Positions 1 through 64,000 of a DNA stretch of 64,000 bases are shown here, piece by piece. The DNA is from Octopus bimaculoides (lineage: Eukaryota). The position numbers were made by a program, and so were the translations under genes. The notes beneath the pieces are model-generated. The model was not told the origin of the DNA. It did not search any database and was given only the letters and a program-made list of their open reading frames with translations. Positions within the stretch are counted from its first letter, which is position 1. Each line of letters starts with the position of its first letter. The DNA lies in the NCBI RefSeq assembly GCF_001194135.2, contig NC_068984.1, positions 82,483,527 through 82,547,526 of the forward strand. Direction: 5' to 3'.

Positions 1-63
1 GTTTTCCTCTCTCCTCACCCTTATTTCTCTTAACACTCCACTGCCTTGCAAATCTATAAGTAG

Positions 64-72
<9 letters not shown>

Positions 73-109
<37 letters not shown>
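73..109. repeat. (AT)n microsatellite, representative of dozens of (AT)n/(CA)n/(TG)n tracts in the window
   Basis: Direct inspection. Confidence 0.95.
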
Positions 110-111
<2 letters not shown>

Positions 112-585
112 GTGTGGTTCTTATTTTGACAAGTGTGAATATAATTTTATCTCTGGGCTTTTAGGGGATAAAATTAGTTTAGTTCTTTCTGTTTTGCAGT
201 GTTTAGTCTTTTCTTAATTCTTTTTTAGTTATTTGAACTAATTTATGTTCATTTTTTTTTTCTTTTTTACAAACAGATTAAAACACATAAGTGTGTGTGT
301 TGTGTATATGTTGTTTTGGTCATTAGGCTGTGGGCATATCTTCAAGAGTTTTTATTCAATTGTCATGTGAATGTCAGTACTTTTAATACTTTTAAGTTCA
401 TAAAAGTTGACCTTAGTTTAATGAGAGATAACTCAGCTGGCCATATAAATGACAAGTTTCTGCACAAGTTTATATTTCCCAAATTTCATTCAGAATATTA
501 GTCAACCCAAGTCTAATAGAAGATATGTGTTCAAGGTGTCAAACAATGAGATCAAACCTGAAACTGCAGTTGTTAAGAGAACTTT

Positions 586-925
586 CTGCAGTGAATAAAT
601 TGTTGTCTAAATTACACAAAAATGAAAATAACACTGACATCATATTTTAACAGATATATTTACCAAAATTTCATTAAAATATCTTGAAATACTAAAGAGT
701 AAATTTATTCAATAAAATCGCCGTTGGCTTAAACCACAGCCTCCAGACGACTTTGGAATCCCCTGCAAGTCTTCTGGGCTGTCTCCTTGTTTAAGTTGAT
801 GCATGCTGCCATAATCCTTGCCTTTAGTTCATCTTTAGCATTACAAGGAGTTTTGTTGGTCTCTTGCTCAAATATGCCCCACATAATAATCAAGGGGGTT
901 GCAGTGTGGGAAGTTAAGTGGCCAG
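586..925 (-). mobile_element. Tc1/mariner (maT/DD37D-like) transposase C-terminal fragment, degenerate
   Basis: Minus strand reads IWPLNFPHCNPLDYYVWGIFEQETNKTPCNAKDELKARIMAA...RLEAVV*ANGDFIE*, matching the WPPNSPDLNPLDY..W motif. Confidence 0.75.
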
Positions 926-1340
926 ATGGGGTAGATCATGGATGCATTTGTTGTAAAATTCAACTGGTTTGCTATCGAAGAAGTTTCCAATTGCAGTTAT
1001 CAGTTCATCATCAGTTATGAATGTTTTGGCATTCAAGAAGGTCTACAGTACCTGGTATGGGTGGTAACCTGTTGGCGCCAGGTTGGATGAGGGAGAACTT
1101 CTCACTCCAGCTCAAAAGTTTTTCACGGCTGAAATTTCCATGTGGTTAGTTGTTATCATGAAGAAACATGATATTAGTCAATTCTAGGTGTTTTTGTGCA
1201 ACTGTGTCTGCCACCCATTGCAGTTGTTGACAGTACAATTGAACGTTGATGGTCTGATTGCGTTCCGACATTTCCCAGTAAATCACACTCTTCATATCTC
1301 ATACAGGTCAGCTTGGACTGTGTGACGACTAATTGTGTCT
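926..1340 (-). mobile_element. mariner (DD34D-like) transposase fragment, degenerate
   Basis: Minus strand reads KSVIYWEMSERNQTINVQLYCQQL, MFLHDN, EVLPHP, and FFDSKPVEFYNKCIHDLP. Confidence 0.75.
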
Positions 1341-1764
1341 TTTCCAAATGCTTGGTTGTGATTTAGGCTGGACTTGTAATCATACAGTGACAAAATACAT
1401 AGCTGTTCGTGAGTGTTTTCCTGGACCATTTTTGGAACTTAGGTCTGAAATGATGAAAATATTCAATCAAAAGATATTGCATTTACTTATATGTAAATCA
1501 GTAAATAAATAAGCATATATAAAGCTGTGCAGGAACTTTGTTTCCACCCGTGTGTGTGTGTGTGTGTACATACACACATGGTACAAACCTTCAAAGCCTT
1601 GCAGCTTTACTGTCTAGAATGATGATGTCTTACATTGGCTGAAAAGTAAGTAAAAGGGTGTAATGAAATAATACTGGCCACAGTATGTGTCTGTTTGTTA
1701 AACTAATACAATATTGTATTAATATAATATGCTGTGCTTATTACTACTTCATTATGTCTTTACA

Positions 1765-1910
1765 TTCTGAGTTCAAATTCTGGCAAAGTCAACTTTGCCT
1801 TTCATCCTTTTGGGTTCAATAAATTAAGTACCAGTTGCGTACTGGAGTCGATCTAATTGACTGGCCCCCTCCCTAAAATTTCAGGCCTTGTGCCTAGAAT
1901 GGAAAAGATT
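1765..1910 (+). mobile_element. SINE fragment of a highly dispersed family (core ctttgcctttcatcct..aataaattaagtaccag...ggccttgtgcctag)
   Basis: Related copies at ~2515-2625(-), 5828-5960(+), 6570-6725(-), 19520-19590(+), 26680-26850(-), 30740-30850(-), 30910-31020(-), 31085-31180(-) and 54660-54780(-). The core resembles the Deu/Nin SINE domain (from recall). Confidence 0.7.
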
Positions 1911-4900
1911 ATGCCCTTTTACGTACTTCTCAGCAAGTTTAAGACCTCATCATCATTGTTATTATTTTAGACAGTAAGGCTGCAAGGCTTTGGGGGTTGG
2001 TTCTGTTAAATAGATGTTGCCTTCAGTCCTTTCGGCAAGTTACTTATTCAAATTACTGTTAATAATTTTGTGTCTTCATTCATAAATCGTTTTTACAAAT
2101 GAAATCGGTTTCATCCTGATTCTCAGTTGGACTGGTTTTATTGTGCTGAATGTTTTTGGGAAAGACATGATTGCCCTATGGCCCTTCCATTTATCTTACA
2201 ATTTCTAGAGCTTTGTATCTAAATAGACATTATTCATGCCATTGTTAATTGGAGGTTTCACTTTTGTTTTTATTAATTTTACTTTCATCTTTGCATTGCT
2301 TAAGACATTGGTGTGGTGAGTATCCTACTGCAAAATCTGCAGCCCAGAAGTTAAGTTTCTCCTCCTGGTAATAGCTGACTCACTTCACTTATGTTAAGGC
2401 ATGAACATTACAGAATTTCATTTTCCTGTTACAAGTTATGCCTATATACATTTACTGCATGGCCATATGTGTAAACTGTAAATTGATAAGACTATAATAA
2501 TGATAATAATCCTTTCTACTCTAAGCACAAGGCCTGGAATTTTGGGGGAGAGTTCTAGTTGATTACATTGACTGGTATTTATTTCAACAACCTTCAAAGG
2601 ATGAAAGGCAAAGCCAACCTCAGTGAAATTTGAAATAATAGAAGTAATCTTTTCTACTAATACTCTGAAAGGATGAAAGGCAAGCGAATAATACTGTCAA
2701 TTTTAGATAACAGTAGAATTCCTTGCTGCAGTTAAAGGGATTGCTTGTGCAATTTCTTGTAAAAACTAAAGGATAACCCCTATGATTTCTAGTGAAATTA
2801 AGGGGCAAAACCTAGAAAGGAAAAAAGTCTATTCATATAAATGCAAGAATTTCTCTCTCTTTATCTCACTCTCTCCGATTTATATTTATAATATATTTCA
2901 AACAGTTATCATTTACTTTCTATATCTGTCTATCTAACTTACTTAATTTGTAATATATTTCAGATGTATTTATAATAACATAAATGTTTCAAACAGTCAG
3001 TTACCTTCTTTCTTTCTTGTGGCCTGAAGCAATTCTTTTTAAAGCTTTAAGGCCTTGGTCTCTTTATTGTGAGCTAAGCAGGCTTGAGCTATTGATGTAA
3101 TCGTTGTAATACTTCTATTTCAGCAATTTTTCTATGTATTTCATTTTGCACTGTAAATTTCAGAGATTAATGGGCAGTCAGGGTTACTGAAGTAACATTT
3201 ACTTCAGTGCGTGCTCATACCTTAAATTCAAGATGTTCTTTTAAAACAGACAGTTACAGGTAGCTACTGTGATGTAGCAAATGGTATTTACTATCAGTGT
3301 GTGCTTGTATGTTCTTATTTAATTGCATTAATGTTTACTGATGCTTTCCTTGTATCTTATATATGTTTGTGAATATATATATATATATGTGTATTATATA
3401 TTATCATTTTCATTAAACGTCCATGTTCCATGCTGGCATGTACGTATATATATATAATCCTCAACTCTAGACTACAATGATAAAGCCAAAGCTGTTCCTT
3501 TTTAGCAAACTCAACAAAGTAGGATTCAAAATCTCTTGGCTACAAAGCCCCATCTTATGGGTATACTAGGACTTGCAACTTATTTGTACATACTATGTTA
3601 ACTGTTTTCTCTCAAACACCTAACCCGTGAACTTCAGCAAACTTCTTGAAATCTTTTGGATGATCTACCTGAATCTTTTTGTCTTTGACTTCTCTCTCAT
3701 TACTAACCATGTTGATGCAGCACTCTTCTTTATATTTCTAACCTCATTATCCATCAATCACTCCTAATATTAACAGTCCCTCTACAATCTTCTACTTCTT
3801 CTATTTAATAGAATGTCATTGGGGATGACAGTGTGGTAGCGTTTAACAATATCAAAATGCAATGATGATATCAAACCAGAAGAAATATATTTCTGTAACC
3901 TCTTCTGAAATGTTTGTGTGCCTAAAACTTTGCCATCGAAAAGACTCTTCTGTCTTTGAGATTAAGAACTTTAACACTAAATAGTTACTGATGCCCTTAA
4001 TACAATTGCTAATAAAATATTGTTCTTATTATCCATGACTGTATTCAAAGAGCTATTCATTTACTTCCCAAACCTTTCCACTTTGAAACCTATGCTGTAC
4101 TTTCATTCTACTGTTTTTGCTATTACAATAATGTACATGGTCTTTTCAAACTTGCCACATCTGCTGTTTTATTTCCACTTTAAATTACTTAAGATATGTT
4201 TTGAAGGAAATATTTAAGTCCAAGAGTTCTAGTACCTAACTTCCTACATTTCATCACCTTTTCACATATGCTCACTCACTATCAATTGTGGAACTTCATT
4301 TCCTTCTGTTTATTCTCACTAAACATTATAAAAACACTAGCAACCACTCAGTTGCCATCACCTTTGATGGGCTTTTGAGTGCTTCCCTTTCCCTCCTTTC
4401 TTAAAAATTGTTCTATAACTTCCATACTACATACTCATTCTACTGCTATACACTTTGATACACTCTTAGCTATTTCTCAATGTTATGTAAACTGTTCACA
4501 GTGTGCGTTTTATTTTTATTTATTTTATGCTTGTTTAATCCTTAGAGCATTAATTCAGTTTGTAACTATGAATTATGAATCTTTCAAAGAGATAAAAAAT
4601 AACCATTTATTTTTTGCTAGTTGCTTTATAAGTTACAAAATTCCTTATTAAAAGTTTAGGGTATTTTTAAACACCACCACAAAAGTGTTCTGCATATTAA
4701 ATTTGATTGAACCAATATGACTATTCCCTTGCTTAATGAATCGGCACTAAATTGAGATTTGTGGAGCTGGGGTAAATGAAACCTTGTTATTACAATTATC
4801 TTGTTTCTCTACTCACTACACACCATATATTGAACATATGGAACGTTAACAAGTTATTTGTTTTACAATCATGTGGATCTAGGTTCAGTCTTATTGCAAA

Positions 4901-7048
4901 AGACCTTGAACTTGTGTCTTCAAGCCATTAACTGTTGATAACTTGGAAATTCCACTCTACTGGCCTACATACAATTGGAAGGTCTATGTACCCTGCTGCT
5001 GCTAGGGAAGTTATTACCTATTTAGTGTATTATAACTGTGGGCTGTGACCCAGTTTGTCATGCACTTTGACAACACCTAACTAGTTATTTCCCCATGTAT
5101 CACATTTTGTTGTCCCTGAAATATCACACTCTAGAGATCGCCAACTGATTAATTTTTTGGAGCATGTAATAAAGCTGTTGTCACTAGCTAGCTAAAGAAC
5201 CCATTTATCCTAAGCTGACTAATGTAGGTCTAAATGTCCCTACTTGGTACCTATTTTTAAATTTCTTTAAATTCTCTCCACTCTCATTCTATATATTTGA
5301 TGGTGTGGAAATGTCTTTCACCCACAAAACTTTAATGTAGATCTGAGTCAGCCTCTGTATGTGTGTGTTTTTATATGACTTAATCACTTACAAAAGAGAA
5401 GTACACATGACGTTTTATGAGACTTTCAACATTGCAGTGTAAGAATAAAGCAGCTTATCAGATGGAGCTATCCTCACACAGCATGCTTTGTCAATAAAAA
5501 TGATTCCTAGGGCTCATTTAAAAGTAATTTAAACAGTCATGTTTTTATGTGCACGTGCACTCGAGGTTTCATTAATCTCTTTGAATGGTTGGTATTCTTG
5601 TTGATGTTTTTGTTTCTTTTTCTTTTTTAATCCCTTTCAATTTCTGTTTTGTGTGAGTGTGTGTGCATGTAAATATGTATACATATGTATTCATAATACA
5701 CACATTCATGTTAGTGTCTTTTAAATAATATATATATATCACTATTATTAAGTGCATTTAATTGGAAAATTATTAAAGCATCTAACACAATGCTTTATGA
5801 CATTTAATTATTACTTTTTATGTTCAGATTCTTCTGAGGTCAACTTTGCTATTTTTCTTTCTGGGGTTGATAAAATAAACTCTGATTACTAGCTTCACTA
5901 TAGTTAATTGTTCTTTCTTCTCTCCAAATTCCTGACCTTGTGCCTGTGTTAGAAATTATTTATTATTTAAATTCACTCAGTGAATAAAATATTTACTCTG
6001 CTAGTGTGATGCAGCTTGAGGTGGGTGGTTGAAAGTAGATTAAAAGACTACTTTAAAAAAATTTATTCTAAATATTGTCCATTATCAATTCTAGTTAGAC
6101 ATTTTTTTAGATAGGTGGGCAAAGTGAGACTATTCAGATTTCTCCCTTCATGCTGTAGAAGAGGTGGGGCATCTGTTTTTAGTACGACAAGATCTAATTG
6201 CAGCCAAAGGGAAATAATGTGAGTCCAAAGACACTTTTAAAACTATTAATCAGTTGAGCTGAGTGTTATTGACTCCTGCCACTTACTGACCTCCGACACA
6301 TGTCTACATTTGGGTTAAGGAAAGTAAAGTTGTACTTGATGAAATTTGGAAACAGGGTAGTGAGTAAGTAGTCAACTACAGTTAAATTCAAAGAACTAGT
6401 CTTTGATGAGCGTGATTTTATCAGCTCCAGTACATGTTCAGTAGTTTATCGATGGTCAACTACAATACTCTTTGAGCTTTGAATGTAGATACCTGTAATT
6501 GATACCAGTAATTGTCTTGTCCACTGTAGTCTACTTTGGACTGAATTGATGTTGATAGTATTGCTTTTAACAAAGGCACAAGGCCCTAAATGTATGATGG
6601 AGAATGGGGTGTGGATATGATAGATTGATCTTAATGTTTGATGGGTACCTTTTTTATTAACCCTTGGATGAGCTGAAAAGTAAAGTCAGTAGTAACCCCA
6701 GGATTTAAACTAAGAATGTATGGGATATAACTAAATATCAGAAAGCATTTTGTCTGAAGCTCTAAATATTTATCTTGCCAATCTTGCCATTGGCTGCATT
6801 GATAATTAGATTGCTTAAAACCAGTTTATATAGTCATACTCCTACCCTCTGCTGATTTGTTACACTTAGATAGTCAACTACACTCACAGATATGTATATG
6901 CACTCATATTCATTATACACACACTCATACATGGTGTTGGAATTGCTTGAGACTTTCTGTTCCCCAACTTTATTTCCTAATTTATAACATTTTCTGTTTG
7001 CTTTTTTTATAATTGTTCTCCACTTCTTGTTGTAACCTTTCCCTCCAG

Positions 7049-7084
7049 ATCACTTAGAACCTACTTCCAAGGAGCTTGGCACAG
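7049..7084 (+). CDS. CAD: Candidate 36-nt microexon of CAD (DHO-ATC interdomain linker), phase 1/1, (D)HLEPTSKELGT(E)
   Basis: Long pyrimidine tract ending ccctccAG (7047-7048), 36 nt with no stop, then GTatat donor at 7085. The trailing G completes the codon GAA with the first 2 nt of the 14881 exon, matching that exon's phase-1 start. No sequence homology recognised, so support is splice signals and phase only. Confidence 0.55.
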
Positions 7085-8066
7085 GTATATACTCCTTTTT
7101 TTTTTTTTTTTTNNNNNNNNNNTCCTTTTTTTTTTTTTTCTTTATAACTCCTACTTCCACCCATTGTCTTCCTGTTAACATCCCCTTTCTCTGTTCATCT
7201 GCCTTCCTGCTTCTTACCTTTTCTACTTAAACACTATACTATTTCACTTTCTTTTCCTCTATCTTTCATCTCTCATTTTCTCTTTATTTTCCCCCCTCTC
7301 TCTTGTCTCCCTCTGCCCTTCAGCTGGAAAATGTTTTCAAGGTACAGCGATGATGATAGTAGATGATCTTCATCATCATGTGTCAGTTGGTTTCCTTGCC
7401 TGCTTGCCTTAATGTCTTTCATACCATTGATATGTACATTACACACACACATGCACACTCTAATTACATATGACATGTACATATACACATACTCACATGC
7501 ACTAACACAGAAATACTAGCATGTTGCACTTAAATGCAACTTCCTACAAATCTTCATATGTTTGTTTGCAGGGTAAGTGTATACATGCATGACTTGTTTC
7601 TACATGGTTTATTTGCAGGTACACATGCATTTGCACGGGTTCACACAGAAATGTACATCCACATTTAATCACACTTGTTTCTATAATAAGCACACACATT
7701 CACACTTTATCTTCTAAAATAAAAACAATCCCTTATTGAAGTTAGTATGATTCTGTTAATGTTCTACTGTTTGTGCCATCACTGGATCTGTGTTAGTGGA
7801 TTCAGAAGACTGGTTGTCATTGGATTTAGTACTGAATGCCTACAGTGGAGTAGTGGACTCCTCATAAACCTACTTCATAGAGCAGATCTCATGTCCTCTT
7901 GACAATGTTGTATAGCCAACAACCTGGAAGAGAGAATGGCCCAGTTCAGGCCAATTTGCATGCTCTTTTAAGCATTTCAATACTTTACATCTCATAGATG
8001 TATTCTACTTTTATCTGTCTCTTCTCTCTCATTGTGGGATGTGTGCTGATTAATTCACTTCAGTGT

Positions 8067-8270
8067 CATCATCATCATCATCATCATCATTTAACATCTG
8101 CTTTCCATGCTAGTATGGGTTGGACAATTTGATTGCGGACTGGTGAAGCGGATGGCTGCACCAGGCTCCAATCTGATCTGGCAGAGTTTCTACAGCTGGA
8201 TGCCCTTCCTAACGCCAACCACTCCGAGAGTGTAGTGGGTGCTTTTACATGCCACCGGCACGAGGGTGTC
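8067..8270 (-). mobile_element. 3' part of an RTE-associated SINE ending in a (GAT)n tail
   Basis: Near-identical to the 3' part of the 35700-36140 copy (ctctcggagtggttggcgttaggaagggcatccagctgtagaa...ccatgccagcatggaa...gatgatgat). The 8087..8476 ORF runs through it. Confidence 0.75.
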
Positions 8271-8506
8271 TTTAAAATCACTAATTGATTTGTGTTGGTG
8301 AATCCAGCTTGGTCTGTATCCTTAAACCCATTGATGAATTTTCTGTATGATGTAGCTGGGTTAGTGACCACCCCTGCATCCATTATTGGTTCTGTTGATG
8401 AATCCAGCTTGTACATTTCTAAATCTTTTATGTGAAGTTGTTTAGCCCTATACAAAGTATAGGGTGTAAATGTCAATCATCCCATACTAGTATGCATGCG
8501 TGCGTG

Positions 8507-8539
<33 letters not shown>

Positions 8540-10310
8540 TTTTATATAAACAGGCTTCCACAAAATTTCTCTCTAGCAAATTTCACTTACATGGTTATGA
8601 AAGATCTTAGCCCCATAGTGCCACACACTGGAATAGAACCCAGAACCTTATGGTTGCAATGCAACTATTAACCATACAGTTAAACCATTTCATTTTGTAA
8701 CTGTTTTTTCCCCCCATTTAAAATATTTTTGTTTTCCATCAATGTTGTGACTTTGAAAATTAAAATTTCATCTTCTATTGTCAGTTTCTATATATGTGTG
8801 CGAGTGTGTGTATTATTTTCTTATCGATGCTAATGTAGGTACATCTGTATATCTAATTGAATGGTTCACCCTCCCTAAATGATTCATAACTTGCACAGCT
8901 TCTTTCACCAACCATCTCTCTGAAAGAATGAAATGGAAAGTGTAAGAGAGAGAGAATTATTTTCTGTTGCTTAACAAGTAATATAACATCAATGTATATC
9001 AGCTGGTCTTTGTTCCATAAAGGAGCTTCTACTTAATCACTAAACCTGCTGAAAATAAAGTCAAATCTTCCTTATCACATCTTACAACCTTCAATAATAT
9101 ACTGGATAATGTAGTTCTTTTACAAAAGGATAAGATGGCACAACTGGAACACCTTTCATTGTGTACTGGTTAACAGTTGATCTGAGACTAAATAATAACA
9201 ACCAAGTTAGAGCCAACGAAGAAAAGCCAATGTGTGACCACTCAACCTGCTTTTCAATCAAGAAATGACAAATCAGATGTCAGGGAGAAAACTACATAGG
9301 GGGCGATGTTACTACTATATATGCAGCTTGAAGAAAGCAAACATGGCTGAATCAGTAAGTGGTTGGACAACCAGCAACCAAGACATTAGCAGTATATAAT
9401 TCTATCATTAGCATTGTTGTATCTTTTTTTGTGAAAACACTTAGCTTCCAAGTGACTCAGTCCCAGTTTATGCCTACTACAATTACATTATTCAATGTGT
9501 TCTTGATTTAAAGCAGCAGGATGTTACTTAAGGGATTTTGGTTGCTATTTCTAGCTAGCCAATTGACTATGCAGATGCTTTTTTTTTCTTTCCTCTCCTT
9601 CTTCATTGGTAGTTATTTTTTAGCCTCAGATCAACTGTTATCAGACACATGATGTGGCAATTCCATCTTTTTGTGTGTAGCAAGAGCTGTATTCAGTATA
9701 TGCTTTAAGATGGGATGTTGTGATGTGAAGAAGATTTGGCTGACTGTTCCCTTGTGGAACACCAAGGTCAACTGATTTAGATTTGGCATCATCTTATTTG
9801 TTAGGCAAGAAAACCAGTCTTTCTCCCTTCGTACACTTTCTAATTTCGTTCATTCAGACATGTGGTTGGTGTTATAGGCAGTGTACCTAGGTGGTGAGAG
9901 GAAACACTGGTGTATGTATATGAAGAGAATGCTATGTGTTAGCATCAATATAAGAATATGTGTTTATGCTTAACTGTGTTAAGTAAAATCCCTTTGTGTC
10001 TAAATCATGATTTAACTCTTTAATAAATAAGTATGGATAAAATGAGTGCTGGGATTGATGTGTATGACTAAATCTCTTGTTGGAGGCAGTATCCCAGTAT
10101 GGGTGAATTCCATTGGTTGAACTTGTTACAGAATTATGGGATGCCTTTCTACTGGAAATTTGATTCCCCTTGATGGCTAATACATGCAACAGCCCATTCC
10201 ATATCTAATTCACCATCCACTTGTCAATAGACAAGTCAACACACATCTCTCTAGTCTGTAATTCCCACTATATATATATATATATATATATNNNNNNNNN
10301 NNNNNNNTAT

Positions 10311-10348
<38 letters not shown>

Positions 10349-10349
10349 A

Positions 10350-11492
10350 CAGGGCAAGATATTTGAGGACAGATTTATGTTTATAAAAAAAAACATGACT
10401 TTATTTACAAAAAAATGCTATGAGGATAAAAATGAACCACCTTTTCTATATTATTATTCAATAAAGCCACCTTAGTTTTAACAACTGCTTCTATATGAGA
10501 TCTAAATCATCTACATGCTCAAATCAAGTGGTCTTGGTTCATTTTGGACATTACTCTGACTGTGGTGTGTTCATTGACCTTTCTCTCAACAACATAATAA
10601 TAGTCCAATCGATTGAGATTTGGGGAATTAGGAGGCCAAATGTTAGAGGTTATGTGATCTTGAAAATTTTCAGCCACCCATTCCTGCATTGCTTAAGCCT
10701 TGTGTGATGGTGCAGTTTTGCTGAAACACACAAGGTTTTCCATTGTCTATCCAAGATTTAACACCTGTTTCCAGAACCTCAATGTAGGCGGCAATGTTGG
10801 AAAGAAGTAAGGCAGCATCACATGTCCTTCATTGCTGGCAGCCCCAAAAACCTTGATAGTTGCAGGAAATTTTGTATACATAACTCATGGAACTTTAGAA
10901 GGGTCTGTACATAACCATCTTTCATTTCTTCTGTTAACTTTTTGATCTTGGTAGAAGTTTTTCGTGTCTGAGAAAAACTAAATCAAATCTTTTGCTGGTT
11001 TTTTTCAGGCTCTGATGTAGCAATTTTCTTTTGCATTTTCTGACATAAATTGACCATTCCTCATATAAGACATATCTGATCTCTTCATGGACAACATTAC
11101 TGGTTGTTACTTCTAACATGTAGATATCTTTTGCAATTGACCTCATGGATTTTCTGGGATTATGATCAATGGTCTGCTGAACTTGCTGGATAAATTCAAG
11201 TGTTCTGATAATTTTTATGCATTGATACTGGTGATACATTTCCACCTTTGGTCTCTAACTCCTTACAAACTTAATAGATGGAAAATATGGCGACTTCCAG
11301 TAATCGAGATATTTCTAAATCGTTATGTTCAGCCTTTATAGCCATGATAACAACATGCTTCTTCATTTCTTGAATAAGCTGAGGGTCTGCCATTATTATT
11401 TTCTGAAAAAAAAAAAAAGATTACATAGAGGTAGCACAAAATGCAGCAATAACCAAATAAAAAGTATGTCCTCAAATACTTTACACACCCTG
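10350..11492 (-). mobile_element. Internally deleted Tc1/mariner (maT/DD37D-like) element with TIRs
   Basis: Imperfect TIRs (caggg...atttgaggaca at both ends). HTH segment IRTLEFIQQVQQTIDHNPRKSMRSIAKD (ORF 10934..11245) and catalytic segment EWVAENFQDHITSNIWPPNSPNLNRLDYY; frameshifted. Confidence 0.85.
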
Positions 11493-14400
11493 TGTTTATG
11501 TATGTGTGTGTGTGTGTGTATGTAATATATATATATATATATATACATGCACACACATTAATGCAGCTTGTGAATATTTCACTGTATCCTGAACTGTTAG
11601 GCTATAGGGTTGTGATTGTACAAGTAATCAACCAACAATAATGGAGTTACTTACAGTTATTCAATCTTAGAAATAGCAGGCAAACCTCCTTTATAGTAGA
11701 TCTTGCTCTCTTGAAAAGGAAAAAAACATTGGGTCATGTTGTCTTAGACACACTGTCTCTAATGACTGGGTTGTTATGACTGGAATGGCTTTGATCAAGG
11801 CTTTAAAAAGTTATTAACCAATAATCTAAGTTTCAGGTTTTCCAACAAAATTCCCAACATATAATAGGCACATGCCTCTACAATTCAAATTTCAACCTTT
11901 ATTTAGAGGTTTTTGCCTGAAATTTGGCATTTTTGCTTACCAATTTATTGAATTACTATAGAAACTGATTTAACAATTTTGCTGTTCTAGTCAGTTCTTC
12001 TCATTCTCCTCTTCTCTATCTGTTGTGGCTTTGACATAACTATAACCGTCAGTTGTATTGGCTGCTAACTTAGTGTAAATTAGAACAATCTTCTCCAACT
12101 CTGTCAGTTTATCTGTTGAGCATTTAGTTTGTGTTTAATGCAGAAACACTGCAAAATTGAACACATTTCCAAATGTATTAACAATGTATTGTGTTCATAC
12201 TCTTTGGAAAATCAAATCTAGGTATGTTTAGCCTAATGATTGAGGTAGATGCCTCAAAAGCACCAAAAATTGGGTCCTGAAATGACTGTTTATCACTTTT
12301 GCTTTATATATCTTTCCTTCTCCAAATCTTGCGCTTTCCATTACATTATGGTTTTGATCCACCCATCCTGGCATGCTAAGTTTAGTATTGTGTATTTTAA
12401 AGGTGTCCCTCACTATATGTCTGCAAAAAATAGTTTTGCACCAGAAGCTAGTGTAAGTAAATATTTCCTGTTCTATCGTGAGGACCCTTTTATAGGATCT
12501 AGATTGCTCTCCAGAAAGGCATGCCTGTTACTTCATCCCACATCCTTTGCCTTAAATATGACGCTTTGTGCTAGTAAAAGAAATAATTATGGGTGGTACA
12601 AAGTCAAAAGGTGAGTCACTTCCATTTTAGCTTGTAATGTTTATTAAGCCATGACATCACATCTAAATGCTACCTTTAAAAATCTTATATTCTTTGGATT
12701 ATAACTAATTTTTTGAGGGGATGGGGAGTAGGGTTTCCTTTTGTTTTAATTCCTGTTCCCGAATTCCATTTACCTTATTTCTCTCTCCCCTTTTAATTTT
12801 TGTATTTTTATCATTTTCATGTCTTAAATATATTTAAAAATAAACTCTGTTTTAGTTTTTCTGTATTTCACAAAATTATAAAAATTTCTATTTTTATTTG
12901 ATTTTATGTTCACTAATGAATTTTTTTTAAAATTTCATACTAATTATTTAATATTCCATTCACCAATCCCATCTAGTTTGGTATTGGAGATTTGGGGGAC
13001 AGGGAAATATTGTAGTAGCTTATCTTTATACCGCAACAAGTCTCATGTATGTTGTTTGCCAGTGAAACCACTTGGTTGGAGCTTCCTTCTTTTACACACT
13101 CAATAGGGGAGAAAACATACTTAGTAAAGTATTCGTGTAACATGGTTCTTTTCTACTCCACTGTTAAACCTGAGGAGGAAATCATTAGAGAGGCAGGTAT
13201 TAAACTTAGATAAAGGACTAAAGTGGAGGTGCATGGCCTAGAGGTTAGGGTATTGGATGCATGCTCATAAGATTGTGGTTTCAATACCTTGACTAGGCAA
13301 TGTATTGTGTTCTTGAGCAAAACACTTTATTTCGCGATGCTCCAGTGCACTCAACTAGTATGAGTAATCTTGTGACAGACTGGCATGCCGTCCAGATAGG
13401 GAATATATACACCATGGAAACTAGGAAGCTAGCCCTGTGAGTCTATCTGACTTGAGAAGGATCTTTATCCTTTATTGTTTGTTAAAGGATTAAAACTCAA
13501 TACTATATAAGATGTAGTTTAACCCTAGCTCAGCCTGATCTTTGAAATATGCTTCAGCCATGACCATCCCGTCTTTTTCCAGACTGTATACCCAAGTTTG
13601 ATTCTTCCTGTTTTGTTTTTTTTAAGATGGTAGGGTGTAGCTTAAGGGATACTTGGCAGCTTTTTCTAACAGATCTAGTAACTGCATAAAAGTTTCTTTT
13701 TGGCTCATGTAAGAGGTGTTTATCACTGTTTGGAATATATTCATTTGTATATGGAGTTAGCTTCTCTGTCCACTTCCATTTTCACTCTTACCTCTTAGCT
13801 TCTCCCACAAACATTTATGTAGATAAGCTTAGTTGGGAAGGGGTGAAGTAATAACTGTTTAAATGTCTTTTAATTCTCTAAGCCAAACTAGATTGGAGTT
13901 CTTAAGCTCCAAGTCAAACAGTCCTATATGTTCAAAGATGTTCCATTCGGGACTATCATTTTGTTTTTTTCTTTAGATACCATACTTGGGACAGTTATTC
14001 AGTGTATTCTTTGCTTATTTTAAGACAATGGGGTGTAGTTTGAGGGTGATTTGGTTGGCATATTTAGTTTATTAGCAACCATGTAGAAGTTCCTGTGAGA
14101 AGATTAGACTAGAGTGATTTTATAAACCTTTAGGTTTATAGAATATGTAAATAGGACGACCTTGAATAAAATTTGAATAAATATAAGGTGCATATTTTGT
14201 AACACATTTGAGATTGCTGCTATTTTATGTATTCCAGACATTATTGCATTTTGCTGTTGCTGCTATGTAATCACTGTGCTACTTTTTTTTTTCTGTACTT
14301 TTAGAAATCTTATTTATTATTAATGCTAAAGCAACTGTTACTAACCTATTTTCATTTGATTTAAAAATGCTTTCATTATGATTGGTGCCATTGTAAATCC

Positions 14401-14880
14401 ACTGCTAACATTTGCTGTTGTAAACTGCATTCCTACAGTCACTCATCCACACCAAGTTATTTTGCCAAGTTTTTGACAAAGTCAAATCACAGTGGCATGG
14501 ACAGCATATTTTAGTCATTTTCTAATAGGCTCATATTAACTGCTTTGAGCCAAGGATCTTGTATGTAAAAGCTTCAAAGCAACTGGTAAGCAGAGGTAAT
14601 TTCTTAATACAAATTTAACAAGGCTGGCTTTCAAATATCTTCTATATTTTCTAACCAAACGATTTTTGCAGTTTTAATTTTAAAATGCTTTGACATTTTG
14701 TGTAATGTCTATTCATTTATTTGAACTTGTTACTTTCCATTTCTTGTTTCTGTTTGTCTTGGTAAACTGAAACTAACAATGGAAAGAAGCTTCATCTTCA
14801 AATGAATGAATAAGTGTATGTATAATATATGTCCTTCCAGTGTGTACATAAATTTTTTTTTATGCTTTTGTTTTTAACAG

Positions 14881-15047
14881 AACCTATCCTCAGAGAGTAT
14901 ACTGGAAGTGCATTGCCTTGTAGCGATCTTCTGGCCAAGAAAGACCAGGCTGTTGCTCAACCTGCTCCATACTTGTTCACACCCCCTGTTCACTCAGGTT
15001 TGACCGGTCATCATATTCTTAATGTTCAATCATTCCACAAGGAACAG
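14881..15047 (+). CDS. CAD: CAD exon: end of interdomain linker and start of ATCase domain (EPILREYTG...HSGLTGHHILNVQSFHKEQ)
   Basis: ttttaacAG acceptor and GTaact donor. C-terminal half matches the CAD ATCase start (human LHSLVGQHILSVQQFTKDQ). Ends in phase 0. Confidence 0.9.
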
Positions 15048-16176
15048 GTAACTTCTAATTGTTATATAAAATGTTTATAACCTATTGTGACACCATCTTC
15101 CTTCACTCTCTGTCTTACTGCCTCATTTTTCTGACATTTAAGCTTTCAATTTAACACATTAATTTTCTAGAGAAACAACCCCCTTTGAAACTTGGGGTGT
15201 TACACCCCAAGTTAAATGTTGGAAACCAGTATGGAATTTAAAGATGGTTTTTACTCGATTATCCTTCACTTCCAGTTTACATTTTTACAATTACATTCAT
15301 TAGTGTTGGTCGTTAACAAAAATGTTATTTGAATTCTAGCATAACACTAGTTACACTAATAATAATAATAATAATAATAATAGATCGCCACCCTAGCTAT
15401 GTTGATCAATTTATTTCTGGAAAAAATACTCCAATTTTTCTGTTTTATGGTTGGGGAAGTTTAATGTTAAGAAGGACATCTGCACAATTGTCAGCTCAAC
15501 CTATACTGTTAATTACAAATTCAACTTAAGGTGTGTAGTTTCTAATTCTTAGTAATGTCTATAAAATAGATTCTTATATTCACACAAGTGTGTCATCAGT
15601 ATTTGAATTAATCCTATGTGCTGGATGTGTTTTATTGTTTTGGGAGATTTTAAAAGTAAAATCAACCTCAGAATATAGAGACATGTATCCGGATACACAA
15701 AAGCCCTTATCTAACAACCCAGTGTGTCTACCATTGACTATTTTTTTCATATATATACTATCATTAAACAAATTTTTAACATTAGTATGATATTGTAAAC
15801 ATTTGGAGAATGTCGTCAATTTAATTGAACCTGGCATTTGACCAGTACATATTTAATCAGTTGTGGAAGATTGAAATATAAAATCATTCAAACAAAGTTC
15901 CTTAGGATTTGGACCCACTATACATAGGGACATACCAAAGCATATTTTAAATGTGTTCTTAAACAATTTCTGCAATTAGCTGTATAACATATATTGAGAT
16001 TACAATTTTGGTGCTTTAAAGTTGTAATATTCCTTCCATCAGTGCCTAGCAGCATTGCTTTCCTGCGAGCTATGTACAAATGTTTAGCAGAACCTATTTC
16101 AGTTTGTCACTTTTAATCTTTTCCTTGCTTGTATAACATTTTCAAGACTGTAAGCTTTTATTTTGTCTAATTTCAG

Positions 16177-16254
16177 TTGCATCAACTGTTTAATCAGGCT
16201 CATAATTACCGGATGTCTGTACAGAGAGATAGGGCCCTTGATCATATACTTAAG
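16177..16254 (+). CDS. CAD: CAD ATCase exon (LHQLFNQAHNYRMSVQRDRALDHILK); not in the supplied ORF frame
   Basis: tttcAG acceptor and GTatgt donor, 78 nt phase 0/0. Matches human [25 protein letters not shown] and bridges the flanking exons exactly. Confidence 0.93.
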
Positions 16255-16494
16255 GTATGTAAACTTTTGTTGTTCAGTCCTGGGTCTCTCATGGTACATT
16301 AGACCTTGTAATCCAAGGCTATCCAATCAAGACCAACTCTTTTTTTTCCAGGTATAGTGTGATTAGAAATTATCTAACCTGCTTAAGTTATCCAGATTTA
16401 AATGATAAAATGGCTTCTTTTCTTTAGCTCTTATTCTCCTTTTCTCTTGTGTGTATATATTTACTTATGTTAATTGATTCCTTTTAACCCACAG

Positions 16495-16833
16495 GGTAAG
16501 GTGATGGCTTCCATGTTCTATGAAGTCAGCACTCGGACCAGCTGTTCCTTTGGTGCCGCCATGCAAAGACTTGGTGGGTCAGTGATCACATTCAATGAAG
16601 CTACTTCCTCAGTACAGAAGGGTGAAACTCTTGAAGACACAGTGCAGACCATGTCTGGTTATGCTGATGTTATTGTGTTACGACATCCCAAGCCTGGTGC
16701 AGTTATGAAAGCTGCTCAGCATTGTCGCAAACCTGTGATCAATGCAGGAGATGGCACTGGAGAACATCCTACTCAAGCACTACTCGATGTTTTTACCATC
16801 CGAGAAGAAATTGGTACTGTCAATGGCCTTACT
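16495..16833 (+). CDS. CAD: CAD ATCase exon ([19 protein letters not shown]...[28 protein letters not shown])
   Basis: cacAG acceptor and GTaagt donor, 339 nt. Contains the carbamoyl-phosphate-binding motifs STRT and HPTQ of aspartate transcarbamoylase. Confidence 0.97.
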
Positions 16834-18091
16834 GTAAGTATACTTTATGTTGCAAATACAATAATCCTGCTTTCTTTGTTGAAATGGTCAGATATTTTGG
16901 AAAGTTTCGTGAATATCCTGAAGATTAATCTGACTTGTTTCTGGCATTGTACAAAAAAAAAATCATTATTGCCATGACATAACAATCGAATAGTGTTGTT
17001 TAATCCCAGATCAACCTTGATTGAGCAAACCTATGATCGAAGGCATTCCTTATTGGCTTGCCAGTTGAATAGTAGAAATCTGTGTGCAGTAATAAATGTA
17101 TTGCTACATTGTATTAAATTCTGATGTGGGTGATGAAATATATAAGAAGTACCATTAACATACTATGGTTGATTCAGTTGGACTAACTTTTCATCACAGC
17201 AAAAATTGTGGGCTGTACTAATGTGAAAAGTTATTAGAATTGTGAGTAGGATTGGAGGTGAATGAAACAAGAGTCCTAGTTAACCCATTTTGTAATGGGG
17301 AGATAAAGAGAGATTGTGGTTAATTACTACTTTTTGAGTACTGTGTGCCTATGATCTGAATTCAAAATAAGTACTAATAATGTACTAGATGGTTGATTCA
17401 ACAGTTCTCTTGTTGTTTTCTTGCATAAACAAAGCGCAATGCCTCAGATTTAGGGCTTAACTAAATACCACAAGGCATTTTGTCTGCCAGTCCATCACCT
17501 TCCTGGAATAAGCAATTATTTTAACTTTTTCATTACTAACTCGACTGTAGCCAGCTGAGAAATTTTCTGGCATATGTTACCAACCCAGCCAAGATAACTT
17601 TGTCATATTTAAATGAGAATTTTAGTGCAAATCTTGTTAGTACATTCATGAACACGTGATTTTATTATGTAAGCAATTTTGGTGCACTGTATATATCTGA
17701 GTGCTGCAAATTTTTGGAGAAATTTTTTTCCACTTCAATTTTCTAAAATGTTTCACTATGGCTGAAAATTTAAAATAAAATTAGCTGTTTTATGAAACCA
17801 ATCTAAATGCACAATTATTTTAGAATTTAATTGAAACACATAAGAGATGTATTTTGGTTAGAAATGTATTGATAAATAGTAGTTAGTTATTGCTAGTTTG
17901 CTGTAGTTGGTTGTAGGGGAAAAGTCTTCAGAGATAAAGAACCTTTTGTCCTTTAGTCACCCAACCAATATCCTGGCATTACTTTCTGAACTTCTTGATA
18001 CTGTTCATGTTGCCACACTTGCAACTTAACTTCAGTGAAATTACCTGATAAGTATCTGTTCATACTTCATGACTGACTGAATATCAAAAGT

Positions 18092-18094
<3 letters not shown>

Positions 18095-18152
<58 letters not shown>

Positions 18153-18179
18153 AGCTTGAAACCTGCTCATATATGATGC
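18095..18179 (-). mobile_element. Very short retroposed insert: 30-nt body plus A55 tail, 10-bp target-site duplication
   Basis: caaaagttga (18085-18094), T55, gctagcttgaaacctgctcatatatgatgc, caaaagttga (18180-18189). Confidence 0.65.
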
Positions 18180-18256
18180 CAAAAGTTGAATCGTACTATG
18201 TTTCAGTAATCCATGAATGAATGGTTTTTTTTTTTTTTTTTTCCCCTCCATTTCAG

Positions 18257-18412
18257 ATTACCATGGTAGGTGATTTACGAAATGGCCGTACTGTCCACTC
18301 ATTAGCTCGAATTTTGACCCTCTACCGTGTCAATCTCTGTTATATTTCCCCACCAACTCTTGAAATGCCAACCGATGTACAAGAATATGTTAGATCCAAA
18401 GGAATCACTCAG
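18257..18412 (+). CDS. CAD: CAD ATCase exon ([25 protein letters not shown]...KGITQ)
   Basis: tttcAG acceptor and GTatac donor, 156 nt. Carries the GDLxxGRTVHSL ATCase motif. Confidence 0.96.
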
Positions 18413-18941
18413 GTATACTTTTTTTTCTTTTTATCATGCCCCATAAAAGTATACTTCTAGGAAAATTTCAAAAAATATGGTTGTGAATGACTGTGCTATA
18501 GTGGCTTTTTATATATATCAAATTTCAAGCAATTAAGCACAAAAAAGTAGATGCCTTTTTTTTATTGAAAGTAAAAATTCTATAAAAGAAATAAACTATA
18601 GAAATACTATGAAAAAGAAAATCACTGTCATCAAAAGTACATGAATATTAAAACTAGATCATAACAAATAACCATTTTAAAAGAAACAAACTCGATAAGG
18701 TTCATAGCTCTTCCTTTCCCAAATTGAAGCATTGTTTGAATAAAAATTTGTAAATGAATGTGCCATGAAAGATTGCATAAAATTATGTTGTATAATTTTG
18801 AAAAGTTTATCAAAGAAATATCTGTAGTAAAAGTCAGGAGCATCCCAACGATGTAAAGAAAAGCAAACGATACAAAACAATTTTTCTTTATTTGTTTAAG
18901 CTTCATATCTGATGTAATTTGCATGTGTTCTCTCATTGCAG

Positions 18942-19043
18942 ACAGCCTTCAATTCTTTAACTGATATAATTGCCGATACAGATGTTCTCTACATTACCCG
19001 AATACAGAAGGAACGTTTCAGTAGCCTTGTAGATTATGAAAAG
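18942..19043 (+). CDS. CAD: CAD ATCase exon ([34 protein letters not shown])
   Basis: ttgcAG acceptor and GTatgt donor, 102 nt. Carries the [13 protein letters not shown] motif. Confidence 0.95.
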
Positions 19044-20070
19044 GTATGTCATTTTCAATTTTCTTTTTAAGTCTCAAGTCTGCTTACATTTAGACTTAGT
19101 ATATTTAGGACATTATCTAATGTATATTTTTTTAGTGTAGCTTGGAGGGTAATTTAGCTGCTGTTTTTAACAAATGAAATGATCGTTTTTGGAGTTTTTG
19201 TCTTTGTGCTATACAGAAGTTAACTAGATTTTCAGAGTTTAGTCTTATCCTCCTGCATTTCATCCATATTTTGTTAGTGAGTAAGTTGACTTTAAAAACC
19301 TTGTATGGGTGCAATGGATATTACATAAGGACAAAAACTCTATTAATTTTGTCCCTTCTCCTTCTTCCTAGAAGAATTACCTTAGGCTTGTGATGTTCTG
19401 ATTTCAGATCCATCTTAGGTTGACTGTCTTTCATTATTTTCCTGAAACTGGTGATTCTGTGCCTTTCGACAGAATCATTTGCTCATCAGACAAACCCGTG
19501 AGATATTTCTTAGGTTCTGAGTTCAAATCCCACCAAGATCAAATTTGTCTTTCATCCTTCCAGGATCAATAAAATAAAGTATTAGTCCTTCTTTTCATAT
19601 GCCATATTTATAGGTATTACCAATCACGGATCCCCTCCCCTACCTAAGCCTGAAGATTAGTATTTTTCTTGGGAAAGCTAGAGCAGTGTTTTCCAGTTAC
19701 CCTTTACCAGTTTATGTACAGTTTATTCTGCAAGTCTTCTGTTTGCCTAAGCTTACTCTTGAGATACATGGCCTATTTAATCTTTAGGCAGTGGTAACTA
19801 AGGGATAACTCTGAATTCCTGTTGTGGATCTGCATCACTAGATGCAGTTTAATCTCTTACCCAGCACAATCAAGTCAAGGGTTTGATATAGTCAACTATT
19901 ACATTCCCCAAAATTTCTAGTTTTATACCTTTATCTGAAATTGTAACAACTGGGAAGATATTGTGCTAGAGAAAACCTCTCCAATCCCTACAAGCTTGGA
20001 AAAAACATTAAAAATGGTGTTGCTGTTGCAAATGGTAAAATACCAGAGTAAAAATGTTTTTCAAAATATA

Positions 20071-20212
20071 CCGTATTTTAACATGTATAAGGAACCCTTT
20101 TTTAGGTTAAAAAAATATGGGAGTTTCTTATACATGGATAGTATTACAAAAACTTTTTTCCAAATATTAAGCCCCCAAAATTAGGGGGTTCTTTATACAC
20201 GTTAAAATATGG
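20071..20212. mobile_element. pogo/Tigger-type MITE, 142 bp
   Basis: TA|ccgtatttaacatgtataaggaaccc ... gggttctttatacacgttaaaatatgg|TA: ~26-bp imperfect TIRs with TA duplication. Confidence 0.75.
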
Positions 20213-20769
20213 TAGCTCTGAGTTGAAATTCTGACATGTTTGATCTAGTATGTTGTGTTTTGAGAGTGATATAAATTGGCTTGTCATATATTACAGTTTT
20301 AATTGACTAATGCATTCTAATGATACAATATGTACCTTTTAATTGATTTGCAGCAGCTGTAGACTCAGGCACACTTAACCCCAAATAGTGTGATGGATAC
20401 AGTTTATATTTAATTTAGAATTTCTGGGTGCTTAGACTAGTTATTCTTAAACTTTTTCCACTGGCTACGGCAAAACTTTTAAAATGAAGTTTAAAGTGGG
20501 TGGGTGTGAGTATTTTGGGTGTATTGAGTATTTTGGGTGAGCTTGGTATTCAGTTCAGAGGAGCAGGAACTTAAATAATAGTAAAGATAACTAAACTAGA
20601 AAGTGGATACTGTGTATAAGTAAATTAGTGATTAGATGTTGAGTGAATGTTAACTAATCTTTTTAAAAATCTAATCTAAAATGTTTGCATGTGTGCAGTA
20701 GTTGCTGCATTCAAGATATAGAAACAAAATGTTTTCCATGATTGAATTTTTCCTATTTTTCCTTTGTAG

Positions 20770-20864
20770 GCATGTGGACAGATTATTTTGACTCCAGAAC
20801 TAATGACTAAAGCTAAAAAGAAGATGGTGGTTATGCATCCCTTACCCAGAGTTAATGAAATCAG
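20770..20864 (+). CDS. CAD: CAD ATCase exon ([32 protein letters not shown])
   Basis: ttgtAG acceptor and GTtagc donor, 95 nt ending in phase 2. Carries the [10 protein letters not shown] motif. Confidence 0.95.
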
Positions 20865-21820
20865 GTTAGCATCTGTTTTGTTTCTTTCCTTTTCTATATA
20901 GTCCAGTTGCAGTTGGCCATGTGGTTAAAAGTTTGCTTCATTATTACATGGTTTCATGTCCAGTCCCAGTGTGCAGCATCTTGGGCAACTTACAACTTAG
21001 TTTTTACTGTGAGTGAATCTGTGCAGACGAATTGTGTAGTAGCTTGTTGGATGAACTGTAACTGTTCATACCCTATCCCATTTTCTGAAATAAGCTATGC
21101 CACACCCCACCTTGAGAAACACTACTTTAGATATCTTCAGAAGAAATAAAAGCTTTCATTGACTTGCTGAACTCCAATATTACTGTACGTTTAGTTTAAA
21201 GAGGAACTCACCTAAAGTCAATAAGACTAATTACCCTTTGAGGGATACATGGTTCTAGCAAAATTGCAGACTGAGAGATTAATTTTGGTTGAGTATGTTT
21301 TTTTAGAGGGCCAAAATATACTGCTAGCAATTTTTAAATTACAAAATTCCTGTCAGAGAGCTTTATGGTGTTGGAGTTTTATAAGACTTGCATTTTCTGA
21401 GTTAATGATAATTTAGCTAGCTGTATTATTAGATTTAGTAAAGCTGCTGATCTTGCCATGGGTATGGACTAATTGAGAATGTGTATTGGCTTGTGTTGAG
21501 TGTACAGGTGTTGCATTTTGGTTTACTCTTTATACAAAAAGAATTGCCAATAATTATACAAGAACTACTTCTTGTCTGGATCAGATTATAGGGTAAAATA
21601 TTTGAGCTTCAAAAGTTTGATCGCATGTAGTGAGGTAAGGACAGAAGTGAGTAATTAATGTTTATTCTTAGGAAGTACCAAATCCAGTACGGGTGCTTGA
21701 CATTATTGACTAGTCATCCCTCTTTTCAAAACTACCAGCCTTGTGCCTAAGCTAGAAACAATTGATGTTTGTTCTTATATAACATTATTGATTTTTAATG
21801 TCATCATTCTTGCATTTCAG

Positions 21821-21923
21821 TACTGCTCTGGATTCTGACCCGCGTGCTGCATACTTCCGCCAGGCCGAGAATGGTATGTTTGTTCGGATGGCTCTTCTTG
21901 CCATGACACTTGGAAGGGCTTAA
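21821..21923 (+). CDS. CAD: CAD terminal coding exon ([34 protein letters not shown])
   Basis: tttcAG acceptor, phase matches the previous exon. [20 protein letters not shown] is the CAD C-terminus; TAA at 21921-21923. Confidence 0.96.
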
Positions 21924-22287
21924 AACTATTATATATACACACATGCATATATGAATTTATAAATTAGAGCTTACAACAATGAAACAAAGTGACCTAACCT
22001 GATTTATTTACTGTTATACTACCAAATTAACACTTCTATTTCAAAAGATCATGATGATAAAAAAAAATTATGAAAAAATTACATACTGGGATCAGTTGTT
22101 TCTTGTATTTTTTTATTTGTTAACAGGTTGAATGTTCCCACATTTTTGCACATTCATTAAATCATTTTTTTTATTTGTGCCCACTCCCACACACGTTTTA
22201 CTCCTTTACTGATTTGAACCTGTTGGTTGTGGTCATACTATGGTACTGCTATATATGTACATATTTTTAAAGATGCTTGTACAACTA

Positions 22288-22612
22288 CAGGGTGGTCACC
22301 AGAAAAGTGGAAAATTTGTGAAATGCTGATTTATATTTTCACAAGATCTATTTGAGGTAAAAAAAAAAGTTGCAAAGTTGCAACAACAGTATCAAATTGA
22401 TGCCTTGTGATAGTTGAAAAAAAAAGTTCAGTAACATAACTAAACAAGTCAGATTTGATGTGAGGTTCACTCAGAAGCAAATGACATCAATGCTTATGAT
22501 TACGCGCTCATTCGATAACAGAAACCACCTATCATCAAGCAATTTATTGATGACCTAATTAATGCTTGTTAGTTTTGCCTTCAAATTTTCTGCTTTTCTA
22601 ATGACCACCCTG
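22288..22612. mobile_element. Tc1/mariner-type MITE, 325 bp
   Basis: TA|cagggtggtcaccagaaaagtggaaaattt ... aaattttctgcttttctaatgaccaccctg|TA: ~30-bp TIRs with TA duplication. Confidence 0.85.
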
Positions 22613-23041
22613 TATATATGGCTTGCTATGAAATGAATGTAACCAATATGGCACCTATTTAAAAGCTGGGCTGATGAATGACAAAGTATCATAATGTACC
22701 TTGTATCAGTTGGCTTAACCAAAATGCCATTATTGCCTTAGTATGCAGAGAAATAATTTCATTCCAAATGTATCTTACATTGTTATCTATGGTTCAGCAG
22801 ACTTAATGTATGAGAGAAGACTGTTGAAACACTAACATAAAATAGTTATAGCTGACTGCTTGCTTACTAGGGTCAGCAGTTCACATTGCTAAAAACGCAA
22901 GAACATTTTTACCTTGGACAGAGTTCACTCTGTTGCATGCAGTTTTCCTGCCCATCCACCTGTTACCCAGGATAGTTGAGCATCAATCGCATCAATCTAG
23001 AAGACACTGATATGATTATGGAGCTTTGCTTCTCATTCTCT

Positions 23042-23062
23042 AATAAATTTATTTAAAATAAA
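23042..23062 (+). terminator. Candidate CAD polyadenylation signals (two AATAAA); a proximal ATTAAA lies at 22156-22161
   Basis: First canonical AATAAA hexamers I found after the CAD stop (23042-23047, 23057-23062). Usage is not shown by the sequence. Confidence 0.4.
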
Positions 23063-26000
23063 ACAAACTTACACCTGCAGATTTACACAAGTACTTACAG
23101 AACATGTCTTGGAAATATTAAATTTAAGATTATAAAAGGATAACATAGTAAACTGGTTTTCAGTAGAGATGAATAAAATGAGTAGTGAGCTGATAGTGTT
23201 GATATAATTGAAAGCCCAAGACCTTTGAAAAAAGTACAGCATGCTACTGTAAAAAAGCAGGAAAACATGTATAATTGATGCATGATGCTTATTTGTTTAG
23301 AGTTCTAAAACTAAAATCCTGCAGTAGGCTTAATTAAGAAAATGTATGAAGTTTGCCATGTAGAATTGCTTCACATGAAGTTTGTGATTAGTCTTCAGAG
23401 ATGTTCTAACAGCATCAGTTCTATAAAAATGAAACCTGAACAATAACAGAAACACTAGCAGCAGAGATACTTGTTGGACATCATTCTCTTATATCCTCAA
23501 AGTTATCCTTCAGCAGCACATATCAAGAAAACATCATTAAACAACAGCATGCAACTGGATATTGGATGCTAAAAATGCAAGGTGTTATTGTCTCTTATGG
23601 TAAGCACACATCCTTAACTTTAGCAAAAAGGCTGAAGTATTTCCAGTAACTACAAACCTATAAATTCCAGGCTAGATCTACCATGAAGTACTGATCCAAT
23701 ATCTCTAAAAATAAATAAATAAATGGCCATCCAACTGACTAGTATAAAAATGCTTTACAGTGGCTCCTTGGAGTTGGCTGGTGATGATCATACCTGTGTT
23801 AAGGCCCTAGATTAACCACTACCCAGAATGTCAGTCCTTTGGAATTCCTTTACATACTAGTATCTACTGTAACCATTGACTTAGAACTATTCAAGAACAT
23901 AATTGTGTTCATCTTCCAGACCAAACCAATGTAAAATATATATCATACTTTTTATCAAAATTTCAAGTTAGTGTTGTGGTAACTTTATGAAAATATATTT
24001 CTCAAGTTAAAAGAGGATCTAACTAGATAAAATATTAAACTTAGTGAAGCAGCTACCCTGGACACTAGTAATGACTGGTAACCAAAGTTGATCGACCAGT
24101 ACTGAGGGCACATCATCTCTTATATTGTGGACTGCTCCCTAAGGAAATAAGCTGCAAAAGGATAATCAGGAAATTGTTTATATACTAAGCAGCTACATAC
24201 ACAAAACAGTAGTCTCAACTCTATCAATCAGCACCTTGAAAGCCACATCATTTAAAAATTAATAAGTAACAAAACAATAGACCACAGAAGGCACTGCTTG
24301 CAAGCAGATTGCTAGATACATGCCTTATAACTTGGGACTCAGCAGATGCTTTGAAGGGGACTTTATGCACCTGTATCACAAGAAATGTAATGCTCACAGT
24401 GGTCATTACCTCTTTATGGTGTCCAGACTATAACATAGATAAGGATATACTTTGATCCTGTAGTAGTCTTGAAAAAGAAGAGATCCACCCATTGGATAAT
24501 GCCCAAGATATGCAATGCCTGATAGAAAAGTCTTGGAGTGTAATAGATGGTAGTTAAGTTAGTTTTAGGTTGCATATAATGAATGCTCAACACTTGTCAC
24601 AATTCTTAATTCAAGACCAACTTATTTGTGTGGTAAAATAAAATTCTGGAAATTGTTCACAACAAAGTTTACACTCTGGAAAAACAATTATGTAGCTCTT
24701 GCAAAAGGCTCTATAATTAAACTGCCATGGTGAGAAAATATACATACTGGGTTCATGTCAGCAAACTGTAGCTGCATGTCTAGGTTGAGTGAGAGTTATA
24801 ATAATGACTGTTAAAAGCAGCAAAATGAATGCTATTTCCTTATGGAGGGAAGTTGTTGGTTGGCTGGAAACAAGGTGCAAGAGCATGGAACGTGTTCCTT
24901 CTGTGTGCACTCAAAGTATGCAGATAAACTTCCACTTCGGACTTTTGCCATTCTTGTGGTGGTGGTGGAGTTCTGATGAACAGGAAATGGTGGTCACAGG
25001 AAAAGATAAAAAATTCTGGCTGTTAGTGAATTGGAAGAAAAGGATTCTCTTGACATTGCTGAGCAGATTTAACTAATTTGAGGAAAATGAAAGGTAAGCT
25101 CTTAGTCAATGGAAGTCATTGTCATTGCGGTAAGAAAAACATGTAGGCTTCTTGCACCTCTGACTTGACTTGATTTCTTGGACAGGCTGTTACTATACAA
25201 ATTTTTGGATAGTGGCTGAAAATTTATGCAGTAAAGAAAACTGGTTTTCAACAATTCCAGTTAGACATTCTTGAATGGAATAGCAGTAAAACTGATTTGT
25301 CTAGGTTACCAGGACTGTACATAGCTATTGTTACTGGTATATAGAAATGGTTTACAACTCTGGTCACCAATTACTCATGATTGCTGGTTGTTGGCTTCAA
25401 TGGGTGCCCAGTACTTAATATATCTACATGTTTGCTTTGTTGTAGGACACCAGTTGTCATTATGTGTAATAGATGGGATGGTTGTGGCTGTAGTGCTTTT
25501 GATCATAGGTCTGCTGTGGCAGAGCTGACCTGGGCTAAACAACAGATCTCTTCTGCTAGGCCAATGTCTAGAAATAGGAGCCAAACTTCTTCAAATCCCA
25601 TCCTACCATCTTGATAAAAAGATGTCTTGAAACATGCAGTCCTTAATATACAAAAGGATGAAATGGGATGATGAGTACTGCACTGTTTTTCCAATGAAGA
25701 TTGCAAACTCAAGAACAATGGAAAGATGTCTACCTTTTCATCTATGACAGCATGTAAAAAAAATAATCAAATAAGTATAGTTGCACATCCTACAAGAAAT
25801 AGCAGCCAAATCTTCAAATGATATCTAATTATATTGGTTAGTTCAGTTTTTAAATCCACTTGTACCTCAGCTTTTTGGGGTTTTGTGGTTGGTTTCTAAA
25901 TCTGATTCCAGCAATTTACTTAAAAGGTCTGGATTTGATAACTATATTAGCAGGTTTATGTTGTAAATTCCCATGTTTTTGGGTTATGTTGATCAGAGTA

Positions 26001-27068
26001 TGTGAGTAATAATTTCATCTACTCAGAATATACTGTAGTTAGATGTCATAGCCTGTGAGAAAGTCTCTCTCTCTCTGGGTACAGATTAAAGTTGTATAAA
26101 ATAGTTCAATTATGACAGCAATAGAAACTTTACTTTTTAGTGAACAGTGGTGTGACCGAGTTCATGTAATATGTTGGCTTCATTTCACTTATATTATTAA
26201 TGAACTTCACTGGTAATATATGTATATGTTCTCTTTATACGGAGTGTAAAAAAACAATATTTTATGGTTTTGTCACGATAAGAGATACTACTGATTGCAG
26301 ATAGTCAGGTAGAAAATATAGAGAGTAGATATTTTCCAGCCTTATTTCCTTTCAGTGTGAAATAATAATACTTTCTACTATAGGTACAAGGCCTGAAATT
26401 TTAGGGGAATGGGACCTGATCAGCAGAATACAAAACGTGGAAGTGCAAAATGCTCCAGTTTGGTCAGACAAACTGAGATTAGGCAAGATGGTCAGACAAT
26501 CATGGATGGGAGCTATCTGGGCATTCACCACTTCAGATATCCTTTCAAGAAAGATTCCCCTCAGCTTTTCTTGGTAAGGCAGGCCATTCTGCTCATCTCA
26601 TCCCTGTTCTGGCGATCTGGACCAAACCAGACCCTTAGCAATTTCATTAGTCTATCTGTAAAAAATGGTTTCAAATTTTTACACAAGGCCCAGTAATTTT
26701 GAGGGGAGGTGTGAGTTGATTACATTAATCCAGTGCTCAACTGATACTTTATTTAATTGACTCCAGAAGGATGAAAAGTAAAGTTGACGGTGGGATTTGA
26801 GCTCAGAACATAAAGAGCTGGAAGAAATGCCATTAAGCATTTTGTCTGACATACAAATGATTCTAAAGCAGGTTTCTTTCTGACTTGACAAAAAGACATG
26901 TCTTAGTGCAAGTGTTAATATGTAATTTTGTGATACTTGTACCTTTTGCAAAAGCAACAAAAGTAAAGTGAACTAACATCAACTAAGAATTGGAACCAAT
27001 TCATCAAGAGTTTTACCTTTTACTCTCAGGTGCTCTTACCAAAGAAATAATTCATCAGTTTCCTTCAG

Positions 27069-27099
<31 letters not shown>

Positions 27100-28751
27100 G
27101 CAAATCAATCCTAATTTTAGAGGTCACCAACTGTAATTACTTTTGGTAAGTAATTATGTTAACTATAGAAACAGGGCTGTTGGTGTTCCAAATGTGTTAA
27201 TTTCAACCGTTGGTATTAAATGTTAAGTCATTTGATACATTACCTTGGCTGAAGGTATTTTAAACATGTGCTAAAACAGTCTGCTCATAATAAATTCTTA
27301 CATTCATTCTTTTCACATTGATAGAAGTATATTGCTGCTCTGTATATCACTTCTGTGATATTTCGCCATCTCTCTCAACAGCACTAACATACAGGATGGA
27401 TGGTCAAGACAACATTTTTACTGGATGGCCAGCTGAGAGATAAAGTACTTCAAAATAACTTAGCTATAAATAGGTTCTGCAGGATAGGAACACCACTTAC
27501 TGCTGAAAGCAGTAGCAGCTCTGTAAAATTGTGTGTTGAGTCTAGTCTCACATATGAAATATAGTTTTGAGAGGAATGTGCTGATTTATTTCAGTTTCCA
27601 TAAGAGGTAGTCAACTAGGTGGGAATTCTTATGCACTCAACATGCCAAACCACTTTCACCATTAATCCCTATTCATAAACATGATCAGCTTTACTAAATC
27701 TAATATTGCATCTGGCTAGATGCCTGTTAACTTGTGAAATGTTATGTATGGCTTTGACCTAGCTCTGACACAACGTCTTTCTAGCCTTAAAGAAGGAGCG
27801 GTTAAAAGTATATGTGGTCTTCTCAAAACATGCTCAATTAGCATTATTTCACATAAAATGCAGCTCAAAGGTGTTTGGCATTTATCTCTTCTACTAATGT
27901 TTTTGTTAATATCCAAACCTAGCTCACTACTATAGAAGGGTTTGGTTGCAAGATTTGGAACAGTAACTTTATAATTTTAACACTTAACCAAGTAAAATAA
28001 AGTTTGTTTAGGAATAACTATACAACCCAAAAGGTTATGATGTTCGCCATGAAACTTTCAGCTAAACCCATTAAGGGCTTTTTCAAATTCTAGACTTAAT
28101 GACATCTGATGATATTTCATGATAACTGCACATGCATATTTCAAGCTGCAGTTTAGTACAAATTGGGTACCTTTTAGGAGATCATAGAATGCCTCATCTC
28201 TGAACAACTGCTGATCACATAAGATGCAAATTTGCCTAACACTGCTCATGCTTCCAATGGTTCACATCCAAGACACCAACACAAGATTTAATAGGTAAGC
28301 AACAACTGTAATATGGATGGTAGAGGTATACTCTTAGCAGAGAAGTGGGTAAATAGAATGAATGGGATAGCCAAGATCCTACAAGTTTGAAATTTATGTG
28401 ATAGTATTTGTGATGATTTATTCTGGAGCATAAGCTGGTCCTGAAGTCACTGGGAAATCTATTTGGAAAATTGTTGGACTGTAATTGCATGAGCAGAACT
28501 ATAAAAAAAAAAAAAAAATGGTTTTGCTGGGAACATCCTGCTTTTTCAGAGAATGCATATCGCATAACATTAGTGTGGGTTTTTATATATATATATATAA
28601 GTTTGACATGGGCAATTCTTTCTTGTCCTGGGATTCATGGTCAAATGACTGGGTGGAATTGCACGAAAATCTATACATATGTAGAACGATCCAGTGGTGA
28701 TGCTGGGCTTTGTATTTTTTTTTTTCATAGCTTCCATGGTTACCGAAATAA

Positions 28752-29690
28752 TCTACTATAATCATAATCTTGTGTTTATGAATGATAAAAGAAGGGGCGA
28801 AACATAAATAAGGAAGGATGGGGTGATATCATACTTGATAGTGGGATGAAAATTGTACGCTGAAAAAATAAATGAAACAGCGTTTAAAATGTGTGAATGT
28901 AAAAGGAGGGATATGTGATTGCGTGTGCGAATGCAATGGAAGTGGGATGGTTGGGGTATGTGTTTGTGTGTGCGCAATGGAAGTGTGATGGTTAACATTC
29001 AACGCTGAAAAGAATAATCAAACAGCATTTCAACTGTGTATTTGGGATGTTTCACTTGAGTAAAATCTGTTCTCTATAAAGGTACATGCCTGTTTTTTGT
29101 TGATATAATTTCTTTGGTAATTCTCGACCAAATTTTATTTAGTGTCATTATTATTAAATTTATGCATTTCTAATCAATTTAGAGATATTTGCTATCGAGT
29201 TGCAGATTTTTTACAATGCATTTGGTGATTATTTGCTTTGTTTCTTGGGCAAAATCTACAACTTACAATAAAAAAATTAAATTATTTCATTTAAAAATTG
29301 ATTAGCTTTGTTTTTAGTGATGACTCGAAATGGCAAATATTTTTTCTAACTGTATTTGCTTGAAAAAAGATACTTTTCTTTATATTTAGCAATTCTTTAT
29401 AATTACTTTTACGATGTGCCTAAATAAAAACCATCATTATAGATCAGCATTTCTCAACCTTTTTCACAATTCAGCTCGCCATGTATCTGAGATAGACCAC
29501 CCAACCCATGAAAAATCTGACAAAGGGGTGGGGGGGAGTTAGGAAATTTTCATACAGCTGGAGGCTCCAATCGAAACAAGGGACCCGAAATGACATGGTT
29601 GAGAAACGCTATTATAGATTATGCCTAACCGAAAACGATTACAACCACATCATTTAAAACAGACTGGGTGAAACCAGGCTTAGCTACTAG
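28752..29690 (+). mobile_element. Non-autonomous Helitron-like element
   Basis: A|TCtactata 5' end; 3' end has a short hairpin (ctgg-gtgaaa-ccag) ~10 nt before CTAG|T. This matches the Helitron A/T target rule with no TSD. Confidence 0.5.
29445..29611. mobile_element. hAT-type MITE, 167 bp, with 8-bp TSD
   Basis: TIRs cagcatttctcaacc / ggttgagaaacgcta. Exact TSD ttatagat at 29437-29444 and 29612-29619. Confidence 0.88.
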
Positions 29691-31419
29691 TATATGTATA
29701 TAAAGGTGGCATAGTAAACTTCTGAAACAATGAAAGACTCAAACACTTATGAAAATAGAAAACACACATTATGAAAAATATTTCAATTTAAATTATATTT
29801 TAAAGACTCCAATTACTGTGTTTTTGGACAGATGTAGTTACAGATGCCATTTGAAGCAACTGCAATAAAAATTCTTAGCTAAAACAAACCTGTTTACATT
29901 CATCAATTTAGACAAGGATAGCAACTCGTACATTGGTAGTGTCCTAGATGTTTATATAGTCAGAATGCCTGAAGGTGAAGGAAACAAGTTTCAACATCTA
30001 ACATATGGCCTTGCTCAATATACAGGAATTAATAGGAATTTGATACTATGACTCCTACATATAAGCAGGCATAAATATGCATTTAATTTTAATTAGGAAC
30101 TAAGATCAGATGTTCTAAATGTAAAGGCACCAATGAAATAAGATTAAGAAACTTCCTATAAGTCTGACTACTCAAACTTAGATATTACCTGATATGACTA
30201 TAGCATGCAAAAATGGACAGAGTGACAGTCAGAGAACTATTAGTTCATTTGGTAAGAAAACATTTCTTTCTTGAACTTCATAAACAGTTTGGTGTGGTGA
30301 GATAAGCAATGGATGTAGATCTGTAGCAGGAGAGAAATTAGCCAGTTAGGAACCATCGGTTGAGTAATATTAGTTTGCATAACCAACAGTTGTATTCCTT
30401 TCTATTAGCAGTCTCAGGAAGTCCTATAAAAATGTTGGTGCTTCCTTCCCCCTCTAAGCTATTCATTAAAGAAAAGAAGTTACACTTCACTTTCTGAAGT
30501 ATACAATATAACAAAAAAATATCCATTCCAAATAACTGATTTTAACAGATGCATCCATCTGGCATTGGAGATAAAAAAAAAGCTGGAATGTCAACTGCTA
30601 AAATATATTGTTTTAGGGAACAAATAAATGAACAGCTACAAAGAATTCAAGTGTGCATCGATATTCAACTTGTGAACATTATCAATATATTTACTTTAGT
30701 AAGGGTACTTCAAAATAATTCTAATTTTGATACAAGGCCAGTAATCTTAAGAGGAGCGGGCTAGACAATTATATCTATCCCAGCACTTGACTAGTACTTT
30801 ATTTTATCAGCCCTGAAAGGATGAAAGTCAACCTCAAAAATTTGAACATGGAAATGCAAAGAACTGAAAGAAAAGTTGTCAAGCAAATAATAATATAATG
30901 GCTTCAAATTTTGGTACAAGGCCAGCAATTTCAGGAGAGTGGCGATAATTATATCAATTGATACTTACTTTTTCGACCCTGAAAAGATGAAAAGTAAAGT
31001 GAGTCAACCTTGGCAAATTTTGCATTTTATCTAATGTGCTAACTGACCTGTTAGCTCACCACCAGTGATAACAACATGGTTTTAAATTTTAGAACAAAGC
31101 TAGTAATTTTTTGGGAGGTGAGGATTGATTACACTGACTCCAGTATTGGACTGGTATTTTATTTTATCAACCCTGAAGTACAATTCTGACTAGTGTATAA
31201 TTGGGATATTGTAACCCTTTTGCAACCATACTTCAAACAAGAATACATTCTACTTTTGTTTACATTTTCAAAATAGCAAAGAATTAAAAGGTTTAGTGAA
31301 ATAAATAGAAGAAAAGACATGGAAATCACTATTTTACATTGACAATGATATTTAAGTTTGAATTTAAATTTCAACACTTTAATAGCAGCATGTTGGTTCC
31401 AGGAGTTAACATAAACACT

Positions 31420-31690
31420 AGTTTTTTTTCCATAACATATTTGCCCTTGGAACAGTTGATTATACTGCAAGACCAGTCATTAAATATGACACCTTGTATG
31501 ACGTGGCTGACCAACTTGAAATCTATTTTGCCAGATATTTTCAGCATCTTATTAACTATACCAGATCGACCAGTTGCTTTCCTCAACTTCATATCCTTGG
31601 TCATTTCAACCATATAACTATTCTGATACTCCTGGCTCTGAACACCTGTGTACCTTTCAGCTTCTCTCCATGCTAAGTACACTTGTCATC
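31420..31690 (-). mobile_element. RTE-clade LINE reverse-transcriptase N-terminal fragment, degenerate
   Basis: LRKATGRSGIVNKMLKISG...NDWSCSIINCSKGK resembles the K.AG.SGI..EMLK..G...DW..S.I...YKGK pre-RT motif. Confidence 0.65.
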
Positions 31691-32377
31691 TAGAAATAGT
31701 GTTCTGCTTCATTGCCCACTTTCTTCCATTCCTCATTATCCAGTCATCTTTCCAGAACCTACGATAAAGCCTTTACAATATAGTGGTTACCTGAATTGAC
31801 ATAAGTCAAAGCTAGCAGTCATTCTCCTATTTCAGAATTCTTCCAATTTATTCAATATCTGGCTTAACTGAATATGGTTTAATGAGGATTCTTTGTGAGT
31901 GTACATTATATATATATATATAATAAACAAAGTCGAATGGACCATGACAGTTCACATGCCACAAATGTTTCAATAGCTTGGTAATTTATTAGCAATAAGG
32001 ATATTATGTAGGTAAAAGTCACCAGCTATTTCTTTGGACATTTTAGAACCATTGGAAAAAAAATAGTCTTCCCAAAACTTCAATTTTGAGAAAAACCTCA
32101 GAAGAGAACACATTGAACCCATCAATCTTCATCTATTATAGTTCTTCACCGCATGGCATGTAGCTAATGTTGATGTGCAGAATATTTGAGAACATTGAAC
32201 AATTGAAATTGCATTAATCTTATGATCTGATGATAAAAAAGGGATATTAATTTATTGGGTGTCCCAGCAATGTACACCGATAGCTAATATGATCAGTAAA
32301 ATTCAAGCCAAATGATAACTTTGTTCTATATCAGTTTTCCATGCTAACAGGGGTTAGACATTATTATTAAGTAGACA

Positions 32378-33380
32378 CTCAACAGCCACTGAATGGAGGG
32401 CTGGGCATGCTGTGGTTGCTGATGTGCAGACATATGCTGAGGTTGCAGCATCTCCAGCACTTCCTTGACAGTGAGCAGTTGTGGTCACTGTAAGGGGCTT
32501 TTCTGCAGCTCGTCTCTTTCACTGAGCTGCAATCCTGGATTAGGCATAGACCGAGGAGGAGCGCTTGGCACCTCAAGTTCTGTCAAGTGCTCACAGCCTT
32601 CCGCCAGGTGGGCAATGCGATCGGTGGTAGTTCCAATCTAGTGTTCTATAGAGGGCTAGTGGAGGGCAAGTGCAACAACGTTCTTGGAGAAACTCTGGGC
32701 ATTGATAAAGATCAACTGACTGGTCTGTTTCGGAGAACTTTCAGGCCTGGGCCTATAGATAGTTTCCAGAAATGCCTTGCTTGGCAGTGCTATTGAGGGG
32801 CGCTGAAACTTTAAAGGCATGGAAGTGCCATCTACCAGGCCTGCCCAAGGTGCGGCCAGAACGATGAAAGTGTCCTACATGCCCTAGTCCAGTGTCTGAG
32901 TATTGCTGACCTGTGAGTTTATGTTGAACACCTGCTGCCCCACCACCCTCTTTTGGCCTGGAGGGGCAGGCAATTTTTGTTTCGTGGCTGTAGCGAAAGA
33001 GGTAGTATGGTGGACCCGTTTGAAAGGGCTAAAGACAGACACTTTCCACTTTAGCCAAGCTCTCATCAAGGGTAAAGGGGGAAGTGTTGCCTTGTAGCAA
33101 GTTTGTTGAAAGGTGGGTGAATGTTGGAAGAATGGCCAGTGTGAAAGGACCAATTCTGAACGTGCACCTGTAAAATAAAGGATTCTTGCCCTGTTGTTCA
33201 GGCACCTGTGGCTTTTGTGGGTTTTTCCATAAGGACCCTTAAAATGCACCCCCTATTGGGAGTTTTTAATTTGTTCAATTTTTATTATTATATTGTGTAC
33301 ATGCAAAAACCTATTGTATCGTCCTGTTTTTGTCTGATGTAGTTGTATGTCGTGAGCCCTTGTAGCTAATAAAAGAATTA
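32378..33380 (+). mobile_element. 5'-truncated Tx1/L1-clade LINE (ORF2 C-terminus and 3' UTR) with 15-bp TSD
   Basis: QPLNGGLGM.WL..CRH.LRLQHL, a CPRCGQNDESVLHALVQC zinc finger, and AATAAA at 33368. TSD attattaagtRgaca at 32363-32377 and 33381-33395 (14/15 match). Confidence 0.85.
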
Positions 33381-34251
33381 ATTATTAAGTGGACAACCAT
33401 ACTATAAGTTATTCTGGCTTGATTTTCATTAGTAGTAATTAATGGTTTCATTCCGCATAACTTTATATGTATTTTCTTTTTATTACTTCCAATTTTTTTC
33501 CTGTAAGCCTGCATTTTGTGTTACATTTAAAAATTTTCACTTGATATGGAAAGAATCTTTTTATGTCATGTTAACATTTGCCTGAATACCAAAGCTAACA
33601 GACAACTTATTGACAGAAAAATAAACAACTGTCACTATTTCGGCAAATTTTCATGCTAAATGGAAACATTTACAGACATATGTACCTGGGGAAGTAATAA
33701 AACATTTGCCCAAGTGGGACTGAACCCCCAAATCATACAGTGGAGAAGCATACTCCTCACCATTGTTATCTGCACTGTTTCTATTAACCAAATAGAACAC
33801 TGAACTAGAAGACACCCTGGGCCAGACAACAGATTAAGTTTGCTACCAATTGTTTTTTTTTAAATTTCTGTCTTAACCATTCACCCACTCAAAATAAGAA
33901 TATTTTTATTTGAGCGTTTCTGCTTTTGTTTAGCAAAAGACACTCATCTTACACCGATCTGGTTCAACTGCACCATAGTCATAAAGCTTATTGTTAAATT
34001 CTTGAATAACAACTAAGAGTAAATTGAGCTGAGCCAAGGCATTCAGTGAATGCTGTAAATAGATAAAAGTACACATTACAAACGAATAGTTGATAGTTAA
34101 AGTGACAAAGAGATCAGCTTTATAACCTAACAGCATTATAAATACAAAAACCTTGGATATAGTGAACTGAAACCATTACATTGACAATTAAAAAGCAGGC
34201 TATAATAAATAGAATGCAAACACCTGAAAAGAGTTAAATCAAATAATCAAA

Positions 34252-34257
34252 TTTATT
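34252..34257 (-). terminator. Candidate DNAJB polyadenylation signal
   Basis: AATAAA on the minus strand ~285 nt past the stop, followed by a U-rich tract. A second candidate lies at 33905-33910. Confidence 0.45.
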
Positions 34258-34541
34258 TACAGTTTCCCCAATGTATTTACAAGTTTCTTTAGGATGCATA
34301 GCATCAACAGTAAGTTGTCTTCCAGTAATATTGCAGTCGGCAGAAATTACTTGTATCTGATGATTGGTTGATATCAGTGGACAACAACTGCCATATAAAC
34401 TGGAAGGCAACAAATGTTTCGATTATTGGTTTTTCTGTCCTCTATTTCAGAAAGATCACATAGCAAAGGACTGTTTTTACAGCCATAAGACTGGCTGTCA
34501 AGCCCTACATCCCATCCCAAAGCCATTTTTACAACAAACCT

Positions 34542-34772
34542 TCAAGGTGGTAAACATTCCATCAAAGTTTGTTTAGCATAAGCACTTAGGCTATCAGGGA
34601 ATTTGACATCAAATTCAACAATTAAGTCCCCTCTGCGCATTGGTTGTTTAGCTAAAGGTAGTCCTTCACCCTGTATTCGTTTCGTTGTTGAAGGTTTGAT
34701 GATTTCTGTGAGACGGAAAGGGATTGTTCGATTACTGATGGTTGGAATTTGAATAGTGGTACCACAAAGAGC
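34542..34772 (-). CDS. DNAJB4: DNAJB coding exon 2 (ALCGTTIQIPTISNRTIPFRLTEIIKPSTTKRIQGEGLPLAKQPMRRGDLIVEFDVKFPDSLSAYAKQTLMECLPP*); absent from the ORF track
   Basis: ttttttAG acceptor, 231 nt phase 0, TGA stop. Carries the GEGLP/RGDL/F.V.FP motifs of Hsp40 CTD II and the dimerisation tail. The SLRE|ALCG junction is the one known from vertebrate DNAJB genes. Total protein 342 aa. Confidence 0.96.
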   Translation of the reverse strand, partial: ALCGTTIQIPTISNRTIPFRLTEIIKPSTTKRIQGEGLPLAKQPMRRGDLIVEFDVKFPDSLSAYAKQTLMECLPP

Positions 34773-34997
34773 CTAAAAAAATTTTTAAAAAGAGTTATTA
34801 GATTATCTCAAAGTAATATTCACAAAAAAATCTAAACATTGGTTTTTAAAAGGTCAACATTTCAAAATTATTCAAAATAAAATGCAACCAAAGAAATAGT
34901 GTGTGTACACACAAATGCACTAAAAGAATGTGTTACAAATCTACATTCCCCAATATTTTTGTGCACTAACATTACCAATACTCACATATGTGTGTGT

Positions 34998-35061
<64 letters not shown>

Positions 35062-35099
35062 AAGAGAGAAAGAGAGAGAGAGAGAGAGAAAGAGAAAGA
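34998..35099. repeat. (GA)n microsatellite with GAAA interruptions
   Basis: Direct inspection. It produces the spurious RERERE ORFs. Confidence 0.95.
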
Positions 35100-35699
35100 A
35101 AAAGTGTATGCAAGCACGCACACACACATTTCTATATGTATACATACACACTGTTTAATATTCACTTTTCTATGCAAGCATGTGTCAGATGGAATTTCCA
35201 ACCAGATGCCCTTTCTGTCACCAACCCTCACCAGTTTCAAAGTAAGATGTATATGAAAAAAAGGCAAGAATGTTAGCACTGAGTAGAATGCCTCACAATA
35301 TGTATTTAAAATTTTGCCAAGGTCAACTTTGCCCTTCAGGGCTGATAAAGTAACAGCCCAGAGCAGAATAATTAGAGCAGGCAGGATGCCATGTATTATC
35401 TGTACCAGCTCTGTGCATCCCAAGTTTAAATCCTGCCTCTTCAACAGGAAAACAGTGACACTTCTGTAAGTTGTGATCAGATAGTATTAAGAATTTGGAA
35501 AACCAAAAGAAATAATTTCCTTTGTTCAGTTGGAAGATGACTGCCACCACCACCACCAAAATTGGGTATAAGGAAACTGCATGAAAACTCATTGGATGAT
35601 TGTACCGGTAATTGCCACATCTGGCCTGTGGGACTTTTCAGCCACTGACACACTACTGTGGTAAATGAATTGCTGAAAATCAGAAATTCTGACCAAGGA

Positions 35700-36140
35700 A
35701 TGTAGCTATGTGGTTAAGAAATTTATTTTCCAACAATATGGTTGGGTTCAGTAACATTGTGTGACACATTGGGCAAGTATCTTAAGCTCCCAAGTCACTG
35801 GCTTTGTGCTCTCAAGGATATGTGAAACACAAGGCCCTTTTTTGAAAAACCATCATCTGAACGTGGCCAATGCCAGTACTCCCCAACTTCCATGTCAGTG
35901 GCATGTAAAAAGCACTATCCGAACCTGATCGATGCCAGGTATGCCCGACTGGCTCCTGAGCTGATGGCACAGAAAAAGCACCCACAACACTCTCGGAGTG
36001 GTTGGCATTAGGAAAAGCATCCAGCTGTAGAAGCATTGCCAGATCAGATTGGAGCCTGGTGCAGCCACTGGCTCCCCAGACCTCAGTCAAACCATCCAAC
36101 CCATGCCAGCATGGAAAACAGATAGTAAACGATGATGATG
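35700..36140 (+). mobile_element. SINE with degenerate tRNA-like head and RTE-associated tail ending gatgatgatg
   Basis: Same tail as 8067-8270 and ~53820-53865. Head related to 42780-42872. Confidence 0.7.
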
Positions 36141-37557
36141 AAATAAGGGTTAGTATGAAAATGAACATAAAAACAATATACATGCACATGCACACACAAG
36201 CATCATCTTGATATCCACTTTTCGATGCTTGCATTAAGAAAGTTGGAATTTGTTGACAGCTTCATTTTTCCTGTCTCTGACCCTCACTTGTTTCCAAGCA
36301 AGGTAAAATGGGCTCATTGCTTAGAAATGAACACAATCACTTAAATGATGCTAATTCTCATTGACAACTATTACATGATGTCAAGACAAAACACACATCT
36401 CTGTGTATGATGAGCGACTTTCAGTTTCTGTCTATCAAATCTACTCAAGGATTTGGCTATATAAAATAACAAAGATACCATGTAGAACTGAACCTGAAAC
36501 TACATGGTTGGAAAGCAAATTTCCATAACTATAGAGCAATACCGATAACTAAAAAGTGATCTTCCCAAGATTTGCACAGAAATTTGAAACAAATACTGCA
36601 TGACATCCTGCCCAATACTAACAATTCTGCCAACTTGTTACCTGTGTGTATGCGCACACACATATACAAGAGGAATTTACTACATCTGTAAAATGAAAGA
36701 GGTGGTAAGCACAAAATGTGATCATAATTCAATAGCAAGCCAATAAGCATCACCATGCTTGTTTGTTGTAGATTGGTTTGTCCATGCTAGAATAGCTTGG
36801 ACGAATACATATTCAGTAATTGTTTTACAGCTGAATGCCTTTTTGTCCACTAATGCTTGCTTACCTGTAGAGGATTTTTTTTATTCTACATATTTGAAAG
36901 TGCAGAGCAAGTGAATGATTTATTGACAATGTCAAACTACATACACGGTGCATGGGACCTTGGGCAAGTGTCTTCTGTTATAGCCCTAGGTTATGGGAAT
37001 AGTTTTGATGAATAGAAACTAAAGAAGCCTGTTGTGCATGTGTGTCCTTGTCTTAACATCACAAAACAAATATGTATGCACGCATACAAGCAGTTCTCGT
37101 TTTCACAGTAATTTATGAGGACACAACTTCACAAGAATTTTTTATTTTTTTACATATGGGGTTGGGGGGAAATGGGATCATTTGAAGTGGGCGTGAAAGC
37201 GAAAGAGACAGAGAGCGCGCGATTGTATGAAGATAGTTCTTTTGAAGTTGGCGTGAAGCAGAAGAATTGATGTGCGTGTGTGTGTGTTTGATGGGGTGTG
37301 CGAGACAAAGTGTGGTGTGTATGTGAATTGCTTTTGTTAGTGTTTGTGAAGAGAGAGTGAGTAATGTTGCTTGTGTGTGTGTATGTGAGAGAGAGAAAGA
37401 AAAAAAGAGATAAATTTTTTTATTCACTTTTTGTAGTGAGTGATTGACAGAGAACAAGAGAGTGAGAGATAGGTTATGTATGTATGTATGAATGAATGAA
37501 TGGCTTCAGTGACACACACGCACGCAGGTTGTTATGTATGTATACATAGATGTGTAT

Positions 37558-37593
<36 letters not shown>

Positions 37594-37718
37594 TCTATAT
37601 ATGTGTGTGTGCGTCACTGAAGCCATACATACATACATACATAACCTCTCGCTCTCTTTTTCTGTCAATCACACTCACACCCCATCAAACACACACACAC
37701 ACACACGAAATATGAATA

Positions 37719-37784
37719 TTCCCATGTCAGGAATGAAACCCTGGTCACCTGGGCGAAAGCCAAGAACCCTGAACACTAAATCGT

Positions 37785-37791
<7 letters not shown>
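37719..37791 (-). pseudogene. tRNA-Glu(TTC)-derived pseudogene or SINE head
   Basis: catgacgatttagtgttcagggttcttggctTTCgcccaggtgaccagggtttcattcctgacatgggaa aligns by eye to eukaryotic tRNA-Glu(TTC). The B box is mutated (GGTTTCATTCC) and the first acceptor-stem bases are replaced by (CA)n. Confidence 0.7.
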
Positions 37792-37829
<38 letters not shown>

Positions 37830-37987
37830 TTGCGTGCGTTGACATTCTATACTCTGTCACCGCTTAGCGCATCGGTGTTGTAATGTTTACTTCCTATATT
37901 GTCCACACAACCGGTTGCTCTTCAAGTCATAAAATGCTACCTCAAATAAGTTCAACCCATGCAAAGAAAAGAACGAGGAGTTTCTTT

Positions 37988-38371
37988 AGAAGCGCACCGC
38001 TCCAAGAAAATTACGCTTACTTGTAAAAAAAAGTTACGAAAATGGGAAATATATCCAAAATAAATGAAGCATGCAAAAAAAANNNNNNNNNNNNNNNNNN
38101 NATAAAATACGGGAAACAGGCACTCGCGAATATAAACAAACATGCCGGACGATAACTTACTTTTACCAGTCATATTATTAATGATACAAGGGGCCCGACA
38201 TGTTTGTTTATATTCGCGAGTGCCCGTTTTCCGTGTTTTATTTTTTAGAATAAAATATTTAAAAATAGATGAATCTAATTTTTTGCATACTTCATTTATT
38301 CTGGATATATTTCCCATTTTCATAATTTTTTTTAGAAATTAGGCCTCATTTTCTTGCAGAGGTGCGCTTCT
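37988..38371. mobile_element. Foldback/MITE-like inverted repeat inside the DNAJB intron
   Basis: Arms 37988-38144 (interrupted by Ns) and 38199-38371. Perfect 25-bp inner stem gcactcgcgaatataaacaaacatg / catgtttgtttatattcgcgagtgc. Confidence 0.75.
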
Positions 38372-40783
38372 TTCGAAGCGCTAAGAACCAATTAATATAT
38401 ATATATATATACACACACACACATACATACAACAAAACCTTCACAAACTAGAACTTCCTAAAGAAGTATTGCTCTTACCAGAATTAGAATCCCTGTATGA
38501 AGGTCAATCTTGCAATATACTGTTTGGTATAATATGTAAAACAAAATCATCATAAACCAACCAACCAAGAATCCCCAAACTCTCAGAAGTAGAATTTCAA
38601 AAGACAACTCAGAACCACGAGAACATAGGATACAAAAGGTTAACAGTCAACAAGCACAACAAACATATATATACATGCATCTGCTGACTAACGGCTACCA
38701 TTATGGTTTCGACATCTGGACAGTACCATTTAATCTGGTAGTGTCAACAGCGTTAAACACTGCTTGAGGATTACTACGAAGCAGCAGCAGCGAAACATTA
38801 GCGCAATATGTCCATTACGTCTACACCTTATCATTACAAATACAAACAACAAATCTTTAACTTAAATCGCAACATATAGCTATGAAGCTCAATCATAGAA
38901 AAGAGAAATATCCTCAATATGGACACTTACATCAAAAAATTATGGTACTGAAAAACAGAGATCATTAAAACAAACCAGCGAATGTACTGAATAAAAGTTA
39001 TTGAACACATTCAGAGATACACGTTGCCGATAGATAAAATGAAAAATAACCAAGGGAATAATCAACTTAGAACTGTAAATCGAAGAACATTAACCAATAA
39101 ACATTGCTATCCTACAATTTATGACACGTATTTAAAACACGAACCAAACGTTAACTAGCGTGTGCATGTATGTATGTATATATCTATTTATCTTTCTATA
39201 CACATACACACATTCATGTGACTAGAAGAAATTTGACAAAATCGTATTTGAACACATTATGCAGACTACATGACGTGAATAAATTGAACAAGAAGAAAGA
39301 TTGATGCCGAGTTCCTTTTAAGATAATTGGCAATAATTTTGTTTTGATGAGGAATATTCGAAACAAGTATTTCCTCTTCCACAGACAGCACATATTCAAA
39401 TCACAAGAAAATGATTCACCAACATATAAACAAATTTTTCACTGAATAGCGTATGTCTTCCTTATCCGTTGGGTTTGGGTTTCGTAAGTTATTACAGAGA
39501 CAGACGTATTACTGTCTACATTCACATATATGGTAGAGCTGTAGTCACTAGCTAACCAGCTGAAAATAACTCTGGTATATATGCTTGCTTAGTAGAGAAA
39601 GGGTGGAGGGGGTTCACTGGGTGTTGCCACCGACTCCGAACACTAGACGAAACATAATTTAGACTTGTAATGTACAATGAATAGCAGACACGCAAAACAA
39701 TTGATGACCTGGACATTTAATTCAATACAAGCACACATTAACGTCGTAGGAGAAAATACACTAGCAAAGCGAGTCAAAGACCAAATAACCCATTTCAAGA
39801 ATTTGCGGTCTATGCCCGAAATCATTCTAACAACCTGTGGAAGCTATGACGGTACGCAGTAGTTCAAGAAGGGATGCAGTTGTCAGCCACGAAATTAGGC
39901 CACCTGATTTTTGAGAGTTGACATGCTGTCAGAATGAGATCAATTGATGTACATCCTTACCTTTCCCTATAATGTTACAGGCATTAAAGTATCTTAAAAT
40001 TACATAAATATATAACAGCCAATGAATCAGAGCTACATATACACACATCTATTCACAAACTGCATGAGTGCCGATATACGTGACATTTGAGAGAAGGCGG
40101 AATGCCGAAATTATCAATCACCCACCATAGTATAGTAGTAGTAACAGCAAAATGGTTTTCTAGAACCATCTTACAACCATCCTTTTTAAGCCCAACAGTT
40201 GTTATAAACGTGTATATAGAGACTTATTACAAGATCAGTATCATTTTATCGACGCAAGAAATATGTAAACTAACGTAGAAAACCAACAGTATTTAGTCCG
40301 ACACCGAGCATTCCTATAGACAAGCGTCGTAAATTATCTAGTGCTCTATAAACCGTAATTAGTTCGGATGTGTATGTTACAAATAAACATCGTAACTACG
40401 ATTCTACAAAGAATTTTAATTTTCTTCCATGGAGGTAGATTTTTGCTCTTCCACCCTTTATGATTATACAGTGCCCCATCTTTTCTTTTTGGGTTGTGTT
40501 TTTTTAACAAAGACTATTCTAATTCTTCAAAAAATATGCGTCGCATAAATCTGAAAAAAAAAAAAAAAAGAATTCGAAAACCAACACTGGGTGGGGAACA
40601 GAAATCTACCTCCCCCACTTTTTTCCTCAGTACCGTTATTTCCGATGCTTGAAACTAGCATCTAAAGAAATCACAGCTTTTGCACTAATAGTCCACTTAC
40701 GACGCTATTCCATAGAAATACCCAGCAAGGTTTCCCAGAACACTAAAACAAAAGAAAAAAAGTTAACATTTCTCTACGATCTA

Positions 40784-41319
40784 NNNNNNNNNNNNNNNNN
40801 NNNNNNNNNNNNNNNNNNNNNNNNNNNNNNNNNNNNNNNNNNNNNNNNNNNNNNNNNNNNNNNNNNNNNNNNNNNNNNNNNNNNNNNNNNNNNNNNNNNN
40901 NNNNNNNNNNNNNNNNNNNNNNNNNNNNNNNNNNNNNNNNNNNNNNNNNNNNNNNNNNNNNNNNNNNNNNNNNNNNNNNNNNNNNNNNNNNNNNNNNNNN
41001 NNNNNNNNNNNNNNNNNNNNNNNNNNNNNNNNNNNNNNNNNNNNNNNNNNNNNNNNNNNNNNNNNNNNNNNNNNNNNNNNNNNNNNNNNNNNNNNNNNNN
41101 NNNNNNNNNNNNNNNNNNNNNNNNNNNNNNNNNNNNNNNNNNNNNNNNNNNNNNNNNNNNNNNNNNNNNNNNNNNNNNNNNNNNNNNNNNNNNNNNNNNN
41201 NNNNNNNNNNNNNNNNNNNNNNNNNNNNNNNNNNNNNNNNNNNNNNNNNNNNNNNNNNNNNNNNNNNNNNNNNNNNNNNNNNNNNNNNNNNNNNNNNNNN
41301 NNNNNNNNNNNNNNNNNNN
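40784..41319. other. Assembly gap (536 N); other gaps at 7113-7122, 10292-10307, 38083-38101, 42576-42585 and 63231-63330
   Basis: Runs of N. The 100-N gap is probably a placeholder of unknown size. Confidence 0.99.
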
Positions 41320-42289
41320 ATATATATATATATATATATATATACGAGACAGGAAGAAAGGACTATTAAGATATTTACAGAATGTTATCTTTTCACTTAT
41401 GTAAGGATCGTTACTTCGGCCAGTTTTCAACCATGAATTAACATAAGTATTTATGTACACACATTGCATTAGAAATATATTTGTGGGACATACTCGTGAC
41501 TATGAAGAAACAAATATTTAATAAAAAGATTTTAAGACAATATAATTTAGGACAAAAAAAATGACCGACAGATTCTATATCGAGAATGAATAAGCACTTA
41601 GAAAGCAAGGCATACAAGAAAAATGTAGTGGCCCTGCTTCCATTTACCAGTAATGGTTACGAACAGAGGTTCGAGAGTGGGGGCACTTCCTTTCCAGACA
41701 ACCATGAAGTAGAAGTGTCTGAAGTAGGAGTTTTCATTCAAAATTAAAACTGAATGATAGATGGTGGATAACAGAGTGCCGGTCTCGACATGCTAGAAAC
41801 AGCAGTCAAATCTTTTCAAAATCACATCTTGCCATCTTAAAAACAGACAGGACAATGCAGACCTATCTAGGTTTCACTTTTCTTGAGATTTTACCTCCGT
41901 AATTTATAAGCTTCCACGTTCTATTCATGAAAAATATTCTGTAATTTTTTAAGTCCTTCATAGCTTTGCTGTTCGATAATATAAAAATTACTTCAATTTG
42001 GATGCAAGCAGTCATCCAAAAATTTTCTGCATTTATTAAAAATTCTCATTGAGCATTATTACTATTGCCATCAGTCATTTGTACTCGCGAAACTGAAAAG
42101 GGTACGTTATACTCCAAGATTGCGCAATATAATCCTAAATACATAACGTCTGCATAACTAATTGGTCACAATGGGACTGCATTGGAAACAGGTCAGCTAA
42201 AAATAAAAAAAAACTTTAAAGACTTAAAATAGGGCGATCCTATTGTTTATTTATTATTATTATTTTTTTTGCCTAAGGACAAAGTTTCG

Positions 42290-42485
42290 GATATTACTCT
42301 TTTACTTGTTTCAGTCATTTGACTGCGGCCATGCTGGAGCACCGCCTTTAGTCGAGCAAATCGACCCCCAGGACTTATTCTTTGGAAGCCTAGTACTTAT
42401 TCTATCGGTCTCTTTTTGCCGAACCGCTAAGTTACGGGGACGTAAACACACCAACATCGGTTGTCAAGCGATGTTGGGGGGACAA

Positions 42486-42518
<33 letters not shown>

Positions 42519-42872
42519 ACGGGCTTTTCAGTTTCCATCTACCAAATCCATTCACAAGGCTTTGGTCGGCCCGAGNNNNNNNNNNGCCTAGTACTTATTC
42601 TATCGGTCTCTTTTTGCCGAACCGCTAAGTTACGGGGACGTAAACACACCAACATCGGTTGTCAAGCGATGTTGGGGGGACAAACACATACATATATATA
42701 TATATATATATACGACGGGCTTTTCAGTTTCCATCTACCAAATCCATTCACAAGGCTTTGGTCGGCCCGAGGCTATGGTAGAAGACACTTGCCCAAGGTG
42801 CCACGCAGTGGGACTGAACCCAGAACCATGTGGTTGGTAAGCAAGCTATTTACCACACAGCCACACCTGCTA
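42290..42872 (-). mobile_element. tRNA-derived SINE, little diverged, with internal (AT)n; partly duplicated across an N gap
   Basis: Head ggtgtggctgtgtggtaaatagcttgct...ggttctgggttcagtcccactgcgtggcaccttgggcaagtgtcttc (A/B-box-like). Decayed relatives at ~8560-8680, 33660-33770, 36360-36520, 36940-37060, 53010-53130 and 61505-61600. Confidence 0.85.
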
Positions 42873-42927
42873 TAATAATAATAAGTAATAATAATTTTAA
42901 AAAAAGACGAACTCTTGACTGACTCAC

Positions 42928-43725
42928 CTCTCTCAATGATATTTTTGCTTTATATCGTATATCATTTCCATCACGCGTGAAGACAGGATGCCGTTTGTCC
43001 CTGATGACAAACACAACATCTGCTGGTATATTATAAGGGGTCTGATCTCCTTCTTTTGGAAAAGTGATCTTCGTACCGGCTTTCCAACCGGGTTTGATAT
43101 CTACTGTTAAGATTTTCTCTTCTCTGACTTGTTTATTCGACTGGACCATTATCGTTCGTGTGATTTTCATTTTCTTCGTGCAACCCGTGCAGATATCCTC
43201 AAGACTGACAGGTAGATCCTTGACAATCGGTTTGTCTTGTTCCTTCTGTCGCCGGAACGACGGTCCACCCATATTAAAACCATGTCTACCGAAGTGCGAG
43301 AATGGCTCATCCACATCCATATCATCGCCAACAAAGCCGCCAGATTGGTGCTGCGATCTTTGATCACCTGGGAATGAACTAAACATGAACGAATTGAACG
43401 GGCCTTCATCCCCGAAAAACATCCTGAACGTTTCGTGCGGGTCACAGTGGAATGAGTAAGAGAAGTTTGCACCTTGTTCCCCACCCATACCACCGGGAAC
43501 ATTGCCCCTAAGTCCTTCTTCTCCATAAGAATCGAATACTTTCCTTTTTTCTTTGTCGGACAGGATTTCATATGCTTCGGCTACCTCTTTGAACTTTTCT
43601 TCGGCTCCAGGAGATTTGTTTTTGTCCGGATGGTATTTCAGAGCCATTTTCCGATAGGCTTTCCTGATGTCATCTTCCGTTGCATTTTTACTTATACCTA
43701 AGATTTTGTAATAATCTTTCCCCAT
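42928..43725 (-). CDS. DNAJB4: DnaJ/Hsp40 class B (DNAJB1/4/5-type) coding exon 1: J domain, G/F-rich region and C-terminal domain I, 266 aa
   Basis: [10 protein letters not shown]...KYHPDKNK...[14 protein letters not shown] (HPD motif); ...[14 protein letters not shown]...KAKISLRE followed by a GTgagt donor. The supplied ORF tail VSQSRV... is intron. The symbol is a best fit within the B1/B4/B5 group. Confidence 0.96.
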
Positions 43726-43892
43726 CGTTTATATTTTGCGTTTTAAATCAATTTTTAAAACAAAATTCTATCAAGCCTTCTATTTATAAAAGAAAAAGGG
43801 AGTAATGGGACTGACTGTTTTTTTCTCTCAATGTGTATAAATATATATGCAACAATTAAAGTATATTAAAAAAAAAATCCTAAATTGTTTAC

Positions 43893-43965
43893 CTAGAATA
43901 GTTAAAAAGTGAAAGCTTCACAATCCAATTACACGACATAACATCGTAAAATGGCGGCGTGAAAG
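43893..43965 (-). other. DNAJB4: Predicted non-coding first exon of DNAJB, with a 113-nt 5'-UTR intron (43780-43892)
   Basis: Minus-strand ctag|GTaaac donor and pyrimidine-rich ...tttataaatAG acceptor 54 nt before the ATG. Start inferred ~30 nt downstream of the TATA box. YY1-like AAAATGGCGG at 43948-43957. Confidence 0.5.
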
Positions 43966-43985
43966 TGTGTAGTCAGACGCCGAGG

Positions 43986-43999
43986 CTATTTATAAATAG
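43986..43999 (-). promoter_or_regulatory. TATA box of DNAJB (perfect palindrome CTATTTATAAATAG)
   Basis: TATAAATA on the minus strand, 14 nt downstream of the HSE and about 270 nt upstream of the ATG. Confidence 0.75.
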
Positions 44000-44012
44000 T
44001 CTGTGACGTGTA

Positions 44013-44042
44013 CTTCTAGAACATTCGAGAACCATCTAGAAA
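44013..44042. promoter_or_regulatory. Heat-shock element, six contiguous alternating pentamers (five perfect)
   Basis: cTTCt-aGAAc-aTTCg-aGAAc-cATCt-aGAAa directly upstream of the TATA box of an Hsp40 gene. Fits the HSF nGAAn inverted-array consensus. Confidence 0.92.
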
Positions 44043-44043
44043 G

Positions 44044-44065
44044 CCAATCAGAACACGCCACGTCA
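44044..44065 (+). promoter_or_regulatory. ERSE (CCAAT-N9-CCACG) overlapping a UPRE-type motif (CCACGTCA, reverse complement TGACGTGG)
   Basis: CCAAT 44044-44048, 9-nt spacer cagaacacg, CCACG 44058-44062, continuing TCA. A second TGACGTG lies at 44004-44010. Motif match is exact; function is not shown. Confidence 0.6.
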
Positions 44066-44378
44066 CAGGTGATGTTTTTGTTATTTTATTACGACAGTAG
44101 AAACAAAAAACAATGACAGATAACCTCCCTTTAATTAAGTTTAAATGCTGAACAGAAAAGCGGTAATTAGCAGCAAAACTGGTTAATTATCATGTTAATA
44201 GTTTCTTATACAAAGGTTGGAAATATCAGATCTAGTGGTGGTGTCGGAAGACATTGCGAGTGGAAAAGAATGAAAATGATTACTGAAAAAATTGCCGGTT
44301 CGTCACAAACGGATAAAATATGAATTATAACACAACCAACGAATAATATTTCTTTTAACAAGGTATAAAGCATCCTGT

Positions 44379-44940
44379 GTATCATACTTAAGGTGGGTAT
44401 ACTGTAGAAAGCCACATAACTGTGGTATTCGTCTCGAGAAAGCATCTTGTACAGACATATTGTGCTAAAAAAAAAAACAAGCACAGAAGAACATCAGTAG
44501 CAGACGAAAAGCGTCCAGCAGTGACGGTGGAATGGCTAATCTAGATTTCCGGGTATTTGAACGTTATCAATAGCAAGCATTCACTAGCAACCGCATGCTT
44601 AGACAAATTTAGCTTCTACTGACAGACAAAAACAGTAATTAACAAATCATTAACATCAACGAATTTTTACCAAGCCTTGCTGGCTATTGGTGACACAAAT
44701 GATTTGTTAATCTCTGTTTTTGTATAGCAGCAGAAGCTAACTTTGTCTAAGCCTGCGGTTGCTGCTGGTGGCGTGCAAATACGCAGAAATCTAGATTTAG
44801 CAATTCTACCACTATTGCTGGGCGCTTTTCGTCTGCTACTGATGTTTTTCTGTGGTTTTTAGCACTATACGAGACTCTTTCTCGGGGCGAATAATGCAGT
44901 TATGTGATTGTTTACAGTTTATCTACCTTGAGTAAGATAG
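44379..44940. repeat. Long imperfect inverted repeat (arms ~44379-44651 and ~44698-44940)
   Basis: About 85% identity by hand count over an 83-nt core, including a perfect 24-bp stem (44490-44513 / 44823-44846). The spacer can also pair (accaa/ttggt, agcc/ggct). No TSD or known TIR recognised. Confidence 0.9.
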
Positions 44941-45999
44941 ACTGCAATTTTTAACCAATACTGTTTCCGTCACTGATGACGAATTTTTTGACAAAAAGTT
45001 TCAGATTCAACAGTTATGACAACGAATCAACCCATTTTATTCTATAAAACAAAACCGGATCGCAAACTTTGTTTGTAGGATGTTCCCAACAGGACCCGAC
45101 TTAATTATATTTGTTTGCCAAATATTTCATTTTGTGATATTTTATGCCTTTTCCTGCAGAGGTATTAGCGAAACTAACTGGCTGCTAATGCGAATCGAAT
45201 ACCTCTTTCTTGACTCGGATAGCAAGGCGTTTACTTTCACTCTACAGCAATTGCTGTCACTATTAGTGATAACAGTAGGGTCCTTTACATGATTGCTCGA
45301 CTTGCTACAAATTGTAGCTAATACATCTCCGCAGCGAACCAATAGTTTTCACATTTCTACTATTTATAATCATCTAATCTAAGCTGTATAATTTTTCATG
45401 GTTCAAGGCCAAATGTAAAGATACCTTTGACCAAGAAATCCAATGGTTTAAAGAAGTTTACTGTCTGGTTTTCTTCAGGTTAAGTGTTGAAATTGGAAAT
45501 ATATGTTTGATGTCCCGTCATGTACATACCGAAAGCTACCGTTTTTATCCGGGCTAGGCAAATCCGTTGCATCTATTTTTTCCCTTGAAAGTTTCTTTAC
45601 TAACAAGAAGAATCAAATAGAAGCTTGCCCGTGAAATACGAGTGTTGAATGCACTGGTGAGCCCTTACTCTGATGTTGCTGTGGAACCAACAGCACTGTT
45701 AAGTTCACCTTGAAGGACAGGGAGTTTAAGGAAGCAAATGCGTACGAAAGAAATTACATCTGCGATTAGAAAATCAGAGAGGCTCGGACGTTTCATGCGT
45801 GCAATTGAAGTTTGTAACAATGCGGTATTGTAGTAATGTTCATAGAAGATGAAGCAGGATCAACAATTAGATTACTGACACTAGATAATTAACCTCGACT
45901 ATATTAGCTGTTAACTCAGTTATTTGTTTTACATTGTCTGTTTTTTAGTAGATGCAGAAATAGCTGGTTTCTATTCGGGTGACAATTTAAAATAAGATT

Positions 46000-46033
<34 letters not shown>

Positions 46034-46969
46034 CGTGTAACCAATGAATAAATTCAAATATCAAAATGATGTAGAAAATAAAAATAAAAGCAAATAATTA
46101 AATCTTTCAGCAATTTAACAAATTAATTTTTCAAATATAAATAATGTCCCATACTTAGTCATTCATACTAGTCCGATGAAGGAAGGACTTGTACGAACAT
46201 AATAATGGTCACAAAAATTTCAGTGCCTGATCCTTGAAAAAGAATTGATATTGCAATATTTTCTTCCTTTTGTAAGAGAAAGGGCATGTTAAATACAACG
46301 CGACAGATGAAAAAGAACCGATACAAAGCCTTTCAAAATGTGAATCAGCTCAAGCATGTGCTAAAAGAGGCAATCAATTGCATTTTTCCTGTACTTGGTA
46401 GATATAAATAACGAGTCACTGTAGTACAAATATAAAGCTATTCTCATGAAAAGGAATGATAAATGTACTCAATGAGAGAAATATACGTTTGTATGTGTAA
46501 GTTGTTATAGTCCGTCTGACGAAGAGAATTCACTCATGGTTCCATTCGTCGCAGTTGTGCTGTCAGCAACTGATCCGTTTTTAACTGCATGGCACAATGT
46601 ATTTGACTGGGAAAATTTTGACACCACTTGGCAGTGTCTCTAACTAATGTCACGGCAAAATAAGCTAACTAAAGAGGACAGTCACATGACTATCGGGTGT
46701 ATATCTCGTTGAACAGACGAAACATTGTGACTTTGGTACTGCGTGCACACACATATTTATAAATACGCGCAAGTACGAAACACCCTACAAGGTGAGGATA
46801 TTGCGATGTTTGTATGAAGTAGTTGAATTTTTATTTTCATATATAACATATAAACATGTACATCTTTTAGAAATTGTCAATTTATAAAATTTTGCTGATT
46901 TTAAATTAACATAAACATTTACTTACACGAAAGAAAATTTCCAGAGAACTTTCATCTAATTCTTCCAAA

Positions 46970-47270
46970 TCTTTCCCTTAAAACTGTATTAAAACCATTG
47001 GTCTCTTTCCATCACTTTGGTATAAACCCGACGGCTCCAGAACTGAGGGGATATTAATCCGAGCCAGGGCCCGCTTAATGATTGGGTTTAGCTTGGTGTG
47101 ACGAGAGAAGCATGTAGGCTGCAAGATAGACCGTGAAGGCTTGTGGGGTCGAGGGGCCTACCACAGCGACATCTCAGTCCCCTACAAACGTCAATTCCCA
47201 CTCTGAGTGCGATGGAGATGCGGAGTTCAACTTGAGAGAAATCCACTCTAAGAGGGCCTACGTCATAGAA
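46970..47270 (-). mobile_element. CRE-like non-LTR retrotransposon C-terminus: CCHC finger and restriction-like endonuclease start
   Basis: [35 protein letters not shown], then after a frameshift [36 protein letters not shown](D)G, the RHxxLNxIIKRAL...LEP.GL...DGKRPDG signature. Confidence 0.8.
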
Positions 47271-47274
47271 GAAC

Positions 47275-48313
47275 TCCGACTTTATCCGTCCGTAATCCTT
47301 CCGGCCTATCGTATATAAGATAAGGTCTTTAGATGATTTCTTCTCTAACCGTTTGGCAGATGACATAGCTGCCAAACGGCTTATGAGTCTGTTATTAATT
47401 GCCTTAATAGCCATATAGTTCGTATCTCTCTTTTGTATTTTTTATGCTATTTCTTATTTTGGATAGGGTGGTCTGTGTCTTTTTCTTTCTTTTTCTTCAA
47501 GAACGTCGACCACCCCTCCTCTTTTTCATTGTCTTCACATTCTTCTGCTGTTGTTGTAGGTGCCGCTTCCACTATCTCAGCATTATTTTCTTTGTCTTTC
47601 TGTACTTTTTCCTCCTCGGCTTGCATTCAGACCTTATATGGCCCTTCAATCCACATTTAAAGCACATTGGCTTCTTGCCTTCGACGAATACGATTAGTCT
47701 CTCTTCGCCGAATCAACAAGTTTAAGCATTGACCTTTCCAGTTTCCTTCCTCCACCACAGAGGCTTGGATGATGGATATTTCATCCTCCTGATCCATAAT
47801 TATTGCTGCTACGAGCCAGGTAGCATCTACTTCTGGAGGGATGTTAGTTATTTTTATTTTAGATGTTCTTCTTCCCATATATATGGGAAGAAGCACCACC
47901 TCCTCCGTTCTCAAAGTTTCAGAGGAGTGCCGCTTGGCCACCTCTTCTGATATGAATCTTACTTCCACCGTACCAAATCTTTTACCTCTCGTCATGAAAG
48001 TGATATCTGACCATATCAGTTCGGTTTTAAACATTTTCCCACAGTTTTCTCTTCCATTTTATCGATCTTCTTTTTTGCCACATTATACGTTTTATAAATG
48101 ATTCTCTTCTTGGTCACTTGTTTCATGGTTTCTGTCGGAGGGGCCACTTGAATCTCCGTCCCCTCCTTTTTAAGCATTGGCATACACTTCCTTAGATTCT
48201 CAATTTCAATATTTATTTTGCTTTCCTTCCTCCCGGCTACTTCAGCAAAGTTCAGTTTTTTTGGGTGCTACTTTTTGAATTTTTTCTTCTTCACCTGTTA
48301 CAAACACAGGCAT
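47275..48313 (-). mobile_element. Gag-like ORF1 of a non-LTR retrotransposon, frameshifted
   Basis: MPVFVTGEEEKIQKVAP..LNFAEVAG, ORF 47657..48034 (RGKRFGTVEVRF...KIKITNIPPEV), and a CCHC knuckle CFKCGLKGHIRSEC followed by an acidic/basic tail. Confidence 0.7.
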
Positions 48314-48458
48314 ATCCAATACTGTTGAAAAACAGTTTCGGCACAACGCCGGACACAAAAATAATTTGGTTTACACAGTTCAACAATAATAATTCCCCCG
48401 CAAGCATATTTAAAAATATTCTGAAGTTAACAATGGATCTATTTGGAAATATTGAAAA

Positions 48459-50070
48459 TTAAACTGTTGAAAACATGAATAGAAGCCTCGTATGAGTAAA
48501 TAATGTCCTTGAGCATTTATGGTAGAATAATAACCGAATAGTTTCAAGCCAGATATCACAAATTTCTTCATTTGTTGCTTGGCCATAATTCACATCAGAG
48601 CTAATTTCATTTACTTGTATCTCATCTTCTTCTTCAATTTTGTCATTATGTGCATCTGGCACATTTACCTCAAGGCCAGACAAAACATCCTGTAAGCGAG
48701 AGTTTAAGAGGCTAGGTTCTACAGTCTGTCCATGAGGAGCAATTCCACAACATTCAAAGGCATGCTTTATAGTTTCTTTATTTAAAGTGGCAACGGCTTG
48801 GGTCACAAAGTTCACTATCACTTGATAAGAAGGTCTTTTGCAATAACCTTTATTTGTAAACTCCTTTTTGTCATTTGAAAACCAATTCTCCCATTCAGTA
48901 CGAAGGGCTTTCTTGAAAGGACCAATAATTGATACATCTAACGGCTGCAAGTAAGATGTTGTTTTAGGAGGTATAAGTTTGAGAATTGTATTCCTACGTT
49001 TGAACACTTCTGTTTTCTTGTGCACTGAGCATTCACACTGAATTTTGAGCATGGAATAGTTGTGCTGTTCTCTGCCCAAACACTTTGTCAGCCCACAGCT
49101 ACATGAGTTCATATGTGATTGATCCCTTGTTGGAGACTGTTAAGTAAATATTCTTTAGGACCTTGATTTTAAGCACGTTTTTTCAATCCTTTAAGGATAA
49201 TCATTGTTTTCAACACCTTTCCTGCAGCATTAACACACAACACAGCAGTAAAACAAGCTTTGGTAGCACCACGGTGGCTAACATCTACATTTGTATTGCC
49301 AACAAAGTCTATGGTTGTTGAACTCAACATGTCAACGTATACAGGTGTTTCATCCATATTATAAATCTGGTCAGCATCCTTATCTGCTGTTAATACTGGA
49401 ATGCTATCTTGATGGTCACTGGCGATTTGTGCCTTTTCTCCGAGTGTTTTATTGTCTGCTTGACCAACATGTGTAATCTTTCTCACAGTCAGTTTATTCC
49501 GTTTCATGAAATTGAAAATCCATTTATCAGAACATCTAAAGCTGTTCATTTCAATTCCGAACCTTTTTACCAATTCAAAAGTATATTCCCGTAAACGGCG
49601 ATAATTTGCAATTATATTGTTTGCACGTTGAACAACAATCCATTGCAAGAGTTCAATCTCTAGATCTCTATGTGCTGGTCTTATACCTCCAACAATTGAT
49701 CTGCGCCTCTTGTCTGACATATTGATTAACTCAGTTACTTTTGTACACCATTCTCTCAATTGTCTTCTATCGATACCAAAGTCTCTTGACGCAGCAGATA
49801 AATTACCAGAATGTTCTTTTACTCGTTTAATAGCACTCAATTTTTCACTAATGGTATATGATTGTTGAACAAATTTTGATATATTTTCTTTCGACTCCAT
49901 TATTGGGAATTAAGATCCTTTGAATTTATCTACAGACGTAGACCAAATGAACTTCTAAATAGAATGCAAACAATAATACTATGTTTCAACTTTTAACCAC
50001 AAATAACCGCCCATCCAAATAAACGTCCGTGGGCGATCTAATGGATGGGCGGATTTTCGGAAAACCCCGG
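48459..50070 (-). mobile_element. pogo/Tigger-family DNA transposon (POGK-like HTH + CENP-B HTH + DDE_1), inactivated, one TIR
   Basis: ORFs 49169..49900 and 48459..49112 carry NMDETP and IPPKTTSYLQPLDV, with a frameshift and stops between them. TA|CCGGGGTTTTCCGAAAAT terminus at 50070 and an 11-bp subterminal inverted pair (50007-50017 / 50042-50052). No second TIR found. Confidence 0.9.
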
Positions 50071-50209
50071 TATTGTGCAGACAGATTAACTTGGTAAACT
50101 TGCACTTTCTTTTACACTGATTTTTAATTTCTCCAAATGAACCATTGATCAGAACTACCAATGCAAAAATAATTAATGATTGTATTATAAAGGAAAAGAA
50201 TACAACTTT

Positions 50210-51345
50210 TTAATGAGAGCCATGTATCTGGTGCGATCCAGCTAGTGCAGATACATTCGGTTTCAACTTGTTGACTTTTAGCCACAAGTCCCTTCGTTGT
50301 ATCACATCCAATTCAATTCTTTTATGGGAAAGTAAAGTTCCAGTATGACTAAAACCAGATTCAACCAGGTACGAGGAAGGGAAGGCAAGCAAAAGTAATT
50401 TCAGATGTTTCCGCAGATTGGAGTAGGAATTCAATATACTTTGATGTTACCACAAACCTTTGCCATTACGGCAATATCACATTGTGGCGTCATTATCATT
50501 TTGTAATTCTATCAGTTCCTCCCGAACGTCGTCCTCACAATCGACTGCATCAACCTCAAATGGAGTGCTATACCAATTTGGAATATTCAGTGCAATAACA
50601 TCTTCAAATCACTCCATCATGTCATCGTGCAATGATTGTAAATAGTTGCGATATGTAGTTAAATCCTCATCAACCAATTCATCTTTCAAAGAGTCAAGTT
50701 GTAGAAATTGATGGAATGTTAGCCTTATACAGCACCAATTTTTAAATGAAAAGGTAGTGGTAAATGATTTACAATCAATGAGAGTTTTTCTGTTTCCTTG
50801 CAATAACATATACGAATCATTTAATTTTGGAAATATATCACAAAGAAAAAAGATATCGCACCTTACAACCATCAATGAAGCGGATAGTGGAGTATCTTCA
50901 TAGAAATATATGATTATATGAAATAGTTCAACAAAGCGTAAAATACAGTTTCCTTTTGACATCCACCACACTTCGGTATGATATAAGAGTTTAGTATAGT
51001 CCTCATCATTTCCCAGACAGAGTTGACGGAAAATTCGATCAGACAAAGGACTGGACTTCAATTTGTTCACAGTCTTGATAACTAACTGTAGCGCATCATT
51101 CAATCTACCATTCATATTGTTTGCCATTAAATGCTGCTGGTATGCCAAGCAATGAACAGTTAGTATCTGGTGGGAAATTTCACACTTTAGGAGAGATGAA
51201 AAACCTCTGTATCTTCCTATTATTGAAGGGGCCCCATCAGATGCACAGGCAAGAATATTACTGAGTGGGATATTATGTTCAAAAAGGATAGACTTGAGAG
51301 TGTGAAAAATAGTTGCGCCTTTTGAATCAATGTATTTGATATCTA
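50210..51345 (-). mobile_element. hAT (Buster/Charlie-like) transposase fragment, degenerate
   Basis: ILACASDGAPS (catalytic D), TVHCLAYQQHL (CxxH position altered), LLYHTEVWWMSKG, and the dimerisation tail LLLAFPSSYLVESGFS...HQIHGSH. Confidence 0.88.
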
Positions 51346-53119
51346 GTAACTTAATTGATTTCTGGTGCAGCTGTACTGTACGAAAGCTGCTTATTAATTA
51401 GTTTTGAATATGTAATTTTTACTAAAAGAAAGCAATTAGTAAAGTCTATGCTGTCTACAAAGTTCTTACAAATTCTAATTTTCAAAATATTCTTTTTTTA
51501 TCAAATGTTTTTCAAATTTCTTCTGTTATTGAAGATTTCAACTGCAGAAAATTAATGTAAGTTCACCTTGAGATAGAGTTTCCTCCTTGTCTTCTCTGCC
51601 TGCAGAAAGTATGCAGCACATCTGTGTGTAGTAGTTGTGGTGAGTAAATCTTAGCCAATCAATCAGTTAGCTTTCTTTTGGATGTAATCTAAAACCCTTG
51701 TATGTGTGTTTGTGTGTGTGTGTGAGTGAGAGTAAGAGAGAGAGAGAGAGAAAGAGCAGTACCATCTCAGATATGTAAGCAGTACTCTTCTGATACAGAT
51801 CTGAACTTTGCTTAAGATCGAATTTTATTGCTCTAAAGAGAAAAGCTATTGTTGTGTTACAATGTGAAGATGCTTTGCTTCCTCTGACCTGGACATGTGA
51901 ACAGCCAAGGTCCATTAGGCCTTGCCTAGGCCCACCAGATCAACTAGCCTCTCTCCTTCTCCTCATTCTTATCAGGTCATATTCCTCTTCACTGAAAATT
52001 TTGCACTAAGCATTTCACTAAATCACTCTTCTCCTGAGCACCCTCCTTGCTTATATTTTCTCTAAACTTCCAAAGTTAAAAAGAGTCTCCATGCATTTAT
52101 TCAACCTGCTAGAAATAGCAACCAAATCTCCCTTAACTCTCACTCTGTCAAAGGTTACATCTGGCAATATGTAATGAAGTCTTATATACAGTATACCTAG
52201 CTAAAAGAAGGATGGTTATAGTTGGAACACCAACTGTAACCATCTTTCTGATTACAGGACTAATTGATCAAGGCTCACCTGGAGCTAAACATCAACAACA
52301 AGCCAACAAGGAACCTCTTTTGTTGCCTGACCTGCTAGAAAAAACAGTCAAATTTCCCCCAAATCACACTGAATCTTCAAAGAGGAAGAATACATTAAAT
52401 AGTGTAACTCCATAAGACAATTTTTTTTGCAGCTCAAATGGCCAACAAGGCTGTTGTTCACAGATGCATGGAGTAGATAAAAAAAAATAAGGATACATTA
52501 TTCCTATAAAAAAAGATTGGATAGTCACAGCTGGAATGATTTTGATCACATATTTGCTAACTCAGAGTTACTCTGGGTCTAAATAACAACAGTTACTTCA
52601 CAGTCTAAGAAAGCCTGAAATGGTTATGGTCCAGGTTCTTCTTCCTTAGACCAAAGAATAAAATAAAAATAACCAGGAAACCAACCAATGAAAATCATTT
52701 TTGGTTAAGGATTGATGTGCCTATAGATTAGCTGTAATAGTAGTAGCAGCAATAATAACAACTCTTTTACGTCATTCATTATCTCCAATTACATAAGTAA
52801 TATCCAACAGCTTTACAGTAGCAATAGTTGCTTTGTACCTGCAGCAGTTTTCCTCCAAGTAAAAGCTATCATCATTATAGTAAGATTGCTCAGATAGACC
52901 TAAACTTAAAATAGGCTATTTGTTAGGTTGGCTACAGTGGCTTAAAAATGTATACATACAAACACACATACGCACAGACACAGACACACACACACATATG
53001 CAGCATGGTTGTGTATTAAGCAGTTTGCTTTCCAACCACATGCTTCTTGGTTCCCATTCTAACGAAAGCCTTGTGAGTGGATTTGGTAGATGGAAACTGA
53101 AAGTAGCCTGTTGAGTGTG

Positions 53120-53124
<5 letters not shown>

Positions 53125-53153
<29 letters not shown>

Positions 53154-53390
53154 TATGGATATCTCTGTGTGTACCCATATATGCATGTATCTCTGTCCTG
53201 TACCCATATATGCATGTATATATACATATATATGTAGGTATGTACATATATGTATTAATATATGCATATATTTATATATTATTTATATTATTATGATATA
53301 TATATCCATATATATATATATATATATATCATCATCATCATATATATATATATATATATATATCATCATAAATCATCATCATCATCGTTT
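53125..53390. repeat. Compound (AT)n/(ATC)n low-complexity tract
   Basis: Direct inspection. It explains six overlapping Y/I-rich ORFs. Confidence 0.9.
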
Positions 53391-54271
53391 AATTCTACAT
53401 ATTCAAGAATATAAACACATTTTTAAGCACAACACACACGGAGTCAAAAAGAAACACTACCTTTCACTAGAACACCAGGGTCAGCACTGTTGTTCATGCA
53501 GTGCTCTCTCTCCCTAGCATGAAGCTTCCTATCTCAGACATGTGAGCATGTGCACAACAGCCAAACACTGTGTCACTGGAATTATGAAGTGCACAGTTCT
53601 ATACAAGGATTTTTGTATTTTTTTCATGAACTAGGGGATGGCTACCAACATTAAGCTTAAAGGTTATGTAATGTACAAGTATAAAGAAAGAATTAAAGAA
53701 AAAAGGACTCATTATATTGAATGTTATCGATAATATTGAATGGAAATAGGGGATGCTGCAGTTCCACAGTACCTATACATGAGCCGCTACTATCTCTGGC
53801 TTAACAGTTTTAGTCAAACTGCCTAACCCATGCCAGCATGGAAAACAAATGTTAAATGATGATGATCACACACATGCATGCAAAAAACAAGATATCACTT
53901 TCAGAAAAGTGTGACAACAATACAATGTTAATATCACTTACACAACATAAATTACAGTGAGTGACTAATGACACTTAGCAAGCTAAAGAAGAAAGAACAG
54001 CTGAGAAATATCAGGATAGATAACTATTTTGACATTATGTGTCTCATTCAAGTGTGAGCATGCACACATGCACATACATATAGACACTATACTAACAGAT
54101 GGAAAGTTTTGATATAAAATTATTAATGCTATTAATTTGACAACCCCATCTCTCCAGAAGTTGTCCAACGTAGTTAAAATCAGCTGACCTATCTCTAAAC
54201 ATGTCTGACATAATTTAGATTTTTTAAGAATTTAGAGTTTTATGAATAAAATTGTTTCTGTAGATTTTTAA

Positions 54272-54502
54272 CCTTTTGCCTGTCCTGTATATCACATGTG
54301 ATACACAGGAAATACTTTCCTGATGTCTCTGCACCATATATGATACATATTCACAATTTATTGATCATCAGAGTAACTGAGGACTTATGAAAGGAGATCT
54401 TTATATTACCTAGAACATATGAAATAAAGGTTAACTAAAAGTCTGAAAACAAGCATGGACATTTAAGACAAACTTATGAAAATGCTTTGGACAGGCAAAG
54501 GG
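54272..54502. mobile_element. piggyBac-type MITE, 231 bp
   Basis: TTAA|ccttttgcctgtcc ... ggacaggcaaaggg|TTAA: 14-bp TIR (one mismatch) with TTAA duplication. Confidence 0.8.
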
Positions 54503-56094
54503 TTAACAGGAGGAAATTGGGAATTTGAGATATCCATGGATTTGCTAAGTGTATTGGTTATTTAAGAGATACAAATTGGTTTTAACTTGGAAGGAAGAAC
54601 AATGTTATAAGAAATTTACACAGATTTCTGATTTAGAAATCAATAATATAGATTTTTAATATAGGCACAAGGCCCTAAATTTTAAAGAGAGGATATAGGC
54701 AATTCAGTTCATTCAAATACTTGATTGTTACTTATTTAACTAACTCTAGAAGGATGAAACAAAGTTGATCTCAGCAGAAATTAAAAGGACATTTTTTTAA
54801 TATATATTTTAATCAGAAGAAAAGGCAGTGTCCATGACCCTTTGCAGGGCCTCCAAAACTGATGGGAATGGAGAGGAAGGTATTCTCAAATTGAAGAACT
54901 GGCACAAATGCTGACTATGGTTTTAGAAAATGGTATTAAACTGGGTGATAGAATAAGTCTACATGAAAAAGTAACTAGAAAATGGCTAGAAATTAACTAA
55001 TGTTAGCAATGCCTTTGACTGGAATGGTAAGATTGATGCAGATAATGCGCAAGTCAACCATCTGCAGAAAAAAAAAAGAGGGGCTTGAAAGGGAGCTATG
55101 ATGATTGCATTATTCTGAATGCTTGCTACAGAATGAAGCCTGCTAAACGCATGCAATGATTGCATTATGGTGTTAAAGTAGATGATGTTTAAACACCTGT
55201 CATTCAAAGTTAAGCCTAACCAAATTTAGTAATGCACAATTTCACAAGGGAACTTCTATTTATTTGTTTAATATGTATAAAGTGGCACCCCCCAAAATTT
55301 CTTATCAAGCTCCTTACTGTCTTTAAAGTAGGAGAGTACATTTGAAATTCTAAATGTTATAACCTATAAGCTCTTAATAAACATAGGATAGCTATTAGAA
55401 AACATCATATGAATGTATCTGTTTTCTTTTTGGATAGTTACCTTCAAACATTTGAAATCCAGAAGAGGTGATAAGGGCTACCCTACAACAAAGAATGAGG
55501 GGGCAGCTCTACTGTCTAGAAAGAACACTCAAATTTCTTTCAAATCACACCATATCGTCTTCAAAAACAGGATGTACTGGAGAATGCAGTCCTAGATATA
55601 TAAGATGATATAAAAGATATATAAGATAGTTGGTCATATCTGGAATGCTTCCGATCATTGATCTGCTTGATCAAGGAACACCTGTTATTAAACAACAAAA
55701 GCAGCAGCACTAATTTTCAACCCTTAGCAGAGTTAAAATGTCCAGGTAGTTAATATATTTAGACTTTCACTGTATGGATCCAGAGTTCATAGGTTTCTAT
55801 GTTAGTGTTAACCATTGTAGGTTAAAAATCATGCTGGAGCCCTGCTTGACACACTGCATCTTGTGCTTAGTTAATATCTAGTTTTTTTATGTTTATGTGT
55901 GTAGTTAGAAAATCAGTGTGTTGCTGGAAATTGCTCAAAGTGATAATGACCTGAAATTGTTGGTCTGGCACAAGACAAAACCCTATCCAGATGATGCTTA
56001 AAATCCTTAATACAGGCCATAATCAGGTTTCTAACTTCTTTAGGTAAAGAATTAAAGCCCTAGGATTCCCTAAAGAGAAGACTGTTTTGATATA

Positions 56095-56331
56095 CAGTAA
56101 TCCCTCGACTATCACGGGTGTTATGTTCCAGAACCCCCAGCGATAGGTGAAAATCCATGAAGTAGAAACAGTGTTGTACTGAATATTTTTTAAAACTATT
56201 TTTATAATTTGTATATATTTATTTTACTATAAATGCAAAACAACACTACAGAGGAATTGACGTAAGCTTAAATAATAAACCGCAATAGGTGGACTGCGAA
56301 AAGCAAAATGCGATATGGCGAGGGATTACTG
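56095..56331. mobile_element. Tigger-type MITE, 237 bp
   Basis: TA|cagtaatccctcg ... cgagggattactg|TA: perfect 13-bp TIR with TA duplication. Confidence 0.88.
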
Positions 56332-57356
56332 TAATGCTTTTGTTGTTGTTCAATCCTAAGTCAACTTTAATTAAGCAGACTTACCATTTTTCAAGATGGT
56401 ACAATTCAATTTTAGTGAGATTTGGCTGCTATTTCAGGCAGCTTGAGTGACCATGTAAAAGCTCTCTCATTTGCTTTTCAGCTAAGAGATTGCTTCCTTG
56501 TATTAATCCAGTTTTTGTTGTTCACATTTGGTAAACTACAAACCACACCATTTTTAGGAATGTCATGAAAGCAAATAAAGTACTATCAAATGTTATGACT
56601 TATAAAATAATATAATTTTATTGCAGAATTAGCAAATTATTTGATGTTATGGTACACCAAATTGTAGCTGCTTTATGCATATCTTGACCAACAGGTAGTT
56701 GTATAGTGCACTTTACCTCACTCTGACGTTTATATCATTCCTCTGCCATCATCATCAATTTAGCATTTACTTTTCCATGCTTGCATGGGTCTTGTAATTT
56801 TTTTGGTGGTTGTTACTTAAGATGAAAGGGTGAGATTTCACTGAGATTATTAGCTGGTTGAATAAATATCGAAGGTACCATCATGATGCAAAACAGTCAC
56901 ATTAGAAATGTTGTCAATGCTGCTAACTGCCATGCATGCACATAGATCCATTTGGCCAAAAAAAAAAAAAAAACTAAGTGGACGAATGTTAAATGCTACA
57001 CCTGAAAGAAAGTTTCTTGAAAGAATTTGAGTGGAGATGGTCAAGGCCTTGGTGAATCATTTAGGCAAGGGAAAACTAAACTAGTTTTGAGCTCCAAGGT
57101 GGAGCCTTTTCTCAAAATGTCAAAATGTAAAAAAGTGTTGTTGAATTTTTTTTATTTTTTTTTAGAGGGGCTGGCAGACAGTCTTGGGCACACAACTGAT
57201 GTACTGGCTAAACATCCCTTGTATAGGCTCTTGAGATCTGGTGATAGCATAGTAAAATGACACATATGAGCATTGTGGTGGTTGAGTATTTTAAAAGATA
57301 TTGATTACAGTTCGTGAACAATTTGCTGTTCTACAGGACAAAATTATACTTAAGAT

Positions 57357-58413
57357 TTGGGCATAACTACAGATGTATATCTCACCAACCTTGTTGCCTC
57401 ATAACTTCCAGAGAAATGGATACTTTTTAACGTCATTTTCAACAAAGACCACTTAGATGCTGTAGATTCAGAGTATATAGGGATTTATGGGAAAGAATTT
57501 TTCTGAGGGGTGGGGAAAGGAGTTTCGGAAAATTCTCACGATCCAACTTTTCTCCCACATAACCTTCAGGAAAATGGTTATCTTTTCATGAAATTTTATA
57601 CAAAAATACCTTTCAAAGAAATTTGTGGAGAAAATTTTTTCCAAGGGAGTGGGGAGAGGAGTTTCGGATTAGGAAGACCAATTAAGTTGGAACTACTACA
57701 TTTTTTTTTATTTCACCACAGCCTTCGAAATTGTTGATATTTTCAGAGGAAAAAGTGTGTGATTTAATGGAGATTTGGCAGTTGTTTCTAGCACATCTCA
57801 GACAACCCTCCTCGCTTTATATGCTTTAAAAAAAAAAAAAATTGTAGAACCTGAGAAGGTCATTGCTGGCATTTATCCACAGTGATAAGTTGGCCAAAAT
57901 CAATCCGGGTGGTATGATGAGAGGGTGGGGGAATTGTAAAAACAAAAAAAAAAAAATTCAAAACTTTTTTTTCATAAAAAGATATTCCCTCACCTATCAT
58001 TTCGAATGGTGTGGTTAAATAAAAAATGGGGGAAAAATTATTATTTAAACGGAGTAGTTCCAACCTATTTGGTCTTCTTGATCCGAAACTCCTCTCCCCA
58101 TTCCCTCGGAAAAAAAATTCCCCACAAATTTCTTTATAATCGTAATCTATACCGTTTGAAAGGTATTTTGTATGAAATTTCACTAACAGATAACCATTTT
58201 CCCTGAAAGTTATGAAGGGAAAAAAATCGGATCGTGTGAATTTTCTTCTCCTCACCCCCTCGGAAAAATTCTTTCCCCATAAATCTCTATATTCGCTGAA
58301 TCTACAGCATCTAAGCGGTATTTGTTGTAAATGTCGTTAAAAACGTATCCATTTTTCTGGACGTTATGAGGCAAAAAAGTTGTGGGGGAGGGACTACACA
58401 TCTAGTTATGCTA
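57357..58413. mobile_element. Large foldback element, or an inverted pair of one repeat (arms ~57357-57733 and ~57998-58413)
   Basis: Colinear reverse-complement blocks such as cttagatgctgtagattcag / ctgaatctacagcatctaag and ggggagaggagtttcggat / atccgaaactcctctcccc. Confidence 0.8.
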
Positions 58414-58611
58414 AGATTTGTCGTAAATACCTTGGTCAAGCACTGACGAATAATTTCTTTCATTTGTTTAGAATTATCATTGATATGACAAAATACCGTT
58501 CAAATTTGTCTTCCCTCGATGACGTTTACAAAAATGTTAAAACAATCTAATACAACCCCCCCCACACACACACACCGTCAACTAAACCATAAAATGTCAT
58601 GACATGGTCGT

Positions 58612-58927
58612 TTGTTGTTGTTGGCACTCCGTCGCGGGTTCCAGTTGATCCAATCAACGGAACAGCCTGCTCGTGAAATTAACGTGCAAGTGGCTCAGCA
58701 CTCCACAGACACGTGTACCCTTAACGTAGTTCTCGGGGATGTTCAGCGTGACAAGGCTGGCCCCTTCGAAATACAGGTACAGCAGAAATAGGAAGAAAGA
58801 ATGAGAGAAATGTGTGGTGAAAGAGTTGTCGCTCAATAAACACTCACAACGCCCGGTCTGGAAATCGAAACCGTGATCCTATGACCGCGAGTCCGCTGCC
58901 CTAACCACTGGGCCATTGCGCCTCCAC
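58612..58927 (-). mobile_element. Full-length tRNA-derived SINE with (AAC)n tail
   Basis: Head gtggaggcgcaatggcccagtggttagggcagcggactcgcggtcataggatcacggtttcgatttcc (A and B boxes). atggtcgt is repeated at both flanks as a probable TSD. Confidence 0.85.
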
Positions 58928-61356
58928 GAAATGGTCGTAGTACAGCGTCAATTAAAAGAGAGAGAGAAAATATCTTCCTCTTACACTAAAGCTTGAAAAA
59001 GTGAAACTGGTACGTTAAACTCGAATAACGTCTAGTCCTAGAAACACAGGCGTGAAAAAATGGCATAAAAAAAAACATTATGGGTCCAGAAGAATGTTCT
59101 CGATCAGAACTGAGCCGGCTCACAAAGCAAAACACGTCTTTTAACAGTGTCAAGCGGTTATTCTTTATACATTTTCTTGTAATTAAAGGCTAAAATTTTG
59201 TTAGGCCGTATTATAAACAACAGGAAGTTAGCCCCTTTCACTTTTCCTCTTCCTCCCCTTCATCCCACTTCAACGGTCTCAAAAAATGGGTCGGTGGTGA
59301 TTAATTTCTGTAGATCATTATGAAAATGCACTTTAATTATAGTAATTAACAGTAAAATATTTTTGCATAAAACAAAACTATTAGAAATAAAAATCTATAA
59401 TCGAAACAATGCTAATATTTTAGTAAACAATTGATGGCAATTAATAATAAACAAAAAGCTGATAGCTAACGCCAGTGAATAATAGATTTTAGAATAAGGT
59501 TAAATATATGTCAATTTCTATCAGTCCTTAGCTTTGCGCAGAGGCGGTACCATGGCCAATGAGGTAAATCCGAGGCGTGGTTATTGCTAGTTGAAAACTA
59601 TTCCCAATACCCCGCGTATAGCATCCTTCGAGGTGCTGTGCGCAATTTTTGCGCACCTCTAAGGAGGTGTAGAAGTCAATATAATAACAGATTGTATTTT
59701 AGCTAGGAAGTCTCAGAGATGACAATTCAGGTAAATCTGTAACGAAGTTGTCGTTTGTTTTAGAATTTGTTTACTTGTGTCCCTACTAATTTACGCATGG
59801 CCGGTTATGCAGTATAACAGAATTGGCTGTTATATCTAGCACATCGAATAACCATACTAAAGGCCTCTCGATTGTAAAAAGTGGAGTGTCATTATTTATT
59901 ACAATCCGGTGGATCAGTACAATACAGATAAATGCATTTCATTAGCTGGTAACACAACCGCATTTTAATTTCGACTTCCAGATTATTGGAATACTGATTA
60001 ATTTGCGTAGATGAAAAGGGTTATACGTCATCTGAAGTGATTTCTGGAACTATGCCAACGTATGCAATCATCATTACTATTATGGATGTTGTGAAGCGAA
60101 GTGATGGTTCCGAACAGAAGTACACCGGTGCATACGTCCGCAGGAGAAATGCTTTTTAATCTTCATCGGGATTTGAATACGGCGTAAGGCTAAATAACGT
60201 AAGGCATATTGTTCGAAGCCTTATCAGTTCCATCATTCACTGCTGGCTTTCTGGACGTGGGTATACTTTACTATAGCGACTGGAAAACAAACGTTTTAAA
60301 ATGGAAAATAAATCACCTGATTCATTTGCGTCTGTGCGAAAACATGTCTTTTATCAAATGTTCGTCATTTATTAAAAGTGTTTCAACCATGACTAGGAAT
60401 TCAAATGTAACCATCTAGTCTTTTGTAAGAGTCTTTCAACAGTGACCTTTCCATCTTTTTTTTTTTATTTTTAAGCCAAATAGGACTAATATTAACGACG
60501 AAATATATGTATTGAAGATAAATGAAGCTGTTATTTCTAGCATGTTGAACAGCAAGAGTACATAAACATTAACACACATAAGTTTACCATTTGAAATTGT
60601 TTTTAGCTCCAGGTCGGTTCTGATCCAGCAACCTCATGATCCAAATACACGACTACACTATCCAATGCGGGAGATTTTGACTATTTTCTGAATTATCACA
60701 ATTGGAACGTAAAAAACATAAATGTAAAAATGTGGAACTCGCTTTACTAAATAATTTATTACTATTAAAGAACATATTCATGCGAAGAAAATGTTTCGGA
60801 AAATGAATATATTATTTAATATTATTAACGATAAATCATTCTTTAAAACAGTTAAATAATGAAATAGATTACCCTTCTTTCCAGGTACGTAGAAGTAACT
60901 GAAAACGAAAAGAAAGTGTGACGCCGAGATTGTATAAAATTAGGCATGGGTATCCCAAAGTGAGCGAAACGAATTTGTAAATACTTGGAAGTAGTTTTAT
61001 TAAGCGTCAGTTTAATAAATTTATATCTCCCTATCTGTCTGACTGTCTGTTTATCTATCTGTCTATTTATCTATCTATAAGCCTATCTACCTACCTATAT
61101 TCTATTTATCCATCTCCATTGTCATGGAACCTCACCCCAAAAAACAAAAACAATGTTCTCTTCTAAACACTCCTCCCCCCCAAAAAAACATCTGTTTTAT
61201 ATAAATGAACAAGCTGTTAGTACATTCACAACATCTTATTTGATAAGTTCGAGAAAAGAACGAAAGCGCTAATAATAATGAAGAAATAAAAAGATTTTTT
61301 TCTAAAATTCTAACGACCTTTCTTCTCAATATTCAATTTTTGTACATCACACCTAC

Positions 61357-61368
61357 CACACACACACA

Positions 61369-61430
<62 letters not shown>
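61357..61430. repeat. Compound microsatellite (CA)n(CT)n(AT)n
   Basis: Direct inspection. Confidence 0.9.
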
Positions 61431-61432
<2 letters not shown>

Positions 61433-63938
61433 GTATAGGTGTAAGTATGTACATATACGTATGTATATATACATATATATTATTTATATTATATGTATGT
61501 GTGTTTGTAGCTGTTTGGTTGAGAAGCCTGCATCTCAAACGTGGTCTTAGATTTAATCCCACTGCGCGGCACATTGTGCAAGTGTCTTTTGATATGTGTA
61601 TTAGTGTATGTGTGTGTCTATCTGTATGTCTAGCTGCCGTTTGACAACCGGTACTAGTTTGTTTACGTCCCAGTCCCGCAGAAGAGATCGGACTTAGCAG
61701 ATCCTATCAAACCGTCCAACCCAGCCCTGAAAACACACACAATGTAGGGAGGGAGCCTGTTTCCCTTCTCAGCAAGTTAGAAAAATGCTCTCACGTGGTT
61801 AAGAGTTGTTTTGACTCTTATTTCTAGCAATGTTGGTGCTTACTAGCACCCCTGTCTCTTTAGTGACAGCTGTACTTGTATATTGGTTCTAAATTGCGAA
61901 TAGCCACCTAAATAATTTATAATTCTCACTAAATCATTTTCGAAATTAGTCGATGTTTCCTATCAAGCATGACAAAATGAAACTGGTTTTTTTAATCGTC
62001 GGTGATGGAGTAATGGGTTACTAATGAAAATTGATTGACTCCATCTACTTGTCGTAGGGGTAGGAGCCTGTCTCTCTTATCAGCTCTCGCGTGACTATAA
62101 GCTGTTTTGACTCTTATTTCTAACACTGCAGGTGGTAACTAGCACCTTCTGTCCCTATAGTGACAATTGTGCTTATTGCCTATATATATATAAAATATAT
62201 TTACCAACTAAACGTGGGGGGTATCCTATAGAGGACGGTGTTACTGTTGTTTTTAGCCCAATGAAGACATCTTCCGCCAATGACACACAGTTTGTGTCCG
62301 ATTAGTATTAGTATATATATATGTAGTGGATCTTGCGTGCATGAAGTGGATTCGATCCACCATAGCCAAATTTAAATTAACGCTGCAACAGAACTTTTCC
62401 CACGGTGGAACAATGGTTTTTCTGCTACAGCAGTTTTACATTTTCCAGATGCTTTTAGCTCGGCCGAAATAATGTCTTCACCACTTGACCCTTTCTAACC
62501 TCTTCTACTTCACCAAAAGCTAGAATTAAGATAATAAGACCACCAACTAAATCTATTGTTCTCAATGATATGTCTATCCTTCTGGATAGTTATAAAAATA
62601 ATAAACCCCAAGCAAAAAGAATCCAGTCACCAGTCGGTGACGACTCAACGAGTCCAGTCATATGTTGACGGCTCATTGAGAACGAAGTCTGGCTAACCAG
62701 CTAGAACCTTGGTCAGAGGGAGAAATGAAATTTACTGTCAGCAACTGTGAGACAATGTCCCACACCCTACAACTCTCGCTAGCTCTAATTCTGTTTTCTT
62801 ACAACAGAAGACACGCATACACACATATATGTGCCCGCGTAATTTCAATGCATTCTCTTTTTTTTTATTATTATTATTAAATTTAGTGTTACATTGAGTA
62901 CTTTTCTTTGATACTTGTCACTTTTATGTTTTAATATTTAGTGTATAAAACCTATGCACAGCCACTAAAGAAATCTATTACATGAATTGATGAATAACCA
63001 TAAAGTGAAAAGCAATATCAGTGATTGTATACCTATCACTTTTATGTTTTAATAATTAGTGCCTTTTAGCTATCGAAATAGTGAGTTATAAAATTTTGAA
63101 TTGGCAAAAGTGACGACGATACGCACTATTGAGAGGGAACCATTTAAACAGAGAACGACTGATACGACAGTTGCAGTAGATTTTCCGATTAAAAGGATAT
63201 ATTAATGTCTATTCTTTGATTGATATTGCANNNNNNNNNNNNNNNNNNNNNNNNNNNNNNNNNNNNNNNNNNNNNNNNNNNNNNNNNNNNNNNNNNNNNN
63301 NNNNNNNNNNNNNNNNNNNNNNNNNNNNNNATGTAGTTTTTATATCATATTTCTGTTTTCATATGTTTGGTGTATGACTTCATACAGAAGTGACCTTTGG
63401 TGATGTCAAGGCCATTAGACTGACGTTTATTTTTTTCTGTTTATGCCTGCACAAAGCTATCGGCAGCTCATCCAGAATTTAATTCCCGGTCCTCGACAAA
63501 ACTCATACACTGACAAACACACATACATACGCACGCAAACACACGCGCACGCTTACGTAATTTCAGTGCTTTCTCTCTTTTTTTAATTATTATTATTAGT
63601 TGTACCTCGGGTAATTTTACACTAAAGTGAAATCAGAATTTGATTTGGAATTTTCTTACCTAAATTTAGGCTGCATGTTACTTCGACTACGCACTCAGAA
63701 TTTTCCATGGTGCAAATTTCTGCATTTCTACATGAATGTTAGTCATCATCAAAAGATTAGAAACAAATGAAAATCGTCATAGATTTGAAATATTCGTAGG
63801 ACAAATATCACTCAATATAAAAATAATTCATTTTTATAAATGTTTTTGAAATACTTTTAATTCCTTCATAATATACAACTCAAAAACCCGCAATCCACGC
63901 AAATTCTTATGTTTGTTCCCGCGGAGAATTACTTATGC

Positions 63939-64000
63939 CAGGGGTGCCCAGTACGTTGATCGCGATCTTCCGATCGATCGCAAAGGCAGTGTGGGTAGAT
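63939..64000 (+). mobile_element. Start of a probable hAT-type element, truncated by the window edge
   Basis: caggggtgcccag...gatcgcgatcttccgatcgatcgc resembles hAT/Charlie termini. Only 62 nt are visible. Confidence 0.45.

What the first reader, a model, noticed from the sequence alone, without database searches (positions are those of the whole stretch)
44379..44940. 560-bp non-TE-like foldback just upstream of the heat-shock promoter: candidate stress-induced hairpin RNA locus
Seen: two ~250-270-nt arms, ~85% identical in the core with a perfect 24-bp stem and a spacer that folds on to a 5-nt loop. The sequence is complex, unlike any other repeat in the window, and has no TSD. By hand count, transition mismatches in the core favour G:U pairs in a + strand RNA (9) over a - strand RNA (5), a weak trend. 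Established: Drosophila hpRNAs are inverted duplications diced into endo-siRNAs that repress paralogous genes; cephalopods edit dsRNA heavily and in a temperature-dependent way. Inference: a divergent HSF/UPR-driven transcript could produce long dsRNA for Dicer or ADAR. This is the best candidate for an undescribed system in the window.
Basis: partly seen in the sequence, partly recalled or inferred. Interest (0 to 1): 0.72.

Follow-up and report, generated by a model that had tools for sequence, protein, structure and literature searches.

The report
Repeat-derived hairpin edited by ADAR
The 590-bp foldback is real, but it is built from a repeat present about 100 times in the genome, and its RNA (made at low level on the minus strand, in the same direction as the neighbouring Hsp40 gene) carries clustered A-to-G changes of the kind ADAR makes, which is ordinary in animals.

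Summary
The foldback exists at 44366-44953: arms 80% alike, a 24-bp perfect stem and a 5-nt loop. DNA contigs from independent samples confirm it, and a related species has it in one contig.

- It is not "non-TE-like". At 80% likeness or more, DNA depth over the arms is about 60-130 times single copy, while the flanks are single copy.
- The RNA is not a transcript divergent from the heat-shock promoter. RNA contigs tile from about 46700 down through the foldback into exon 1 of a minus-strand DNAJB1-type Hsp40 gene. An upstream first exon (46155-~46700) splices GT..AG to the gene's last coding exon (34772), so the foldback lies in that isoform's intron or leader.
- The G:U strand trend is not significant (17 vs 12, p = 0.46) and points to the wrong strand.

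All 19 RNA-DNA differences are T>C on the + strand, which is A>G in minus-strand RNA. They sit on both arms, occur nowhere else, and are enriched at A:C mismatches (p = 0.004). This is ADAR hyper-editing of an intramolecular hairpin.

An hpRNA/siRNA role is unlikely: published work reports that molluscs lack Dicer-2 and siAGO, and the hairpin evolves about neutrally.

Verdict: an ordinary inverted-repeat editing substrate. Interest is low.

The parts
44366..44676 (.). Left arm of the foldback. Its best-conserved segments are 44476-44539 and 44573-44651. It is the arm closer to the genome-wide repeat family.
   Evidence: arm alignment, 80% identity; depth 60-130 times single copy at 44359-44460 and 44563-44664
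44677..44681 (.). 5-nt apical loop (TTGCT) at the centre of symmetry.
   Evidence: loose ends of other family copies continue like the right arm into 44677-44697
44682..44953 (.). Right arm of the foldback.
   Evidence: a 28-nt deletion at 44727-44754 in organism C is not mirrored in the left arm
44490..44513 (.). Longest perfect stem: 24 bp, pairing with 44823-44846.
44417..44924 (-). Span of 19 A-to-G (A-to-I) sites in minus-strand RNA, seen as T>C on the + strand. Positions: 44417, 44522, 44528, 44609, 44610, 44614, 44807, 44813, 44815, 44816, 44826-44829, 44895, 44900, 44901, 44912, 44924.
   Evidence: RNA contigs of four runs from three studies: T>C only; a hyper-edited contig end adds 8 sites; DNA contigs show 0 differences; enrichment at A:C mismatches, p = 0.004
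46155..46709 (-). Upstream alternative first exon of the Hsp40 transcription unit. It is the likely origin of the RNA that carries the hairpin. Its 5' end is approximate (contigs end at 46615-46709).
   Evidence: contigs in 4 runs, 0 differences; held by at least 14 RNA runs, 8 of which also hold the hairpin
34773..46154 (-). Intron of the upstream-exon isoform (CT..AC on the + strand, which is GT..AG on the - strand). It contains the foldback, the canonical promoter and exon 1.
   Evidence: the loose end of an X20 contig at 46154 equals window 34743-34771 exactly
44014..44062 (-). Canonical Hsp40 promoter elements: an HSE array at 44014-44041 and an ERSE (CCAAT-N9-CCACG) at 44044-44062. A TATA box lies at 43986-43998.
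   Evidence: RNA coverage starts at about 43958
42928..43958 (-). Exon 1 of the DNAJB1-type Hsp40 gene: ATG at 43725, the J domain, the G/F region and the first part of the C-terminal domain. The donor is GAG|GTGAGT.
34542..34772 (-). Coding part of the last exon of the Hsp40 gene (ALCGTTIQIPT...MECLPP*).

Best explanation
The foldback is two inverted, abutting copies of a fragment about 290 nt long. The fragment comes from an old dispersed repeat with roughly 100 copies per genome, 80-90% alike. The foldback sits 0.4-1 kb upstream of the canonical heat-shock promoter of a DNAJB1-type Hsp40 gene.

It is not a gene of its own. It is transcribed at low level on the minus strand as a passenger of Hsp40-sense RNA that starts further upstream, at a first exon at about 46155-46700. 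That RNA either splices over the region to the last exon or runs unspliced through the foldback and the promoter into exon 1.

In that RNA the two arms fold back on each other into an imperfect duplex of about 270 bp. ADAR deaminates this duplex at many adenosines on both arms, preferring A opposite C.

Shown: the structure, the repeat origin, minus-strand transcription, the continuity of the RNA, the splice junction and the editing pattern.

Inferred: that ADAR is the enzyme; that the upstream exon's promoter is the source of the RNA; and that the hairpin has no dedicated function beyond the generic fate of repeat-derived self-dsRNA (editing, which weakens the duplex as a dsRNA signal).
For: - Structure.
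- Repeat origin: summed contig depth is 7235 against 56.9 single copy in X9, and 1018 against 12.8 in X5. Raw reads give about 62 against about 0.7. Flanks are single copy. There are hundreds of contig pieces at 80-87% identity whose sequence continues beyond the arms' outer ends. The same family is multicopy in three related species.
- Transcription and strand: RNA contigs tile 45900 to 43740 and join exon 1. Every RNA-DNA difference is T>C on the + strand, on both arms, with none outside 44417-44924.
- Hyper-editing: one contig end carries 8 T>C in 30 nt.
- Editing context: edited sites are enriched at A:C mismatches, 6 of 19 against 11 of 160, p = 0.004. Only 1 of 19 has a 5' G, against a 15% background.
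- Upstream exon and GT..AG junction to 34772. Its co-occurrence with the hairpin in RNA runs.
- Literature: hyper-editing clusters in Metazoa lie in dsRNA formed by neighbouring inverted repeats, and octopus has the strongest signal (PMC5625713). Editing primarily targets repeat-derived dsRNA (PMC9989829).
Against: - The older RNA runs are available only as assembled contigs without strand or local depth. The strand rests on the direction of editing, and abundance is poorly known.
- The splice junction was seen in one contig of one run (X20).
- In three deep raw-read runs the upstream exon and the hairpin are almost silent, so expression depends on the sample and the condition is unknown.
- The repeat family could not be named or its ends defined. 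Whether the palindrome arose by local inverted duplication or arrived as a foldback element is open.
- The organism names are coded.
- A function cannot be excluded by sequence alone.
Confidence: 0.8

Rival explanations
1. hpRNA locus. The hairpin would be a dedicated precursor, diced into 21-22-nt endo-siRNAs that silence paralogous genes or copies of the repeat family, and possibly induced by stress.
For: It is a long, stable hairpin that is transcribed. About 100 related copies in the genome could serve as targets.
Against: - No small-RNA data could be examined.
- Dicer-2 and siAGO are reported lost in Mollusca, and no endo-siRNA signature was found in a mollusc small-RNA library (PMC11114477).
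- The arms come from a dispersed repeat and not from a gene.
- The hairpin's substitution rate is about that of its flanks, and there is an uncompensated 28-nt deletion in one arm in organism C.
- RNA level is low.
- Heavy A-to-I editing generally antagonises dicing. This is established knowledge and was not tested here.
Confidence: 0.04
2. A single foldback or MITE-type transposon inserted as one unit. On this view the palindrome is the element's own long terminal inverted repeats, not a local inverted duplication or two separate insertions. This concerns origin only, and is compatible with the ADAR-substrate behaviour.
For: - It is a multicopy family.
- The palindrome is almost spacer-less.
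- A direct repeat TTTTAAC/TTAA lies 8-11 nt outside the alignable arms on both sides.
- Palindromic repeats that are heavily edited on their own are known, for example the frog Harbinger-derived repeat (PMC5625713).
Against: - Other copies continue past the outer arm ends with a shared sequence that is absent here (loose-end consensus before 44369/44375). The arm ends are therefore not the family's termini.
- No TSD directly abuts the arms.
- Other copies were seen only as colinear single-arm matches, and the inner right arm and centre (44665-44766) are nearly single copy.
- The arms are about as diverged from each other (80%) as from other family members (80-87%).
Confidence: 0.2
3. A regulatory RNA structure for the Hsp40 gene. 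The hairpin, in upstream-initiated sense RNA that crosses the HSE promoter, would act as a temperature- or ADAR-sensitive switch. Possible modes are nuclear retention, choice between the exon-1-skipping and read-through isoforms, or transcriptional interference with the heat-shock promoter.
For: - Position: the hairpin-bearing RNA runs through the HSE/TATA promoter and either joins exon 1 or splices past it.
- The foldback is present at the orthologous site in organism C, and its right arm with flank in organisms B and D.
- Upstream-exon expression varies between samples.
Against: - The related species are only about 3-4% diverged, so presence says little.
- Changes in the hairpin accumulate at about the flank rate, with uncompensated indels.
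- Similar foldbacks are common nearby.
- No condition-linked data were available.
Confidence: 0.05
4. Assembly artefact: a false palindrome created by the assembler.
For: Palindromes are a known artefact of some library types. This is general knowledge.
Against: - Independent Illumina DNA runs from different samples and studies hold 94% of its 31-mers.
- Zero-difference contigs overlap across the centre.
- A related species has it in one contig.
- RNA contigs also cross the centre, at 44395-44716 and 43740-44733.
Confidence: 0.01

Closest known systems
Inverted-repeat Alu (IRAlu) and other inverted-TE dsRNA editing clusters in animal pre-mRNAs and UTRs
   Same: - Two inverted copies of a dispersed repeat sit within one Pol II transcript.
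- They form an intramolecular duplex a few hundred bp long.
- It carries clustered, strand-consistent A-to-G changes on both arms, with a preference for A:C mismatches.
- Expression is low and passenger-like, in intron or leader sequence.
- This is the class described as dominant for hyper-editing in Metazoa, octopus included (PMC5625713, PMC9989829).
   Different: - The repeat family is different and unnamed, with only about 100 copies.
- The arms abut as a near spacer-less palindrome, whereas IRAlu pairs are two separate insertions.
- The site lies upstream of the host gene's main promoter, and is reached only by an upstream-initiated isoform.
Drosophila hpRNA loci (endo-siRNA-generating hairpins)
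   Same: A long inverted duplication transcribed into a hairpin RNA.
   Different: - There is no evidence for small RNAs.
- The lineage is reported to lack Dicer-2 and siAGO (PMC11114477).
- The arms come from a repeat and not from a target gene.
- Evolution is about neutral.
- The RNA is ADAR-edited.
MITEs and foldback transposons, including the palindromic Harbinger-derived repeat of Xenopus that is hyper-edited on its own
   Same: A multicopy, non-coding, palindromic unit under 1 kb that forms dsRNA without needing a second insertion.
   Different: - No TSD or defined termini were found.
- Other copies extend beyond the arm ends.
- Other copies were not seen to be palindromic.

Membership tests
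ADAR-edited inverted-repeat dsRNA (hyper-editing cluster) | Inverted repeat able to form a long duplex (about 100 bp or more) | tested here: met
   277 aligned columns at 80% identity. MFE of the minus-strand RNA is -271.5 kcal/mol, z -17.6.
ADAR-edited inverted-repeat dsRNA (hyper-editing cluster) | Both arms present in the same RNA molecule | tested here: met
   RNA contigs cross the centre (44395-44716; 43740-44733), and edits on both arms have the same sense.
ADAR-edited inverted-repeat dsRNA (hyper-editing cluster) | Clustered mismatches of a single type (A>G in the sense of the transcript), confined to the duplex | tested here: met
   19 of 19 are T>C on the + strand, all within 44417-44924. 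There are 0 differences in the flanking RNA contigs.
ADAR-edited inverted-repeat dsRNA (hyper-editing cluster) | Changes absent from genomic DNA | tested here: met
   DNA contigs of X5 and X9 show 0 differences over 44494-45400. They are not from the same individuals as the RNA.
ADAR-edited inverted-repeat dsRNA (hyper-editing cluster) | ADAR neighbour and opposite-base preferences (5' G depleted; A opposite C favoured) | tested here: met
   A:C mismatch enrichment has odds ratio 6.3, p = 0.004. A 5' G occurs at 1 of 19 sites against a 15% background, which is the right direction but not significant on its own.
ADAR-edited inverted-repeat dsRNA (hyper-editing cluster) | Dependence on ADAR enzyme | not testable with these tools
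   This needs a knock-down or an in vitro assay.
hpRNA / endo-siRNA locus | Discrete 21-22-nt, Dicer-2-dependent, phased small RNAs from both arms | not testable with these tools
   The run index works on 31-mers, and no small-RNA reads could be laid.
hpRNA / endo-siRNA locus | Arms homologous to a protein-coding target gene | tested here: not met
   The arms match about 100 dispersed non-coding copies. I found no coding potential or Pfam-bearing ORF in the arms.
hpRNA / endo-siRNA locus | Dedicated siRNA machinery (Dicer-2, siAGO) in the lineage | not tested
   The literature reports its loss in Mollusca (PMC11114477). The organism's identity is coded here.
MITE / foldback transposon | Many dispersed copies | tested here: met
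   About 80-130 copy equivalents at 80% likeness or more.
MITE / foldback transposon | Target-site duplication directly flanking terminal inverted repeats | tested here: not met
   No direct repeat abuts the arms. A TTTTAAC/TTAA repeat lies 8-11 nt outside them and could be chance.
MITE / foldback transposon | Copies share the same termini and palindromic layout | tested here: not met
   Other copies run on past 44369/44375 with a common sequence absent here. The centre and inner right arm are near single copy.

The most novel reading that the evidence does not exclude
The edited hairpin could be part of a control module for the Hsp40 gene. An upstream promoter at about 46.7 kb sends sense transcription through the hairpin and across the HSE/TATA promoter. 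This yields either a long-leader RNA or a non-productive isoform that splices past the J-domain exon. The temperature-sensitive stability or editing of the hairpin would set the balance between these forms. It would be a cephalopod RNA thermosensor or ADAR switch acting on a chaperone gene.
Probability: 0.04. Interest if true: 0.6.

Novelty: new member of a known kind. Interest (0 to 1): 0.2.

Why it matters
As found, the locus is one more example of the commonest class of ADAR substrate: dsRNA from inverted repeats in non-coding parts of transcripts. Its use is practical. It is a clean, single-locus, 270-bp hairpin that could serve as a reporter of hyper-editing activity, for instance against temperature. 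The side finding may matter more for how this chaperone gene is regulated: an upstream-initiated, exon-1-skipping Hsp40 isoform whose transcription crosses the heat-shock promoter. Neither finding opens a long-standing question.

Tried and rejected
The likely cause is the (TG)13 repeat at 46000-46025, and later stretches avoided it.
- Laying raw RNA reads at 85% likeness mostly captured reads from other family copies or unrelated abundant RNAs, with fixed non-editing differences and loose ends. This was not usable for editing levels, but it first hinted at paralogous copies.
- tRNA and Rfam searches of the arms, looking for a SINE head or a known RNA, gave nothing above threshold. The only hits were generic long-hairpin plant miRNA models at 43-48 bits against gathering scores of 200 or more.
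It is rejected as evidence of strand, and the better + strand MFE (-316.6 vs -271.5) follows from that small imbalance.
- TSD search: nothing abuts the arms.
- The sigma-70/terminator scan does not apply to this eukaryotic promoter.
- A covariation test across species was not possible. Only difference lists were available, not sequences, and the species are just 3-4% apart.
- Metabolic-labelling (4sU) T>C artefacts were considered and rejected. The changes occur in three unrelated studies and only inside the duplex.

Full report
**1. The observation**

The foldback is real. The repeat finder reports three colinear inverted arm pairs between 44366 and 44953, at 73-84% complementarity. A self-BLAST aligns 44377-44942 to itself in reverse. 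A global alignment of the left arm with the reverse complement of the right arm gives 277 columns at 80% identity, with five indels of 3-9 nt.

- The longest perfect stem is 24 bp, 44490-44513 with 44823-44846.
- The centre closes on a 5-nt loop at 44677-44681.
- The + strand RNA folds at -316.6 kcal/mol (z -30) and the - strand at -271.5 (z -17.6).
- No other copy lies in the 64-kb window.

It is not a mis-assembly. DNA runs from several samples and studies hold 94% of its 31-mers. Zero-difference DNA contigs overlap across the centre. A related species carries the whole structure in one contig.

**2. It is repeat-derived**

I laid DNA reads and contigs at 80% likeness or more. The flanks are single copy. 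The arms are not.

| Run | Depth over the arms | Single-copy depth |
|---|---|---|
| X9 (summed contig depth, 44410-44460) | 7235 | 56.9 |
| X5 (summed contig depth) | 1018 | 12.8 |
| X23 (raw reads) | about 62 | about 0.7 expected |

- This amounts to roughly 80-130 copy equivalents for the most repeated segments: 44359-44460, 44563-44664 and 44767-44868.
- Hundreds of contig pieces match at 80-87% identity.
- Many of those pieces continue past the outer arm end (44369/44375) with a shared sequence that this locus lacks. Past the inner end they continue as the right arm does into the 'spacer'.
- The arms are therefore truncated fragments of a longer dispersed element. They meet almost without a spacer.
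- The same family is multicopy in three related species.
- I found no tRNA-like head and no Rfam family, and no TSD abutting the arms.
The strict MITE definition is also not met.
- Two other complex foldbacks lie in the same window. This fits the reported excess of potential long dsRNA in the octopus genome (PMC5625713).

**3. The neighbourhood**

The 'heat-shock promoter' is real. It belongs to a minus-strand class B Hsp40 gene.

- Exon 1 (42928-~43958, ATG at 43725) encodes a J domain and the first part of the DnaJ C-terminal domain.
- Joined at GAG|GTGAGT to 34772, it gives a 342-aa protein. That protein matches DNAJB1 over the J domain (147 bits) and over the C-terminal domain (221 bits).
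- Upstream on the minus strand lie a TATA box (43986-43998), an HSE array (44014-44041) and an ERSE, CCAAT-N9-CCACG (44044-44062).
- Raw RNA reads cover the 5' UTR up to about 43958 and then drop to zero.
- The foldback lies 0.4-1 kb upstream of this start.

**4. Transcription and strand**

At least 11 RNA runs of the same organism hold parts of the foldback.

- In X13, X17, X20 and X25 (three studies), low-depth RNA contigs tile from 45900 through the foldback and are joined to the abundant exon-1 contigs.
- Further upstream, all four runs have a zero-difference contig at 46154-46615/46709. In three of the four, coverage then stops.
- One X20 contig carries, beyond 46154, 29 letters identical to window 34743-34771.
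- Allowing for the one-base ambiguity, this is an intron at 34773-46154. It reads CT..AC on the + strand, which is GT..AG on the minus strand. Its acceptor is exactly the one the coding sequence uses.
- There is therefore an upstream alternative first exon on the minus strand. Its isoform skips exon 1.
- An in-frame TAA precedes the junction, so this isoform is non-productive.
- The foldback lies in that isoform's intron, or in the leader of unspliced read-through RNA.
- The upstream exon is held by at least 14 RNA runs, 8 of which also hold the hairpin.
- In three deep raw-read runs both are nearly silent, while the canonical 5' UTR is covered.
- The hairpin RNA is thus a minor, sample-dependent, Hsp40-sense passenger. 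It is not a divergent HSF-driven transcript.

**5. Editing**

- Every difference between the RNA contigs and the genome is T>C on the + strand. There are 11 such sites, and 8 more in one hyper-edited contig end at 44800-44829.
- The sites lie on both arms, differ between runs, and are absent from the DNA contigs.
- No differences occur in the flanking RNA contigs.
- These are A>G changes in minus-strand RNA, the signature of ADAR acting on an intramolecular hairpin. A sense-antisense duplex would show both A>G and T>C.
- Six of the 19 edited adenosines face a C, against 11 of 160 unedited ones (Fisher p = 0.004). This is ADAR's known preference.
- Only one edited site has a 5' G.
- With these 19 changes the predicted stability rises from -271.5 to -295.9 kcal/mol, because A:C mismatches become I:C-like pairs.
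The 17 positions that would be G:U in a + strand RNA are A:C mismatches in the real minus-strand RNA. The 17 vs 12 split is not significant (p = 0.46).

**6. Evolution**

- Organism C has the whole locus in one contig, with 42 substitutions and 40 gap letters.
- Organisms B and D match the right arm and flank with 33 and 27 differences over about 700-800 nt, which is 3-4% divergence.
- Listed substitutions run at about 2% inside the foldback and 2.6-3.6% in the flanks.
- A 28-nt deletion in the right arm of organism C (44727-44754) has no counterpart in the left arm.
- With species this close, presence is uninformative. There is no sign that pairing is maintained by selection.

**7. Interpretation**

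The best-supported mechanism is generic. Inverted copies of a repeat, carried in a non-coding part of a Pol II transcript, fold into long dsRNA and are hyper-edited by ADAR. This is the dominant class of editing substrate across Metazoa (PMC5625713; PMC9989829).

- The hpRNA/endo-siRNA reading could not be tested directly. It is disfavoured by the reported loss of Dicer-2 and siAGO in Mollusca (PMC11114477), by the repeat origin, and by the near-neutral evolution.
- How the palindrome arose remains open. It could be a local inverted duplication of a repeat fragment, or a foldback element inserted as a unit.
- A regulatory role for the hairpin, or for the promoter-crossing upstream transcript, in Hsp40 control is not excluded. 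It has no positive evidence.

**8. Caveats**

- Most RNA evidence comes from assembled contigs, which carry no strand and no local depth.
- The splice junction rests on one contig.
- No experimental condition (heat or otherwise) is known for any run.

**9. Verdict**

Noticed in passing
46155-46709 (-) joined to 34772 (-); intron 34773-46154: An upstream alternative first exon of the Hsp40 gene splices GT..AG directly to the last coding exon. It skips exon 1 (the ATG and the J domain), and its transcription crosses the HSE/TATA promoter. An in-frame TAA lies just before the junction, so the isoform looks non-productive. It is expressed in at least 14 RNA runs but is almost silent in three deep ones.
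   Followed up: partly
37988-38371 and 57424-58343: Two more complex foldbacks lie in the same window. The first has 93-nt arms at 86% complementarity. The second has nested arms of 79 and 89 nt at 86-88%, spanning about 920 nt. They are unrelated in sequence to the finding. Such structures are common here.
   Followed up: no
59530-59667 (+): A full-length U4 spliceosomal snRNA gene (Rfam RF00015, 118.5 bits, E = 2.4e-26).
   Followed up: no
48459-49900 (-): Remnants of a pogo/Tc5-type DNA transposase lie in two adjacent ORFs (Pfam DDE_1, HTH_Tnp_Tc5 and weak CENP-B_N hits). A further unassigned ORF at 50609-51148 (-) gave no Pfam match.
   Followed up: no
46828-46872: A segment of about 40 nt is shared with very abundant RNA contigs from elsewhere (depth 100-296). 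Those contigs are loose on both sides and carry a fixed A>T at 46848. It is probably a fragment of a highly expressed repeat or transcript.
   Followed up: no
44543-44622 and 44835-44870: Raw RNA reads from other loci match these arm segments at 85-90%, with fixed non-editing differences and common loose ends (for example TATAGAAATCACTGATG... after 44622). Other copies of the repeat family are therefore expressed, some far more strongly than this one.
   Followed up: partly
44004-44065: The promoter module is compact and symmetric. TGACGTG and CACGTCA half-sites bracket an HSE array and a perfect ERSE (CCAAT-N9-CCACG). This suggests combined HSF and ATF6/XBP1-type control of a cytosolic-type Hsp40 gene.
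   Followed up: no
about 40780-41400, and inside 42243-42875: There are assembly gaps (691 N in the window), including a long N run inside the Hsp40 intron.
   Followed up: no
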